A stretch of DNA of 64,000 nucleotides from Candidatus Lustribacter sp. (GTDB taxonomy: Bacteria > Vulcanimicrobiota > Vulcanimicrobiia > Vulcanimicrobiales > Vulcanimicrobiaceae), in NCBI GenBank assembly GCA_965277805.1, contig OZ255842.1:2496001-2560000 (forward strand), written 5' to 3'. Below the pieces are notes generated by a model, which saw only the letters and a program-made list of their open reading frames with translations, made no database searches and was not told where the DNA came from. Shown here one piece after another: positions 1 to 64,000 of this stretch. The first letter of the stretch is position 1. Each line of letters opens with the position of its first letter. Made by a program: the position numbers and the translations under genes.

Positions 1-214
1 GCACCTGCACCTCGGCCGAGCGCGCACGCTCGAGCAGGTTGCGCAGCGCCGGATCGCTCTTGCGCTCGTCGCCGACGTGGATGCGCCGCAGCGGTTCACC
101 CGCCACCAGCGCTTCGTTGACGGCGTGAATGCCGTAGATGACGTCGTCGAGGTCGACGCGCGGGCCGGGCGGGCGCTGACCGCGCTGCGGCGCTATGCGC
201 CGCCGGCGGTCCAC
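1..214 (-). CDS. rlmB: 23S rRNA (guanosine-2'-O)-methyltransferase RlmB, N-terminal part (runs off window)
   Basis: Manual translation ...VDLDDVIYGIHAVNEALVAGEPLRRIHVGDERKSD... resembles the SpoU substrate-binding N-terminus; lies directly after cysS as in the cysE-cysS-rlmB operon; GTG start at 214 is inferred. Confidence 0.8.
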   Translation of the reverse strand, partial: MDRRRRIAPQRGQRPPGPRVDLDDVIYGIHAVNEALVAGEPLRRIHVGDERKSDPALRNLLERARSAEVQV

Positions 215-1680
215 GTGGTCGATCCGTCCTTGCCGTCGGTGAGCACGATGCCTTCGGCCGCAAGCGCGTTGCGCAAGCGGTCGGCGAGCGCGAAGTCGCG
301 CGCCTTACGGGCGGCATTGCGCGCATCGATCACGCGCTCGACCACGCCTGCCGGGCTCTCGCCGTTGAACGCGATCGCATCGGCGAGCGCCGTGCGCAGG
401 CGCTCGATCTTCGCCGGGTCGACCTCGGCCGTTTGCGCGACGGCAATCGTGCGCGTGAGAATGTCGCCCGCGCCGAGCACGCCGAGCCCGTCTTCGAAGA
501 GCGCGCGCGCGGCCGACGCGGCAGCGCCCGCCTCCGCGGCGACGATCTTCGGCGCGGCATTGGCAACATCGAAGAGCACGCCGATCGCGCCGGCGGTGTT
601 CATGTCCTCATCGAGCGTCTCGAAGAAGCGCACGGCGGACGCAGCGATCGCTGCGCTCAGATCGCCGTCACCGCTGCCGCTCACGTTCGCCAGCGCATCG
701 TATGCCCGGCGCAATTTCTCCACGCCGCTGTTGGCCGCGGCGATCGCGTCTTCGGTGAAGTTCATCGGTTTGCGGTAGCCGGTCTGCAAAAACAAAAGCC
801 GGATCGCGAGCGGGTCGTGCCGCGCGAGCAGCGCCGACAGCGGTTCGAAGTTGCCCAGCGATTTCGACATCTTGCGGCCGTCGAAGTTCAGCAAGCCGCC
901 GTGCATCCACACGTTTGCCAAGTGCGAATGCGGCGGCATCAGCGCCTCGCTCTGAGCAATCTCGTTCTCGTGGTGCGGGAAGATCAGGTCGTAGCCGCCG
1001 CCGTGAATGTCGAAGGGCACGCCGAGCAGTTCGCGCGACATTGCGCTGCACTCGATGTGCCAGCCCGGCCGTCCCGAACCCCACGGCGAGGGCCATTGCG
1101 GCTCGCCGGGCTTCGCCAACTTCCACAGTGCAAAATCGAGCGGATCGTTCTTCTGCTCGTTCTCGGCGATGCGCGCGCCGACCAGCAGCTCGTCGACGTC
1201 GCGGTGCGAGAGCGCGCCGTAGCGCGGAAACGACTTGACCGCATAGTACACGCCGTCGCCGGTTGCATACGCGTGTCCGCTTGCGATCAGTTCGGCGATC
1301 ATGTCGACGATCGCATCGATGTGCTGCGTCGCGTGCGGTTCGAGATCGGGCTCGCGCACGCCGAGCGCGCGCATCCCGTCCTTGAAGCGGCCGTAGTATT
1401 TGGCCACGATCGCTTCGACGCTCGAGCCTTCGGTCTGCGCGGCTGCAATCGAACGGTCGTCGATGTCGGTCACATTCTGCACGTACGTTACGCGGTAACC
1501 GTTGCGCGGGTGCGCGAGATAGCGCCGTAAGACGTCGAAAAACAAAAAAGACCGGGCATGGCCGAGGTGCGCTTCAGCCGACGGGGTGAGACCGCACACG
1601 TACATGCGCACCTCGCCGTCGACGAGCGGCACGAACGGAGCGACCGCGTGCGTGAGGGTGTTATAGAGCCGTAGAGACAT
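193..1680 (-). CDS. cysS: cysteine--tRNA ligase
   Basis: [48 protein letters not shown] and KMSKS motifs; start placed at [10 protein letters not shown]. Confidence 0.97.
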
Positions 1681-2335
1681 CGTTGCGATCGACGAGTTCG
1701 GCGAGACGCGCCTCGAGCGCTGCAATGCGCGCGCGCAATTCGGCGACCTCGGTCGCACCCGGATCGGGCAGGTCCACCTGCGGACGTGCTGCCGGCAGCG
1801 CGATCGGGCGGCCGTCCTGCAGGACGACGCGCCCCGGAATCCCGACCACGGTTGAGTTGGCCGGAACGTCCTTCACCACAACCGAGTTCGCGCCGATCTT
1901 CACATTTTCACCGATCGTGATGTCGCCGAGCACCGCCGCGCCCGAGCCCACGACGACGTTATCGCACAGCGTCGGATGACGCTTCTTGCGCTGCAGCGAC
2001 GTACCGCCCAGCGTCACGCCCTGATAGATCGTGACGTCCTTACCGACGATCGCGGTGCCTCCGATGACGACGCCCGTGCCGTGATCGATGAAGAAGCCAG
2101 GGCCGATCGTTGCGCCCGGATGGATATCGATCCCGGTCGCGCGGTGCACGACCTCGCTCATCAGCCGGGGCAGCAGCGGGACACGGGCCTGCCACAGCGC
2201 ATGGATGGCCCGATGCGCCGTAATGGCGTGAAAGCCGGGATACGAGAGAAAGACGTCGAGCCAGCCTTCAGCCGCCGGGTCGCGTTCGACCGGCGCCCGG
2301 AGGTCGGCGAGAAACGTCGCGAACGCGTCACGCAT
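1661..2335 (-). CDS. cysE: serine O-acetyltransferase
   Basis: [39 protein letters not shown] hexapeptide motifs. Confidence 0.96.
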
Positions 2336-2358
2336 GGGATCGCCTCTTACGAACCCGG

Positions 2359-2904
2359 CTAAGCATCCGGTGGTTTCTGCGGCTGAATCGTCTCGAACGG
2401 CACCCCGCCCGGGCCGTACTGGATCGGCTCGAGACCGCGACCGTGCAAGAGGTGCGAGCTGACCGCGCCGATGCGAATCATGATGCGCTCGTGGCCCAGC
2501 AGCGGGAAGAGGAGCTCGAGCGGCGGTCCCTCCTTCCGGCCCGTTAGGGCCATCCGCACGGCTGCCTGCGCATCGTCGTGCGCGATTCCGAACTCATCGG
2601 CAATGGCCGGGATGTCGCCCGCCAGCGGCAAGTCGCGCAATTCGGGCTGCGCATCGACGTATTGCGCGACCGCGTCGAGAAAGAAAACGGCCTGGCGGTT
2701 GCGCAAGCGCTCGAGTTCGAGCGCGGGGATGACCGTGGCCTCCGCGCGCAGCAGCGCGACCTCATTGAGCGCGTCCTCGATAGTCGCGCAGCGCGCGCCG
2801 TACGCGTCGAGAAAGGTCGCGATCCAGCGTTCCGCCGCCGGCGGCGCCGGCTCCTCGAGCAATCCGTGGCGCTGCATCGCGCTCGCGAGTTCGCCGGCGG
2901 TCAT
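2359..2904 (-). CDS. stand-alone glutamyl-tRNA synthetase anticodon-binding-domain protein
   Basis: [30 protein letters not shown] matches the GluRS C-terminus; no HIGH/KMSKS catalytic domain; occupies the gltX position. Confidence 0.75.
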
Positions 2905-3377
2905 TCGAGCGAGGTCAAAAGCGCGACCGCGTACGCGGCGATGCCGCTACCGTCGCCGGTATAGCCCATGCCTTCGCTGGTCTTCGCCTTCACGCTGATC
3001 TTGCCGATATCGAGGGTCAGCGTCTCGGCCAGCGTGTCGCGCATCGAGGCGATGTGCGGCGAAAGTTTCGGCGCTTGTACGACGACGGTCGCATCGATGT
3101 TGCCGATCGTCCAGCCGTGGCGAACGAGTTGCTCGTGGACGGCCGCAAGCAGCGTGAGCGAATCGACGCCCTTCCACTGCGGGTCCGTATCGGGAAAGTG
3201 CGCGCCGAGATCGCCGAGTGCGGCCGCACCGAGCAGCGCATCGCAGATTGCGTGCGTCAGCGTGTCGCCGTCGGAATGGCCGAGCGGCCCGCGCTCGAAC
3301 GGGATCGTCACGCCGCCCACGACGAACGGGCGACCTTCGACGAGCCGGTGCGCGTCGAAACCGTGGCCCACGCGCAT
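2901..3377 (-). CDS. ispF: 2-C-methyl-D-erythritol 2,4-cyclodiphosphate synthase
   Basis: RVGHGFDAH, GHSDGD, GDLGAHFPDTD, VKAKTSEGMG. Confidence 0.97.
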   Translation of the reverse strand: MRVGHGFDAHRLVEGRPFVVGGVTIPFERGPLGHSDGDTLTHAICDALLGAAALGDLGAHFPDTDPQWKGVDSLTLLAAVHEQLVRHGWTIGNIDATVVVQAPKLSPHIASMRDTLAETLTLDIGKISVKAKTSEGMGYTGDGSGIAAYAVALLTSLE

Positions 3378-4315
3378 CACGCGCGCGGGACCACGTGCGA
3401 GAGATGCGTGGTGAACAGCGCGCCTTCACCCGCGACCGCATGCAGCCGGCGGCCGAAGCCGCGCAGGGCATCAGAACTTGCATAGGCGCGAATCGCAACC
3501 GCATTCGGCAGATCGCGATCGACGCCGTCGATCCGCGCCGAACGCGCTTCCAGTTCGGCCAAGATGGCATCGACCGATTGCGGCTCGACGAAACACTCGA
3601 CCAGAAACACGTCTTCCTCGGGGACGACGACCGGATCGCGCTCTTGCGCGATCGCTTCGGCCCGCACCAGATCGACCGGGTGCGTGACCTTCATATTTTC
3701 AACCGGCGACTCGACGACGACGACGTCGCAACCGCTGCGCTCGAGCAGCGCGGCATCGTCGGTCGCGCGCGGCCAATCGTGACGCACGGCTTCCGTATGC
3801 GCCGCGCGCATGTCGCGCGCCGTCGCGAATTGCGGCGTTTGCGCCGACCACAGCGTCGCGCGGTCGAGCGTGCGCGTGACTTTGAGCTGATCGTCGACGA
3901 TCTTGATCGTATCGACCACCGGCGCGGCCAACAGCGACGCGACGCCGGGCCGTACGGCCCGCATCCCCGCCCGTACGTCGCTCGCGCGAACGAACGGCCG
4001 AGCGCCGTCGTGGACGAAAATTCCCGCGCAGTGGTCAGGCAGCGCCGCGATCCCGCTTTCGGCGCTGGCTTGGCGGTCGGGGCCGCCCGCGACCACGAGC
4101 AGCGATGCCGCGCGCACGCTGCCGATCACCGCTTCCTGCACGTCTTCGATAAACTCGCGCTCCGTGACGATCACGATGTCGGAGATCTCCGGCATCGATG
4201 CAAACACTTGGACCGACCACGCCAGCATGGGTTTTCCGCCGAGCCGGATCAGCTGCTTCGGCTTGCCGAACCGGCTGCCGCGCCCGGCAGCCACAATAAC
4301 CGCGCCCCAAATCAT
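3377..4315 (-). CDS. ispD: 2-C-methyl-D-erythritol 4-phosphate cytidylyltransferase with C-terminal extension
   Basis: AAGRGSRFG, VHDGARP, QTPQ, TDDA, NMKVT; extra ~80 aa C-terminal domain. Confidence 0.93.
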   Translation of the reverse strand: MIWGAVIVAAGRGSRFGKPKQLIRLGGKPMLAWSVQVFASMPEISDIVIVTEREFIEDVQEAVIGSVRAASLLVVAGGPDRQASAESGIAALPDHCAGIFVHDGARPFVRASDVRAGMRAVRPGVASLLAAPVVDTIKIVDDQLKVTRTLDRATLWSAQTPQFATARDMRAAHTEAVRHDWPRATDDAALLERSGCDVVVVESPVENMKVTHPVDLVRAEAIAQERDPVVVPEEDVFLVECFVEPQSVDAILAELEARSARIDGVDRDLPNAVAIRAYASSDALRGFGRRLHAVAGEGALFTTHLSHVVPRA

Positions 4316-4316
4316 G

Positions 4317-5429
4317 CTATCGCTTCATCCTTGCGAAAATCATCCGGCCGGCGGCGGTTTGGAGGGCGCTCGTTACGGCGACATCGACCGTTTCGCCGAC
4401 CTGACGGCGGCCGTTTTCGACGACGATCATCGTGCCGTCATCGAGGTAGCCAACCCCTTGATGCGGTTCTTTCCCCTCTTTGATCAAAGCGACACGCAGC
4501 TCTTCACCCGGCAGCAGCACCGGCTTCACGGCGCTGGCGAGCTCGTTGATGTTGAGCACGGGCACGCCCTCGACGTTGGCCACCCGGTTGAGGTTGAAGT
4601 CGTTGGTCACGAGCTTCCCGCCGCGCTCGCGCGCCAGCAGCACCAATTTCGCGTCGACCTCGCCGACGGTATCGAAATCACGCTCGACGATTTCGAGCGG
4701 CGAGATCGCTTGCAGTTTCGTCAGCACGTCGAGACCGCGGCGGCCGCGCGTGCGGCGCATCGCGTCGCTCGAGTCGGCGATGTTCTGCAGCTCGCGCAGC
4801 ACGAAGCGCGGCAAGAGCAGCGGGCCGTCGAGAAATCCGCTGCTCACGATGTCGAGGATACGGCCGTCGATGATCACCGACGTATCGAGCACCTTCGGCG
4901 TGCCGCCCGACGCGACCGCAACGTTCGTGAGCCGCCCGACGCCGACGCTCACGCGCTGTTTTGCACCCACGCGGGCACCGAGATACGCGGCGAAGATACT
5001 GACCACGATGTAGATCACGATCGCGATGTAGCTGCCCGTGGGTCCGGCAAACGTGATGAACTCGAACAGCACGCTCTTGGCCAGAAACGCGATGATCAAA
5101 CCGCCGGTGAGCCCGATCGCACCGCCGACGAGTTCGCCGGGCGCCATGCGGTCGATGGCGCGTTCGACGGCAGCCAGTTCGTGCTCGAACACGCGCTGCG
5201 CCATCGGCACGATCAGCACGCCGAGCAGCGCGCCGACGACCGGCGCGATCACGACCGCGGCAAATTGCAGCCATTGGTTCGCAACGTGAATCGAGATCGC
5301 GCGCTCGTAGGCCTCACGGCCCAGCAGAAATCCGGTCGTGCCGAAAATCGCGGCAAAGACCAGCCGTAAGACGACGCCCGCCAAATGGCCGCCCGGATCA
5401 CGCTCGGGCGAGGAACGCACCGCAGACAT
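4317..5429 (-). CDS. membrane PIN/TRAM domain protein (YacL family)
   Basis: Four TM helices, then [48 protein letters not shown]; start uncertain. Confidence 0.93.
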
Positions 5430-6525
5430 CGTTGGCTACGAACCGCCCGCGCGTGGTGAGGCGCACGCTGCGATCGTCGGCAACGAGGAGCCCGGCCGCG
5501 GCGTATTCCGCAATGATCGGGGCGTAGTGCGTAAAAACATCAACTCCGTACCGTTCGCGGAACGTGCCCGCATCGACTCCCTCGCTCGTTCGCAACGCAA
5601 GCATCACCGCTTCGCCGGCTTGCGCGTCGCCGGTCAGACCCTCCGAATCGCCTGGGATCGCCTCGCCGGCGAGCGCGGCGGCCTCATAGACGGCGCGGTC
5701 GCGGGTATGAACGGAACGGATACCGGCCCGGTACGACGCCGCACCGGCGCCGAAGCCCGCGTAGTCGCCGTTGCGCCAGTAATTGGCGTTGTGCTCGCAA
5801 CGGTAACCGGGGCGGGCGAAATTGCTGATCTCGTAGTGCTCGAAGCCGGCCGCCGTGAGCTTCGCGATCGCGAGCGCGTAGAGATCCGCCTCGCCGTCGT
5901 CGGTCGCGAACGCGCCCGGCTCGCGATCCGCCCAGCGCGCGTAGGGCGTGCCTTCTTCGATCGTCAAACCGTACGTTGAGACGTGTTCGACGCCGAGCGC
6001 GATCGTGGCGTCGAGCGAACGCTCCCACGACGCCTCGGTTTGCCCGGGCACGCCGAACATCAAGTCGATGTTGACGTTCCCGAAGCCGCCGGCACGCGCG
6101 CGCCGCACCGTCTCCGCAACGTCGTCGGGGCTGTGCCGCCGGCCCAGCACGCGGAGTTCGGCGGGTTCGAGCGACTGCGCGCCGATCGAGATGCGGTTGA
6201 AGCCGCCCGCGTGCAGTTTCGCGAACCCGCGCGTCAGTTCGCGATCGGGGTTGACCTCAGCCGAGACTTCCGCGTCGGCGCGCACGCCGAATCGTGCGCG
6301 TAAGCGGTCGAGCACGCGCACGAGTTCGGCCGCGGGATGCGCGTTGGGCGTGCCGCCGCCGTAGAACACGGTCGTCGCCTCGAACGCCGGCGTCTGCGCG
6401 ATCTCCGCTTCGAGCGCGCGAACGTAGCGCTCGGCAGCGCGTTCGTCGTAGTTCCACTTCGCGAAATCGCAATACGGGCAGATATAGGGACAGAACGCCC
6501 AGTGGACGTAGATCGCCGCGGGCAT
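5398..6525 (-). CDS. hemW: radical SAM heme chaperone HemW (HemN-like)
   Basis: [33 protein letters not shown]. Confidence 0.9.
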
Positions 6526-6528
6526 CGT

Positions 6529-7569
6529 TCAGCCGGTTCCGGCGGCCTCATCCTCGCCGAGCGCCAGCGTTCCGCGAAGCGATGCCTCGATCGTTCCGAT
6601 CAGGTTGTGCTCCGCGAGCGTCACCGCATTGCGGATAGCGTTGCGGATCGCGATGCGGTTCGAGCGCCCGTGCGTCACGATGCAGCAGCCGCGCACGCCG
6701 AGCAGCGGCGCGCCGCCGTACGTATCGTAACGCAGCCGCGCGCGCAGCTTCTCGAACGACGGCTTCAGCAGCAGCGCCCCGACTTTTCCGAGCGGCGGCG
6801 CGTCGTCGATCATCTCGCGCAGCATCGTGTTGATGAACTGTCCGGCGCCTTCCGACGTCTTGAGGATCACGTTGCCGACGAACCCGTCGCAGACCACGAC
6901 GTCGGCGTGGTGCTCGTAGATGTCCTTGCCCTCGACGTGACCGATGAAGTGCAGCGGGGCATCGTCGAGCAGCGCCGCGGCTTCCAGCGTTTGCTGATTG
7001 CCCTTACTGCGCTCCTCACCGATCGAGATGATCCCGACGCGCGGCCGTTCGATGCCGAGCGCAATCTTCGCATAGGCATCGCCCATCAGCGCGAACTGCG
7101 CGATCCACTCCGGGCGGCAGTCGACGTTCGCGCCCGCATCGCAGAGCACGAACGGTCCGCCGATCGTCGGCAGCACCGCGGCGATCGCCGGTCGTGCGAT
7201 TCCGGGAATCGTACGCAGCCGTACGAGGGCGATGGCAAGGAAGGCGCCGCTGTTGCCGGCCGAAAGCGCGGCGTCGGCACTGCCGTCGCGCACCATCTCG
7301 ACCACGTGGCCCAAGCTGGTGTCGCGCGCTCCGCGCAGCGCCTGCGTCGCGTGCGCGTCCATGGCGATCTCGCCCGCGATGTGCACGACCTCGATCGCCC
7401 CGGCGGCATCGCCCAGGAGCGGCCGGATTTTCGCCTCATCGCCGACCAGCGCCAAATCGACCCCGCCGTCACGGTGCGCGAGGATCGCCCCGGCCACGAT
7501 CTCCGCAGGCGCGTTGTCGCCCCCCATCGCATCGATCGCGATTCGTGCGCGCTTGGTCTCGTTTTGCAC
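6529..7569 (-). CDS. plsX: phosphate acyltransferase PlsX
   Basis: [54 protein letters not shown] start inferred. Confidence 0.95.
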
Positions 7570-7612
7570 GTCCCGAGCCTTTTCGTCCAAGGTCCGATGG
7601 GCCTTGGCCCTT

Positions 7613-7693
7613 CCCTCGCCAAGCTCGGGCGGCAAGCAGCAACCTAAGCAGGCATTTTTTTTGGACCTGTCGCCCGAAGCTTGTCGAAGGGCG
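7613..7693. repeat. divergent pair of REP-like palindromic repeats
   Basis: TGCCGCCCGAGCTTGGCGAGGG on minus strand (7613-7634) and TGTCGCCCGAAGCTTGTCGAAGGGCG (7668-7693); same family as 33991-34019. Confidence 0.65.
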
Positions 7694-7709
7694 CTCAGCA
7701 TGTTACAAT
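7681..7709 (+). promoter_or_regulatory. sigma70-type promoter of rpmB
   Basis: TTGTCG-N17-TACAAT with extended -10 TG at 7701-7702. Confidence 0.6.
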
Positions 7710-7718
7710 TCGCCTGTT

Positions 7719-7916
7719 ATGGCCAAGAGATGCGACGTTTGTGGTAAGGGTCCGATGGCGGGCAACAACGTCAGCCACGCAATGAACAAAACGAAGCGCC
7801 GTTGGCTGCCGAACCTGCAAGCCGTCCGGATCGACGATCGCGGTACCCACCGCACCGCTCGCGTCTGCACGAACTGCCTGCGTTCGAAGCGCGTCAAACG
7901 CGTCGGCGTCGCTTAA
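7719..7916 (+). CDS. rpmB: 50S ribosomal protein L28 (Cys-containing, Zn-ribbon type)
   Basis: [34 protein letters not shown]...VCTNCLRS. Confidence 0.97.
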
Positions 7917-7993
7917 GCGGTATCGTTCGGCCGCGATAAACTGCGGCCAAATGGACTGATGGATCTGTACCCATTCTTGGGAACGAGTAATGG

Positions 7994-8827
7994 GTGTATA
8001 CCTTGACCAAACGCGATAGCCTAACGATCCACGTCGGCTGCCAATTCGACTACAACAGCCAGCACGACGTGCCGGCCATCGTCCTCGTCCGCCCATCCGG
8101 GTTCGACGGAGTGCGCCTGATCAGTGAAACGTGGATGACCACGCCGCCCGTGCCGTATCACGACTACGTCGACATCTACGACAACGTCTGCCGCCGCCTC
8201 ACGCTGCCGGCCGGGCTCAACACGATCTACTATGATGCCCGCGTGGAAGCGCCGTTCGCGGCCGAAGACACCGACCCGTCCGCCCGCCAGACGCCGGTCG
8301 AGGAACTTCCGGACGACGTCCTCGTCTACACGCTGCCGAGCCGCTTCTGCCTCTCCGATGAGCTGTACGACCGGGCATTCCAGATGTTCGGCGGCACCGA
8401 GCCCACCTGGAACCGGGTGCAGACGATCGTCCAATACGTGCACGACCACGTGAAATTCGGCTACGAGTTCGCCGGGCCCACGCGCAATTCGAGTAACGTC
8501 TTGGCCGAGGCCACCGGGGTGTGCCGCGACTTCACGCACTTGGGGATCGCGCTCTGCCGGGCCATGAGCATCCCGGCGCGCTATGTCTTCGGCTACATTC
8601 CCGACATCGACGTACCGGTCTCCGATGCCCCGATGGACTTCTGCGCTTGGTTCGAGGCCTATCTCGACGGGCGCTGGTGGACGTTCGACCCGCGTAACAA
8701 TCAAGTCCGCCGCGGCCGCGTGATCATAGCGCGCGGGCGCGATGCTGCCGATGTACCAATGGTGACCACTTATGGCAATGCCTCGTTCCAGGGGATGACC
8801 TGTTGGGCGGAGCAACTTCTCGTATGA
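7994..8827 (+). CDS. transglutaminase-like family protein
   Basis: LPSRFC, GVCRDFTH, IPARYVFGY, MDFCAWFE, GRDAADV. Confidence 0.9.
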   Translation: MYTLTKRDSLTIHVGCQFDYNSQHDVPAIVLVRPSGFDGVRLISETWMTTPPVPYHDYVDIYDNVCRRLTLPAGLNTIYYDARVEAPFAAEDTDPSARQTPVEELPDDVLVYTLPSRFCLSDELYDRAFQMFGGTEPTWNRVQTIVQYVHDHVKFGYEFAGPTRNSSNVLAEATGVCRDFTHLGIALCRAMSIPARYVFGYIPDIDVPVSDAPMDFCAWFEAYLDGRWWTFDPRNNQVRRGRVIIARGRDAADVPMVTTYGNASFQGMTCWAEQLLV

Positions 8828-9708
8828 CCGAGTTTCGTGGGGACTCGATCGACGAACGCACTGTTGACTGGCAGGGCGTCGTTACCGCGCGGTACGCGGT
8901 AGCGCAAACGCTTCGCTACGAGTACGAAAAGCCGATCGCTAACCTCCAGCATCAGCTCATCATCGTCCCGCGCCTGCGCCATCTCGATCAACAGCGGCTG
9001 GCCAATCATCTCTCGGCTTCGGGCGTGGGCCCGCTCGCGCTCGAGAGCGACGAGTTCGGCAACGACATTGCCGCCGTGAGCGTCGCGCACATCGAGCGCG
9101 AGATCGTGTTCTCGCTCGAAGCAACGATCCTGCGCGACCACCGGCTCGGGAAAACGTGCCCGACCGCGCTCGATTTGATCGACCCGCGCTGGACCGGCGG
9201 CCGCCGTCTGACGCGCGCGAACGATGCCCTCAACCAGGTCGCCGCAGAGTTTCGCTCGCTGCATCCCAACCAGCACGAACTCGCCGTCGAGATCGTCCAC
9301 TACGTGCACGCGCACATGACGTACACCAAAGGCGTCACCGACGTGTTCACGACCGCGGCCACCGCCTTCGCGCAGGCACGCGGCGTGTGCCAAGATTATG
9401 CGCACGTCGCGATCTCGATCGCGCGAGCGGCCGGTCTCAGCGCGCGCTACGTCTCGGGACATCTGCTCGGTGAAGGCGCGACGCATGCCTGGGTGGAGTT
9501 CCTGGTTGCCGATCGCAAGCACGGCCCGCTCGTGCTCTCGTACGATCCCACCTACTGCAAGGAAACGGACTTCCGCTACATCGTCGTAGCGATCGGCCGC
9601 GACTACGACGACGTGCCGCCGACCTCGGGTGTCTTCACCGGTCCGAAGTCGGGCAAACTTCACGGGCAGCAGAGCGTGCGGCTCGTCGAAGTTACGTACG
9701 CTGCGTAG
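8824..9708 (+). CDS. transglutaminase-like family protein with bacterial N-terminal domain
   Basis: DEFGN, GVCQDYAH, ARYVSG, THAWVE, GRDYDDVPP. Confidence 0.9.
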   Translation: MTEFRGDSIDERTVDWQGVVTARYAVAQTLRYEYEKPIANLQHQLIIVPRLRHLDQQRLANHLSASGVGPLALESDEFGNDIAAVSVAHIEREIVFSLEATILRDHRLGKTCPTALDLIDPRWTGGRRLTRANDALNQVAAEFRSLHPNQHELAVEIVHYVHAHMTYTKGVTDVFTTAATAFAQARGVCQDYAHVAISIARAAGLSARYVSGHLLGEGATHAWVEFLVADRKHGPLVLSYDPTYCKETDFRYIVVAIGRDYDDVPPTSGVFTGPKSGKLHGQQSVRLVEVTYAA

Positions 9709-10408
9709 CGATCTTCGCGAGATAGTCCCAGCCGCGCTCGCCGTCGGCTAACACCTGCGCCACGCCGCGGCCTTCGGCGGCGTTGATGTAGGCCGGCGTG
9801 CCGCCCGCCATCAGCGTTTGCCCCAGAATGCGCGCGTTCACGACCGCATACACCGCAAACAGCACCGCCTGCTTCACGGAGCGCGCGACGATCGTCGCGC
9901 CGTGACCGCGCATGAGCACGGCCGCGCGGTTCGCGAGCGTTTGCGCGAGCGCCGCGCCCTGCTCGTTCGAGCGAATAAGCATGTCGGTGTCGGGCCCGAA
10001 GCGCTCGCGAATCTCGAACACGGGCAACGGGTCTTCGCCTTGAAAACCGGCCATGTGATAGATCGGCCGCAGCGGAATGCCGCTCGCGCCGAACATCACG
10101 AGTTCCGGCGCATGGCAGTGCACGACCGCGTGCACGTCGGGACGCGCCAGATAGATCTGGCCGTGGATGAAGCGTTCGCCGTACGTGCGGTGCAGGTGAC
10201 CGGCCGGATCATTGTTGAGCTTCCAGCGAAACACGTTCTTCGCCCGGACGTTCCCCGGCGGCGAAGCATCGCCGATGTAGTAGAGGTTCGGATCGTCCTC
10301 GCAGCGCGCGCTGATGTGACCGTAGCCGTCGAGAACGCCCTGATGTGCGAGGATGCGATTCGCCGTCACCAGATCGGCGAGAACCGATGACTTCTTCGCT
10401 TTAGGCAC
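9692..10408 (-). CDS. class II aldolase/adducin family protein
   Basis: GYGHISAR, ERFIHGQIYLARPDVHAVVHCH, LMRGHG. Confidence 0.88.
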   Translation of the reverse strand: MPKAKKSSVLADLVTANRILAHQGVLDGYGHISARCEDDPNLYYIGDASPPGNVRAKNVFRWKLNNDPAGHLHRTYGERFIHGQIYLARPDVHAVVHCHAPELVMFGASGIPLRPIYHMAGFQGEDPLPVFEIRERFGPDTDMLIRSNEQGAALAQTLANRAAVLMRGHGATIVARSVKQAVLFAVYAVVNARILGQTLMAGGTPAYINAAEGRGVAQVLADGERGWDYLAKIATQRT

Positions 10409-10832
10409 TCACGTCGCCGCGGGCGAAGGCTTCGTCGTAGACATCACCGCTCGTGTTGGAGATCTCCCACCAATTCCCATCGAGATCGCGGAGCGTGAAC
10501 GAACGCACCGCCCCGTGCACTTCGATCGGTCCGATCTCTTTGATCTTGTGCTCGTCCTTCGAACGCAAGGCCGCATCGCGCGCCGCGTCGACTTCCTGGG
10601 CGGAAGTTACGCGCAGGCAGAAGCGGTTTTCAACGCCCTGGGGCTTCGTCTCGACGCCGATCCCGACGCACACGAGCGACCAAACGCCGCCCTTCCACAA
10701 ATACTGTGCCGCCGGCAGCGGTCGCACCGAACCCAAGCCGAGGACCTCTTCGTAGAAGCGGCGCGACGATTTGATGTCCATGCACTCGATCGTGCCGTGC
10801 GAGAGGCGTGTATTGGGAACGAGCGCGGTCAT
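10401..10832 (-). CDS. VOC/glyoxalase family protein
   Basis: LSHGTIEC...SRRFYEEVLGL...SFTLRDLDGNWWEI. Confidence 0.85.
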   Translation of the reverse strand: MTALVPNTRLSHGTIECMDIKSSRRFYEEVLGLGSVRPLPAAQYLWKGGVWSLVCVGIGVETKPQGVENRFCLRVTSAQEVDAARDAALRSKDEHKIKEIGPIEVHGAVRSFTLRDLDGNWWEISNTSGDVYDEAFARGDVSA

Positions 10833-11317
10833 ACTGCGTCGCCTTTTTCGCGCAGCGTCGTGTACTGCTTCTTGGGAGCGCGGTGCTCGACTTCCCACCA
10901 GTTGCTGTCAAAGTCGTCGAAGTAGAACGAGTACGCGCCGTGGTTGGCCTTCGGCTTCTGCACTTGACGGATGCCGTAGCGGTCCTTGTTCTCGACCAGC
11001 ATCGCGTAGGCGCGATCGACGTCGCTTTGCGTGGCGACGAACACACCCCAATGGTTGAGGAACGACTGCGGGTTCGGAATTTCCTTGACTTCGTTGACTT
11101 CGAGCACGAGATACGGCTGGCCGTGCAGCGCTTCCCCCGGGCGGTGACCCTTTTCGCGCACGTAGAGCGAGCCCGGCTTATACATCACGCACTCCAGATC
11201 GAGCGCTTCCTCGAGCAGGCGCCGTACCTTCACCAAATCCGTGGTGAGGAACGTGCCGCGTTCGAGCGAGGTCGTGTTGATCGCGGCGGCCGGTCGTTCG
11301 AGCTGAGTTGAAGTCAT
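10829..11317 (-). CDS. VOC/glyoxalase family protein
   Basis: NHWGVFV...YSFYFDDFDSNWWEV. Confidence 0.8.
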   Translation of the reverse strand: MTSTQLERPAAAINTTSLERGTFLTTDLVKVRRLLEEALDLECVMYKPGSLYVREKGHRPGEALHGQPYLVLEVNEVKEIPNPQSFLNHWGVFVATQSDVDRAYAMLVENKDRYGIRQVQKPKANHGAYSFYFDDFDSNWWEVEHRAPKKQYTTLREKGDAV

Positions 11318-11332
11318 GGTATACCTCCGGGT

Positions 11333-12274
11333 CTACAGGTCGAGGACGAGGGTTTCGTCGGGTAACGCGCGCGAGACGCAGATCTGCATCATCGTCTTGC
11401 GGTCTTCGGGGTCGAGCACGCTGTCGCGATGATCGACTTTGCCGGATACGTAGCGGGTGGTGCAGACTTCGCAGTATCCTTCGCGGCAGATCGAACGTAC
11501 GCGCACGTCATTCTCCGCCAGCACTTCGAGGATCGTGCGGTCGGCCGGAATGTGAAAGGTGACGTTGCGCCGCTTCAGATGGACGTCGAACGGCTTGTTT
11601 GCGGTCGCAACCTCGACGCGGCCCGAACCGAAGAGTTCGAAGTGGACCGTGCCCTTCGGCCAATCCTTCGCTGCGTTGCGCACGGCTTGGATCAGGCCCG
11701 GCGGCCCGCACACGTAGACGTGCGTTCCGGGTTCGCGCACGCGCAGCAGCGCTTCGACGTCGAGCATCTGCTCGCGCAGGCCGCCGTCGTGATGGAACAC
11801 GTGCCGGTCGCCGAATCGCCGTTCGATCACTTCCGCAAAGGCGGTTTCTTCGCGATTGCGCGTGCAGTAGTAGAGCTTGAAGTCGATGCCGAGTTCGTCG
11901 AGGCGCTCGGCCATCGAGAGGATCGGGGTGATGCCGATGCCGCCGGCGATCAAGAAGTTGTGGTCGCCGCCTTCGTCGAGTTCGAACCGGTTCTGCGGCG
12001 GCGTGATGCTGAGGACGTCACCGGGCTTGAGCGAATCGTGCACCCAGGCCGAACCGCCGCCGCCCGCTTCTTCGCGCAACACGGCGATCACGTAGCGATT
12101 GCGTTCGCCCGGACGGTTCAACAGCGAGTACGAACGCACGAGCCCGTTGGGCAGCGTGACGTCGACGTGCGCGCCGGCCTCGAACTCCGGCAACGGCGCG
12201 CCGGTTGGATCGATCAGTTCGAACGACTTGATGCGCGGCGTGATTTGTTCGGCACTGCGAACGACAACGTCCAT
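11333..12274 (-). CDS. PDR/VanB family flavin/[2Fe-2S] oxygenase reductase
   Basis: AGAHVDV, RSYSL, IAGGIGITP, YVCGP, HFE, CREGYCEVC...ICVSR. Confidence 0.92.
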   Translation of the reverse strand: MDVVVRSAEQITPRIKSFELIDPTGAPLPEFEAGAHVDVTLPNGLVRSYSLLNRPGERNRYVIAVLREEAGGGGSAWVHDSLKPGDVLSITPPQNRFELDEGGDHNFLIAGGIGITPILSMAERLDELGIDFKLYYCTRNREETAFAEVIERRFGDRHVFHHDGGLREQMLDVEALLRVREPGTHVYVCGPPGLIQAVRNAAKDWPKGTVHFELFGSGRVEVATANKPFDVHLKRRNVTFHIPADRTILEVLAENDVRVRSICREGYCEVCTTRYVSGKVDHRDSVLDPEDRKTMMQICVSRALPDETLVLDL

Positions 12275-12314
12275 CTTATGGAGTACAGTCGGTGAAAAGT
12301 AGTATCCTGCCCTT

Positions 12315-13205
12315 ATGACCGTACGGATGGAATCGCTCGTTGCGGGCGACGGCCGCCTTTTAGACGTGCTCGCCGGCGGCGCCGAGCGCGGGCCGGCGCT
12401 CGTGATGCACCACGGCACGCCGTCGGATGCGACCCTATGGGCCGATTGGGATGCGGTCGCAAGCGAACGCGGCATCCGCCTGCTCTCGATCTCGCGTCCC
12501 GGCTATGCGACCTCGGCGCGGCAGCCCGGGCGGCACGTCGCCGGCGTTGCGGCCGACGTCGCAGCGGTGTTAGCGCACTTCGACGTGCCCTGGTTCGTCA
12601 CGGCCGGATGGTCGGGCGGCGGCCCGCACGCGCTGGCCTGCGCGGCACTGCTCGGCTCGCGCTGTCGCGCCGCGGCAACCCTCGCCGGCGTCGGCGCGTA
12701 CGGCGTGAGCGACCTCGACTTCCTCGAGGGGATGGGGCCGGAAAATCACGCCGAGTTCGGCGCGGCGCTGCGCGGTGAAGGCGACGTGCGCGCGTGGCTC
12801 GGCGCCAACGCCGAAGCGCTGCGCAACGTGACCGGGCCCGAACTCGCGGATGCGTTCGGCGGACTCGTACCGCAGGCCGACAAGGACGTCTTGGCCGGCG
12901 GTTTTGCCGCCGGCATGGCGGCGACGATGCGGCGTGCGCTAGCGGGCGGCTTCGACGGCTGGGTTGATGACGATCTGGCCTTCATCCAACCGTGGGGCTT
13001 TGATCTTACGGCGATCGCCGTACCGGTTGCAATTTGGCAAGGCGATTTGGATCTGATGGTGCCGTTCGCGCACGGTGCGTGGCTACGGCGGCACGTTCCG
13101 CCTGCAACCTCGCACGCAGCGCCGGGTCACGGCCACATCTCGCTCATCGTAACGTACCGGACCGCGATCGTCGACGATTTGCTGGCCGCGGCCGCACGCG
13201 CGTAG
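12315..13205 (+). CDS. alpha/beta fold hydrolase
   Basis: HHGTP, RPGY, GWSGG nucleophile elbow, QGDLDLMVP, GHIS. Confidence 0.9.
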   Translation: MTVRMESLVAGDGRLLDVLAGGAERGPALVMHHGTPSDATLWADWDAVASERGIRLLSISRPGYATSARQPGRHVAGVAADVAAVLAHFDVPWFVTAGWSGGGPHALACAALLGSRCRAAATLAGVGAYGVSDLDFLEGMGPENHAEFGAALRGEGDVRAWLGANAEALRNVTGPELADAFGGLVPQADKDVLAGGFAAGMAATMRRALAGGFDGWVDDDLAFIQPWGFDLTAIAVPVAIWQGDLDLMVPFAHGAWLRRHVPPATSHAAPGHGHISLIVTYRTAIVDDLLAAAARA

Positions 13206-13211
13206 CTCTTC

Positions 13212-13733
13212 GTGCTCCTGAAAATCATGCGGTTCGACGCGCCGGACGCGCGGGCGTTCGTGAACGGCGAACACGATGCCATCGCCGGGAACCAGGACGA
13301 AACATACACCGGCGCTGAGGTCGCCTTGTTCGAAACGATCTGCGAGATTCCGGGCGAAGCCGAAACGCTTGCCGCGGCATTCGTGCAGGCAACGTATCTC
13401 CGGCTCGCCGACTGCACGATTCGCGCCGAACGCACGCAACATTTCCGCGCGGTGCAAGAGAACGTTTGGAACGCGGGCCTGGCCCGCGCGCCGGGGATGC
13501 TGGGCGGCGCGTTCGCCGTTTCATACGACGACGTGCTGCGGTACGCGGTGGCGACGTTCTGGAGCGACGAAGGCGCCCACCGCAATTATCAGGAGCAGAT
13601 CTTTCCCGCACTCAACGCGCTCGCCGGCGTCAACGCCGACGCGGCGCGCGTGGCGGGTTACCGGATCAATCTGCTGCCGGAGTGGCGTGTTCCAAGTGAT
13701 CCCAGCCCGCGCGCGCGATCGGATCACCGTTAG
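13212..13733 (+). CDS. YdbC/DUF4937-like (ABM-fold) protein
   Basis: HFRAVQENVWNAGLARAPGMLGGAF...FWSDEGAH pattern. Confidence 0.6.
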   Translation: MLLKIMRFDAPDARAFVNGEHDAIAGNQDETYTGAEVALFETICEIPGEAETLAAAFVQATYLRLADCTIRAERTQHFRAVQENVWNAGLARAPGMLGGAFAVSYDDVLRYAVATFWSDEGAHRNYQEQIFPALNALAGVNADAARVAGYRINLLPEWRVPSDPSPRARSDHR

Positions 13734-14661
13734 CGCGGCGTACTCCCGGCTCGGCCGTCGCAACGCCGACGCGCAGGAGCGGCCGGCCGAAGCGCGCGTG
13801 AAAGCGTCCGGCCAAGTGCGTGAACGCGCGCGCCGCAACCGAGATCAGCAGTTCGAAGTCTTCGCCGCCGTCGAGCGCCCAGCGTTCGGCATCCGCGCCG
13901 GCGCGCTGCGCGATCGCGCGCGCGCTCTCGGCCACCGGAATCCTCTCGAGAGTGGCGCCCGCGTTCGAGGCGCGGACTAAGCGCGCGAGGTCGGTCGAGA
14001 GACCGTCGGAGGTATCCATCATCGCGCGCACGTTGCGCGATGCGCCGAGCCAACGCCCCTCCGAGAGCCGCGGTTCCGGCGTGCGAAACGCGCGCAGCGC
14101 ATCCGCCGCCGCCGGATCGTCGAGCAGTTCACGATGTTCGATCGTAACGGCGAGACCGGCGCGGCTCGCGCCCAGCGGGCCGGTCACCGCGATCACGTCG
14201 CCGGGTAACATCGCGCCGCGCGTCTTGAGGTTGGACGGGCGCACTTCGCCGACGATCGTGATCGAAATGGTGATCGCGGGCGCGCGCACGATGTCGCCGC
14301 CTGCAATCGCGCACTTCGTCCGTTCGGCGAGCGCGGCGATCCCGCGGTAACAGTCGAGGATCCAGGCTTCATCCGCATCCGGACCGACGCCGAAGGCAAT
14401 CGTCGCCAGCACCGGCTTCGCGCCCATCGCGGCGATATCGGAGAGGTTCGAGGCCAGCGCCCGATGTCCGACGTCGGCGGCGCTCATCGCGGCGCGGGTG
14501 AAGTGCACGCCTTCGATCAGCGCGTCGGTCGTGATCACGCTGCGCGCCGAGCGCGACGGCTGCCACACGGCCGCATCGTCGCCGATGCCCACGAGCAACG
14601 CACTCGGAGCCGCCTGCGATACGATCGCCTGCAGCTTCGCGATCAGGTCGTCTTCGGTCAC
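13666..14661 (-). CDS. thiL: thiamine-monophosphate kinase
   Basis: GIGDDAA, TTDALIEGVHF, NLSDIAAMG, GGD, DTSDGL, GGEDFELL. Confidence 0.95.
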   Translation of the reverse strand: MTEDDLIAKLQAIVSQAAPSALLVGIGDDAAVWQPSRSARSVITTDALIEGVHFTRAAMSAADVGHRALASNLSDIAAMGAKPVLATIAFGVGPDADEAWILDCYRGIAALAERTKCAIAGGDIVRAPAITISITIVGEVRPSNLKTRGAMLPGDVIAVTGPLGASRAGLAVTIEHRELLDDPAAADALRAFRTPEPRLSEGRWLGASRNVRAMMDTSDGLSTDLARLVRASNAGATLERIPVAESARAIAQRAGADAERWALDGGEDFELLISVAARAFTHLAGRFHARFGRPLLRVGVATAEPGVRRANGDPIARAGWDHLEHATPAAD

Positions 14662-15329
14662 TTGCTGACGGAGTCGATGCGGCGGCGCAGCTCGCGCATC
14701 GCCGCCGGCGGATCGGCCGCGCCGAACACGCTCGAACCGGCGATCAGCATCGTCGCGCCGGCCTCGACCGCGCGCTCGATGTTCGCCTCGCCGATGCCGC
14801 CGTCGACTTCGATGTCGCACTCGGGATTACGCTCGGCAACGAGGGCGCGCACCTCGCGCAGCTTCACCAGCGCACGCTCGATAAAGGCTTGCCCGCCGAA
14901 GCCGGGGTTCACGCTCATCACGAGGATCTGATCGCATTCTTCGATCAGGTCGACCAGCATCGCGGTCGGCGTCTGCGGGTTGATCCCGATACCGGCGCGC
15001 GCACCGATGCTGCGCAGGTGCTGCAAGAGCCGGTGCGCGTGCGGCGTCGCCTCGTAGTGGAAGGTGATGATGTCGGCGCCGGCCTTGCGAAAATCGTCGA
15101 CGTACTTCTCGGGTTCGACGATCATCAGGTGACAATCGAACGGCAGCGTGGTCAGCTTGCGCAGATCCGCGACGATCTTCGGGCCCCACGTGAAGTTCGG
15201 CACGAAACGGCCGTCCATCGAGTCGAGGTGCAGCGCATTTGCGCCGGCAGCTTCGACCATCTTGATCTGGCCCGCGATGTCGGCGAAATCGGCCGAGAGC
15301 AGCGAGGGGGCCAGTTTGACCGCCGGCAT
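14658..15329 (-). CDS. rpe: ribulose-phosphate 3-epimerase
   Basis: APSLLSADF, HLDSMDGRFVPN, MSVNPGFGGQ, EVDGG. Confidence 0.97.
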   Translation of the reverse strand: MPAVKLAPSLLSADFADIAGQIKMVEAAGANALHLDSMDGRFVPNFTWGPKIVADLRKLTTLPFDCHLMIVEPEKYVDDFRKAGADIITFHYEATPHAHRLLQHLRSIGARAGIGINPQTPTAMLVDLIEECDQILVMSVNPGFGGQAFIERALVKLREVRALVAERNPECDIEVDGGIGEANIERAVEAGATMLIAGSSVFGAADPPAAMRELRRRIDSVSK

Positions 15330-16384
15330 CAGTGCGTCGGCGCCGTCGGCGCGGAGGGATGCTTGAGCTGAGGCGGTTCTTTTCCGATCGTAGCCACATC
15401 CAGCAGTTCGTTGTTCACGTAGGTATCCAGCTCGGCGGTTCCGATCGCGGTCACCGTGAGGTCGAGCTTCTGCCCGCCTTGCGCGTAACCGTCGTAGACG
15501 TTCCAGGTACCGGTGTCGTCACGCACCTGCATTCGCACGTGCGCCGTATCGTCGTGCACCGGGATGTCGGCGGTGACGTGCACCTGACGCACGAGGTAGC
15601 CGTATTCGGTCGGACCGGCACTTACCTGAAGCGACGTCAGCGTGAACGGATCGATGTTCGCGCCCGCAGCCGGCGACTGCCGTACCACCGTTCCGCGCGC
15701 CGGACCGTCCGGTCCGAACGGCGTCCACACGACTTGCCCCAAGTGCACTTTCGCCGCCGTCGCCACATCGCGCGCCTCGTCGATCCCCATGTTGACGAAA
15801 TTCGGCACCTTGACGTTTGCCGGTGGACCTTTGCTCAGCGTGAGCGTCACGTTCGTACCCTCGCGCACGCTCGTCAGCGGCGGCGGAACCTGATCGATGA
15901 CGTGGTTGGCCGGGATGTCGTCATTGGGGACGGTCTTCGTTCCCGCCAGCGTGAGCTTGACGTTGCCGAGTTCCAACTGCACGTTGCGCAGCGATTCGAA
16001 ACGCAGATCGGGCATCGGAAAGATGTGAATGCCGGTGCTGACCACGAGCGAGACCGCGCGGCCTTCGCGCACGTGCGAGCCGGCCGCGGGCTGCTGGCCC
16101 ATTACCACGTCCTGCGGGTACTGCTCGCTCGGCTGACGCGCGATCACCGAACAGTTCAAGTGCAGCCGGCCGCACTCCGAGGACGCGTCGTCGAACGTCT
16201 GACCGCTGAAGGCGGGCAGCAGCACGTCGCCCGAACTGCCGAAAAAATCCTGAACCGAGTGTCCGAACCACACCACCACCGCGACGAAAAATGCCAGCGA
16301 AAGGGCGAGGACCCAATCGCGGTCCAGCACCGTTGCGAACGACGCCCGCAACGGCCGGCGCGGCGGCGCGGCAGTGTCGCTCAC
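15329..16384 (-). CDS. membrane-anchored PASTA-repeat protein (no kinase domain)
   Basis: One N-terminal TM helix, then three PASTA-like repeats (QQPAAG...VSLVVSTG; QVPPPL...LTLSKGP; VPNFVNM...QSPAAG). Confidence 0.85.
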   Translation of the reverse strand: MSDTAAPPRRPLRASFATVLDRDWVLALSLAFFVAVVVWFGHSVQDFFGSSGDVLLPAFSGQTFDDASSECGRLHLNCSVIARQPSEQYPQDVVMGQQPAAGSHVREGRAVSLVVSTGIHIFPMPDLRFESLRNVQLELGNVKLTLAGTKTVPNDDIPANHVIDQVPPPLTSVREGTNVTLTLSKGPPANVKVPNFVNMGIDEARDVATAAKVHLGQVVWTPFGPDGPARGTVVRQSPAAGANIDPFTLTSLQVSAGPTEYGYLVRQVHVTADIPVHDDTAHVRMQVRDDTGTWNVYDGYAQGGQKLDLTVTAIGTAELDTYVNNELLDVATIGKEPPQLKHPSAPTAPTH

Positions 16385-16397
16385 GCCGGCGACGTCC

Positions 16398-17144
16398 TCA
16401 CGAGAGCAGCGCCTCGAGCGCGGCTTCGTCGAAGTCGGCGTTGCTGTAGACGCGCTGCACGTCTTCGTGCTCTTCGAGCGCGTCGAGGAACTCCAGAACC
16501 TTGTTGGTGTCGGCCTCCGGCGGACGCGACGTCTGCTTCGCCTCCATCGTCAGCTGCGCCGAGATCACGCGCAGGCCGGCCGCTTCCAGCTGATCTTTCG
16601 CCGCCATCAGGAGCGTCGGCTCCGTGACGATTTCGGCCGGTTCGCCGAAGCGCACGTCGATCACGCCGTCGACCAGCGCGCGTTCGGTCAGCTCGTCCTC
16701 GGAGAGGCGCTGCGGATCGACTTCGATCAGGCCGCGCGATTCAAACATCCAGCCGACGCTTCCGGTTTCCCCCAGCGTCCCCCCGTTGCGGCTGAACAGG
16801 AAGCGGATTTCGCTCGCCGTGCGGTTGCGATTGTCGGTGGCGGCCTCGACGATCACCGCGATGTTCGCCGGACCGTAGCCTTCGTAGCGGATCTCTTCGA
16901 TCAGCTTCTCGCCTTCGGAGCCGCTGCCGCGCGCGATCGCGCGCTTGATGTTGTCCTGCGGCATGTTGACGGAACGCGCTTTGTCGACCGCCATCTTGAG
17001 CCGGTAGTTCGCCTCGGGATCCGCCGACCCGTTCTTCGCGGCCAGAATGATCTCTTTACTGACTTTCGTGAAGATGGCGCCGCGCTGCGCGTCGACCTTG
17101 CCCTTCTTCAGCTTGATATTGTGCCACTTACTATGTCCGCTCAT
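16398..17144 (-). CDS. yebC: YebC/PmpR family protein
   Basis: MSGHSKWHNIK, YEGYGP, TDNRNRT, DVQRVYSN. Confidence 0.95.
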   Translation of the reverse strand: MSGHSKWHNIKLKKGKVDAQRGAIFTKVSKEIILAAKNGSADPEANYRLKMAVDKARSVNMPQDNIKRAIARGSGSEGEKLIEEIRYEGYGPANIAVIVEAATDNRNRTASEIRFLFSRNGGTLGETGSVGWMFESRGLIEVDPQRLSEDELTERALVDGVIDVRFGEPAEIVTEPTLLMAAKDQLEAAGLRVISAQLTMEAKQTSRPPEADTNKVLEFLDALEEHEDVQRVYSNADFDEAALEALLS

Positions 17145-17175
17145 TTTGAAGGCGCTCCGCCCCAGGCTGCGCGCC

Positions 17176-17196
17176 CCCCACGCCTATGGCGTGGGG
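17176..17196. repeat. GC-rich intergenic hairpin
   Basis: CCCCACGCC-TAT-GGCGTGGGG perfect 9-bp stem. Confidence 0.5.
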
Positions 17197-17268
17197 CCCC
17201 CAGTCCGAGTTCGCAAGAAACATAATAGCTAAGGCGCGATTTTTCTGCGCTCACTTCATAACCGTTAA

Positions 17269-20200
17269 TCATATAATCCAACGTCCAATCCACATGCGGG
17301 CGTGCCAGGTATCCCACGTAACGTGCGTTCCGGCCAGCACCGGATAGAAAAATGCGAAGCCCGCCACGACGACGGCCAGATAGATCGCGACGCTCAAACG
17401 CGGCACGAACGGCGACGTGGCGCCCGCGGGAATCCAGTTCCAGACCTTCTGCAAGACGATCGCGTTGCAGAGCACGATGATCGCGAGGTTCGGGAAGAAA
17501 TGGTACTCGAACGCGATGCGCGGCGAGATGATCCACGGCAGCCACTGCAGGAAGTACGCGACGATCAACAGCGCGTAACCACGGTTGCGTTCGAACCAGG
17601 CATAGAAGCCGACCAGCGGCACCGTCAGCAAGCCGAACCACCACACGAACGGATTCGGCAGCGCGAGGATCTCCGCCACGCAGCACGCCGTCGGATCGTT
17701 CGCCGCGGCACCGGCGCGCCAGTCGTGGTAGAAATACGAGATCGGCCGCTCGAGAATCGGCCACTGCCACCACGACGACGCGTAGGGATGCGTCGCAACC
17801 AGATGGTCGTGATAGTTGAACATCTCGGTCTGCAGCGCAACCATGTCCACGAAATTATGGCCGAGCGTAAAGAACGGAATATAGCACGCGGTGTAGATGA
17901 TGCCCGCGACGACGAGCAAGACGCCGATCAGAACGTCGAGCGGCATGCCGTACGGGTTTCCGAACAGCGCCGGGCGGCGGAGCCAGCGCTGGGCCACAAC
18001 GACGGCAGCACAGCCCCACACGACGAAGAAGTCGAACAGTCCGTTCCACTTCGAGGCCGCAAGCGCGCCCGACGAAACGGCGAGCAGTCCGATCCAGACC
18101 CACATCTCCGCGCCGCTGGTCCAACCGGTCGCGGTTTTCATCACACCGTCGGTCTGGAACGTCGCAGTGCCGAGCGGCGTTTGATACACCATCCGCCCAG
18201 TGGGTTCGATATCACGCGTTGCCGGCAGCATTTGCCCTTCGGCGGGCAGGAGCACCGGTGCGCCCGCCGGCTCGAACGCCACGCGCGTGCCGTCCGCATA
18301 CGATGCGACGCTGCGCGCATCCACGCTTCGCGATGCTAGCCATCGCGCGATCAGGTAGAACACGATCTCGACGTAGAGAAACGCAACGACCCAGGCGATC
18401 GGACGCATCTCCGGACCGCGCGTATGCGGGCCGACGTTGATCAAGATGGTGGCGATGCCGATCCCCGCCAATGCACCGACGCCCAAAAAGCCGCCGAAGA
18501 TCGCTACGGTCGACCTATTGGCCGGCGGCACCATGGCGCGGCGCGCCGCGCTCGCCGTCCATACCCGGTAGAATGCGTAGAGGGTCGTCAGCGAAAAGAA
18601 CGCGACCGTGATTTCCGGCGTCGCGATGCGCGACTGGACGTAGTGGAAACCGTCGAAGAGCAGCATCCCGGTCGCGATCGAGGCAAAGAGCGTCGAGCCG
18701 GTGAGGCGCTTCGCGAATACGTACAGCACGCCGCACATCAGCGCGCCGACCACGACGTTGAGAAAACGCCAGCCGATGCCGGTATCGCCCAGCGTGCCGG
18801 GTTGCAGCCCGCCGAAGAGCCACATCGATGCCGTGACCACGAGCTTCGTCAACGGCGGATGCGTAAACTCGAAGATCTCCATGTGCTTGAGATACTCTTC
18901 GCCCGCGCGTGCGTAGTAGATCTCGTCGAAAATCTTCTCGGCCGGCCACTGAAGCTCGATCATGCACAAAACGAACGAGCCCAGCGTCGCCGCGCCCGCA
19001 AAGACCCAATCGAACCAGCGCATCGAGACGACGCCTTCGTGCGGATCGAACCACGCACGCGCCACCGCACCGATGCGGGCACCGACGCCGGCAGCGTCGG
19101 ACTCGGCGACTTCAAGCACGCGCACCGAACCGCCGAGATAGATGTAGCCGAGCAAGAAGAACAGCGCGACGTTGACGGCTGCGATCAAATGCGAACCGGC
19201 GCCCCAGATGTTCGTCGGGTCGACGCCCGGCGGATGGGTCTCCATCACGGTCTGGTAGGCGAAGGAGTAAATCAGGTTCAGTAGCGTCGTGATCGAGAGG
19301 ACCACCGCGGTCCACAGCTGCCGCCGCCCGAACGCCAAGAGCGGAAACGCCAGCAGAAACGCGCCGAAGATGTACCGCTCGTGCATGCGCGTCGCGAGCG
19401 TGAAGAACGCGAACGCCACCAGCATCGAGGCTTCGAGGAACGCGCGGTCGGTGCGCTCTTGCAGGTAGCGCGCGACGATCAGACCGGTAGCCGCAATCAC
19501 GAGCACCACGCCCCACAGCCACGTGGCGCCGAGCGCGATGCCGGCCAGCGGCAGCGACGTCGTATCCGGTTGCCAGAACGGCTGCTTGATCGCGTACAGG
19601 TTGAACGCGTTGACGGTGTTATAGGCGTAGACGTTGCTGCCGATGCGGTAGCGGTCGAAGAGCCACCCGATCAGTTCGGCGATATTTGCCGTCGGGTGAA
19701 AGAGCGCCGCCACGCCGAGCGTGAGGATCAGCGAAGCGACGAGGCCGCAGGCGGTGGCGCGCACGCGCCGCGCGCGCGCTTCGGGGTCGAGCGGCGCGAA
19801 GGCAAAAGCGAGCAGCACGACCGCGACCAGCGCACCCTGCGGTTTGATCAGGATCGAGAACGTCATCGCCAGCCACGCGCACGTTATGCGCGCCGTCTGC
19901 AGCGCGGGATCGTCCGCGCTGCGCAGGGCGAGCCACAGCGCGAGCAGCACGAAACCCCACGACACCGAGTCGACTTGGCCCCAGTACGCGGACGTATAAA
20001 TCGTCGCGGGGTTGAAGAGAAACAGCGCGGCGGCGCCGAGCGCAACCGTTTCGCGCGCGTACCGTCGCACGATGGCATAGATCAGGACGCCGTCGACGAG
20101 ATCCATTGCGAGCGCCGGCAGCTTCACCATAATGCGCAGCGCGAAGTACGAGCTGTCGTTGACGTTGATGAGGTGCAGGTGGCCGAGCGTGCCGTACACG

Positions 20201-20469
20201 GCGCCGATCACCCACAGCACGATGAAATAGCCGGGCGGATAGTCGGCGAACGACGTCTTCCCGTAGAACTGCCAGGGCGGATTATCTTTGAGCGTCAGCG
20301 TCCACGCTTCGAACGCGGAAATGTCGTTGTGAAAGCCGGTGCTCGGCAACAGTAAGAGCCGGATGACGAAGCCGGCCGCCAAGATGGCGATGAGCGCCCA
20401 GGCCCACGACCCCGCGCGCAGATCCGGCGCCGCAACGGCCTTGCTCGCCGGGGTTGAAGAACTGCTCAT
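17269..20469 (-). CDS. polyprenol-phosphate-sugar-dependent (GT-C) glycosyltransferase; N-terminal GT-C domain fused to a protein O-mannosyltransferase (PMT) domain
   Basis: N-half DYPPG, WGQVDS, KPQ, MHERY; C-half FDEIYY, HPPLTK, WRF, SKWNG, HPYASSWWQWP; many TM helices. Confidence 0.85.
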   Translation of the reverse strand: MSSSSTPASKAVAAPDLRAGSWAWALIAILAAGFVIRLLLLPSTGFHNDISAFEAWTLTLKDNPPWQFYGKTSFADYPPGYFIVLWVIGAVYGTLGHLHLINVNDSSYFALRIMVKLPALAMDLVDGVLIYAIVRRYARETVALGAAALFLFNPATIYTSAYWGQVDSVSWGFVLLALWLALRSADDPALQTARITCAWLAMTFSILIKPQGALVAVVLLAFAFAPLDPEARARRVRATACGLVASLILTLGVAALFHPTANIAELIGWLFDRYRIGSNVYAYNTVNAFNLYAIKQPFWQPDTTSLPLAGIALGATWLWGVVLVIAATGLIVARYLQERTDRAFLEASMLVAFAFFTLATRMHERYIFGAFLLAFPLLAFGRRQLWTAVVLSITTLLNLIYSFAYQTVMETHPPGVDPTNIWGAGSHLIAAVNVALFFLLGYIYLGGSVRVLEVAESDAAGVGARIGAVARAWFDPHEGVVSMRWFDWVFAGAATLGSFVLCMIELQWPAEKIFDEIYYARAGEEYLKHMEIFEFTHPPLTKLVVTASMWLFGGLQPGTLGDTGIGWRFLNVVVGALMCGVLYVFAKRLTGSTLFASIATGMLLFDGFHYVQSRIATPEITVAFFSLTTLYAFYRVWTASAARRAMVPPANRSTVAIFGGFLGVGALAGIGIATILINVGPHTRGPEMRPIAWVVAFLYVEIVFYLIARWLASRSVDARSVASYADGTRVAFEPAGAPVLLPAEGQMLPATRDIEPTGRMVYQTPLGTATFQTDGVMKTATGWTSGAEMWVWIGLLAVSSGALAASKWNGLFDFFVVWGCAAVVVAQRWLRRPALFGNPYGMPLDVLIGVLLVVAGIIYTACYIPFFTLGHNFVDMVALQTEMFNYHDHLVATHPYASSWWQWPILERPISYFYHDWRAGAAANDPTACCVAEILALPNPFVWWFGLLTVPLVGFYAWFERNRGYALLIVAYFLQWLPWIISPRIAFEYHFFPNLAIIVLCNAIVLQKVWNWIPAGATSPFVPRLSVAIYLAVVVAGFAFFYPVLAGTHVTWDTWHARMWIGRWII

Positions 20470-21248
20470 GCCGCGGGTCGCAGAACGCGGGCGAAAAACG
20501 CGCGCACGCGTCCGCTGGCGTCGATGCCGGCCGCCGAGGCGAGCGCATCGCCCTCGGCAAGATACGCGCGCGCCGTCGCGAGGGACGCGACCGCCGGCAG
20601 CGGCCAGCTTCGGGTGTTCGGATCGCTCTGCACGTGGCTTTCTATTTGCAGCGCCATGCCGGACGTCCGGCCGAGCCGAGCATAGGCCTGCGTCCGTTCA
20701 AGAGGCGCACCGGCAACCAGCGCGCCCAATTCGCAGGCAACGGCGAAGAGCGCCGCCTTGCCGCCGATCATCTCGATGTACGCGGCGTCGGCGGGAGCGC
20801 GGCTGCCGGTGAACCCGATCTCTTGCGCTTGGCCCGCGCAGAGGTCAAAATTCGCGGCTTGCAGCGCGCGCGTCATCAGCACCGTCTGCTCGGGCGGCCG
20901 GCGCGAGGGACCCTCGAGCAGCTGCAGGTACGCCATCGCGCAGAGCGCATCGCCGGCGTTGATCCCGTGCGCGAGGCCGAACAGCGAACGCGAGCCGTCC
21001 TCGACCGCGTCGTGCACGAGCGTGGAGTTGTGCAAGATCTCGACCGCGCTCGCGACGTCGAGTCCGCGCTCGGCGGAGCCGCCCTCCTCGGCGACGACCT
21101 CGAGCACCAACTGCATGCGCAAGCGCTGGTGCGCGCCGGCCGCATCGCCGGCGTAACCGAAATGATGGTGCACCTGCGGCGTCACCGGGCTCGTGCCGTC
21201 GAACCGGCGTATCGCCGCTTCGAGCGCAGCCTCCAGACTATCCGCCAT
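20466..21248 (-). CDS. polyprenyl synthetase family protein with degenerate active site
   Basis: VEILHNSTLVHDAVED, INAGD, GQ, MIGGKAALF, GMALQI; both DDxxD motifs eroded. Confidence 0.78.
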   Translation of the reverse strand: MADSLEAALEAAIRRFDGTSPVTPQVHHHFGYAGDAAGAHQRLRMQLVLEVVAEEGGSAERGLDVASAVEILHNSTLVHDAVEDGSRSLFGLAHGINAGDALCAMAYLQLLEGPSRRPPEQTVLMTRALQAANFDLCAGQAQEIGFTGSRAPADAAYIEMIGGKAALFAVACELGALVAGAPLERTQAYARLGRTSGMALQIESHVQSDPNTRSWPLPAVASLATARAYLAEGDALASAAGIDASGRVRAFFARVLRPAA

Positions 21249-21843
21249 TACCACCGATCGACTCCTCGAGCGCCCGGATCCGGCGCATGATCTCTTCCGT
21301 CCACTTCTCCAAGTCGTCGCCGTCCGCTTTCCGCTTCCGCTCGACGTGGATCGGTTCGCCGTAGATGACCTGAATGCGGTGAAACGGCCGGGCATGCCGC
21401 GTCCCGGAGATCGCGGCCGGTACCACGGGCGCGCCCGAAAGTGCTCCCAGCAGCGCGGCCCCGCCCTTGCCCTGGACGTCGCCGGTCAAGTTGCGGGTGC
21501 CCTCGGGGAAGATTCCGACACAGCGGCCATCCTTAAGAGCGCGCAGGGCAGCGCGGACCGCGGCCACCCCGCCCGCCTCGCGATCCAGCGGATAGACCCC
21601 GAGCCCCACGATGATCGGGCCGAGGATGGGGATTGCGAAGAGCTCCTTCTTCGCAAGATACGTGACCGGGCGCCGGAACCCGATGCCCAGCACCACCGGG
21701 TCGAGGTACGAAACGTGATTGCAGGCCACGATCACCGGGCCCGTCGCGGGCACGTTCTCGGATCCCATCGCGCGAAAGCCGTAGATGACCCCGACCAGCA
21801 GGCGGCAGATCTTCCGGCTGACCCGGTAAAAGGGCAGGTTCAC
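21238..21843 (-). CDS. plsC: 1-acyl-sn-glycerol-3-phosphate acyltransferase
   Basis: NHVSYLD, AKKEL, FPEGTR. Confidence 0.92.
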   Translation of the reverse strand: MNLPFYRVSRKICRLLVGVIYGFRAMGSENVPATGPVIVACNHVSYLDPVVLGIGFRRPVTYLAKKELFAIPILGPIIVGLGVYPLDREAGGVAAVRAALRALKDGRCVGIFPEGTRNLTGDVQGKGGAALLGALSGAPVVPAAISGTRHARPFHRIQVIYGEPIHVERKRKADGDDLEKWTEEIMRRIRALEESIGGNGG

Positions 21844-22517
21844 GGCGCCGCTTCGATGATCGCCCGCATTTGCCGCAAGACGTCGCCGGCTTGCAGGGCC
21901 GTCGAATCGATCACGACCGCGTCGCTGGCCGCGCGCAGCGGCGCGACGGCGCGGTTTTGGTCCAGCCGGTCGCGTTCCTCGATCTGCTCGCGAACTTCAT
22001 CGATGCCCACGTCGAGCCCGCGTTCGGCGAACTCTTTGGCGCGCCGGTCGGCCCGCTCTTCAACCGAAGCGGTCAGATAAAACTTGAAGCGCGCGTCGGG
22101 CAGCACGACCGTCCCGATGTCGCGGCCGGCCATGACGACCGGGCCTTCCTCGGCGATCGCGCGCTGTTCGGCCACCATGGCGGTTCGTACGCCGGGCAGC
22201 GCCGCCACGGTCGAGACCGCCGATGACACCTCGGGGTCGAACAACTTCGTGCCGGTATCCGCGCCGTCGATCTCGACGCGATAGCCCGCGCTTGCGGTCT
22301 CGTCGGGCACCAGGCGAATGCGATGATGCTCGATCAGCGCCAGAATGGCACGTTCATTATCGAGGTCGACACCAAAGTGAAGGGCCAGATACGCGGCGCC
22401 GCGGTACATCGCGCCGGTGTCGAGATAGAGGTGCCCGAGCGAGGCTGCCAGCGCTCGCGCTGCAACGGTTTTTCCGCTTGCTACCGGTCCGTCGATCGCT
22501 ACGTGTCGATTCGCCAT
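21840..22517 (-). CDS. cmk: cytidylate kinase
   Basis: IDGPVASGKT, DTGAMYR, GRDIGTVVLPDA, RDRLD. Confidence 0.96.
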   Translation of the reverse strand: MANRHVAIDGPVASGKTVAARALAASLGHLYLDTGAMYRGAAYLALHFGVDLDNERAILALIEHHRIRLVPDETASAGYRVEIDGADTGTKLFDPEVSSAVSTVAALPGVRTAMVAEQRAIAEEGPVVMAGRDIGTVVLPDARFKFYLTASVEERADRRAKEFAERGLDVGIDEVREQIEERDRLDQNRAVAPLRAASDAVVIDSTALQAGDVLRQMRAIIEAAP

Positions 22518-22601
22518 CCCGGGCGAGCGTATTGGATACCGGCAGAGGAAAATCAGTTTCGGCCCCGGACGTTGGCTAGTGTGAACCCCGGACGAAATGA
22601 G

Positions 22602-23714
22602 ATGTACAACGCCAACGCCCTCAAGATCGGCCTGTTCGGCGCCAACTGTTCCTCGGGCCGCGCCGTTACGCTGTTACCTGAGCGTTGGCTGGCATCGTGG
22701 CGCGACAATCTGGCGCTTGCGCAGATGGCCGACGCCGCCGGCATCGACTTCCTGCTCCCGATCGGGCGCTGGAAAGGCTACGGCGGCGACACCGACTATC
22801 AGGGTGCCACGTTCGAGACGATCACGTGGGCGACCGGATTGCTCGCGGCGACCGATCGCATCACGGTGTTCGGCACCGTGCACGCGCCGCTGTTTCCGCC
22901 GATCATCGCCGCGAAGCAAATCGTCACCGCCGATCACGTCGGCGAAGGCCGCTTCGGACTCAACATCGTGTGCGGATGGAACGAGGGTGAGTTCGACATG
23001 TTCGGCGTGCAGCCGGGCGATCACGAACGGCGCTACGCACAAGGCCAGGAATGGATCGATGCGCTGCAGCGCATCTGGACCGAAAACGATTTCGACTTCG
23101 ACGGTGACTTCTTCCACCTGCACGGCGTCCGTGCAAAACCCAAACCGTGGAACGAGACGCGTCCCCTGATGATGAACGCCGGCAGTTCACCCGAAGGCAA
23201 GGCCTTCGCTATCCGCAACTGCGATGCGCTCTTCACCACTGCCCGGCGCGCCAATCATGTCGAGGCAAAATTCGAGGAGGCCGCGCACGACGTCGCCGAG
23301 GCGAAGGCGCAAGCGCGCGCGCAAGGCCACGAGATCGGCGTGTATACGGTCGGCGTGATCACGCTGCGGCCGACGCAACGCGAAGCCGAAGAGTACGCGC
23401 GCCACGTCGACGAGAACACCGATTGGAGTGCCGTCGACGCGATCATGGAATTGAAGGGCCTCAACGACCGCCCGCCTGAAATTCGCGAGCGGATTCGCGC
23501 CGGCTATGCGCGCGGCATGGGCGGGCTGCCGATTATCGGCGATCCGGACACCGTGGCTGCCTACTTGGCCGAGCTCGCAAGCGCAGGCTTCAACGGCGTC
23601 GGCGTTTCGTTCATCAACTACCTCGACGAACTGCCGTACTTCCGCGACGAAGTGCTGCCGCGGCTCGAACGGCTCGGCCTGCGCGCCCCGCTCGCCGTCG
23701 GAGCCGCCTCATGA
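22602..23714 (+). CDS. LLM-class flavin-dependent monooxygenase
   Basis: FLLPIGRWKGYGG, GRFGLNIVCGW, NAGSSPEG. Confidence 0.9.
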   Translation: MYNANALKIGLFGANCSSGRAVTLLPERWLASWRDNLALAQMADAAGIDFLLPIGRWKGYGGDTDYQGATFETITWATGLLAATDRITVFGTVHAPLFPPIIAAKQIVTADHVGEGRFGLNIVCGWNEGEFDMFGVQPGDHERRYAQGQEWIDALQRIWTENDFDFDGDFFHLHGVRAKPKPWNETRPLMMNAGSSPEGKAFAIRNCDALFTTARRANHVEAKFEEAAHDVAEAKAQARAQGHEIGVYTVGVITLRPTQREAEEYARHVDENTDWSAVDAIMELKGLNDRPPEIRERIRAGYARGMGGLPIIGDPDTVAAYLAELASAGFNGVGVSFINYLDELPYFRDEVLPRLERLGLRAPLAVGAAS

Positions 23715-24427
23715 CCGCCATCAACTACGGTTCGCGCGCGAAACTCGGGATGATGTTCCCGTCGTCAAATACGATTGCCGAACCGCAGATCTCGGCCATG
23801 CTGCCGGCCGGCGTTTCGCTGCACACGACGCGCCTGCGCTTACGCAACGGGCGCGATGCGATGGGGATGCTCGAGCGGCTCGAAGAGGCGACGGAGCTGC
23901 TGGCGGACGGCGGCGTCGACCGGCTGATCTTTCACTGCACCGCCGTCACCACGTCATCGCCCGGCATTTCCGCCGACATTGCCAAGCGCGTCGCCGCGAT
24001 CACGCCCACGCCGCTCACGATCACCTCGGATGCGATCGTCGAAGCGCTGCGCGTGCTCGGCGCGAGCAAGGTCGTGATGGTCACGCCCTACGAGCAGGTC
24101 GTCAACGACACCGAAGTCGCGTTTCTCGCCCACCACAACATCACGGTGTTGCGCGAGATCGGCCTGGGTCTCTCCGGCGGACGCGAGATGGGCGAGATCA
24201 CGCCCGAGCAGTGGGTGAGCGAAACGGTCGCGCTGCGCGATCCGGCGGCCGACGCCTACTTTCTCAGTTGCACGGCGATCCGATCGGCCGACGTGATCGA
24301 CACGCTGGAAGACGCGCTCGGCAAACCCGTGATCACCAGCAATCAAGCTACGTTGTGGCGCGCGCTGCGCGAGAGCGGCATCAACGATTCAATTTCCGGC
24401 TTCGGCCGTCTACTACGAGATTTCTAA
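23711..24427 (+). CDS. maleate cis-trans isomerase / Asp-Glu racemase family protein
   Basis: PSSNT, FHCT and LSCT catalytic cysteines, TPY, VITSNQA. Confidence 0.88.
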   Translation: MTAINYGSRAKLGMMFPSSNTIAEPQISAMLPAGVSLHTTRLRLRNGRDAMGMLERLEEATELLADGGVDRLIFHCTAVTTSSPGISADIAKRVAAITPTPLTITSDAIVEALRVLGASKVVMVTPYEQVVNDTEVAFLAHHNITVLREIGLGLSGGREMGEITPEQWVSETVALRDPAADAYFLSCTAIRSADVIDTLEDALGKPVITSNQATLWRALRESGINDSISGFGRLLRDF

Positions 24428-24454
24428 CACCGGTATTAAGGAGCGACAACGAAC

Positions 24455-26212
24455 ATGACTGAGATGGGCTGGGGCAGCGATGCGATCGCGCAACTCCTGC
24501 GCGATCTGAAACTCGATTATGCGGCGCTCGTGCCCGGCTCGAGCTACCGCGGATTGCACGACAGCTTCGTGAACTACCTCGAGGCCGAGGATCCGAAAAT
24601 GCTCGTGTGCTTGCACGAAGAGCACACGATCGCGATCGCGCACGGCTATGCCAAGGTGACGGAAAAACCGATGCTGGCAGTCATTCACGCCAACGTCGGT
24701 TTGATGCACGCCACGATGGCGTTCTACGGCGCGTGGTGCGACCGCGTGCCGGTTGTGGTGCTCGGGGCCAACGGTCCGCACGATGCCGCCAAGCGCCGTC
24801 CGTGGATCGACTGGATTCACACCTCGCGCGATCCGGCGGCGCTCGTGCGCCACTACACGAAGTGGGACGACGAACCGGGATCGGTCACGGCATGCCTCGA
24901 TTCGATCACGCGCGCGTACAAAATCGCGACGACCGCGCCGCATGGCCCCACCTACGTCGTGCTCGACGTTGCGATGCAAGAAGAGAAGCTCGCGAAGCCG
25001 TTGCCGATGCCGAAGCTCGAACGCTTCACCGCACCGCAAGTTCCGGTGGCGGCACCGGCCGACGTGAAGAAAGCCGTCGAGATCATGAAAGCCGCGAAGA
25101 AGCCGCTGATCATGATCGGCCGCATGTCGCGTAACGTCGAAGCCTTCAACGAGCGCGTCGCACTGGCCGAAGCTCTGAATGCGCGCGTGATCTCCGACCT
25201 GCGCTGCGGCGCCGTGTTCCCGACCAAACATCCGCTGCACGTCGGCAAATCGGCGATGCGCCTGACGCAAGACGGTCTCGACGCGGTGCGCGACGCCGAC
25301 GCGATCCTGTGCCTCGAACCGCTCGATCTGGGCGGCGTCATCACGACGGCGTTCGGCAGTGAATCGCCCACGGCGAAGATCGTCAACGTCTCGATGGACT
25401 TCTACGTGCACAACGGCGCGATGATGGATCATCAGGCCATCGCACCGGCCGACCTGCACCTCGCGGTCGAGACGGATCCGTTCGTGAAGTCGATGCTGGC
25501 CGAACTCGGCAATCCGAAACCCAAAGCCGCGGCGACCAACGGTGCGGCGAAGGTCAAACCCTCGGCGAACGGCACGGCGACCGGCGAGATGGGACTGAAG
25601 TCGTTCTGCGACGGCGTCGCCGAAGCGTTTGCCGGACGCGAGGTGTGTTTCAGCCGCGTTCCGCTCGGCCTCAACGACGGCTCGCCGTTCGACTTCACGC
25701 ACCCGCTCGATTTTCTCGGCGGCGACGGCGCGGGCGGCGTAGGCGCGGGTCCGGGCCTCGCGGTGGGCGCGGCGCTGGGGTGCCTCGGCACCGGCCGCAT
25801 GCCGGTGGCGATTCTCGGCGACGGCGACTACCTCATGGGCCTCACCGCGCTGTGGACGGCGGTGGCGAACAAGATTCCGCTGCTCGTCATCATCGCCAAC
25901 AACAACTGCTACAACAACGACGTCGCCCATCAAGACCGCATCGCGCGCCAACGCTCGCGGCCGGTCGAGCGCAAGTGGATCGGTCAGATGATCGCCGATC
26001 CGAAGCCTGATCTGGCAATGCTCGCGCGCGGTCAGGGCGCGATCGGTATCGGGCGGGTCGAACGCCGCGAAGATCTCGGCGCCGCCATCGCCGAGGGCAT
26101 CAAGCACGTCGACGAAGGCAAGGTGTGCGTGATCGACGTGTACGTCTCGCCCGATCTCGACGAACGCCGCAAAGCCGAAGCCGCGGCCGCCAAAGAACCG
26201 AGCGCGCGGTAA
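24455..26212 (+). CDS. thiamine diphosphate-dependent enzyme (acetolactate synthase-like/decarboxylase family)
   Basis: PGSSYRGLHDS, HEE, GDGDYLM...NN ThDP motif. Confidence 0.9.
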   Translation: MTEMGWGSDAIAQLLRDLKLDYAALVPGSSYRGLHDSFVNYLEAEDPKMLVCLHEEHTIAIAHGYAKVTEKPMLAVIHANVGLMHATMAFYGAWCDRVPVVVLGANGPHDAAKRRPWIDWIHTSRDPAALVRHYTKWDDEPGSVTACLDSITRAYKIATTAPHGPTYVVLDVAMQEEKLAKPLPMPKLERFTAPQVPVAAPADVKKAVEIMKAAKKPLIMIGRMSRNVEAFNERVALAEALNARVISDLRCGAVFPTKHPLHVGKSAMRLTQDGLDAVRDADAILCLEPLDLGGVITTAFGSESPTAKIVNVSMDFYVHNGAMMDHQAIAPADLHLAVETDPFVKSMLAELGNPKPKAAATNGAAKVKPSANGTATGEMGLKSFCDGVAEAFAGREVCFSRVPLGLNDGSPFDFTHPLDFLGGDGAGGVGAGPGLAVGAALGCLGTGRMPVAILGDGDYLMGLTALWTAVANKIPLLVIIANNNCYNNDVAHQDRIARQRSRPVERKWIGQMIADPKPDLAMLARGQGAIGIGRVERREDLGAAIAEGIKHVDEGKVCVIDVYVSPDLDERRKAEAAAAKEPSAR

Positions 26213-26235
26213 CGCCCGCAGTTACGGTTCCGCCG

Positions 26236-26763
26236 TTGGTGCGCGCGCTGGCCGCTTGTGCGTCCGCGCGCGCGCCGATCGGCCTCGACGACGAGTTCAT
26301 CGCGGTCCTCACAGCCGCCGTCCGCCGGATGGACGCGGCCGACCGCGACTACCGGGCGGCGATCGAAGCGCAGCTGCCCGCACCGAAGGCGGCATCGCTG
26401 CTGCAGGCGATGGCGCGTTTTCGCGCCGATGTAGCGGCCGTGCGCGAACGGACGCGCATCGCGACGGAGTACGGCGACTTCGATCCGCTCGACACCTACG
26501 TGCCGGCGATCCCGGCCTCGCACGCCCACGCGGTGCGAGCGGCCAACACGGCTGATCTCGCCCGGAGTGAAGTTGCGCAATTGCGCGCGCAAGCCAACGC
26601 GCGCATCGGGGAACTGCTCGACCGGGATGAGATCGTGCGGTTGACCGAAGCCAAACGGGTGCGTAATGCGGCCTTCGACAAAGCGATTCGCAGCGCCGTG
26701 CCCGCCGGCACGAGCGACGGCATCGCAACGCACCTCATGCTCCTCGCCGACGGGTGGTACTAA
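26236..26763 (+). CDS. hypothetical alpha-helical protein
   Basis: ORF filling the gap between two co-oriented genes, stop abutting the next ATG; start uncertain. Confidence 0.55.
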   Translation: MVRALAACASARAPIGLDDEFIAVLTAAVRRMDAADRDYRAAIEAQLPAPKAASLLQAMARFRADVAAVRERTRIATEYGDFDPLDTYVPAIPASHAHAVRAANTADLARSEVAQLRAQANARIGELLDRDEIVRLTEAKRVRNAAFDKAIRSAVPAGTSDGIATHLMLLADGWY

Positions 26764-26764
26764 G

Positions 26765-27727
26765 ATGAACCTGCGTTTCGCCGTGCTGCTCGCGGGTCTC
26801 GCGCTCGCCGCCGGACCGGCGACGCTCGGCGCGCAAGATCTGCCGGTCGTGCGCGTCGGCGACTTGGGCTATACCGATGCATCCTCCGAGCCGCTGTACG
26901 GCGCGGCCGCGGGCATCTTCCGCCGCGACGGGCTCGACGTCAAGGTGACCGTGCTCAATGGCGGCGGCGCGATCATTGCCGCGATCGCCGGCGGCTCGCT
27001 CGAGGCGGGCTTCTCCAACGCCGTGTCGGCCGCACAGGCGATCGAGCGCGGCATCCCGATCGTCGTGCTCACGCCGGCAGCTGAGTATCCGGCACAAAAA
27101 TCCGATACGCTGCTGGTGAAAGCGCGCGGTTCGAAACTCAAATCCGCCGCCGATCTCAACGGCAAGATCGTGGCGGTGACGACGCTCGGCGGCGGTCTGC
27201 AAAATTCGGCGCGGCTGTGGATCGACAAGAACGGCGGCGATTCCAAGAGCGTGCACTTTCTCGAATTGCCCTTCACCGAAATGGCGGCGGCACTCAAAGC
27301 CGGCCGCATCGATGCCGCGATGCTCGCCGAACCCGTGCTGACGCAAAGCCGCGCCGACGTGGAGATGCTCGGCGATCCGTTCAGCGCGGTCGCGCCGCGC
27401 TGGACCATCGGCGTGTTCGTCGCCTCGAAGGCGTGGGCGACCGCCAATCCCGATCAAGCCCGGCGCTTCGTGCAGGGGATGTACGACACGGCGCATTGGG
27501 CCAACACCCATCACGCAGAAACGGCGAAGATCGCCGCGCCGCTGGCAAACATCGACCTCGCGACGTTCTCGATCATGGCCCGCTCGCGCTTCGGAGATGC
27601 GCTGACCGCACCGCTGCTGCAGCCCGAACTCGATCAAGCGCTGCAAGCCGGTCAGCTGAAAGCGCCGGCCGATGCGGCGCAATGGGTCGCCGATGCGCAA
27701 CCGTACTGGCGCGGTCTCAGACGCTAA
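26765..27727 (+). CDS. ABC transporter substrate-binding protein (SsuA/THI5-like)
   Basis: Signal peptide; GIFRRDGLDV, DLNGKIVAV, GRIDAAMLAEP. Confidence 0.85.
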   Translation: MNLRFAVLLAGLALAAGPATLGAQDLPVVRVGDLGYTDASSEPLYGAAAGIFRRDGLDVKVTVLNGGGAIIAAIAGGSLEAGFSNAVSAAQAIERGIPIVVLTPAAEYPAQKSDTLLVKARGSKLKSAADLNGKIVAVTTLGGGLQNSARLWIDKNGGDSKSVHFLELPFTEMAAALKAGRIDAAMLAEPVLTQSRADVEMLGDPFSAVAPRWTIGVFVASKAWATANPDQARRFVQGMYDTAHWANTHHAETAKIAAPLANIDLATFSIMARSRFGDALTAPLLQPELDQALQAGQLKAPADAAQWVADAQPYWRGLRR

Positions 27728-27731
27728 CACG

Positions 27732-28100
27732 ATGACGTTCGGACGTTTTTCAACCTTGCTCGGCGCGGTCTGCGTACTCGGGATCGGCGGCGGCGCGTTG
27801 CGCTGGCCGCAAAAGTCCACGCGCACGTACGGCATTCCCAACGACGACGCCGATACGCACGCCTACGTGCGTGCCGCCGCGGCACGCGATCTCGTCATGG
27901 GTGGCTTCGTGCTGTGGGCGGCAATCGCGAACGATCGGCCCGCCATGAAAGCCGGCCTGCTGGTGTGCACCCTCGCCCCGCTGGCCGATCTGCTTTTGGC
28001 TTACCAGCGGCGCGGAGCCATCCCGCAACTCGGCATTCACGGCGCGGGCGTGATCGGCGTGCTCACCGCTTGGGCGATCGTGAACGCGGAGCCGGCCTAG
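27732..28100 (+). CDS. DUF4267-like membrane protein
   Basis: YGIP, ARDLVMG, PLAD, IHG motifs with TM helices. Confidence 0.7.
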   Translation: MTFGRFSTLLGAVCVLGIGGGALRWPQKSTRTYGIPNDDADTHAYVRAAAARDLVMGGFVLWAAIANDRPAMKAGLLVCTLAPLADLLLAYQRRGAIPQLGIHGAGVIGVLTAWAIVNAEPA

Positions 28101-29413
28101 TGGCCAAAGCCAAGACCGTTTTCAGCTGCTCTGCGTGCGGGCATAACTCCGCGCGCTGGCTCGGGCGTTGTCCGCAGTGCGAAGCGTGGAACTCGTTCGT
28201 CGAGGAAACCGTCACGCCGGCGAAGCTGCGCACCGCGCACGCGCGGCCGTCGAGCGGGCCCGTGCGGCTCTCCGAGATTGCGGAGGCGCGGTTCGCGCGC
28301 ATGCGCAGCGGCTTCGGCGAGTTCGATGCGCTGCTCGGCGGCGGCCTCGTCGCCGGCAGTTTGGTGCTGCTGGGCGGACCGCCGGGCGCCGGCAAGTCGA
28401 CGCTGTTGCTGCAGATCGTCAACGCACTCGCCGAACGCGGCGCGAGCGCAATCTACGTCTGCGGCGAGGAATCCGCCGCGCAGACGAAACTGCGCGCGGC
28501 GCGCATCGGCGCGACCGACGACCTGCTCGTGTTTCCCGAAACGAACTTGCGCGGGATCCTCGATGAATGCGAGCGGCGTTCGCCCGATGTGATCGTGATC
28601 GACTCGATCCAAACGATGTCGCTGCCCGAAGTCGAATCGTTCGCCGGCAGCGTCTCGCAAGTGCGCGATTGCACGCAAGCGCTGATGGAATTCGCCAAGC
28701 GCACGGGCTGCGCGGTGTTCATCGTCGGCCACGTCACGAAGGACGGCGCGATCGCCGGTCCGCGGCTGCTCGAGCATCTGGTCGACACCGTGCTCTACTT
28801 CGAAGGCGATTCGACCGGCGAATACCGCATCGTGCGCGCGTACAAAAACCGTTTCGGCGGCGTGGACGAGATCTGCGTCTTCTCGATGGACGACGCCGGC
28901 CTGCACGAGATCACCGACCCGTCGGCACTCTTTCTCGCCGAACGCGGCGAACGCCCGAGCGGATCGTGCGTGGTGCCGAGCGTCGTCGGCTCGCGTCCGG
29001 TGCTGGTCGAAGTGCAAGCCCTCGTCGGCGAAACGTCGTACGGCACGCCGCGCCGGCTCGCCACCAACGTCGATGCCGCGCGCCTCACGACGATCGTCGC
29101 GATTCTCGAACGGCGCGCCGGCATGCAGCTCGGCGGCCACGACATCTACTGCTCCGTCGCCGGCGGCTTACGCATCACCGAACCCGCCGCCGATCTCGGT
29201 ATCGCGCTCGCGATCGCCTCCGCGTTCCGCGACGTCCCGCTCGCGCGCAACGTCGCCGCCTTCGGCGAACTCGGCCTCTCAGGCGAAGTCCGCAACGTCT
29301 CACACACGATCCGCCGCGCCACCGAAGCCACCAAACTCGGCTTCACCCGCGTCATCGCCCCCGAAAACGCCAAAACCCTAGCCGCCGCCATAGACCTCGC
29401 CCTCGCCCGCTAA
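28100..29413 (+). CDS. radA: DNA repair protein RadA/Sms
   Basis: CSACG...WLGRCPQC zinc finger, GAGKSTLL, DSIQT, KNRFG, GELGLSGEVR. Confidence 0.97.
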   Translation: MAKAKTVFSCSACGHNSARWLGRCPQCEAWNSFVEETVTPAKLRTAHARPSSGPVRLSEIAEARFARMRSGFGEFDALLGGGLVAGSLVLLGGPPGAGKSTLLLQIVNALAERGASAIYVCGEESAAQTKLRAARIGATDDLLVFPETNLRGILDECERRSPDVIVIDSIQTMSLPEVESFAGSVSQVRDCTQALMEFAKRTGCAVFIVGHVTKDGAIAGPRLLEHLVDTVLYFEGDSTGEYRIVRAYKNRFGGVDEICVFSMDDAGLHEITDPSALFLAERGERPSGSCVVPSVVGSRPVLVEVQALVGETSYGTPRRLATNVDAARLTTIVAILERRAGMQLGGHDIYCSVAGGLRITEPAADLGIALAIASAFRDVPLARNVAAFGELGLSGEVRNVSHTIRRATEATKLGFTRVIAPENAKTLAAAIDLALAR

Positions 29414-29439
29414 CACACAAATGTCCATGTATACGCATA

Positions 29440-29627
29440 TGTCATTCCGAGCGGAGCGCCGGAGAGCGCGCAGACGAGGAAGCCGCCACGATCGTGCCTG
29501 ACGGCCAGGGCAATGCCGGCCTGTGTATTTCACACCACGCTTCCGCCCTACGGCGTCGGCACTCAACGACCAGCATCGTGGCGCGTTCCTCGACGACGCG
29601 CCATACGGCGCTCTCCTCGGAATGACA
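29440..29627. repeat. REP-like inverted pair with ~55-bp imperfect arms
   Basis: TGTCATTCCGAG at 29440 and CTCGGAATGACA ending at 29627; arms align over ~55 nt. Confidence 0.8.
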
Positions 29628-29642
29628 CAAGAAAAAACGTAA

Positions 29643-30488
29643 GTGGCGTTGTTCGAGATCGTCCCCAACATCAGCGAAGGCCGCGACGCCACGACCGTCG
29701 ATGCTGCAATTGCGGCGATGCAAGCGGAGGGCGTGCGCGTTATCCATCGCACCAGCGATGCCGTGCACCATCGCAGCGTCATCACCGCGGCCGGTTCGGC
29801 ATCACAAGTCGTCGCAGCCGCGGTCGTTCTCGCACGGGTGACGGCCGAACGCATCGACTTGCGCAACCATCGCGGCGAGCATCCCAGGATCGGCGCGTTG
29901 GACGTGCTGCCGTTCGTGCCGATCGGGGATGCGACGCTCGATGATGCGGTGACGCTCGCGCATCGGGCGGCGGCGCGCATCTGGCGCGAGTTGGGGATTC
30001 CGGCGCTGTTGTACGGGGCTGCTGCGAGTGCGCCGCATCGCGCGAATCTGGCCGACGTGCGGCGCGGGGAATTCGAGGGGCTCGCCGTGCGTTCGCGCGA
30101 TCCGCACTGGGCGTTCGATTACGGCGAAGAACCGCATCCGAGCGCGGGCGCGATCGCCGTCGGCGCGCGGCCGTTGCTGCTTGCGTTCAACGTCGACCTC
30201 GATTCCGGCGACCTAACGCTCGCGCGCTCGATCGCCCGCAGCCTGCGTGCACGCGACGGCGGCCTGGGCACGCTCAAGGCCCTCGGTATTCGCCTGGGGC
30301 CGGACGCGGTTCAGGTTTCGTTCAACCTTACGGACGTCGATGCGGTCCCGCTCTACCGCGTGCGCGAACTCGTCCGCCTAGCTGCCGCCCGGCGCGGCGT
30401 GCGCGTGCGCCGCAGCGAGCTGATCGGGCTCGCGCCGCGCCGGACGATCGTCCGCACCGCCCGCGCCTACCAAGCGGCCGCACCCTGA
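29643..30488 (+). CDS. ftcD: glutamate formimidoyltransferase (no cyclodeaminase domain)
   Basis: EIVPNISEGRD, HHRSVIT, HPRIGALDVLPF, VRRGEFE, QVSFNL, SELIGL. Confidence 0.9.
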   Translation: MALFEIVPNISEGRDATTVDAAIAAMQAEGVRVIHRTSDAVHHRSVITAAGSASQVVAAAVVLARVTAERIDLRNHRGEHPRIGALDVLPFVPIGDATLDDAVTLAHRAAARIWRELGIPALLYGAAASAPHRANLADVRRGEFEGLAVRSRDPHWAFDYGEEPHPSAGAIAVGARPLLLAFNVDLDSGDLTLARSIARSLRARDGGLGTLKALGIRLGPDAVQVSFNLTDVDAVPLYRVRELVRLAAARRGVRVRRSELIGLAPRRTIVRTARAYQAAAP

Positions 30489-30531
30489 GCGTGACTGCAT
30501 CCCCGCGCAGGCGCGGCGGTTCCCAGCGTAC

Positions 30532-31086
30532 GTGAGTACCGTATACGATGTCCCCGTCAACAAGATCGACGGCACGCCGGCCGCGCTGCGCGACTACGCC
30601 GGCCAAGTCTTGCTGATCGTCAACGTCGCCTCGAAGTGCGGGCTGACGCCGCAGTACGAAGGCCTCGAAAAGCTCTACGAAGCGCAACGCGCGCGCGGCC
30701 TGCAGATCCTCGGCTTTCCCGCCAACAACTTCGGCTCGCAAGAACCGGGCACGAACGCCGAGATCGCGGACTTCTGTTCGCTTTCCTACGGCGTGACGTT
30801 TCCGATGTTCGAGAAGATCTCAGTTGCCGGTGCCGACCGCCATCCGCTCTATAAAGAACTGATCGCGGCGAAGCCGAGCGCGACCGACAAACCCGGCAGC
30901 GACTTCAAGGCCAAGCTGGCCGGCTACGGCGTCAAGCAGAACGACCCGACCGACATTCTGTGGAACTTCGAGAAGTTTCTCATCGGCCGCAACGGCGAAG
31001 TGGTCGCGCGCTTCGCTCCCGACGTCGCCCCCGACGATCCGTTGCTGCTGGCCGCGATCGACGCCGAATTGGCGAAGCCTGCATGA
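30532..31086 (+). CDS. glutathione peroxidase
   Basis: VNVASKCGLTPQY, LGFPANNF, WNFEKFL. Confidence 0.95.
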   Translation: MSTVYDVPVNKIDGTPAALRDYAGQVLLIVNVASKCGLTPQYEGLEKLYEAQRARGLQILGFPANNFGSQEPGTNAEIADFCSLSYGVTFPMFEKISVAGADRHPLYKELIAAKPSATDKPGSDFKAKLAGYGVKQNDPTDILWNFEKFLIGRNGEVVARFAPDVAPDDPLLLAAIDAELAKPA

Positions 31087-32024
31087 CGACCGCGCAGTTC
31101 CCGAGTGAGAAAGCCGGCGGCACGTTTGCCCGTCAAGCCGATGCGTTCGCGAACTGGGTTACGGCCGACGGCAGCTCCGGCTATCCCGCGGCCGCCGGTC
31201 GCTACCATCTCTACGTCTCGCTCGCGTGCCCGTGGGCACATCGCACGGTGATCGTGCGCAAGCTCAAGGGCCTTGAAGATGCGATCGGGATGACGGTCGT
31301 CGATCCGATCCGTGACGAGCGCGGCTGGGCCTTTCACGACGGGCCGGACATGGGACTCGACCCCGTCAACGGTTTCAAGTTTCTCTCCGAGGCGTATCTC
31401 GCCACCGACCCGACCTATAAGGCGCGCGTCACCGTCCCCGCATTGTGGGACAAAGAAACGAAGCGCGTCGTCAGCAACAACGACGACGACATTATGCGTA
31501 TGTTCGAGCTCGAGTTCGACGCGTTTGCGCGCCACAACGACCTCGACTTCTATCCGGAAGAGCATCGAAGCGCGATCGACGCGCTCAACGCTGAAATCTA
31601 CGAGAGCGTCAACAACGGCGTCTATCGCGCCGGATTTGCCACCGTGCAGAGCGCGTACGAAAAAGCTGCACAGGGCGTTTTCAACGAGCTCGATCGCTTG
31701 GAAGCGCGGCTCGCGAACAGCCGGTACCTACTGGGCGCGTCGCCGGTTGAAACCGACTGGCGGCTGTTTGTCACGTTGATCCGGTTCGATGCGGTCTACT
31801 TCGGGCATTTCAAATGCAACCTCCGGCGGATCGTAGACTACCCCAACCTATGGGGCTATCTACGCGACCTCTACCAATTTCGGGACGTCGCCTCGACCGT
31901 GAACTTCGATCACATCAAACGCCACTATTACATGACGCACGATGCGGTCAATCCGACGCGCATCGTCCCGATCGGACCGCTTCTCGACCTGACCGCACCC
32001 CACGGCCGAGAAGCGATGTCCTAG
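31083..32024 (+). CDS. glutathionyl-hydroquinone reductase (YqjG-like, Xi-class GST)
   Basis: YVSLACPWAHR, TVPALWD, NNGVYRAGFA, FDAVYFGHFKCN, HIKRHYY. Confidence 0.93.
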   Translation: MTTAQFPSEKAGGTFARQADAFANWVTADGSSGYPAAAGRYHLYVSLACPWAHRTVIVRKLKGLEDAIGMTVVDPIRDERGWAFHDGPDMGLDPVNGFKFLSEAYLATDPTYKARVTVPALWDKETKRVVSNNDDDIMRMFELEFDAFARHNDLDFYPEEHRSAIDALNAEIYESVNNGVYRAGFATVQSAYEKAAQGVFNELDRLEARLANSRYLLGASPVETDWRLFVTLIRFDAVYFGHFKCNLRRIVDYPNLWGYLRDLYQFRDVASTVNFDHIKRHYYMTHDAVNPTRIVPIGPLLDLTAPHGREAMS

Positions 32025-32030
32025 CCTAGC

Positions 32031-32474
32031 CTACGAGTTTTTGTCCATCACGACTTTGCCGCTGAGCTCTTCGACACGATCGACGTCGATGAGCACGCCG
32101 ACGCCGGACTTGTCTTTGTCGCGCGACTGTTCGGTCGCGTTGGTCTTTTCCCAGACCTTCTCGCGCTCCGGCCCATCCTTGACGATACGGGCCGTGCCGT
32201 ACACGCGGAACGCGCCGCCGCCGTAGGGGATGTCTTTCATGCGCGCGGCGTTGCGATAATACACCACGACCTTCGGGTTGGCGGCGAGATTGTGTTCGGT
32301 CGAACGATGGCTGCGTTCCCAGAACGACAACGTGTGATCGTCGAAGACCGCGATGCTGCCCTTCGGGCTGATCTGCGGTGTGCCGTCGGCACCGACGGTG
32401 CCCAGCAGCGCTTCGTGCCCTTCGGCCAGCGCGGTGTCATACAATTCAGCAATGAGCGGCGTTAGTTTAATCAT
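32031..32474 (-). CDS. pyridoxamine 5'-phosphate oxidase-like split-barrel protein
   Basis: GTVGADGTPQISPKGS, NLAANPKV. Confidence 0.8.
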   Translation of the reverse strand: MIKLTPLIAELYDTALAEGHEALLGTVGADGTPQISPKGSIAVFDDHTLSFWERSHRSTEHNLAANPKVVVYYRNAARMKDIPYGGGAFRVYGTARIVKDGPEREKVWEKTNATEQSRDKDKSGVGVLIDVDRVEELSGKVVMDKNS

Positions 32475-32850
32475 CGTGCCGGACTATATGACCGGCGGCT
32501 GCGAGCACCTTTTTCGCCTCCGCTAAGCGATCTTCGCGCACCAGGATGTGGTCGGTGTCGTAGGTCGAGATCCCGAAGATCGAGATGCCGGCTTCCGCGA
32601 GCGGCGCGGCCAGCGATGCGACGATTCCGGTCAGCGTGAAATCGAGCGTGCCCACGACGGCGAGCGCGCGGAAGCCGCGCTGCACTTCGGTGTGCGTCGA
32701 CGGGACGGCATCGTCGCGGCAGACGATCGAGAGCTCCCGCGGAGTGCGAACGACGGCGAGGAAATCTCGGCCCGCAACCCACGGCGGCACCGGAGCATCG
32801 GCTGCCAGCCGGGCCAGCGCCAAGGTCTCGTCGAGCACGTGCAGTTCCAC
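32467..32850 (-). CDS. ACT domain protein (ACT_7/CASTOR-like)
   Basis: RTPRELSIVC, LDFTLTGIVA, GISIFGISTYDTDHILV. Confidence 0.88.
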   Translation of the reverse strand: MELHVLDETLALARLAADAPVPPWVAGRDFLAVVRTPRELSIVCRDDAVPSTHTEVQRGFRALAVVGTLDFTLTGIVASLAAPLAEAGISIFGISTYDTDHILVREDRLAEAKKVLAAAGHIVRHDD

Positions 32851-32860
32851 CCGGTCTCCT

Positions 32861-33985
32861 CTAAACGAGCGCGGCGCTGGCGATGCGCGCGAGGCCCTCG
32901 CGGAAGGCGTCGATCGGCGCCACCCAACTGAGCCGCAGCCACCCTTCGAGCGTTGCGCCGAAGATGGAACCGGGGATCGTGACGACGTCGTGCTCCTGCA
33001 CGAGGCGCATCGCGGAGGCCACCGAGTCGCTGAAGTCGGGCAACTTCACGCAGGCGTAAAATGCACCGTCGGGTTCGATGAACTGCAGACCGGATTCGCG
33101 CAGCGCCGCTAACACGGCCGTGCGCTGCGTGCGATACCACGCGGCATGTTCGGCAAGCGCACCCGGTTCGCTGAAGATGCTCTGCGCGACGCGCTGCCCG
33201 AAGGTGTTCGCCGCGGTGACGATCCACGCGTGCACCTTGCTCAACTCATCGCACAGCGGCGCGGGCGCGATCGTCCAGCCGATGCGTAAGCCGGTGAGCG
33301 CGTTGGACTTCGAGAGACCGTTGATCGCAATCGTGTAGGGATAGAGCTCGGCGAACGAACCGGCGTCTTCGACATACGTCAGTTCGCGATAGAGTTCGTC
33401 GAAGAGCACCCACACCGGTTCGCCCGCACGCGCGAGCAGCGCATCGGCCAGCTGCTGCGCTGCGGCGCGCGTGATGACGCGCCCGGTCGGGTTCGACGGC
33501 GAACCGATGATCACGAGCCGCGTCTTCGGCGAGAGCGCGGCGACGATCGCATCGGCGTCATACGAAAAGCCGGTGCTCTCGGGCATCCCGACCGAGCGGA
33601 CGGGGATGCCTTCGAGCTGCGCGATCTTCGCGTAGGCCGTATAGGCCGGCTCGACCAGCAAGACTTCGTCGCGCTCGGGATCGAGCAACGTCTTGATCGC
33701 GACGTACATCGCTTCTTCCGAACCGCTCGTGATGCACACGTTGCGCGCGTCCGAGCGGCCGGGATAGGCGTAGTGCTGCGCGATCAGCGTGCGCAATTCG
33801 AGCGCGCCCGGATTGAGCGTGTACTTCATACCGCGCTCGGCCGTTTCTCGGGCCGCCGCGTCGATGAACCGCTGCTGCGGAAACAGCGTCGGTTCGCCGA
33901 GCCCGAGGTCGATCGACGTCGGGCGTTTGAGCGCGGCCATCGCGCGAATTTGCGACGGCTCGATCGCCGCAAGTTTCGGATTCAC
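32861..33985 (-). CDS. class I/II PLP aminotransferase (possibly DapC-like)
   Basis: LGLGEP, PSNPTG, DELY, SKSNALTGLRIG, GAFY; follows dapD. Confidence 0.88.
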   Translation of the reverse strand: MNPKLAAIEPSQIRAMAALKRPTSIDLGLGEPTLFPQQRFIDAAARETAERGMKYTLNPGALELRTLIAQHYAYPGRSDARNVCITSGSEEAMYVAIKTLLDPERDEVLLVEPAYTAYAKIAQLEGIPVRSVGMPESTGFSYDADAIVAALSPKTRLVIIGSPSNPTGRVITRAAAQQLADALLARAGEPVWVLFDELYRELTYVEDAGSFAELYPYTIAINGLSKSNALTGLRIGWTIAPAPLCDELSKVHAWIVTAANTFGQRVAQSIFSEPGALAEHAAWYRTQRTAVLAALRESGLQFIEPDGAFYACVKLPDFSDSVASAMRLVQEHDVVTIPGSIFGATLEGWLRLSWVAPIDAFREGLARIASAALV

Positions 33986-33990
33986 CGTCT

Positions 33991-34019
33991 TGTCATCCCG
34001 AGCTTGTCGAGGGATGACA
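33991..34019. repeat. REP-like palindrome
   Basis: TGTCATCCCGAGCTTGTCGAGGGATGACA (9-bp terminal stem). Confidence 0.75.
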
Positions 34020-34023
34020 TATC

Positions 34024-34878
34024 CTAGACGGCGACCTCGTAGTCGCGCAACACGGCGTTGAGCGAGGTTTTCATGTCGGTCGATTCGCTGCGCGTGCCGA
34101 TCACGAGCGCGACCGGGACGCCGTACTGCCCGGCCGGGAACGTCTTGGGCATACTTCCCGGAATCACGACCGAGCGCGGCTCAACGTACCCCTTGGTGAT
34201 CACCGGTTCGTTGCCGCGCACGTCGACGATCGACGTCGACGCGGTGATGACGGTGCCGGCACCGAGCACGGCTCCGGTTCCGATGCGCACGCCTTCGACC
34301 ACGATGCAGCGCGAACCGATGAACGCGCCGTCTTCGACGATTACCGGCGAAGCTTGCGCGGGTTCGAGCACGCCGCCGATGCCGACGCCGCCGGCGAGAT
34401 GAACGTTCTTGCCGATCTGCGCGCACGAACCGACCGTCGCCCACGTGTCGACCATCGAGCCCTCGTCGACGTACGCGCCGATGTTGACGAAACCGGGCAT
34501 CAGGATTGCGCCGCGCCCAAGGAAACTTCCGTAGCGCGCAATCCCGCCCGGAACGCAGCGCACGCCGAGCTTCTTGTAATTGCGCTTGGTCGGCACTTTG
34601 TCGAAGTACGTCGGCGAGAACTCGCGCACGCCCGGCGCATCCTTTTGCGCGCAGTCCGGACCGACGTGTTCGCTGTCCATGCGCGCGAAGTAGAGCAAGA
34701 TCGCGTGCTTGATCCACGCATGTGTGATCCAGCTCTCTCCGTTGAACTCCGCAACGCGCAAGTGGCCTTCGTCCAGTGCCTCAATGACCTCGTCGACCGC
34801 CTTGCCCTTCTTCCCCTTAACGTTAGTCGGATCGGCGACCAGCGCTTCGATCCGAGCCTGTAACTCTGAAACATCCAT
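34024..34878 (-). CDS. dapD: tetrahydrodipicolinate N-succinyltransferase
   Basis: [41 protein letters not shown]. Confidence 0.95.
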
Positions 34879-34979
34879 CTCGACGCCTCTTCGGTCCGCA
34901 AGAGACGGTTCCCAGGGAAGAACGGTTGGGGTTCCGGCGAATCTTGTTGTTCCGGCTCCGCGCTTACTTCTGGAGATGT

Positions 34980-36971
34980 ATGGCCAACACGGCTGACGAC
35001 GAAAAACGTATCAACACCATCCGCTTCCTGGCCGTTGATGCGGTCCAGAAAGCGAACTCGGGCCACCCCGGCATGCCGCTGGGAGCGGCCGCCGCGGCGT
35101 ACACCCTCTGGTCGCGCCACATGCAGATGGACCCGGCCGACCCCAAGTGGTTCAATCGCGACCGCTTCGTCCTCAGCGCCGGTCACGCATCGGCCTTACT
35201 CTACGCGCTGCTGCACCTCTTCGGCTACGACCTGACGATCGACGATCTCAAATCGTTTCGTCAGCTGGGCAGCCGGACGCCGGGTCACCCGGAGTACCAC
35301 CACACCGCGGGCGTGGAGGTCACGACCGGCCCGCTGGGTCAGGGATTCGGCAACGCGGTGGGTCTGGCGATCGCGCAGGCACAGGTCGCGGCCACCTACT
35401 CGGCCGGCGGCAGCCTCTTCGACCATTACACCTACGTGATGGCCGGCGACGGCGACATGATGGAAGGCGTAGCCAGCGAGGCTGCTTCACTCGCCGGTCA
35501 CTTGCAACTCGGCAAGCTGATTTGTCTCTACGACGACAACAAGATCTCGCTCGCCGCACCGACGTCGGTCACGTTTACCGAAGACGTCGGCAAGCGCTTC
35601 GAAGCCTACGGTTGGCACATCCAGCACATCGATGAAGCGCACGCCAACGACGTCGACGTCATCGACGCGGCGATCAAGAAGGCGAAAGGCGAGTCGAACA
35701 AGCCGTCGATCATCTTGATTCATTCGACGATCGGCTACGCCTCGCCGAAGGCCGGCACGTTCGGGGCGCACGGCGAGCCGCTCGGCGCCGACAACGTCGC
35801 CAAGACAAAGGAAACCTTAGGCTGGCCGGTCGAGCCGGCGTTCCTCATCCCCGATGACGTTGCCAAGTACTTCGGCGAACGCAAAGCCGCCGGTGCGAAA
35901 GCGCACGCGGAGTGGGACGCGGTCTATACGGATTGGAAGCGCGCCAACGCGGATCTGGCCAAACAGTTCGAGCGCGCGCGCGACGGCAAATTGCCCGACG
36001 ATCTTCCCTGGCCCACGTTCAACGAAGAAAACGGCAGCGTCGCCTCGCGTGACGCGGGCGGCGTGGTGATGAACGCGATCGCCAAGGCGCTTCCCGAACT
36101 GATCGGCGGTTCGGCCGACCTCGATCCGTCGACGAAGACCTACCTCAAGGGCTTCGGCGATTTCCAGCCCGGAACGTACGGCGGGCGCAACGTGCACTTC
36201 GGCGTGCGCGAGCACACGATGGCCGCTGCGACCAACGGCATGGCCGCGCATGGCGCCATCTTGCCGTTCTGCGCGACGTTCTTCAACTTCCTCGACTACT
36301 GCAAACCGGCGCTTCGGCTCGCCGCGCTCAACCTGATGCGCACCATCTACGTGTTCACCCACGACTCCGTGTTCTTGGGCGAAGACGGTCCGACGCATCA
36401 GCCGATCGAGCAGCTCGCAATGCTGCGCGCGACACCCAACGTCATCGATCTGCGGCCGGCCGACGCTCTCGAAACGCTCGAGGCGTGGAAGTACGCAGTA
36501 CAGCCGGGAACGGGACCGTCGGTCATCGTGCTCTCGCGCCAGAAGCTGCCGTATCTCGGCGACCGCAAAGCCGACGTCGCGCGAGGCGCCTACATTCTCG
36601 ATGAGCCGGCCGGGACGCCCGACCTGATCCTCATCGCGAGCGGTTCGGAAGTGCAGCTCGCGCGCGCAGCAGCGAAACTGCTGGCGGCGAAGGGCACGAA
36701 GGCGCGCGTCGTTTCGATGCCGTCGTTCCACCTCTTCGATAAACAAGATGCCGCATATCGCGAGTCGGTGCTGCCGGCTGCGATCAAGGCGCGCGTCTCG
36801 ATCGAAGCTGCCAGCACGTTCGGCTGGCACAAATATGTCGGCGATCGTGGCCTCGCGTACGGGCTCGATCACTTCGGCACGTCGGCCCCAGCGCCGGCGA
36901 TTGAAAAAGAGTACGGCTTCACCCCCGAACACATCGCCGACGTCGCAACAGGCCTCTTGGCCGGCGTCTGA
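34980..36971 (+). CDS. tkt: transketolase
   Basis: [48 protein letters not shown]. Confidence 0.98.
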
Positions 36972-36992
36972 TTTTCCGCAAAGGATCGCATC

Positions 36993-38120
36993 ATGGGTAA
37001 CCAACTCCGAGAACTCTCCGCTGCGGGTCAGAGCGTCTGGCTCGATAACATCAAACGCTCGATGTTCGCTTCGGGCGATCTGCAGAAGCTCATCGATCTC
37101 GGCCTGCGCGGCCAGACGTCCAATCCAACGATCTTCGAGCACGCGATCGGTGCGGGTACCGATTACGACGAGCAGCTCAAGACGCTGGCCGCCAGCGAAC
37201 ACGACCCGCAGAACCTCTTCGAAGCGCTGGCGATCCAAGACATTCGCAGCGCGTGCGACCTCTTCGCGCCGGTCTACAAGAGCACGAACGCGCTCGACGG
37301 TTACGTGTCGCTTGAGGTATCGCCCGCGCTCGCGCACGATACGAAGGCCACCACCGAGGCGGCTCTGCGCTTGTGGAAAGCCGTCGATCGGCCGAACGTG
37401 ATGATCAAGATTCCCGGCACGCCCGAGTGCTTGGCGTCCATCCGCGCCTCGATCGCTGCCGGCGTCAACATCAACGTGACGCTGCTGTTCTCGGTCGACC
37501 AGTACGCCGCCGCGGCCAATGCCTACATCGACGGCCTCGAAGATCGCGTCAAAGCCGGTCAGCCGATCGATGGAGTCGCTTCGGTGGCGAGCGTCTTCGT
37601 CTCGCGCATCGACACGATGATCGACAAGATGCTCGACGAACGCATCGCCAAGGGCGAGAAGCTCGAAGACCTCAAGGGCAAGGCGGGCATCGCGAACCTG
37701 AAACTGACGTACGCGAAGTTCGAAGAGCTCTTCCACGGCACGCGCTTTGCCACGCTGAAAGCCAAGGGCGCGAAGGTTCAGCGTCCGCTCTGGGCCAGCA
37801 CCTCGACCAAGAACCCGAAGTACGACGATCTGATGTACGTCGTCAACGTCGTCGGCGCGGACACCGTCAACACGATGCCGCCGGCCACGATCGACGCGCT
37901 GCTGGATCACGGCGTGATCAAACCCGACACGATCCATCAGGACGTTCCGGGCGCGAAAGCGCTGATCGCGGAGCTGGCCGCCAAGGGCATTTCGCTGCAC
38001 GACGTCACCGAGCAGCTGGTTGCCGACGGCGTGAAATCGTTCGCGCAGTCGTTCAAAGACATGCTCGACGCAATTCAAGCCAAACACGAAGCCCTGGCCG
38101 CGAAAGCCGAGGCCAAGTGA
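36993..38120 (+). CDS. tal: transaldolase
   Basis: GQSVWLD, TSNPTIF, MIKIP, NVTLLFS, LWASTSTK. Confidence 0.96.
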   Translation: MGNQLRELSAAGQSVWLDNIKRSMFASGDLQKLIDLGLRGQTSNPTIFEHAIGAGTDYDEQLKTLAASEHDPQNLFEALAIQDIRSACDLFAPVYKSTNALDGYVSLEVSPALAHDTKATTEAALRLWKAVDRPNVMIKIPGTPECLASIRASIAAGVNINVTLLFSVDQYAAAANAYIDGLEDRVKAGQPIDGVASVASVFVSRIDTMIDKMLDERIAKGEKLEDLKGKAGIANLKLTYAKFEELFHGTRFATLKAKGAKVQRPLWASTSTKNPKYDDLMYVVNVVGADTVNTMPPATIDALLDHGVIKPDTIHQDVPGAKALIAELAAKGISLHDVTEQLVADGVKSFAQSFKDMLDAIQAKHEALAAKAEAK

Positions 38121-39685
38121 CGCAAACGGTCGCTGCGACCAACGGCGTCCCCGGGGGCGACGTCAACCCGCTGCGCGCGGGCGTCGCCTCCAGCCGCATC
38201 ACCGAACCGTGCAACGTCGTGTTCTTCGGCGCGAGCGGCGATCTCGTCAAGCGCATGCTGATGCCGGCGATGTACAATCTCCGGCTCGAAGACATACTGC
38301 CGGCGAACTACGGGATTCTCGGATTCTCGCGCTGCGAATGGCAGACGGCGGAGTTCCGCGCCAGTATGCGCAAGTCGATCGACGAGTTCTCGCGTTCCGG
38401 GCCGGCCAAAGATCCGCTCTGGACCGATTTCGCCAAGCGCCTCTCCTTCGTCAACGGCTCGTTCGACGATCCGGAAGCCTTCAAGCAACTCCGCCGGCAG
38501 CTCGAAAACAACGATGCGACGCTCGGTACCGGCGGCAACCGTCTGTACTACCTCTCGACGCCGCCCTCGCTCTTCGGCACGATCATCGACCGGCTCGACG
38601 AAGCCGGGCTCGGACCGCGCGACAACAAGGCGGGCTGGACGCGCATCATCATCGAGAAGCCGTTCGGCACCGATCTCGAGTCGGCGCGGGCGTTGCAAGC
38701 CGAAGTCAACAAGGTCTTCGACGAGAAGGCCGTCTACCGCATCGACCACTACCTCGGCAAAGAGCCGGTGCAAGACATCATGGCGCTGCGCTTCGCAAAC
38801 GTGATCTTCGAGCCGCTCTGGAACCGGCGCTACATCGAGCACGTCCAGATCACGGCGACGGAAACGGTCGGCGTCGAAGAACGCGGCGGCTATTACGACA
38901 ACGCCGGCGCGCTGCGCGACATGATTCAGAACCACGTCATGAACTTGCTCGCGCTGGTTGCGATGGAGCCGCCGGTGTCGCCGACGGCCGACAACATCCG
39001 CGATGAGAAGTTTAAGGTGCTATCGGCGCTGCGGCCGATGGACCGCTCGCGCATCATGCTCGACACCGCCCGGGGTCAATACGGACCGGGCGCCATCGGC
39101 GGCAAGCCCGTCCCCGGCTATCGCGAAGAACCCAACGTCAACCCGAAGTCGAACACGGAGACCTACGCAGCGGTCAAGCTTTTCATCGACAACTGGCGCT
39201 GGGCCGATGTCCCGTTCTTCCTGCGCAGCGGCAAACGCATGGCGCGCAAGAACTCCGAAATCGCGATTCGCTTCAAGGGCATCCCGCACAAGCTCTTCGG
39301 CGAAGCCGGCGACTCGATCGACAACAACGTACTCGTCATGAAGATCCAGCCCGAAGAGGGCGTCTCGCTGCGTTTCTCGGCCAAAGTTCCCGGGCCGAAG
39401 ATGCACATCCGCGCGGTCTCGATGGACTTCAACTACGGCACGGGCTTCGGCGTGGTGTCGGCGCCCGCATACGAGCGTCTGATCGGCGATGCGATGCGCG
39501 GCGACGCCACGTTATTCACGCGCTGGGACGCGGTACAGCAAGCGTGGGAGCAAGTCATGCCGATCCTCGAGACGTGGCAATCCACCATCGACGAAACGTT
39601 TCCGAATTATGCCGCCGGATCGCAAGGCCCGGCGTCCTCCGACCGGATGCTCGCAGCCCACGGAGCGGAATGGAGGAAGATATGA
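38117..39685 (+). CDS. zwf: glucose-6-phosphate 1-dehydrogenase
   Basis: FGASGDL, EKPFG, RIDHYLGKE, RDMIQNH. Confidence 0.97.
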   Translation: MTQTVAATNGVPGGDVNPLRAGVASSRITEPCNVVFFGASGDLVKRMLMPAMYNLRLEDILPANYGILGFSRCEWQTAEFRASMRKSIDEFSRSGPAKDPLWTDFAKRLSFVNGSFDDPEAFKQLRRQLENNDATLGTGGNRLYYLSTPPSLFGTIIDRLDEAGLGPRDNKAGWTRIIIEKPFGTDLESARALQAEVNKVFDEKAVYRIDHYLGKEPVQDIMALRFANVIFEPLWNRRYIEHVQITATETVGVEERGGYYDNAGALRDMIQNHVMNLLALVAMEPPVSPTADNIRDEKFKVLSALRPMDRSRIMLDTARGQYGPGAIGGKPVPGYREEPNVNPKSNTETYAAVKLFIDNWRWADVPFFLRSGKRMARKNSEIAIRFKGIPHKLFGEAGDSIDNNVLVMKIQPEEGVSLRFSAKVPGPKMHIRAVSMDFNYGTGFGVVSAPAYERLIGDAMRGDATLFTRWDAVQQAWEQVMPILETWQSTIDETFPNYAAGSQGPASSDRMLAAHGAEWRKI

Positions 39686-40680
39686 CCCCACCTGCTATCC
39701 CGACCGGCGACATCGCTCTGATCCGCAGCGAGCTGGCGCGCGCCAAGCCGCACATTACCACGATGAACTTCATCGTGTGGATCGATCGAGAGAGCAACCG
39801 CGATTGGGTATTGCAGCGGGCCATCAAGATCTCCGAAAAACATCCGTCTCGAACGATCGTCCTCGATGCGAGCCCGGGCCGCATCGGCGCCCACGTGCGG
39901 CCGCTCGATCCAAACGACCCCGCGCAGCAGAGCGCCTTCATCGACATCGGCGTCGCCGGCATCTCGCCGAAGGAGGCGTGCGAGCTCGCCACCTCGCTCG
40001 CCGTTCCCGACGTGCTGACCGTGCTGTGCTGGAGCGCCGAAACGCTCGATGAGAACACCGCGTTCCGCTGCTTCTTCGCCGGCGGCGAACTGCCGGTGGC
40101 CGTCGTCGACTCCTCGCTCGGCGTGCGCGATGCCTCAACGATTCTCGAGGTCGCCAAGTTCTACAACGAACATCCCGGCGTCTCGCTGCGTGACCTGGCG
40201 TGGATGCGTTTGCACCTTTGGCAAGACATCATCGCGCACTTCTTCGACGATCCGGCGCTGCGCGAGGAGCTCTTTTCCATCCGTAAGCTGCGTATCGTGG
40301 CCGGCTCCGACGCCGAAGCGCTCTATCTGGGCGGCTGGCTCGGGAGCCGGCTCGGCTGGAGCGCGACGGCGCACGATGAGTTCGCCGACCGCAACGGTCA
40401 TCACATCGCGTTCGAACACGAGCGCGGCGGGCAAGCGCGGCGCGTCTACAGCGTCGCCCTCACCACGGCCACGTCGGTCTATGAGGGCAGTGTCGACGAA
40501 AAAGATCCGTCGATAGTACGCGTATGGGTCGAAGGCGCGAACGCGCGCGAAGTGCGGCTCGTACCGGTCAAGGCGATCGATACGGCATCGCTGGTCGAAC
40601 GCGCGGCACTCGAGGAACCGGGCACCGACGAGATCTTCGAGCGGGCGCTGCGCATGGTACCGACGCTGATGGCGGGCTAA
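39682..40680 (+). CDS. opcA: G6PD assembly/effector protein OpcA
   Basis: HPSR, VVDS, DLAWMRL, GWLGSRLGW; lies between zwf and pgl. Confidence 0.88.
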   Translation: MTPPAIPTGDIALIRSELARAKPHITTMNFIVWIDRESNRDWVLQRAIKISEKHPSRTIVLDASPGRIGAHVRPLDPNDPAQQSAFIDIGVAGISPKEACELATSLAVPDVLTVLCWSAETLDENTAFRCFFAGGELPVAVVDSSLGVRDASTILEVAKFYNEHPGVSLRDLAWMRLHLWQDIIAHFFDDPALREELFSIRKLRIVAGSDAEALYLGGWLGSRLGWSATAHDEFADRNGHHIAFEHERGGQARRVYSVALTTATSVYEGSVDEKDPSIVRVWVEGANAREVRLVPVKAIDTASLVERAALEEPGTDEIFERALRMVPTLMAG

Positions 40681-40683
40681 CAG

Positions 40684-41439
40684 ATGCCCGTCAACGTCGC
40701 GATCGAAATTCTGCCCGATGAGCAGCACTTGGCCGAAGCCGCCGCCGACCGTTTCATCGGCATCGTCGAAACGGCACTGCGCTATCGCCAGATCGCCGAC
40801 GTTGCGCTGGCCGGCGGTTCGACGCCCAAAGCGATGAACGCGCTGCTCGCCGGCTCGCCGCGCCGTGGCCACGTTGCGTGGGATCGCGTACGCTTCTTCT
40901 TCGGCGACGAACGCACCGTGCCGCCCGACGACCCCGAGTCGAACTATCGCATGACGCGCGAAACGCTCTTCGATCCGCTCGGCATCCCCGCCGACCACAT
41001 CTTCCGCATCCACGGCGAAGACGATCCGCAGGCGGCCGCCGAAGCGTACGCCCAAGTGCTCGTGCGCGAACTCGGTTCGCGGCCGCGCTTCGATCTGCTC
41101 TACCTCGGCATGGGTCCGGACGGCCACACCGCGTCGATCTTCCCCGGCACCTACTCCCGCATCGACGATACGAAGCTGGTGGTCGCGAACTGGGTCGAAC
41201 AATTCAAGACCTGGCGCATCACGCTCACGCCGCACGTCATCAACGATGCCACGCACGTCGTGATCACGGCCGGCGGCAGCGCCAAGGCCGACGCCCTACA
41301 CGCAGTGCTCGACGGCCCGCACGATCCGGACAAGTATCCGGTGCAGCTCGTCGCCCCGACGGACGGCGAGCTGCATTGGCTTATTGATGAAGCGGCGGCG
41401 GCGAAACTTGCGCGTCGGGCGGGAGCGGCAGGACGCTAG
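40684..41439 (+). CDS. pgl: 6-phosphogluconolactonase
   Basis: LAGGSTP, FGDERTVP, SNY, LGMGPDGHTASIFP. Confidence 0.96.
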   Translation: MPVNVAIEILPDEQHLAEAAADRFIGIVETALRYRQIADVALAGGSTPKAMNALLAGSPRRGHVAWDRVRFFFGDERTVPPDDPESNYRMTRETLFDPLGIPADHIFRIHGEDDPQAAAEAYAQVLVRELGSRPRFDLLYLGMGPDGHTASIFPGTYSRIDDTKLVVANWVEQFKTWRITLTPHVINDATHVVITAGGSAKADALHAVLDGPHDPDKYPVQLVAPTDGELHWLIDEAAAAKLARRAGAAGR

Positions 41440-43408
41440 TCGTCGGGCTGGTCAAGTTCAGCGTCGTCGTGCCGACGTTTTGCACGTCGATGTTGTCGTT
41501 CGCGAAGTTCGTCCCCGCAACCGCGTTGAGCTGAACGACCGCCTTGTTGAGGGCCGTCTGCGCCGAGAGCTCGCGCCCTTCGTTGTCGGCCAGATCCAGC
41601 TGCCGCTGCAAGACGAGGAACGTCGTCGACGTTCCGGCCGCGAAGCGCCGCTGTTCGGAGAGCAGCACGCGCGCCGAGGCATCGCGCGCGGCAGATGCGG
41701 CGGCCAGCCGGTACTGCGTTTCGCGGAGCGTCTGAATCGCGTTCACCGCTTCCGAGCGCACGCGCTGTAAGAGCGCCAGCTCTTGCACCGCGACTTGTTT
41801 CGCTTGTTCTTGCGCAATCGCGTATTCGGCCTTGGCCGTGCGGTTGCCGATGGGGAACTGCAGCGTGAGCGAGACGTTATACGTCGGGAAGCGGAAGTTC
41901 CACAGGTTCTGCCACGACTGTCCGGCCGTACCGGTTTGGAAGGCCGGTGTGGTGCCGAAGTTCGGCACGATGAACGGGATCTGGTTGGCCGGCGTTGCCG
42001 TCGCGTTGTAGTTGGAGATCAGCTGATCGAGCGCCGTGATCTCGCCGCCGAGGGTTTGGAAGAACGGCGTGCCGCTGAGGTTGTTCGGAACGCCCGAGAA
42101 GCCGTTGGCCGTGATGCCGACGCCCAGATCGAGCTGTGGCAAGCGCTGATTCTTCGCGTACGCGAGGTTCGCGTTTGCGGTGAGCCGCTCGGCGCGCAGT
42201 TGCGCGAGTTCGGGGCGATTACGCAACGCGGTGACGATCAAATCGTCGAGCTTCGGCTCGGCCGGCAGTTGCAGCACGGGCGAGGTCGGTACGAGGTTTG
42301 CCATCCACAGCGGATCGGCCGGGTTGGCCAAGATGAGGCCCTTGAGCTGCGTTTGCAGTGCCTGTACGGATTGCAGCGCCGAGAACACGTTGTCTTGAAA
42401 GACGTTGACCTGCGTGTTCGACTCGACGATGTCGACCGGCGCCGCGGCGCCGCGCGCTGCCAGCCGTGAATTCGATGCGGCCTGGGCTTGCGAATTCCGC
42501 AGGCCCTCTTCTTGGATTGCAACGTCGCGCCAAGCGGCGACGAGATCCCAGTAGGCGTTCGAGACGCTGGTGACGGTTTGCGAGGCTTGCGTGAGCACTT
42601 GCGCCGATTGCATCTGCGAGTTCGCGTTCGCCAAGAGAAGCTGGCGGCGCACGGCGCTCCCGCCGCCCGAGCCCTTGAGCAGCGGCTGCGTGAAGTTTAG
42701 CGCGATCGCCGTCTGATAGAACGGGTTATAGCTGTTCAGCTCGGCGTTATTCTGGATGGACTGTTGACTGCCGCTCAAACTATAGCGGCCGCCGTTCGAC
42801 GTCATCCCCGTGAACGCGGCGGAGACGCCGTCGGAGATCTGCGTGATTGGGCCGCCGTTGGGTCCCGCTTGGAACGGCGACGTTGCCGGCTGCACCGAGT
42901 GCGTATAGGAAGGCACGAGCTGGAACTGGACGTCGTAGGCGCCCTTGGCCGCGACGATCTGGTAGTTCGCAATGCGGTTGTTCGACTCGGCGATGGCGAG
43001 ATCGGTGTTGCGCTGGAGCGCCATCGTGATGGCGTCTTGCAAGTTAATGCCGACGAACGGCTGGTTCACGCCGATGAGGTCGCCGGTCGGCAGCGGCGCA
43101 TTCGCGGGCGCGGCGTAACCGGGTGCAACGTTCGGTACATTCGGCAGCACCGCCGGAATCGGCGGCGGCGGCAACGCTTCACCTTGCGGCTGTGACTGTT
43201 GCGAGCGCTGCGGCTGCGATGCCGCCGGCTGCTGCTGCTGCTGCGGTGATGTTTGCTGCTGCTGCTGCGTAGGCGTCGACGGCAGAACCGCGGGTACCGC
43301 GGGCGAGCTGACGGGGGCCGGGGAGGGCTGTTGCGCTGACGCGGGGCTTACCGCGGAGCACAACAGGACGGAGATGCCCAGCATCCCCGCTGTTAAGCGT
43401 ACGAACAT
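41381..43408 (-). CDS. TolC-family outer membrane efflux protein
   Basis: Signal peptide, Gln/Pro-rich linker, two OEP-like halves (AYWDL; ALRNRPEL; RLPQLDL; RFAAGTST). Confidence 0.88.
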   Translation of the reverse strand: MFVRLTAGMLGISVLLCSAVSPASAQQPSPAPVSSPAVPAVLPSTPTQQQQQTSPQQQQQPAASQPQRSQQSQPQGEALPPPPIPAVLPNVPNVAPGYAAPANAPLPTGDLIGVNQPFVGINLQDAITMALQRNTDLAIAESNNRIANYQIVAAKGAYDVQFQLVPSYTHSVQPATSPFQAGPNGGPITQISDGVSAAFTGMTSNGGRYSLSGSQQSIQNNAELNSYNPFYQTAIALNFTQPLLKGSGGGSAVRRQLLLANANSQMQSAQVLTQASQTVTSVSNAYWDLVAAWRDVAIQEEGLRNSQAQAASNSRLAARGAAAPVDIVESNTQVNVFQDNVFSALQSVQALQTQLKGLILANPADPLWMANLVPTSPVLQLPAEPKLDDLIVTALRNRPELAQLRAERLTANANLAYAKNQRLPQLDLGVGITANGFSGVPNNLSGTPFFQTLGGEITALDQLISNYNATATPANQIPFIVPNFGTTPAFQTGTAGQSWQNLWNFRFPTYNVSLTLQFPIGNRTAKAEYAIAQEQAKQVAVQELALLQRVRSEAVNAIQTLRETQYRLAAASAARDASARVLLSEQRRFAAGTSTTFLVLQRQLDLADNEGRELSAQTALNKAVVQLNAVAGTNFANDNIDVQNVGTTTLNLTSPTTSVLPLPPDAQVSPPPLHQ

Positions 43409-43418
43409 GGAGGTTGCT

Positions 43419-44819
43419 CTACTTTACCTTGACGGACGTCTCGACGGACATCCCCACCCGCAGCGGCTTATCGGCCGGCGCATCGACGATCGCAATGCGA
43501 ACCGGCAGACGCTGCGTCACTTTGACGAAGTTGCCCGTGGCGTTCTGCGCCGGGATCAAGCTGAACGTGTTTTGCGATGCAGGTCCGATCGACTCGACGC
43601 GGCCGTGGAACGTCGTGCCCTTGTAGGCATCGACGTCGACGTCGACGTCTTGACCGACCTTCATTTTGCCGAGCTGCGTTTCTTTGTAGTTTGCCGTGAT
43701 GTAGAGGTTCGATCGCGGCACGAGTTCCAGCAGCGCTTGTCCCGGCGCAACGGTCGCACCGACTTCGATGTTCTTGGCGCCGACGACGCCGTCGATCGGC
43801 GAGCGAATCGTCGTGTAGTTGAGCTGATCGCGAGCCGTTTGGGCTTGCGCGATCGCCGACTTCACCTGAGCCTGAGCGGCGTTCGCTTGCGCGGCAATTG
43901 CCGGTACGCGCGAGGGTGCGGCGGATTCAACCAGGCGCCCCTGCGCCGTTTGGAGCTGACCTTCGCCCGAGCCGATGCCGGCTTGCGCCGCGGTCGCTGC
44001 GGCAATCGCCGCGGTCTCACGCGCTTGCGCCTGCGCCACGTTGGTTTGCGCGGAAGTTACCTGATCGAGCGCCGCGCGGTACTGCGAGAGCGCTTGTGCT
44101 TGGGCTGCGCGGAATGAATCGAGTTGCTGTTGCGAAGCATCGCCGGTGCGCACGAGCGAACTGTAGCGCTCGAAATCGGCGTTGGCTTTGGCGAGCGCGG
44201 CGTTCGCGCTCGGCACCGTGGCTTGCGCGACGCGGAGTTGCGCCTGGGCGCCGGCAACGGCGGAATGCGCCGCGTCGGCCTGCTGGCGGTACGACTGATA
44301 GGTGGCCTCGGCATTGTTAATCTGCGCCTCGGCCGCTTTCACGCCGCCGGAGCCTTGGCTCTTCTGCGCGTTCTGCTGTTCGGCCGTCAGCTGCACGTTC
44401 TGTTGCGCGGCGTTGGCCTGCGCTTGTTGCGCGGCCACAGCGGCCTGCGCTTGTTCGAATTTGGTGCGCTCGTCGCGGTTGTCGAGCACGATGAGGACTT
44501 GGCCCTTATGAACCGTGTCGTTCGTGTCGGTGAGGATCTGGCTGACGCGCTCGGAGATCTTGCTCGTGATCGTCACCGTATCCGCGTCGACCCGCGCATC
44601 ATCGGTCGTTTCGTGCGTCGTCGCATATGCGAGGAAACGGATCCCCCAAATGAGGACGGCGATGAGCACGACGGCGCCGGCGATGATTGCAATCACCGGC
44701 GGTTTGCGGCGGGGCGAGGGCGGCTTGATCTCATCGCCGCGGTCGTTGACCAGCGGCGGCGGTGGCGGCGGGGTGCCGCGACCCTCCGCTGTGCGGGGGG
44801 CTTCGGTGCGGGTTTCCAC
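43419..44819 (-). CDS. HlyD/EmrA-type periplasmic adaptor
   Basis: TTDDA, coiled coil, IRSPIDG, ANYKETQL, PAQNATGNFVKVTQRLPVRI. Confidence 0.93.
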   Translation of the reverse strand: METRTEAPRTAEGRGTPPPPPPLVNDRGDEIKPPSPRRKPPVIAIIAGAVVLIAVLIWGIRFLAYATTHETTDDARVDADTVTITSKISERVSQILTDTNDTVHKGQVLIVLDNRDERTKFEQAQAAVAAQQAQANAAQQNVQLTAEQQNAQKSQGSGGVKAAEAQINNAEATYQSYRQQADAAHSAVAGAQAQLRVAQATVPSANAALAKANADFERYSSLVRTGDASQQQLDSFRAAQAQALSQYRAALDQVTSAQTNVAQAQARETAAIAAATAAQAGIGSGEGQLQTAQGRLVESAAPSRVPAIAAQANAAQAQVKSAIAQAQTARDQLNYTTIRSPIDGVVGAKNIEVGATVAPGQALLELVPRSNLYITANYKETQLGKMKVGQDVDVDVDAYKGTTFHGRVESIGPASQNTFSLIPAQNATGNFVKVTQRLPVRIAIVDAPADKPLRVGMSVETSVKVK

Positions 44820-45421
44820 TAGCGTTGTACTCCGTTCAGGAAGACGTCGACGATCGCGTCGATCGTCCCATTATCGATTGGGTCGTTGCCCCAAAGCTTG
44901 CGCGCGACGACGAGCTGGAACATCATACCCATGTAAAAGCGCGCGAGAAACGAGGGCTCGCCGTCCAGCCGGCCCTCTCGCACGCGTTCGGCAAAATAGT
45001 CCGTCAAGAGCCCGATGACTTGGCGCGGGCCGCGCCATTCGGGCGCCTCAAAATCGGCCGGACCATGTTCGAGCGCGTCTTCGGCGAGCGCGATGCACAT
45101 CAGCTCGCGCTGCCCGTTCATCACCCGCACGGCGGCGTGCGCGATCGTCTTGATGTCGGCCCCAATATCGGTACCGTTCAGTTCGCCGATTACGCTGCGA
45201 AGAGTTTCGATCGCGCATGAGTCTTCGCGCATCGCGCCGATGAGCGCGGCCTTCGAGCCGAAGTGGCGGAAGAGCGTCGCTTCGTTGACGCCGGCGCGTT
45301 CGGCAACTTCCCGGGTGGTGGTGCCGCGCGTGCCGTTGCGTTCGAAAATCTCGCGCGTTGCGGCGAGAATGCGGGCGCGCGTTTCCTCGACTCCGGCGTG
45401 GGTGCGTTGCGGTGCCAGCAT
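44819..45421 (-). CDS. TetR/AcrR family regulator
   Basis: TRARILAA...GTTTREVAERAGVNEATLFRHFGSK. Confidence 0.94.
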   Translation of the reverse strand: MLAPQRTHAGVEETRARILAATREIFERNGTRGTTTREVAERAGVNEATLFRHFGSKAALIGAMREDSCAIETLRSVIGELNGTDIGADIKTIAHAAVRVMNGQRELMCIALAEDALEHGPADFEAPEWRGPRQVIGLLTDYFAERVREGRLDGEPSFLARFYMGMMFQLVVARKLWGNDPIDNGTIDAIVDVFLNGVQR

Positions 45422-46410
45422 CAGTTATCTTTCACGAAGACCGAGGGGTCGACCGCGACATTGGTTTGGTAGTCGCCGTACGTGCCGTACGCGACGGCGC
45501 GCACGTGCGGAATCTTGATGTCGGCGCGCTGCGAGACCAGCAGCCGGTATCCGCCGATGTCGCGGAACGACTGCGACATCGTGATCGAGCCGCCGTTATA
45601 GTAATCGTAACGAATCTGATCGATCGACCAGGTGGCCGGATCGACGAGGACTGTTTCGTGATCGATCATGCCGCGCACGCGCTGCACCATCGTCAGCGTG
45701 ATATCGCGATGATGCTCGAAGAGCGATTCGCCCGAGTTCGTGATCACGAAGTGGCGCTCCCAATTCGCGGGGTCGCCGACATCGGTATAGAGTTTCTCGA
45801 AGCCGCGCGCATACGACGGCAGCTTGTCGAAAACGACCTCGTAGTTCGACGGGCGCTGATAGTACGTCGTCGCATCGAGGTGTTCGCGGATGAACGGGAA
45901 CGAGCTCAAGCGGATGTCGACGTGCAAGCGGCCCTGAAACGACGAGAGATTCGGATTGCGTTCGATCACGCGCGCGATGATCGCCGCCGGATCGGAGGGC
46001 ACGGCTTGCGGTGCGACGGCGGCCTTCGCCGGCAACGAGCCGGCGGCACTGACGAACGCCGCCAGCATGGCCGCCACGACGCGGGGGATCCAGCGCCGGT
46101 GGCCGTTGCGCGGAGTGGCGTCCGGATCGAGCGGGAGCGCGAAGACGCGGTCGAGGCCGTAGAGCGCGAGCGCGTCGCGCAGGGCCGGAGTGCGCGGCTC
46201 GACGGCGATCGCGCCGCCCACTTCGCGCACCCGCCGCAGGCCGCCGACGAGCGTGGCGACGAGTTCGGGGGGCAGGGCCTCGCCCTCCAGCGCCACGATA
46301 AGACGGGGCGCCCGGACCTTGGCGTCGAGCAAATCGTCGACCAGCGCGTCGAAGTGGGCGCGGGCGTTTTCGTCGTCGACGGCTAACGTGAGGTGGGTCG
46401 GTTCGTTCAT
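45421..46410 (-). CDS. STAS-like domain + TM/signal segment + LolA/RseB-like domain fusion
   Basis: N-terminal LVGGLRRVREVGGAIAV...LRDALALYGLDRVF (STAS-like); hydrophobic segment; beta-rich C-domain (VLVDPATW...IRYDY...MSQSFRDIGG...YGDYQTN). Confidence 0.6.
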   Translation of the reverse strand: MNEPTHLTLAVDDENARAHFDALVDDLLDAKVRAPRLIVALEGEALPPELVATLVGGLRRVREVGGAIAVEPRTPALRDALALYGLDRVFALPLDPDATPRNGHRRWIPRVVAAMLAAFVSAAGSLPAKAAVAPQAVPSDPAAIIARVIERNPNLSSFQGRLHVDIRLSSFPFIREHLDATTYYQRPSNYEVVFDKLPSYARGFEKLYTDVGDPANWERHFVITNSGESLFEHHRDITLTMVQRVRGMIDHETVLVDPATWSIDQIRYDYYNGGSITMSQSFRDIGGYRLLVSQRADIKIPHVRAVAYGTYGDYQTNVAVDPSVFVKDN

Positions 46411-46429
46411 AGCTCTCATCATGCGTGTA

Positions 46430-46483
46430 AGTACTTGCATAACTATAACGCAAGCCATCTCCGAGTGCAAGTACTCGCTTGCA
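46430..46483 (-). promoter_or_regulatory. sigma70 promoter with overlapping palindromic operator(s)
   Basis: Minus strand TTGCAC(46470-46465)-N17-TATAGT(46447-46442); TGCAAG-N6-CTTGCA at 46466-46483; AGTACTTGCA (46430-46439) inverts TGCAAGTACT (46466-46475). Confidence 0.7.
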
Positions 46484-46514
46484 TTTCATTTCCGTCCCGT
46501 ACGGTGGGCCGGCG

Positions 46515-47300
46515 GTGATTGATTCCGCGGAGGTGGCGATTGCCGCCGAGGGCGCCGGATTGGGCGCCGCCACGATCTATCTGGCCGCCCTCGATCGCGA
46601 GCGGCCGCGCCTAGCCCTCGATTCCGGGCGCCCGATCTATCCCGCCAGCATGATCAAGGTGCCGTTGGCGGCCGCCGCCGCATCCGCGGTCGAGGCCGGC
46701 CGGGCGCGCTGGGGCGATCAGGTCGAGGTCCTCGCGGCCAACATGACCTTTAACGACGCGCCCTCTCCCCTCGAGCCCGGCTACGTCGCAACGGTGATCG
46801 AGCTGGTCGAACTGATGCTGACGCGCTCGGACAACGTCGCGACCAACGTGTTGATGGACGTTCTCGGCCGCGAGCCGGCCACGCTCGACGCCCGGGCGCT
46901 CGGACTGCGCGAGACCGCGTTCCGGCGCAAGCTCTCCGGGAAGCTGCCGCTGATCGACGACCCCGCCGCCACCGGCCGCAACAGCCACCCGGCGCGCGAA
47001 GCCGCCGACTTGTTCGAGGGCATCGCGCGCGGGCGCATCCCGTCGAGCCCGCTGCTGCACCGCTTCTTGCGCGGTCAAGTCTGGAACACCAAACTCTCGG
47101 CCGGCCTCGAGTCCGGCGATCGCTTCGCGCACAAGACCGGCGACACCGACGACACGAGCCACGATGGCGGCATCCTCGAACTCGCCGGCGGCGGGCGCTA
47201 CGTCATCGTCGTCTATAGCGAACTTGCGTCAAACGACGAGACCGACGCGCGCTTCGCCGCCTTCATGCGCGGGCTCCGGCCCCGGCTCGTCGAGGGGTGA
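46515..47300 (+). CDS. class A beta-lactamase-like serine hydrolase
   Basis: PASMIK (SxxK), SDN, HKTG, HDGG; no signal peptide. Confidence 0.85.
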   Translation: MIDSAEVAIAAEGAGLGAATIYLAALDRERPRLALDSGRPIYPASMIKVPLAAAAASAVEAGRARWGDQVEVLAANMTFNDAPSPLEPGYVATVIELVELMLTRSDNVATNVLMDVLGREPATLDARALGLRETAFRRKLSGKLPLIDDPAATGRNSHPAREAADLFEGIARGRIPSSPLLHRFLRGQVWNTKLSAGLESGDRFAHKTGDTDDTSHDGGILELAGGGRYVIVVYSELASNDETDARFAAFMRGLRPRLVEG

Positions 47301-47328
47301 GGAGAACGGGCGCGAAACTTTTTTGCCC

Positions 47329-48462
47329 ATGAAGAACACGCTGTTGTGCGCGCTGGCGCTCACACTCGCGCTCGGCACCGCGCTTCCCGGTGCAGCCGCG
47401 ACCCGCGGCCCCGCTGCGGGCAAGACCGTCAAAATCGGTGTCATCGCCGATGTAACGGGCTCCGGTGCCGTCTACGGCACGATGCAAAAGAACGCATACG
47501 ATCTGGCCAACGACGACGTGATGTCGGGCGTCATCGACGCCGGCGGCGCGAACCTCTCGTTCGACGTCGAAGACGCCGCGAGCGATCCGGCCCAAGTCGT
47601 GAACCTGATGCAGAAGTTCACCACTGACGGTTCGACGCCGCTGGTGCTCGGCCCAACGCTCTCGGGCGAAGCGTTCCGCGCGTTTCCGATCGCGAAAGCC
47701 GCGAACTTCCCGGTGATGGGCACGTCGACGACGGCCGAAGGCGTGACCGCGATCGGACCGACGGTCTTCCGCGACTCGCTGGCCGAATCGCAGGCGATCC
47801 CGCCGACGGTTGCGCGCGTGCAGCAAACCTGGCATGCCAAAACCGTGGCGATCATCTACGGCGACGACAACGCGTTCACCAAAACCGACGGCGATCTGTT
47901 CGCGCGCGAATTCCAGAAGAGCGGCGCAACCGTTGTCGATACCGAGACCTTCCACATCGGCGATAAAGATTTCGGACCGGCGCTGACCAAGATCGCGTCG
48001 AAAAAGCCCGATGTGATCGCGATCGGCGGCCTCTTCCCCGAAGCGACGCAGATCATTGCCCAAGCCGGCAAGCTCGGCATCAAGGCCCACATGCTCGGCG
48101 GCAACGGCCTCAACTCCACCCAGATGTATCAGACGGCCGGCCCGGCGTCGGTCGGCGTGGTCGTCGGTGCGGCGTGGTTCATCGGCGGCAAGTACACCGG
48201 CAACCTCGAATTCGTGCAGCGCTTCAAAAAGAAGTACGGCACGACGCCCGATCAGTTCGCGGCGCAAGCGTACGCCGCGGCCCAAGTCGTCGCATCGCTC
48301 GTCAAGGCGGGCGCCACCACGAAGGAAACGATGCTCGCCGGCTTGCGCAACGTGCGCGTCGTGCAAACGGTGCTCGGCCCGATCGCCTTCGATCAGAACC
48401 GCGACGTAAAAGCCGCGCCGGTGGTGCTGAAGATCGTCAAGGGCGGCTTCGCCTATCTGTAA
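47329..48462 (+). CDS. branched-chain amino acid-type ABC substrate-binding protein
   Basis: Signal peptide, VKIGVIADVTG, GPTLS, FVQRFKKKYG...PDQFAAQAY. Confidence 0.9.
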   Translation: MKNTLLCALALTLALGTALPGAAATRGPAAGKTVKIGVIADVTGSGAVYGTMQKNAYDLANDDVMSGVIDAGGANLSFDVEDAASDPAQVVNLMQKFTTDGSTPLVLGPTLSGEAFRAFPIAKAANFPVMGTSTTAEGVTAIGPTVFRDSLAESQAIPPTVARVQQTWHAKTVAIIYGDDNAFTKTDGDLFAREFQKSGATVVDTETFHIGDKDFGPALTKIASKKPDVIAIGGLFPEATQIIAQAGKLGIKAHMLGGNGLNSTQMYQTAGPASVGVVVGAAWFIGGKYTGNLEFVQRFKKKYGTTPDQFAAQAYAAAQVVASLVKAGATTKETMLAGLRNVRVVQTVLGPIAFDQNRDVKAAPVVLKIVKGGFAYL

Positions 48463-48480
48463 GATTCGAGTCGCTTAGCT

Positions 48481-49359
48481 TTGCTCGCGCAACAGCTCGT
48501 CAACGGTCTCTTCCTCGGCGCCGTTTACGCGCTGTTCGCGGTCGGTTACACGCTCGTCTTCGGCGTGCTCGACATCCTCAATCTCGCGCACGCCGCGATC
48601 TACATGATCGCCGCGTTCACCGCATACTCGCTGGTGGCGCACGGCTTGCCGATCGGCATCGCATTTGCCGGCGGCGTGCTCGTGGCCGGCGTCGTCGGGA
48701 TCCTGCTCGACCGGATCGCGTTCGCGCCGTTGCGCCGGCGTAATGCCGGCACGCTGGTGCCCCTGATCTCCTCGATCGGCGCCGCGATCATCATCGGCGC
48801 GGTCGCGCGCGGGATCTACGGCATCAACGAGCGCCACTTCGTCGACGGCGGTATCGACTCGCCGCCGATCCATCTAGGCCCGGTAACCTTTACCGCGGTC
48901 GAAGCGATCATTTTCGCGACGGCGATCGCACTGATGCTCGTGCTGAGCTACGTGCTGCGCGCAACGACGCTCGGGCGCAATATCCGCGCCGTGTCGCAAG
49001 ACCGCATCGCCGCGGCGCTCCTCGGCGTCAACATCGAGCGCACGATCGCTGCGACCTTCTTCATCGCTTCGGCGCTCGGCGGCGCAGCCGGCATTCTCAC
49101 CGGGCTGGAATACAACTCCGTAAGCATCGACATGGCCGGTTCGATCGAGCTCAAGGGATTGGCGGTGATCGTTCTCGGCGGTATGGGCAGCATCACGGGT
49201 GCCGTGATCGGGGGCTTCGTGATCGGTGCCGTCGAGACGCTGGCCGTCGCTTACGGGCTCTCGGAATGGCGCGACGCCCTAACGTTCGGCGTGATGTTCG
49301 CGATCTTGGTGGCGCGTCCGGCCGGCATCTTCGGCGCGCGCGCGCTTCGCAACGCGTGA
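48481..49359 (+). CDS. livH: branched-chain amino acid ABC permease (LivH-like)
   Basis: QQLVNGL...YALFAVGYTLVFG, LGRNIRAV, VLGGMGS. Confidence 0.88.
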   Translation: MLAQQLVNGLFLGAVYALFAVGYTLVFGVLDILNLAHAAIYMIAAFTAYSLVAHGLPIGIAFAGGVLVAGVVGILLDRIAFAPLRRRNAGTLVPLISSIGAAIIIGAVARGIYGINERHFVDGGIDSPPIHLGPVTFTAVEAIIFATAIALMLVLSYVLRATTLGRNIRAVSQDRIAAALLGVNIERTIAATFFIASALGGAAGILTGLEYNSVSIDMAGSIELKGLAVIVLGGMGSITGAVIGGFVIGAVETLAVAYGLSEWRDALTFGVMFAILVARPAGIFGARALRNA

Positions 49360-50210
49360 GCTTCTTCGTCCAGTTCTACGCGCAGCACTCGCGGCTGCTC
49401 GATGAGATCGGCATCAACGCGCTGCTCGCGCTTTCGCTCTCGGTTTCGCTTCAGGCCGGGCAACTGGCGCTGGCGCAAGCGGCCTTTGCCGGAATCGCGG
49501 CGTACGTAGCGGCGATTGCGAGCGTGCAATACCACTGGCCGCTCTTCCCGAGCATTCTGCTGGCCGTTATTTGCTCGACGCTCGTCGCGGCATTGCTCGC
49601 CTATCCGGTGCGGCAGTTGCGCGGCATCTTTCTCGCCATTGCAACGATCGGTTTCGGCGAGATCCTGCGCGTGGTCCTAAACAACCTCGCCATCACCGGC
49701 GGCGCCGAGGGACTGAGCGGAATCCCGAACGACGTCAACACCGCCATCATCTACGGCGGGCTCGTGCTGGTGGCGGTAGCGCTGTTCGCTTTGTCGCGCA
49801 CGAAGTTCGCGCTTGCCGTCGCCCTCACGCGCGAGGACGAGGCGGCGGCGCGCGGCGTCGGCGTCGACACCGGCATGGTGCGTTTCGCCTCGCTCGCGCT
49901 GGGCGGAGCAATCGCGGGCCTTGCCGGCGCGCTCTACGCGCACGCGTTTTATTTTCTCACGCCCAGCGACTTCGGCTTTCCGCGCATGGAACAGATCCTC
50001 GTGTGGTGCGTGATCGGCGGCGTGACGAGCCCGATCGGCGCAGTGGCCGGCGCGGCGTTCCTCTCGATCTTGCCGGAGGTCATTCGCGGTCTCGCCGACT
50101 TCCGCGAGATCACGAACGGCATCATTTTGCTGGCCGTGATCCTGTTCGCGCCGAGCGGCTTCTCCGCATTATGGCGCTCGCGACGCGCAACGGTGCGGCG
50201 CGATGCCTGA
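49356..50210 (+). CDS. livM: branched-chain amino acid ABC permease (LivM-like)
   Basis: GQLALAQAAF, LRGIFLAIATIGFGEI, REDEAAA. Confidence 0.88.
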   Translation: MSFFVQFYAQHSRLLDEIGINALLALSLSVSLQAGQLALAQAAFAGIAAYVAAIASVQYHWPLFPSILLAVICSTLVAALLAYPVRQLRGIFLAIATIGFGEILRVVLNNLAITGGAEGLSGIPNDVNTAIIYGGLVLVAVALFALSRTKFALAVALTREDEAAARGVGVDTGMVRFASLALGGAIAGLAGALYAHAFYFLTPSDFGFPRMEQILVWCVIGGVTSPIGAVAGAAFLSILPEVIRGLADFREITNGIILLAVILFAPSGFSALWRSRRATVRRDA

Positions 50211-50928
50211 GACGCTCGTCCTCGATCGCGTCGGCGTTCGCTACGGCGGCGTCATCGCGCTCAGCGACGTGTCGCTGGCGGTTTCGCCCGGCGCAACGCT
50301 CGGCCTGATCGGGCCCAACGGCGCCGGCAAAACGACGCTCATCAATGCCACCACCGGCATCGCACCGCTGACCACCGGAACGATCGCGCTGGGAGACCGC
50401 CGGCTGAACGGATTGCCGCCGCACCGCATCGCACGCGCCGGTATCGCGCGCACCTACCAGAACATCCGCCTCTTCGGTGCGCTCGACGTGCGCACGAACC
50501 TCGCGGCCGGCGCCTTCGCGCAGCCCGGCGCGCTCAGCGACGACGCCGCGCGCGCGTTGCTCGAACGCGCCGGCGTTCCCGATCTCGATCTGGACGCGCT
50601 CGCCGCCGCACTGCCGTACGGCGATCAACGCCGCCTCGAGATCGCGCGCGCCCTCGCCGCCCGCCCGTCGATTCTGATGCTCGACGAGCCCGCTGCGGGC
50701 ATGAACCCCGCCGAGACCGCGCGCCTAGTCGAAACGATTCGCGCCATCGCAAGCACCGGCATCGGCATCCTGCTGATCGAACACGACATGACGCTCGTGC
50801 GCGCCGCCTGCGACAACGTCGTCGTCCTGAACTTCGGTGAAGTCCTCGCCCGCGGCACCCCCGCCGAAATCGCCCGCAACCCAGCCGTGATCGAAGCCTA
50901 CCTCGGCACAACCGCCGGTGTGATGTAA
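50203..50928 (+). CDS. livG: ABC ATPase (LivG-like)
   Basis: GPNGAGKTT, LPYGDQRRLEIARAL, LDEPAAGMN, EHD. Confidence 0.9.
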   Translation: MPETLVLDRVGVRYGGVIALSDVSLAVSPGATLGLIGPNGAGKTTLINATTGIAPLTTGTIALGDRRLNGLPPHRIARAGIARTYQNIRLFGALDVRTNLAAGAFAQPGALSDDAARALLERAGVPDLDLDALAAALPYGDQRRLEIARALAARPSILMLDEPAAGMNPAETARLVETIRAIASTGIGILLIEHDMTLVRAACDNVVVLNFGEVLARGTPAEIARNPAVIEAYLGTTAGVM

Positions 50929-50944
50929 TGGCCGTGCCGCTTAA

Positions 50945-50987
50945 TGTCGTCCCGAGCAAAGCGCCGACAGGCGCGTCGTCGAGGGAC
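50945..50987. repeat. REP-like repeat, single copy
   Basis: TGTCGTCCCGAGCAAAGCGCCGACAGGCGCGTCGTCGAGGGAC closely resembles the arms of 29440-29627. Confidence 0.7.
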
Positions 50988-50995
50988 AGCCACTA

Positions 50996-51697
50996 ATGGC
51001 GCTACTCGAGGTGACCGGCCTGTGCGCCGGTTACGGCAAGATCGAGATCCTGCACGGCGTCGACGTCGCGCTTGAGGCCGGCACGCTGTGCGCAATCGTC
51101 GGTGCAAACGGCGCCGGCAAGACAACGTTGCTGCTCGCGATCTCCGCGATCATCAAGAAACGCGCCGGCGCCGTGCGCTTCGACGGCGAAGACGTCACCA
51201 AGCTAGCACCGCACACGCTCGTTCACCGCGGCCTCTTGCACGTTCCGGAAGGCCGCCGCATGCTCGCACGCATGAGCGTCGAGGAAAACTTGCAAGTCGC
51301 CGCAGCGGTACGCGGCGCAGCGGGGTTCGCCTCGATCGCCGGCCTCTTCGATCGCTTCCCGATCCTGCGCACGCGCCGCAATGTCTCCGCCGGTTCGCTT
51401 TCCGGCGGCGAACAGCAAATGCTCGCGATCGCCCGCGCGCTCGCCGCCGGCCCCAAAGCACTGCTGCTCGACGAACCCTCGATGGGTCTCGCGCCCAAAC
51501 TCGTCGACGAGATCTTCCACATCATCGCAAACGAACGCGCCAACGGCACCTCGATCCTACTGGTCGAGCAAAACGCCCACCGCGCCCTCTCGATCGCCGA
51601 CCACGCCTACGTAATGGACCGCGGCCGCATCACCCTATCGGGCACAGGCCCCGACCTCCTCAACAACCGCGAAGTAACCGCCGCCTACCTCGGCTGA
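50996..51697 (+). CDS. livF: ABC ATPase (LivF-like)
   Basis: GANGAGKTT, VPEGR, LSGGEQQMLAIARAL, LDEPSMGLAP, VEQN. Confidence 0.9.
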   Translation: MALLEVTGLCAGYGKIEILHGVDVALEAGTLCAIVGANGAGKTTLLLAISAIIKKRAGAVRFDGEDVTKLAPHTLVHRGLLHVPEGRRMLARMSVEENLQVAAAVRGAAGFASIAGLFDRFPILRTRRNVSAGSLSGGEQQMLAIARALAAGPKALLLDEPSMGLAPKLVDEIFHIIANERANGTSILLVEQNAHRALSIADHAYVMDRGRITLSGTGPDLLNNREVTAAYLG

Positions 51698-51727
51698 AAT
51701 CGCGCCAAAAAGCCGGGGCAACTCCAC

Positions 51728-53563
51728 TCACGGTTGCGCTCCGAAGCCGAGCGAGAGCTGCGGGATGGCGGCGACGCAGATGAGGGCGAGGACGATCGCG
51801 AGCAGATAGGGGACGATGCGCGCAACGGCGAGGTCGGGATCGCATTTGCCGATCGCGCACGCGGCGTAATAGCCCGCGCCGAACGGTGGTGAGAACAAGC
51901 CGACGCCCATCGCGAGCACCGCCACGATCGCGAAGTGGACTTCGGCGATGCCGGCGGCCTTGGCGATCGGGAAGAGCAGCGGGCCGAACAGCACGATCGC
52001 GGGGATGCCTTCGAGGATCGAACCCAGCACGAGAAAGAGCACGATTGCGAGCGCCATGAACCCCGCCTTGCCGCCGGGCGCATGCGTGAGGACGGCAGCG
52101 AGCTGATCCGCAAAGCCCGATTGCGTCAGCGCCCACGCCATCGCGGTTGCGGTCGCGATGATCAGCATGATCGCGCCGGTTAGGCTGACGGTCTCGCGTA
52201 ACACCGGATACAGCTGGCGCCAATCGAACTCGCGATACACGAAGATGCCGACGAGCACGGTATAGATGATGCCGATCGTGCTCACTTCCGTCGCCGTCGC
52301 GACACCGCCGAGGATCGCTGCGCGGATGACGAAGGGCAGCACGAAGCCGGGAATCGCGACGAAGAATGCCCATAGGATCACGCGCAACGCCGGACGCGGC
52401 GCAAGTTCGGTGCGATCGTCGCGCGAGCGAAACCAGACGACCACCAGCAGAAACAGTGCGGCCACCGCTGCGGGTACCAGACCGGCTGCAAACAACGCGG
52501 CAATCGAGACCCCGGTCGTCGAGCCGATGATGATCAGCACGAGGCTCGGCGGAATCGTTTCCGCCATCGCCGCGGACGACGCGAGCAGCGCTACGAGCTC
52601 GGGGCGCGGCGTGCCGCGGCGTTCCATCTCGGGGAAGAGCACTGGCGCAACCGCGGCCATATCGGCCGCCTTTGCACCGGAAATTCCGGAGACCAGATAC
52701 ATCGCGAAGACGAGCACGAAGCCAAGCCCGCCGCGCAGATGGCCCACGATGCTCGCGAGCGCGGCCACGAGACGCTTCGCGATGCCGGCGTTCCCCATCA
52801 GGAGTCCCAGCACGATGAACAGCGGAATCGCGAGCAGGATCAAGCTCGAGATGCCCTCGTCCATCCGGTCGACGACCGTGCTCAGCGGGACGCTCGTCGT
52901 CAGCCCGAGGTAGCTCAGCGTGCCGAAACCGAAGGCGAATGCGATCGGGATACCGATCGCCACGCACGCGCCCACGAGCAGGACGAAGAACAGCAGCAGG
53001 TTGACGTTACCGAGCGGCACGAGTAGCGGGCGGCCGAAGTACGCCGCGACGCAGACGACGAGCGCGACGGCCACCACGGTGATGACCTGTTTGCGCGGCG
53101 CTTCGATCAAACGCAGCACCGAGATAAGAAGAAACGCGATGAGTGCAACGACGATCGAGGCAATCACGTCCGAATGCGGGATCCCGAGCACGGGCGTGAG
53201 ATCGGTCTGTTCCTGAATCAGGAACGTGCGGCTCGCGGGGAAGAGTTCGAGCGCGAACAGCGCCACGACCACCGACGAGATCACGTCCAGCAGCGAGGCC
53301 ATCTCGGGGCTCACGCGCCGTACGATCGCCGTCAGACGGATGTGCTCGCGGCGCCGGTAGGCGGAGATCGCGCCGAGCATCGCCAGCCACAACAAGAGGA
53401 TCGTCGCGATCTCATCGGTCCAGACGATCGCGTTGTGGAGCACGTAGCGCGAGAACACGCCGGCGGCGAGGGCCACGACTTCGACGACCAGCAGTACCGC
53501 CGCCAGCGGCTCGGTGAGATAGCCGATCCATCGGTCGACGGTGTTCGTCCAGGAGGATTTCAC
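51728..53563 (-). CDS. TRAP transporter fused small+large permease (DctQM)
   Basis: DctQ-like WTDEI...HIRL N-terminus; DctM-like LAIPLF, SGISG, IPPS, TATE, PPFG. Confidence 0.9.
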   Translation of the reverse strand: MKSSWTNTVDRWIGYLTEPLAAVLLVVEVVALAAGVFSRYVLHNAIVWTDEIATILLLWLAMLGAISAYRRREHIRLTAIVRRVSPEMASLLDVISSVVVALFALELFPASRTFLIQEQTDLTPVLGIPHSDVIASIVVALIAFLLISVLRLIEAPRKQVITVVAVALVVCVAAYFGRPLLVPLGNVNLLLFFVLLVGACVAIGIPIAFAFGFGTLSYLGLTTSVPLSTVVDRMDEGISSLILLAIPLFIVLGLLMGNAGIAKRLVAALASIVGHLRGGLGFVLVFAMYLVSGISGAKAADMAAVAPVLFPEMERRGTPRPELVALLASSAAMAETIPPSLVLIIIGSTTGVSIAALFAAGLVPAAVAALFLLVVVWFRSRDDRTELAPRPALRVILWAFFVAIPGFVLPFVIRAAILGGVATATEVSTIGIIYTVLVGIFVYREFDWRQLYPVLRETVSLTGAIMLIIATATAMAWALTQSGFADQLAAVLTHAPGGKAGFMALAIVLFLVLGSILEGIPAIVLFGPLLFPIAKAAGIAEVHFAIVAVLAMGVGLFSPPFGAGYYAACAIGKCDPDLAVARIVPYLLAIVLALICVAAIPQLSLGFGAQP

Positions 53564-53611
53564 GTTCCCGAATCGTTTACCTAAAATGAAGAACTTTCCT
53601 TACGCCGGAGG

Positions 53612-54631
53612 ATGTCCATGACCGACCGCGTTTCACGTTCGCGCTTCGTTGCAAGCGCCGCCGCATCGACGTTCGCGTCGATCGCGATCGTCCGCTCGCC
53701 CGCGCGAGCCGCGCAATTCGATTACAAGATGGCACACGGCACGCCGACCAACATGGCCGTGCACGTGCGCTCGGCCGAAATGTGGGACGCCGTGAAGCGC
53801 GAAACCAACGGCGCGATCAATGTCAAGATCTTCCCGAACAACCAACTCGGCAGCGAGCTCGCGCAACTCGCGCAGTTACGCTCCGGTGCCTTGCAGTTCA
53901 TGATCATCCAAGGCGTGTCGCTCTCGGGCGTCGTTCCCGGCGTGTCGATGGACGGGCTCGGCTTCGTTTTCCGCGACGCCGCGCAAGCCGAATCCGCGTA
54001 CGATGGCCCCCTCGGCGCGTACTTGCGCAAGCTCATCACCGATAAGGGCATCTTCGCGTTTCCGCGCGTGTTCAATTTCGGCATGCGCCAAGTCACCTCA
54101 TCATCGCATCCGATCCGCACGGCGGCAGACTTCGGCGGCTTCAAGATTCGCACGCCGCCCGCACCGATTTCGGTCGACCTCTTCAAGACGCTTGGTGCAT
54201 CGCCGACGCCGATCGTGTTCCCGGAGCTCTATCTCGCGCTGCAAACGAAAGTCGTCGACGGACAAGAGACGCCGTACAGCACGATCGACGTGTCGAACTT
54301 CGCCGAAGTGCAGAAATACCTGAGCGTCACCAACCACACGGCGACGATCTTCTGGTTTCTCGCCAACATGGAAGCGTGGAACGCAATACCGCCGCCGATG
54401 CAGGCGATCGTGTTGCGGCATGCCGAGCGCGCGGCGATTCTCGAGCGCCGCGATACCGAACAGCAGAGCACGGCCACGGCCGACAAGCTGCGCCGCGAGG
54501 GCATGACGTTCAATACCGCCGATGCCGCCTCGATGCGCGCCCCGCTCAAGCCGTTCTACACCCGCTGGAAGGGCGAGTTCGGCGCGACGGCGTGGGATTT
54601 GCTTGAAAAAACATCAGGCAAACTGGTCTAG
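53612..54631 (+). CDS. TRAP substrate-binding protein (DctP) with Tat-like signal
   Basis: SRSRFV leader; IFPNNQLG, GFKIRT, ELYLALQTKVVDGQE, EVQKY. Confidence 0.9.
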   Translation: MSMTDRVSRSRFVASAAASTFASIAIVRSPARAAQFDYKMAHGTPTNMAVHVRSAEMWDAVKRETNGAINVKIFPNNQLGSELAQLAQLRSGALQFMIIQGVSLSGVVPGVSMDGLGFVFRDAAQAESAYDGPLGAYLRKLITDKGIFAFPRVFNFGMRQVTSSSHPIRTAADFGGFKIRTPPAPISVDLFKTLGASPTPIVFPELYLALQTKVVDGQETPYSTIDVSNFAEVQKYLSVTNHTATIFWFLANMEAWNAIPPPMQAIVLRHAERAAILERRDTEQQSTATADKLRREGMTFNTADAASMRAPLKPFYTRWKGEFGATAWDLLEKTSGKLV

Positions 54632-54637
54632 ATCGCT

Positions 54638-54695
54638 TGTGGAAACGGTGAATACCGGTGGATCGCCGTGCATAACGAAAAGTTCTTGTGGATAA
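54638..54695. promoter_or_regulatory. DnaA-box cluster 1
   Basis: TGTGGAAAC 54638, GGTGAATAC 54647, GGTGGATCG 54657, CGTGCATAA 54667, perfect TGTGGATAA 54687; same orientation, ~10-bp phasing. Confidence 0.65.
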
Positions 54696-54719
54696 CCGCT
54701 CCTTGGCGCATTGCGCCCC

Positions 54720-54748
54720 TTGCAATCAAATTTCGCGTATGACATCAT
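54720..54748 (+). promoter_or_regulatory. candidate sigma70 promoter for the structured RNA
   Basis: TTGCAA-N17-CATCAT with extended -10 TG at 54740-54741. Confidence 0.45.
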
Positions 54749-54753
54749 GAACT

Positions 54754-54938
54754 CACGACAAGCGATTGTCGTGCGACTGGCGAGACAGTCGCGGCGAGTA
54801 CGGGCCGCAGCGAGCAATCAAAGCCCCGGAAACCCAATGGCCTTCGACGCCGCACTGGGCTGAGCAATCGGCGCGGGCGTGCGCAACACCAGTAAACTCG
54901 CATGACGAAAGCCCCGTGGTTCGCGCCGCGGGGCTTTC
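54754..54938 (+). ncRNA. putative structured non-coding RNA, family unrecognised
   Basis: Serial stems CACGACAA-GCGA-TTGTCGTG, GCGACTG-GCGAGA-CAGTCGC, GCGGC/GCCGC, GCTGA-GCAA-TCGGC; long-range GCGAG/CTCGC; lies between a promoter-like motif and a terminator-like hairpin. Confidence 0.5.
54907..54938. terminator. intrinsic terminator-like hairpin, probably bidirectional
   Basis: GAAAGCCCCGTGG-TTCGCG-CCGCGGGGCTTTC; 5 nt from the stop of the convergent gene. Confidence 0.65.
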
Positions 54939-54943
54939 CGACA

Positions 54944-55453
54944 TTATAAGCCGTTCCAGTCCGTGTACGGCGCCGGCTTCTTCGCCGGCGGACCGACGTC
55001 GATCGCGACGTCGAGATGCGCCGTGAGCTGGATCTTCTGCGGGTCGCCCGCGTAGAGCTGTCCGTCGACCCACACGGTGGTGTGCTCGCCCGGCCGGAGC
55101 TTCGCGCCGGCAACATCCGTGCGCGAGAGCGGCTGCCCCCACACCGCAAAGAACTGACCCAGCGTGTACGAGCGCATCGTCGGCGACTCGACGTGGATGA
55201 TCCCATCGGGTGTGTGCGTGTGCAGCCAGTAGAAGCAGTTGCCCATGAGCGGGCGGCCGACATCTTCAGGAATACCCACCGGTTTGCCGTGATCGAAGAT
55301 CGCGAGGTGCTGATGGATGTGGAGCACGTTGCCTTCCATCTGGTCGCAGTGAATGCCGTCGACCGGTTGTCCGGTCGGCACGCTTGCCGCGCCCGGCGCG
55401 AACGTCGAAGCCGCCAGCAGCGCCGCAATGCAAATGCGAATGATTACGAGCAT
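54944..55453 (-). CDS. secreted His-rich hypothetical protein (putative metal-binding)
   Basis: Signal peptide; GIHCD...HIHQHL...CFYWLHTHTPDGIIHVES; RBS-like AGAAAGG upstream. Confidence 0.8.
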   Translation of the reverse strand: MLVIIRICIAALLAASTFAPGAASVPTGQPVDGIHCDQMEGNVLHIHQHLAIFDHGKPVGIPEDVGRPLMGNCFYWLHTHTPDGIIHVESPTMRSYTLGQFFAVWGQPLSRTDVAGAKLRPGEHTTVWVDGQLYAGDPQKIQLTAHLDVAIDVGPPAKKPAPYTDWNGL

Positions 55454-55467
55454 ACGAGCCCTTTCTC

Positions 55468-55526
55468 GGTGGATAATATGGATGCCCAGGCGAGCGCGGT
55501 GGAAAACGCAACTTTCTTGTGGATAA
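55468..55526. promoter_or_regulatory. DnaA-box cluster 2
   Basis: GGTGGATAA 55468, TATGGATGC 55477, GGTGGAAAA 55498, perfect TGTGGATAA 55518. Confidence 0.65.
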
Positions 55527-55734
55527 CCGCAAGCGCCGTCTTGCGTTGTCGGGACGACCGACGTATGCTCCATTCACGCCGGTTTACCGGCGCGCGAGCG
55601 ACGAGAAGCTCGCAGCGAATTGGTTACGACGCACGGCTCGTCCGTTCGCCGCCATCCGGTTCCTCAACGAAGTACGACGCCGTAATGGCCGAGCTGATCG
55701 GCGAGGACGTGCGCAGATCGGATTCTCGTGCTGA
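55519..55734 (+). CDS. possible small basic protein
   Basis: 71-aa ORF with amphipathic DEKLAANWLRRTARPFAAIRFLNEVRR, followed by a hairpin; start uncertain. Confidence 0.3.
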   Translation: MDNRKRRLALSGRPTYAPFTPVYRRASDEKLAANWLRRTARPFAAIRFLNEVRRRNGRADRRGRAQIGFSC

Positions 55735-55735
55735 C

Positions 55736-55767
55736 CGGCGCCGCGGGGCCCACGTCCCGCGGCGCCG
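55736..55767. terminator. GC-rich hairpin between convergent ORFs
   Basis: CGGCGCCGCGGG-N8-CCCGCGGCGCCG 12-bp stem; no U-tract. Confidence 0.5.
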
Positions 55768-55776
55768 TCGCGCATT

Positions 55777-56793
55777 TTAGCCTTCGTATGTTTTGGCGAG
55801 CGCGCGCGCGATGATGCGCGCGTGTTCGCGCGCGCTTTCCGGCGCGATGACTTCGCCTTCCGTCCCCCAGCTCAACGACCAGCGTACGATTTCGGCCGGA
55901 TCGGCAACGCGATACGTGATCTCGACCGAGCCGTCGTCTTGCCGCTCGACGCGCCGGTCGCGCGCGACGCTCGCCGCCGCGGCCGCCTTCGCCACGACCG
56001 GCGAGAACCGCACGGTCACGTCGGTCAGATCGGTGCTCTGCCAGACCCCGCTGACCGAATGCGCACCGTACGCTTCGAGATTGAAGTCGGCCGGCCGCTC
56101 GAAGGTCTGCGGCTGCACCGCGACCGCATCGATGTTGTCGATCGCAAACACGCGCATGTCGGTGCGCGCGTGATCGTAGGCTACGAGATAGATCCGGCCG
56201 TTCGAAACGATGAAGCCGTACGGGTCGACGCGCCGCTGCGTCTTCGCCGCGCGCTTGTCGGTATAGTCGAACTGCACGACGCGGTGGTCGCGTTCGGCCG
56301 TTTGCAGCGTCTCGAAGTTGCGCTCGGTCGCCGGCTCGAGCGCAACCGACTCCAGCCGGATGGCAAGCGACGACGACTGCATCGCGGTGGCCGAGCGCTG
56401 GTCGCTCGACTGCAGCAGCTTCGACGTCGTCTCATCGATATAGGCGGAGAGCGTGCCGCCGAGCGATGAACCCAACCGCTTGAGGGTGACGAGTCCCAGG
56501 AGCTCGCGCTGGCTTAGATTGAGCCGCCGCAGGCTATAGCCGTCGGCGAACTTGTACGTCGAGCTGGTGCGGTCGAAATACCACGGGAAGCCGGCGTCGG
56601 AGAGAACGGCGAGGTAGCGCCGCAAACTGCGCGTGCTGGGCGGCTTGTCGTCGGCGATCCGTTCCTTGAGCTCCTCGAACGAGAAGCGGCCGTCGTCGAT
56701 CGCGCTGAGAAGCCGGACGAGGAGGACGACCTTCGGCTCCGAGCGTTCTTCCCTCACGGTAGGCGTCGTTCGGGCGAGCGGGCCCGGCGCCAT
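55777..56793 (-). CDS. HTH-WYL-WCX transcriptional regulator (PafBC/YafY-like)
   Basis: wHTH (STRSLRRYLAVL), RRVDPYG, GRIYLVAYD, RVFAIDNI, WCX-like WSLSWG; start uncertain (56793 or 56835). Confidence 0.9.
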   Translation of the reverse strand: MAPGPLARTTPTVREERSEPKVVLLVRLLSAIDDGRFSFEELKERIADDKPPSTRSLRRYLAVLSDAGFPWYFDRTSSTYKFADGYSLRRLNLSQRELLGLVTLKRLGSSLGGTLSAYIDETTSKLLQSSDQRSATAMQSSSLAIRLESVALEPATERNFETLQTAERDHRVVQFDYTDKRAAKTQRRVDPYGFIVSNGRIYLVAYDHARTDMRVFAIDNIDAVAVQPQTFERPADFNLEAYGAHSVSGVWQSTDLTDVTVRFSPVVAKAAAAASVARDRRVERQDDGSVEITYRVADPAEIVRWSLSWGTEGEVIAPESAREHARIIARALAKTYEG

Positions 56794-56892
56794 GCCGCGC
56801 AAGGCGTTTGCTCGGATGCTCTGGGGAGGCGCCAATCCTGCGGTAAAGAACTTTTCCTTTCCGTTTTTTATCTCTTGCCGGTAAGGAGTACC

Positions 56893-58236
56893 ATGGACGA
56901 TTCGAATCGCCGCGAGTTCTTGCGCCGCAGTGGTGCCTTGGGCATCGCCGGCGCGGCCGCGCTGGGCTATCCGCTCCTAGAAACGCGGGCCGCTGGGTCG
57001 GCTCCTCTTCTTCCGCCGCGCGACGTCATCGCTGCCGGCGGCGGCGCAACGGTCAAGATCGGTCACCTCGACGGCTTCTCGGGCGTGTATGCCGCCGCGT
57101 CGCAATCGCAGCAGCTCGGCTTGGAACTCGCCGTCGCGCAAGCGATGAAAAAGAACTCGCGCATCAAGTACGAGATCATCAAGGGCGACGACGCCAACAC
57201 GCCGGCCACCGGCAGCACCGAAGCTCGCCGCTTGGTCGTGCAAGAAAAGGTCGACATCTTGGCCGGATGCTTGAGTTCGGGCGTCGGCCTCGCGGTTTCG
57301 AACACGTGCGAAGAGCTCGGCTCGTTCTTCCTCGCAATCGGCACGCACGACACGAACATCACCGGCCAGGGTGCGCATCACGTCACGTTCCGCCAGACCT
57401 GTTCGAACGCGATGCTCGCCAATGCCGTCGGCCCGGCATTGTTGAAGTTCGGCAAGAAATGGTACTTCATCACGGCCGACTACGCGTTCGGGAACGACGC
57501 GCAAGCGCGCTTGCAAAAGATCTTGCTCGCCCAGGGCGGCCAAGTCGTCGCTAACGACAAGCACGCTCTCGGCGCGATCGACTTCTCGTCGTACATGACC
57601 AAGGCGCGCAACACCGATGCCAACGTCATGGTCTTCTGCAACTACGGTCCGGACACGCAGAACGCGGTCAAGGCCGCAATCCAGCTCGGCATCAACCAGA
57701 AGATGAAATTCGGCGGCATCCTGTGCGGCAACGACGTGGCCGTCGGCCTTCCGGTCGACGATATCGTCGGATCCACATGGGGCTACGTCTGGGGGCCCGA
57801 CGCCGGCGGCGCGCGCACAACGCAGATCTACAAAGACCTGAAGACCAAAGCCAAAAATGTCGACTGGCGCATGTATCTCGGCCTGATGGCCGGCGAAACG
57901 ATGATCAATCGCATGAACGCGGCCGGGACGACCGAACCGTCGAAGATCCTGGCCGCCTACATGGGTTACAAGTACGATGCCGGCAAGAAGAGCGACGCGT
58001 ACTTCCGCGCCTGCGATCATCAAGCCGTGCAAGAAACCTATGCCGGCACGATCGTTCCGAAAGCCAAGCGCAAGAGCGATGGCGAATACTTCGTCATCAC
58101 CAACCGCGTCGGCGGAGACTACGCGGCCGAATCGTGCAGCGAGCCCGATTCAGCCGCGGCGACGAAGACCTTTGCGACCGAGACGCCCATCCCGGTCCGC
58201 CAAGGCTACACGCCGCTCAACCTCAAGTCGGCTTAG
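56893..58236 (+). CDS. Tat-exported ABC substrate-binding protein (Liv/Peripla_BP_6 type)
   Basis: RBS AAGGAG; NRREFL Tat motif; VKIG, ADYAFG, FRACDHQ. Confidence 0.88.
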   Translation: MDDSNRREFLRRSGALGIAGAAALGYPLLETRAAGSAPLLPPRDVIAAGGGATVKIGHLDGFSGVYAAASQSQQLGLELAVAQAMKKNSRIKYEIIKGDDANTPATGSTEARRLVVQEKVDILAGCLSSGVGLAVSNTCEELGSFFLAIGTHDTNITGQGAHHVTFRQTCSNAMLANAVGPALLKFGKKWYFITADYAFGNDAQARLQKILLAQGGQVVANDKHALGAIDFSSYMTKARNTDANVMVFCNYGPDTQNAVKAAIQLGINQKMKFGGILCGNDVAVGLPVDDIVGSTWGYVWGPDAGGARTTQIYKDLKTKAKNVDWRMYLGLMAGETMINRMNAAGTTEPSKILAAYMGYKYDAGKKSDAYFRACDHQAVQETYAGTIVPKAKRKSDGEYFVITNRVGGDYAAESCSEPDSAAATKTFATETPIPVRQGYTPLNLKSA

Positions 58237-59204
58237 CAGAATCCGTTCGGGTGTTGGCCTTCGTCCTCGCGCAGCGCGGCGAGGGCCGACATCAGCGGAC
58301 GATCGTCGAAGCGGAACAGGTAGACGCGCTCGTCGCCGGTGTTCTCGTGCACGACGGTCTGCCATGCCGGAACGGCGAACGAATCGCCGCGCTTCCAATT
58401 CAGCGTGATATCGCCGACCTGCGTGCGGCCGCTGCCTTCGTAGACGTGGAATACGGCACTCGCCGTTTCGCGTTTCGGAGCGGTTTTCGCACCCTTGTCG
58501 ATGCGGTAGGCCGACGCGCCGATCGTCGCGCTGATGTCGGCGCCGTTCGCGCGCATGTGATAGCGCTCTTCAACCGCCGCGCCCGGCTTGGCGTCGAGTT
58601 TCGGCTGCATTTCAGACCACGGATATTTGCGGTTTGAAGCGACCTTGAGCAGATCCGACGGATAGCGCGTTTGCGCGTAGTGTTCCGTGAAGTTGCTCGG
58701 CAGCACTTGCCACAGCGGCAAATCGAGACCGTCGAGCCAGATCATCGGTACGTCGCCTTCGTTGCCGTGATCGTGCCATTCCCACGACGGGGTCAGCACC
58801 AAATCGCCGCGCTCCATCATGACCTTCTCGCCTTCGACCGCGGTGAAGCCGCGTTCGCCTTCGATGATGAAGCGCAGCGCGAACGGCGTGTGCCGGTGCG
58901 CGCGCGCCGTCTCGCCGGGGAGAATTGTTTGCAGGCCCGCGTAGAGCGTGTCGGTCGTGTGCGGCGCCTTTAGCTTCGGATTGATCAACATGAACACGCG
59001 GCGCTCCGCAAGTTCCGTGCCGACCAAACGCGCGGCCCGCTCGCAGAACGGACGCAGCTTGTCGTAGTCCCACACGTACGGCATGGCCTTGGCCACCGGG
59101 AACGGCGGCGATACCGTGCTCAGCAGCGGCCAGAGCGGCTCGGCGTGCTCGACCACGGCCTCATCGAAAAGCTGCTCGAGGCTATCGTGCTGGACAACGG
59201 TCAT
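58233..59204 (-). CDS. gentisate 1,2-dioxygenase-like bicupin
   Basis: AERRVFMLINP, LYAGLQTILPGE, AHRH, TPSWEWHDH, WLDGLDLP. Confidence 0.88.
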   Translation of the reverse strand: MTVVQHDSLEQLFDEAVVEHAEPLWPLLSTVSPPFPVAKAMPYVWDYDKLRPFCERAARLVGTELAERRVFMLINPKLKAPHTTDTLYAGLQTILPGETARAHRHTPFALRFIIEGERGFTAVEGEKVMMERGDLVLTPSWEWHDHGNEGDVPMIWLDGLDLPLWQVLPSNFTEHYAQTRYPSDLLKVASNRKYPWSEMQPKLDAKPGAAVEERYHMRANGADISATIGASAYRIDKGAKTAPKRETASAVFHVYEGSGRTQVGDITLNWKRGDSFAVPAWQTVVHENTGDERVYLFRFDDRPLMSALAALREDEGQHPNGFC

Positions 59205-59290
59205 GGGTTGGGGCCTCCGGAGGCTGGAAAGCGGTGCTACTGCCTATGACCTTCCCTGTGCCGCGCCCGGTTTCCGGGGTGGGCCGGGCT

Positions 59291-59357
59291 GAGAACGCAT
59301 TCTTTAGGTCCGAGAACGTATTCTTTAGTTGACAGCGGCCCGGGGCTGATGTATCGT
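59291..59357 (+). promoter_or_regulatory. tandem operator repeats plus sigma70 promoter of the blaI-like operon
   Basis: GAGAACG(C/T)ATTCTTTAG at 59291 and 59312 (21-bp period); TTGACA(59329-59334)-N17-TATCGT(59352-59357); predicted TSS near ATG 59364. Confidence 0.75.
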
Positions 59358-59363
59358 CGGCCT

Positions 59364-59747
59364 ATGGCCCGCAAAAAGACCCCGACCCTCACCGAGGCAG
59401 AGTACCGGCTGATGGATATCGTCTGGTCGAACGGGCCGCTGAGCGTCGCCGAAGTGCTCGACCGCGTGGGCGATCCGCCGCTGGCCTACAACACGGTCCT
59501 GACCACGCTGCGCATCCTCGAGCAAAAGGGCTATCTCTCGCACAAGGCCTCCGGCCGCGCCTTCATCTACCACGCCAACGTCGAGCGCGACGAGGCCCAG
59601 CGCGACGTCGTCAACCACATGGTCGCCCGCTTCTTCGGCGGCTCGCCCCGCGAGCTCGTGCTCAATCTGCTCGAGTCGGAGTCGGTCGATGATGCCGAGC
59701 TTGCCCGCTTGCGAGAGCTCATCGACCGGAAGGCGGGACCGGCATGA
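59364..59747 (+). CDS. BlaI/MecI/CopY family repressor
   Basis: LTEAEYRLMDIVW, LAYNTVLTTLRILEQKG, GRAFIY, FFGGS...LVLNL. Confidence 0.94.
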   Translation: MARKKTPTLTEAEYRLMDIVWSNGPLSVAEVLDRVGDPPLAYNTVLTTLRILEQKGYLSHKASGRAFIYHANVERDEAQRDVVNHMVARFFGGSPRELVLNLLESESVDDAELARLRELIDRKAGPA

Positions 59748-61426
59748 TCGGAACCATCGTCGCCGCAGCGCTCTGGGCGCTGGCGGCCAGCCTGCTCCTC
59801 TCCGTCGTCGTCGGCGGACTGGTCGCGGCCGCCATCGTGCTGACGCGCCCGACGGCTGCCACGCGCGGCGCCTTGTGGTCGGTCGCGCTGGCTGCGGCCG
59901 GCGTCGCCCCGGTCGCCATCCTCGCCGTAATGCTCGTTCGCGGCACGTTCGCCGGGACGCCGGCCGCGACGGCCGCGCACACGCCCGCCCATTCATCCGC
60001 CCACACCGCTCCGGCCCGCCGAATGACCGGCGAGCGGACGATCTTGAACATGCCCGGCCCGGCGTTGGCCCTGCGCGTTCCCGGACCGCCCGACGTCGCG
60101 CCGCTCGCCGCGGCCGGCATCGTTGCCGTTTGGGCACTCGGCGCCCTGATCGGGCTCGCCGGCCTCGCCCGCAGCCTGGCGCGCGTCCGGAGTCTGAAGC
60201 TGCGTTCGAGCCCGCTCGACGGCACGCTCGCGACCGAACTGCCCTGGCTCACCACGACGCCCGGACGCGAGATCTACTTACGCCTCACGTACGAGACGGA
60301 AACGCCGATCGCCGTCGGCTTCCGCCGGCCCGTGATCCTGATCCCGACCGAGATGGCGACCGCCGACGGCCTGACCTCGATCGAGCCGCTGATCATGCAC
60401 GAGTACGCGCATCTCGCGCGCTACGACGATTGGACCAACCTCGCGCAGCGCGTGACCGAACGTCTCTTCTGGTTCAACCCGCTCGTCTGGATGATCGGCC
60501 ACCGTATCGCGCTCGAGCGCGAGGTTGCCGCCGACGAAGCCGTCGTTGCACGCACGCACAATCCGAAAGTCTACGCATCGACGCTGTGGCGCATGGCGCA
60601 AGAGATGCGCATGCCCGAACACGTCGTCGTTGCGCCGGGCGCGATGCTCACGCGCAAACAGATCTCCGTGCGCATCGAACGGCTGCTCGACGAGACACCC
60701 CTCGGCCGCCGCTACATCAGCGCAGCCGCACTAGCGATCGGCGTCGTTGCCTTTACCGGTGTAGCCGCACTTGCTGCGACAGCGCCACCGATCGTGCTCG
60801 CGCAAAACGACTCGCTCGCGCCTGTCGTCACCCATCCAGTCGAGACTCATTCGTTCGTACTGCAGCCACTGGCTCCACCGGCTTCACCGGCGCCCGTGTC
60901 GCCCGTAACGCCCGTACCCGCTGTGCTTCCCGTGCTCCCGAAGACCGCGTCGCCGGTTGAACTTCCGTCCGCGGCCCGCGAAACAATTGCTGCAGCTGCT
61001 GCCGCCCTGGCCACTGCGGCAGCGAAATCCGCCGACGCCGACGATCTCGGACACAAAATCCAGGCTGAAGTACAGCGCAGCTTCGGGGATGCTGCGAAGC
61101 ATCATCTGGTGGTGCTAAACAGCAACGACGACGGCCCGGTTAGCCGCGACCTGATCCGCAGCTGCATCGGCTGCGACTTCTCTCACCGTGACATGCATGG
61201 AATGGATTTGAGCAACCTCTCGCTGATCGGAGACGACTTTTCGTACGCTGACCTTCGCGGCGTCAACCTTCACGGGTCAAAACTGACGGGCGTCGATCTC
61301 AGTCACAGCAACCTCGACGATGCGGATATGAGCCAGTCGCTGCTTCGTGGCGTTGACCTCTCGCACGCTTCGATGCATGGCACCAACACGTCCGGCATCA
61401 AGCTGATCGGAAGCTCGCTCCCATGA
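59744..61426 (+). CDS. M56 (BlaR1/MecR1-type) metallopeptidase with C-terminal pentapeptide-repeat domain
   Basis: TM helices, PVILIP, HEYAH, FWFNPLVW, REVAAD, RIERL; Pro/Ala linker; CIGCDFS followed by ADLRG-type repeats. Confidence 0.9.
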   Translation: MIGTIVAAALWALAASLLLSVVVGGLVAAAIVLTRPTAATRGALWSVALAAAGVAPVAILAVMLVRGTFAGTPAATAAHTPAHSSAHTAPARRMTGERTILNMPGPALALRVPGPPDVAPLAAAGIVAVWALGALIGLAGLARSLARVRSLKLRSSPLDGTLATELPWLTTTPGREIYLRLTYETETPIAVGFRRPVILIPTEMATADGLTSIEPLIMHEYAHLARYDDWTNLAQRVTERLFWFNPLVWMIGHRIALEREVAADEAVVARTHNPKVYASTLWRMAQEMRMPEHVVVAPGAMLTRKQISVRIERLLDETPLGRRYISAAALAIGVVAFTGVAALAATAPPIVLAQNDSLAPVVTHPVETHSFVLQPLAPPASPAPVSPVTPVPAVLPVLPKTASPVELPSAARETIAAAAAALATAAAKSADADDLGHKIQAEVQRSFGDAAKHHLVVLNSNDDGPVSRDLIRSCIGCDFSHRDMHGMDLSNLSLIGDDFSYADLRGVNLHGSKLTGVDLSHSNLDDADMSQSLLRGVDLSHASMHGTNTSGIKLIGSSLP

Positions 61427-61452
61427 GAGCTTCCGTTTCTTTGCCCTCGTCA

Positions 61453-61466
61453 ACTAATTCTATAGT
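61453..61466. promoter_or_regulatory. candidate BlaI-type operator
   Basis: ACTA-ATTCTA-TAGT palindromic arms upstream of the pentapeptide gene. Confidence 0.55.
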
Positions 61467-61478
61467 AGGTAGTTAACT

Positions 61479-62174
61479 ATGCTCGCACACTCTATCGCCG
61501 TTCTGCTCGGGCTTCTGATGTTACTGATGAGCGCCCCGGCGGGCGCCGCCGACACGATACTCAACGCTCGCTGCATCGGCTGTGACATGCACGGTCGGGA
61601 CCTTCACGGGCAAGATCTTCACGGCGCGACGTACATCGGCACCGATATGCAAGACATCAATCTGCGCGACACCGATTTGCGAAATGTAAGATTTGTCGGC
61701 GTCGATCTTTCCGGGGGAACGCTCGACGGAGCCGATTTGCGCGGGTCGACCTTTACGGGTGTCGATTTCGGTAACGTGACGCTTCGAGGTGCTAATGTTA
61801 CCGGCATTCGGCTAACGGGCGTCGATCTCAAACGCATCCGGCTCGCCGGCGTTGACGTTCACACATTCTTGGCCCGCTGCGTCGGATGCGATTTCTCCCA
61901 GGCCGATCTTCACGGCCTCGATATGCACGGCTCCGCGCTGATCGGCGCCGATTTTCACGATGCGAATCTCGAAAACGTCAACTTTAACGGCGCGACGCTT
62001 TGCAGCGGCCACAGCAATAACCCGTGTGACGACCTGCGCGGCGCGCGCGTCGCGGGGGCCAACTTCCGCAATGTGCGCTGGTGCGAGGGCATCGACCGCG
62101 CTTGTCGTCCGGTGACGGCCGACGAGCTGCGCCGCCTCACCAACAACCCGCTCACCGGAGCGCAGTTACCCTGA
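61479..62174 (+). CDS. secreted pentapeptide-repeat protein
   Basis: Signal peptide ending AGA-A; CIGCDMHG and CVGCDFS caps; many (A/T/V)DLRG-type repeats; extra C-terminal cysteines. Confidence 0.9.
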   Translation: MLAHSIAVLLGLLMLLMSAPAGAADTILNARCIGCDMHGRDLHGQDLHGATYIGTDMQDINLRDTDLRNVRFVGVDLSGGTLDGADLRGSTFTGVDFGNVTLRGANVTGIRLTGVDLKRIRLAGVDVHTFLARCVGCDFSQADLHGLDMHGSALIGADFHDANLENVNFNGATLCSGHSNNPCDDLRGARVAGANFRNVRWCEGIDRACRPVTADELRRLTNNPLTGAQLP

Positions 62175-62193
62175 TTTTACCGCGCCGTCTGAA

Positions 62194-62207
62194 ACTAAAT
62201 CGCTAGT
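62194..62207. promoter_or_regulatory. candidate BlaI-type operator
   Basis: ACTA-AATCGC-TAGT upstream of the small ORF. Confidence 0.55.
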
Positions 62208-62238
62208 ACACCGTAACTTAACCGGAGGCACACACACC

Positions 62239-62379
62239 ATGTTCAACTTCTTCGCACCGATCGTCTTAGCACTCGCGATCATCGCCACGCTCGGCACGCA
62301 GCTCGTCACGACGGCCTATCGCAATACGCAATTACCGCCGTGCGCCGGCTGCGAGATCCACTCGCGCGACCTCAGCTAG
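62239..62379 (+). CDS. 46-aa membrane/secreted peptide with CxGC pentapeptide-cap motif (not in ORF track)
   Basis: GGAGG RBS; MFNFFAPIVLALAIIATLGTQLVTTAYRNTQLPPCAGCEIHSRDLS*. Confidence 0.7.
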   Translation: MFNFFAPIVLALAIIATLGTQLVTTAYRNTQLPPCAGCEIHSRDLS

Positions 62380-63242
62380 TTCGTGCGGGCGATTTCGCCG
62401 AAGCGGCCGGCTTGATAATCGCGGAAGGCCTGCTCGATCTCGGCCTTCGTGTTCATCACGAAGGGTCCGTACCGCGCGACCGGCTCGTTCAGCGGCATGC
62501 CGGCGAGGACCAGCGCTTCGAAGCCGCCGGCGTCCGCCGTTAGCTCGAGCGACGCCGGCGCGTTCGCGATCAGCGCAACGCGGTGATCGGAGAGCGCGGT
62601 GTCTTGCACGCGGCCGCTGCCGTCAATCGTGTGAACGATCGCATTCGAACCCGCTGCAATCGACAGCGTCAGATGCGCACCGGCTTCGAGCTTCACGTGA
62701 ACCATCGTCGTTGGAACGGTCGTCTCGATCGGCGAACCCTTTCCATCCAGTTCACCGGCAATCACGCGGGCCCACGTTCCGGGGCCGGTGACGATCGGCA
62801 GTTGCGCGCTCGCATACTCTTGATAACGCGGCGTTGCCAGCTTCTGCGACTGCGGCAGGTTGACCCAAATCTGAAAGCCGTGCACGCGTCCGCCGCGCTC
62901 CATGATTTCTTTCGCCGGCATCTCCGAATGGATCACGCCGGCACCCGCCGTCATCCATTGCACGTCACCCGGCTGCAGCGAGCCGCGATGACCGTGCGAA
63001 TCTTCATGCTCCATCGCACCGTCGAGCACGTAGGTGACGGTTTCGAAGCCGCGGTGCGGATGGTCGGGAGCGCCGATGCCCTCGCCTGGACCGTACGTAA
63101 CGGGACCCATCTCGTCGATGAGCAGAATCGGATCGAAGTATGAGAGTCCGGCGACCGGAAATGCGCGCCGGATCTGAAAGCCGCCGCCTTCGAGTGCGAC
63201 CTGCGTGGGGACAACCGTGATGGACGTGGCTTGGGTCTGCAT
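62376..63242 (-). CDS. pirin family protein
   Basis: HPHRGFETVTY, HEDS, VQWMTAGAGVIHSE, FQIWVNLP, GPFVMN. Confidence 0.95.
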   Translation of the reverse strand: MQTQATSITVVPTQVALEGGGFQIRRAFPVAGLSYFDPILLIDEMGPVTYGPGEGIGAPDHPHRGFETVTYVLDGAMEHEDSHGHRGSLQPGDVQWMTAGAGVIHSEMPAKEIMERGGRVHGFQIWVNLPQSQKLATPRYQEYASAQLPIVTGPGTWARVIAGELDGKGSPIETTVPTTMVHVKLEAGAHLTLSIAAGSNAIVHTIDGSGRVQDTALSDHRVALIANAPASLELTADAGGFEALVLAGMPLNEPVARYGPFVMNTKAEIEQAFRDYQAGRFGEIARTN

Positions 63243-63314
63243 AGCCTATCCATAACCACCGCCGGGTTGCATGAGATGCAGGGGCGAGCAGCCCAGGCGT
63301 AGAGTCAACCGGTC

Positions 63315-64000
63315 ATGACGACGGAAGCGGTCAAACCCTTAGCTTACGGCATCGACTCCTACCTCGAGTGGATCAAACGCGAAGGCCTGCTCGTGCACGA
63401 GGGCCTCGCGCTGAACCTCATGAAGCTCGAGACGCGGGACTGGCCGCGCTTCGGCGTCGACGGCGCCGCGCTGCACTTCAAAGGCAGCGGCGACTTCTGC
63501 TCGATGTTCCTCATGAACGTCGGCGCGGGAAAAGCCACCAACCCGATCCAGCACGTCTTCGAGGCGATCTACTACGTCTTCGAGGGCCGCGGCTCGACGC
63601 AGCTCGAGTTCAGCGACGGAACGACCCGCAGTTTCGAATGGGGTCCGCGCAGCTTTTTTGCTATCCCACTCAACGCGAAGTACCGGCATTTCAACGCGAG
63701 CGGCACCGAACGCGCGCTGCTGGCCGTAACGACGACGGCGCCGCTGATGATGAAGATCTTTCACAACGAGCGCTTCATCTTCGACTTGCCGTTCGATTTC
63801 ACGGACCGCATCGGTAAGGAAGCGTTCTTCACCGGGCAAGGCGATTTGCACATGGTCCGGCCCGGCAACAATATGTGGGAGACGAACTTCGTCCCCGATT
63901 TGGGCGAACTCGAGCTCACCAGTTGGGACGACCGCGGCAAGGGCTCGAAAAATATTATCTTCGCGCTCGGCGACGGCATCATGCACGCGCACATGTCGGA
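63315..64000 (+). CDS. cupin-domain protein, partial (runs off window)
   Basis: Manual translation MTTEAVKPLAYGIDSYLEWIKREG...QHVFEAIYYVFEGRGST...FEWGPRSFFAIPLNAKYRHFN. Confidence 0.8.
   Translation, partial: MTTEAVKPLAYGIDSYLEWIKREGLLVHEGLALNLMKLETRDWPRFGVDGAALHFKGSGDFCSMFLMNVGAGKATNPIQHVFEAIYYVFEGRGSTQLEFSDGTTRSFEWGPRSFFAIPLNAKYRHFNASGTERALLAVTTTAPLMMKIFHNERFIFDLPFDFTDRIGKEAFFTGQGDLHMVRPGNNMWETNFVPDLGELELTSWDDRGKGSKNIIFALGDGIMHAHMS

Follow-up and report, generated by a model that had tools for sequence, protein, structure and literature searches.

The DNA analysed here (the window) is a 64,000-nucleotide stretch of contig OZ255842.1 from Candidatus Lustribacter sp. Pfam searches place on its minus strand, in order, a PIN-TRAM gene, ispD, ispF, a short open reading frame, cysE and cysS, with hemW in the same gene string. 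The short frame fills the ispF-cysE slot and encodes an anticodon-binding domain (ACD) of glutamyl-tRNA synthetase (GluRS). The features are as follows.

2359..2904, minus strand: free-standing GluRS ACD gene, an intact ORF of 181 amino acids plus stop (Pfam PF19269, fold, purifying selection).
2467..2844, minus strand: core ACD, residues 21-146, the helical subdomains equivalent to GluRS domains IV-V, including R117, G126 and L129 (Pfam envelope, profile alignment to 1g59/1j09, invariant columns).
2362..2466, minus strand: conserved C-terminal tail, residues 147-181 (alignment, dN/dS, model).
2901..2904, minus strand: ATGA overlap of the ispF stop (TGA) and the ACD start (ATG), from the sequence.
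2901..3380, minus strand: ispF, upstream neighbour (Pfam YgbB, E 3e-65).
1661..2335, minus strand: cysE, downstream neighbour (Pfam Hexapep and SATase_N).
193..1758, minus strand: cysS (Pfam tRNA-synt_1e, E 7e-115).
3377..4315, minus strand: ispD (Pfam IspD on residues 5-224 of 312).

The ATG of the ACD gene (2902-2904) lies within the ispF stop overlap and no Shine-Dalgarno-like sequence is visible upstream of it; coupling of its translation to that of ispF is therefore plausible, judging from the ATGA overlap. cysE begins 23 nt past the stop codon of the ACD gene, behind a ribosome-binding site of its own (AAGAGG). Further upstream, the ispD product carries an extra C-terminal region of about 85 amino acids.

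A first-pass annotation of the window had described the slot gene as an intact 181-residue ORF holding the GluRS anticodon-binding domain alone, with no catalytic domain, and both statements held up. Searching with the profile of the GluRS anticodon domain, the check that the annotation had proposed, placed the protein above the cut-off of PF19269 (Anticodon_2; E 4.7e-9, 37.2 bits against 23.6), with most of the model covered (profile positions 10-138 of 141, protein residues 21-146); the corresponding genome-wide search gave 37.6 bits. Pfam found no match in the ORF to PF00749, the class I catalytic domain with its HIGH and KMSKS motifs. The full-length GluRS equivalog model TIGR00464 was matched at model positions 346-464 only, at 27.6 bits, below its cut-off of 289.95 bits. 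Comparison with a full-length slot protein from a relative (genome G019) indicates that the ACD protein starts at the domain boundary.

Structure prediction is consistent with this assignment. The AlphaFold2 model, built on a 29-sequence alignment, has a pLDDT of 91.8, a pTM of 0.86 and eight helices, and is predicted to share the all-helical two-subdomain fold of bacterial GluRS domains IV-V. When it was compared with the PDB by Foldseek, all 27 matches listed between ranks 1 and 41 were bacterial GluRS chains (TM on query 0.50-0.70 over ~150 aligned columns), with E > 1 from rank 42 onward. At the sequence level the protein is distant: phmmer against PDB sequences gave a best E of 0.05, too weak to use, and it was a profile alignment that placed the protein on the Thermus thermophilus GluRS chains 1g59/1j09. 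Among 1.84 billion proteins 54 representatives reach E 0.001 with the ACD protein, and the ESM Atlas search returned nothing beyond PF19269 clusters of the ACD protein itself, from the same phylum. The tail is modelled at pLDDT 74-79 and consists of a 19-residue family motif followed by a variable acidic/proline end. The annotation had called this Pro/Gly-rich tail novel; it is real and conserved, and since the full-length slot GluRS of G019, G027 and G029 bear one too, it was inherited and is not new.

The genome from which the window derives (5.53 Mb, one contig, estimated completeness 95%) contains one PF00749 match and two PF19269 matches, the latter in a full-length gene and in the ACD ORF. 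This full-length gene, 505 amino acids with an ACD of its own, is the only other GluRS gene present. It belongs to the noncanonical Pseudomonas/Chlamydia type (it scores 621 bits with P. aeruginosa GluRS 5tgt and has Tyr in the place of PaPhe439) and is the only catalytic GluRS of the genome. GlnRS was not detected (PF03950, no match in this genome nor in 121 sampled family genomes, whose genera are listed in part), no AsnRS scored above the cut-off in this genome, and GatB is present. It follows that this organism has to make Glu-tRNA(Gln).

Comparison among relatives distinguishes three types of GluRS: type A, the slot enzyme with an ACD resembling that of GluRS2; type B, a second, tRNA(Glu)-type enzyme; and type C, the noncanonical enzyme just described. 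In G019 (locus L020) the slot holds a 524-residue GluRS with HVGG and KLSKR motifs, whose C-domain and tail are 63% identical to the ACD protein of the window. Full-length genes also occupy the slot in G020, G025, G026, G027 and G039. From these alignments, descent of the ACD gene from a GluRS ancestrally located between ispF and cysE is well supported. Both G019 and G020 have types A and B without type C, while type C is the sole catalytic GluRS in all 19 fetched genomes of the family whose slot is ACD-only; a type C gene was also found in four of five additional genomes whose slot gene is motif-eroded. In a tree of 80 ACD rows, one clade (99% SH-aLRT) unites 50 ACD-only rows, 14 motif-eroded full-length rows and a single motif-keeping row. 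The ACD-only state needs at least three changes on this tree, two of which are forced by well-supported branches, indicating that the slot gene lost its catalytic motifs or was cut to the ACD on at least two to three separate occasions. The motif-eroded N-domains of sister lineages are still constrained (median dN/dS 0.35, 55 pairs) and one motif-eroded slot protein passes TIGR00464 at 336 bits, so that 'dead enzyme' is not proven for all of them. With intact enzyme, motif-eroded enzyme, ACD only and nothing at all alive in relatives, the intermediates form a readable series.

The annotation had further suggested that two arginines of the protein may correspond to anticodon-reading residues, and the alignment fits this for one of them. 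R117 of the 'VRM' motif aligns with T. thermophilus Arg435, a residue that stacks on U35 and hydrogen-bonds C34 according to a passage of PMC12088422, and shows no variation among the 29 aligned sequences. Equally invariant are G126, aligned with Thr444 (29/29 sequences), and L129, aligned with Leu447. The other arginine, R38 of 'GAR', falls at the position of Arg358, where the family has R, P, G, N, K, A, S, Q, H or L. This position holds Arg in types B and C and E, G or H in intact type A enzymes; because it varies among stand-alone ACD proteins and is Arg in that of the window, specificity for base 36 is not evident. The Thr444 position is Gly in all type A rows and Ser in types B and C. 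An excerpt of PMC2978374 states that Helicobacter pylori GluRS2 was turned tRNA(Glu)-specific by Glu334Arg/Gly417Thr. If, on our own mapping, these residues correspond to the Arg358 and Thr444 columns, the type A ACD would be of the GluRS2-like kind that prefers tRNA(Gln).

Purifying selection acts on the ACD-only gene. Within the genus its dN/dS is 0.133 (range 0.097-0.180, 10 pairs) at dS 0.5-0.8, next to 0.065 for ispF, 0.082 for cysE and 0.156 for ispD, and its tail is as constrained as its core (0.23 versus 0.24, with 107 of 190 pairs usable). In at least 17 genera the full-length protein sequence is 61-92% identical. The gene was present in 23 of the 24 family genomes of one comparison and, within a sample of the phylum, in 46 of the 78 family genomes that carry type C; at E <= 0.001 the protein has matches in 1070 protein clusters of 99-317 amino acids. 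The hosts are uncultured soil and peat bacteria (Eremiobacterota). Two type C genera have lost the ACD, which is thus dispensable in some lineages: it was not found in 29 of 30 sampled genomes of genus g30 nor in any of three of genus g45 (93-98% complete, all with type C), and at four of five inspected g30 loci ispF is followed directly by cysE.

Comparison of the glutamine tRNAs gave no correlate of ACD presence. Between the genomes with types A and B (G019, G020) and the genus of the window, tRNA(Gln,UUG) is 95-100% identical, and within g30 it is the same in five of five genomes, irrespective of ACD presence. A tRNA(Gln,CUG) with a deviating D-arm was seen in two g30 genomes that lack the ACD; this form (>=91% identity) also occurs in the ACD-bearing genomes G008, G113, G115 and G134, and the idea that it co-varies with ACD loss was therefore dropped. 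The Glu-like D-arm form adjoins tRNA(Glu,CUC) in genomes with types A and B and in those with type C.

What, then, is the ACD protein? The suggestion of the annotation that it is one half of a split GluRS, its partner being a separately encoded catalytic half, finds a basis in domain content and nothing more. The sole PF00749 match sits in the 505-residue gene, which has an ACD of its own; tblastn queries with the catalytic domains of types A and B found nothing else in the genome, neither a catalytic-only gene nor a remnant, and likewise no separate catalytic half was found in 19 of 19 fetched relatives. The gltX elsewhere in the genome, which the annotation had asked about, is thus full length and no catalytic-only partner, and for a one-contig genome of 95% estimated completeness a split enzyme is ruled out to near certainty. 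As a neutral relic, the ORF would be what remains of the 3' part of a deleted gltX, kept open by chance or only to carry ribosomes to cysE-cysS; this would agree with an origin through deletion and with the complete loss in g30 and g45. The relic reading is disfavoured, and we regard it as very improbable, in view of a dN/dS of 0.10-0.18 similar to that of ispD, the full-length identity across genera and the ribosome-binding site of cysE itself. Close relatives do have a full gltX in the slot, as the annotation had envisaged for a decaying remnant, but the ORF does not decay neutrally, and its alternative of a repurposed, selected protein rather than debris stands. As a function, the same annotation had offered a part in dividing Glu-tRNA(Glu) between protein synthesis and the C5 tetrapyrrole pathway, with glutamyl-tRNA reductase (GluTR) as a conceivable route. 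Two GluTR genes in the genome and hemW in the same gene string could be read that way. Yet hemW also lies upstream of the cluster in genomes with a full-length slot GluRS (L025, L026, L027), GluTR occurs in 30 of 30 g30 and three of three g45 genomes, genera lacking the ACD, and in 80 of 81 sampled family genomes, and the ACD signature is GluRS2-like rather than tRNA(Glu)-specific. With GluTR and hemW synteny found both with and without the ACD, the link was rejected and this function seems improbable.

Two other readings differ over RNA or protein as the partner of the domain. Since the ACD was kept by selection after loss of the enzyme half, it probably has a helper role with glutamate and glutamine tRNAs, and the reading that we tentatively favour, at a little short of an even chance, is a free-standing domain from the slot GluRS retained as a trans-acting accessory in tRNA(Gln/Glu) handling. 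While the origin is well supported, this function is one that we infer. Counting against it are the loss of the ACD in g30 and g45, the Chlamydiia that need no more than a type-C-like enzyme, the variable Arg358 position, the acidic charge, the lack of tRNA co-variation and the constraint still seen on eroded N-domains. An unlikely but still substantial competitor is a protein-protein adaptor, in which anticodon binding would no longer matter and the acidic helices, together with the tail, would dock onto another protein; candidates are the noncanonical GluRS, through its lysine-bearing C-terminal extension, GatCAB and the product of a neighbouring gene. Stand-alone ACD proteins are acidic, with a median pI of 4.9 (20 sequences) compared to 5.7, 6.8 and 7.0 for the ACDs of full type A, B and C enzymes, a charge no less suited to a protein partner than to RNA. 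The equal constraint on tail and core and the free variation at the Arg358-equivalent position also suit an adaptor, as does the type C C-terminal extension, which is missing in 14 of 17 ACD-less versus 1 of 24 ACD-bearing genomes; on the tree this co-loss amounts to three independent contrasts with none opposite (sign test p 0.25). Against an adaptor, the anticodon-contact residues R117, G126 and L129 are invariant, and the acidity and the tail predate the truncation, being seen in the intact G019 enzyme (pI 5.26). No column of the type C alignment differed consistently between the 24 ACD-bearing and 17 ACD-less genomes. Complex prediction for type C GluRS and the ACD scored 0.00 in two runs without controls, which counts neither way.

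The history read from the relatives runs as follows. An ancestral type A enzyme, with its GluRS2-like, presumably tRNA(Gln)-preferring ACD, worked beside type B. Lineages that now have type C, a horizontal acquisition, are without type B, and in them the catalytic half of type A lost its signature motifs and more than once was deleted, with ACD and tail kept. Under the favoured accessory role, the retained surface of Arg117, Gly126 and Leu129 may still let the free ACD bind the anticodon arms of tRNA(Gln) alone or of the two kinds of Glx tRNA, and the domain could act in trans as a helpful, non-essential accessory of the indirect Gln-tRNA(Gln) pathway, for example by presenting or holding tRNA(Gln) for the foreign GluRS and/or GatCAB. 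A more specific proposal, which we consider a long shot, is that the free ACD serves as a swappable anticodon-reading module for the acquired dimeric enzyme, licensing mischarging of tRNA(Gln) for GatCAB. Type C carries the tRNA(Glu)-type Arg/Ser signature; on tRNA(Gln) the GluRS2-type ACD would replace the ACD of one protomer, via its tail and/or the C-terminal extension of the enzyme, and lineages losing the ACD would have re-tuned the enzyme, most also losing its extension. If true, it would be an instance in nature of a system of two polypeptides, one of them a remnant of a displaced synthetase that provides tRNA specificity in trans. The change accompanies the swap of a two-GluRS system for an acquired noncanonical GluRS in a phylum without GlnRS, and is therefore relevant to how cells ensure the mischarging of tRNA(Gln) during synthetase swaps.

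Aminoacyl-tRNA synthetases (aaRS) have known single-domain offshoots, a common one being the isolated catalytic half of GluRS (YadB/GluQRS). Like the ACD protein, YadB/GluQRS is a single domain derived from GluRS in nature; it corresponds to the other half and is an enzyme whose substrate is known (tRNA(Asp), queuosine), whereas the ACD protein has no catalytic site. Other free-standing domains derived from aaRS (Trbp111/CsaA, AlaX, YbaK/ProX, HisZ) come from other synthetases and have other folds, and none is a GluRS ACD. Like them, the ACD is an aaRS-derived domain with its own gene, kept under purifying selection across species (dN/dS 0.13). A passage of Dasgupta and Basu (PMC3927822) calls the isolated GluRS N-domain 'rampant' in bacteria. 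In the passages returned by our full-text literature searches we found no natural, selected free-standing GluRS ACD.

The C-terminal ACDs of bacterial GluRS (T. thermophilus 1gln/1j09, Thermosynechococcus 2cfo, Methylacidiphilum 8jpv) share with the protein their fold (TM on query 0.6-0.7), Pfam family and hallmark xRxALTG..GP.L..L..LG..R, including the Arg that contacts U35 and C34. The protein of the window differs from them in standing alone, in its 35-residue conserved tail, in its acidity and in its distant sequence. Its likeness to H. pylori GluRS2 lies in the parent, type A being one of two GluRS in an organism without GlnRS, with non-Arg at Arg358 and Gly at Thr444, the presumed counterparts of the Glu334Arg/Gly417Thr positions in the PMC2978374 excerpt. 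Without the catalytic half, the ACD protein cannot itself be a GluRS2 enzyme.

As described in excerpts of Fenwick et al. 2025 (PMC12088422), P. aeruginosa GluRS defines a dimeric noncanonical subfamily that also occurs in GlnRS-less Chlamydiia, and in these enzymes (P. aeruginosa, Moraxella, Chlamydia) each ACD reads the anticodon of the tRNA on the other protomer; anticodon reading in trans is therefore already the rule there. The same excerpts report Tyr at the PaPhe439 position in most Chlamydiia, which manage with a type-C-like enzyme alone. The only catalytic GluRS of our genome belongs to this subfamily and shares that Tyr, whereas the stand-alone ACD is of the canonical type. The passage of PMC12088422 on the range of the subfamily names Uabimicrobiia and not Eremiobacterota, to which the present genomes would extend the known range of the Pseudomonas/Chlamydia type.

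The nearest functional parallel is an engineered one. In a split Escherichia coli GluRS studied by Dubois et al. in 2009 (Biochemistry 48:6012), the free distal anticodon-binding domain reportedly stimulates the C-truncated enzyme in trans, going by the title of that work. This would be a precedent for a GluRS ACD acting as a separate polypeptide, although it is a laboratory construct, whereas the resident GluRS here is full length and of another subfamily. The ACD described here raises the question of whether an anticodon-binding domain can serve as a separate polypeptide in nature, as in the split E. coli enzyme in the test tube.

The minus-strand gene order in the window is plsX, hemW, PIN-TRAM, ispD, ispF, a 181-aa ORF, cysE and cysS. 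The ORF occupies the position between ispF and cysE (the slot), and its product is P0001.

2359..2904, minus strand, 181-aa ORF for the anticodon-binding domain (ACD) of GluRS, P0001 (ORF call and Pfam)

Its start ATG shares bases with the ispF stop codon (ATGA), no Shine-Dalgarno-like sequence was seen upstream on inspection, and cysE begins 23 nt past the ORF with its own AAGAGG site. A Pfam search of P0001 detected Anticodon_2 (PF19269; 37.2 bits, cut-off 23.6) across residues 21-146, corresponding to profile positions 10-138 of 141, and no catalytic domain; the whole-enzyme profile TIGR00464 reached 27.6 bits, below its cut-off of 290. An AlphaFold2 model built with an alignment of 29 sequences had a pLDDT of 91.8, and in a Foldseek search of the PDB all 27 rows listed within ranks 1-41 were bacterial GluRS chains (TM on query 0.50-0.70 over ~150 columns), with E above 1 from rank 42 on. 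These results confirm that the slot holds a GluRS ACD lacking the catalytic domain, as the first-pass annotation had proposed by eye.

Two neighbouring genes also drew attention. The longest cysS ORF has a GTG start 98 nt inside the cysE 3' end (overlap 1661-1758, minus strand); because its Pfam catalytic domain starts only at residue 42, translation of cysS probably begins further downstream. ispD has an extra C-terminal region of ~85 residues (3380-3637, minus strand) with faint EFG_C similarity (E 0.011, under the cut-off), which aligns within the genus and in L018, L030, L041, L050 and L058; elsewhere the match stops near residue 226.

P0001 had been suggested to be one half of a split GluRS. 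The window's genome (5.53 Mb, one contig, estimated completeness 95%) contains a single match to the catalytic domain PF00749, in a 505-aa gene at 3.899 Mb that also carries the stronger of the genome's two PF19269 matches. A tblastn search with the catalytic domains of types A and B, two of the three kinds of GluRS in the class, matched only this gene. The gltX elsewhere in the genome is thus full-length with its own ACD, which refutes the split enzyme. This gene encodes the third kind, type C, with N-terminus RTRIAPSPTGDPHVGTAY.

L001:997-2511, contig C1 ~3,898,464-3,899,978, outside the window, type C GluRS gene

The origin of the short gene was evident from relatives retaining a longer one. 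In G019, a genome of the same family, the slot encodes a 524-aa GluRS with HVGG and KLSKR motifs, whose C-terminal 179 residues, including the tail, share 63% identity with P0001, and the P0001 N-terminus falls exactly on the domain boundary of this protein. The Pro/Gly-rich tail, described at first as novel, is conserved, but it was inherited from the full-length enzyme. We compared the slot gene across 49 species-level loci from public genomes; in 16 a GluRS-like N-terminal region was still joined in frame to an ACD 65-75% identical to P0001, and in 14 of these 16 the class I signatures were eroded to varying degrees. HIGH had become HVGA, HVGS, AFGV, RAGD, RVAD, DVGA or DAAG, KLSKR had become KLSSA, KLSAR, ALAKR, KPAKD, EPGEH or LPDG or was deleted, EDTD had become DDTS, DDAG, AAAD or FRDE, and the zinc-binding insertion was absent; KLSKR was kept in L055 and in L069 (partial). 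Among five genomes with an eroded gene, the slot gave PF00749 pieces of 30-119 bits in four, against ~320 for intact enzymes, and no match in the fifth (G045); type C was found in four of the five, the exception being G041. Because the eroded N-domains had dN/dS of 0.17-0.54 (median 0.35, 55 pairs; ACD part 0.22) and one such protein still passed TIGR00464 at 336 bits, we call them motif-eroded rather than proven dead, and they are not evolving neutrally. A separate slot GluRS subgroup (L027 of G020, and protein P0039) keeps HVGN/HVGG and KLSKR without the zinc-binding insertion (Pfam positions ~97-143) or the conserved tail, and with an ACD of only ~35% identity to P0001.

In an ACD tree of 80 rows, from which L074 and L080 were left out owing to frameshifted assemblies, G019 and L069 branched at the base of a fully supported clade formed by the tail-bearing proteins, and a subclade with 99% support held 50 ACD-only rows and 14 eroded ones together with L055. 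Reconstructing the ACD-only state required at least three changes, two of them forced by well-supported branches; the catalytic half was therefore deleted more than once, the ACD with its tail being retained every time.

Selection on the retained domain was purifying. Relative to genus members P0001 had dN/dS of 0.10-0.16 at dS 0.48-0.82, and among five genus-level loci the median was 0.133 (range 0.097-0.180, 10 pairs), compared with 0.065 for ispF, 0.082 for cysE and 0.156 for ispD; the tail was as constrained as the core (0.23 versus 0.24, 107 of 190 pairs usable). The ACD was found in 23 of 24 genomes of the family (23/23 without the miss, the unpublished, 75% complete G015). At E <= 0.001 it matched 1070 protein clusters of 99-317 aa, named at source 'hypothetical protein', 'Anticodon binding domain' or 'glutamyl/glutaminyl-tRNA synthetase'; in a set of 1.84 billion representative proteins only 54 reached E 0.001, and all 30 Atlas neighbours were PF19269 clusters, most commonly from Vulcanimicrobiota. 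By these searches the family is narrow and clade-specific. Taken together, it is very probable that the ACD arose from a full-length slot GluRS and was selectively retained.

A phylum-wide sample (151 genomes, each at least 85% complete) showed where it has been lost. Type C orthologues (at least 55% identity) occurred in 78 of 82 genomes of the family. The ACD was found in 1/30 genomes of genus g30 and 0/3 of g45, and a strong match occurred in every genome of the other 31 of 35 genera sampled from the family, a count that includes genera with a full-length slot gene such as g13 (G019) and g51 (G168). cysE directly follows ispF in four of five g30 loci; the fifth, G107, retains the ACD. The ACD is thus helpful but dispensable beside type C.

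Type A was the slot gene wherever context was fetched (G019, G020, G025, G026, G027, G039). An additional GluRS, type B, occurred in each of the 11 f3 genomes sampled (10/10 without the unpublished G036), three fetched f2 genomes, G019 and G020. Type C was the sole catalytic GluRS in 19/19 fetched genomes of the window's family with an ACD-only slot. We aligned a profile of the ACD family to T. thermophilus GluRS:

P0001 R38, T. thermophilus Arg358, variable in the family
P0001 R117, Arg435, invariant
P0001 G126, Thr444, invariant
P0001 L129, Leu447, invariant

By the four-residue offset of PMC12088422, Arg435 is the highly conserved arginine replaced by PaPhe439, described there as stacking on U35 and hydrogen-bonding C34; the same account puts Leu447 at the floor of the U34 site. 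At the Arg358 position every type A enzyme has a residue other than Arg, and at that of Thr444 it has Gly; in types B and C these two residues are Arg and Ser. As described in PMC2978374, Arg358Gln makes the T. thermophilus enzyme non-discriminating, and Glu334Arg/Gly417Thr makes H. pylori GluRS2, which otherwise prefers tRNA(Gln), specific for tRNA(Glu). We infer that Glu334 and Gly417 occupy the same two columns; on that reading type A would have charged tRNA(Gln), or been non-discriminating, alongside a type B partner serving tRNA(Glu).

GlnRS is absent from the window's genome and from all 121 genomes of the family searched, no AsnRS scored above cut-off in the window's genome, and GatB is present. 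The organism therefore has to produce Glu-tRNA(Gln), and in its genome type C is the only enzyme able to do so. Comparisons across relatives found no tRNA co-variation with ACD presence. tRNA-Gln(CUG) (L134, contig C1 ~807,925-808,076) lies 7 nt from tRNA-Glu(CUC) and has its D-arm, which tRNA-Gln(UUG) does not; relatives of either GluRS set-up keep the two genes paired, and part of the family has a second D-arm form of tRNA-Gln(CUG). Three to four partial copies of the 3' two-thirds of tRNA-Gln(UUG) adjoin that gene at ~138-164 nt spacing, perhaps a repeat array that originated from the tRNA or from an integration site:

G132:C2:824,801-825,518, partial-copy array
G109:C1:2,607,545-2,608,109, partial-copy array
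G022:C1:1,920,157-1,920,643, partial-copy array

The unpublished G036 also entered the tRNA comparisons, the phylum type C sample and the glutamyl-tRNA reductase (GluTR) count, and G178 and G206, likewise unpublished, the tRNA-Gln(CUG) D-arm survey; no conclusion hinges on unpublished genomes.

Of the functions first proposed, a repurposed tRNA-binding factor is the best reading, the sequence evidence pointing to a predicted role at the anticodon arm of tRNA(Gln) or tRNA(Glx). A role with tRNA(Glu) in C5 heme synthesis is not favoured: the hemW synteny is ancestral, and GluTR is present with or without the ACD. Most relatives carry one GluTR gene; the window's genome has two GlutR_N genes ~20 kb apart (C1 4,608,265-4,608,714 and 4,627,740-4,628,195). 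Tentatively, and a little short of even confidence, the ACD may act in trans as a non-essential accessory of the indirect route to Gln-tRNA(Gln), binding the anticodon arm. The chief alternative is a role as a protein-protein adaptor. Stand-alone ACDs are acidic (median pI 4.9; type A, B and C ACDs have medians of 5.7, 6.8 and 7.0, respectively), and no type C column differed consistently between ACD-bearing and ACD-less genomes. The type C C-terminal extension, with a motif like LGxxSxxEQKxW, was missing in 14/17 ACD-less versus 1/24 ACD-bearing genomes (L185-L202 compared with L082-L099, L122-L125 and L189); the tree gave only three independent contrasts, none of them opposite (sign test p 0.25). 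PMC12088422 describes the extension of noncanonical GluRS as near the acceptor arm, and this co-loss remains the one lead left on ACD function.

Against the GluRS of P. aeruginosa (5tgt), Moraxella and Chlamydia pneumoniae, type C scored 621, 584 and 450 bits, respectively, which places it in the noncanonical dimeric subfamily described by Fenwick et al. 2025 (PMC12088422). Its high identity to proteobacterial enzymes, beside 36-44% to types A and B of its own family, argues for horizontal acquisition, and it seems to have taken the place of two resident GluRS genes. According to that paper, an ACD in this subfamily reads the anticodon of the tRNA held by the other protomer; the taxa named in its abstract and sections 7-8, the window's phylum not among them, are Chlamydiia throughout (without GlnRS), some proteobacteria, Holophagae and 'Ca. 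Uabimicrobiia'. In Chlamydiia, by the same account, the type-C-like enzyme serves alone; most Chlamydiia have Tyr at the PaPhe439 position, and so does type C.
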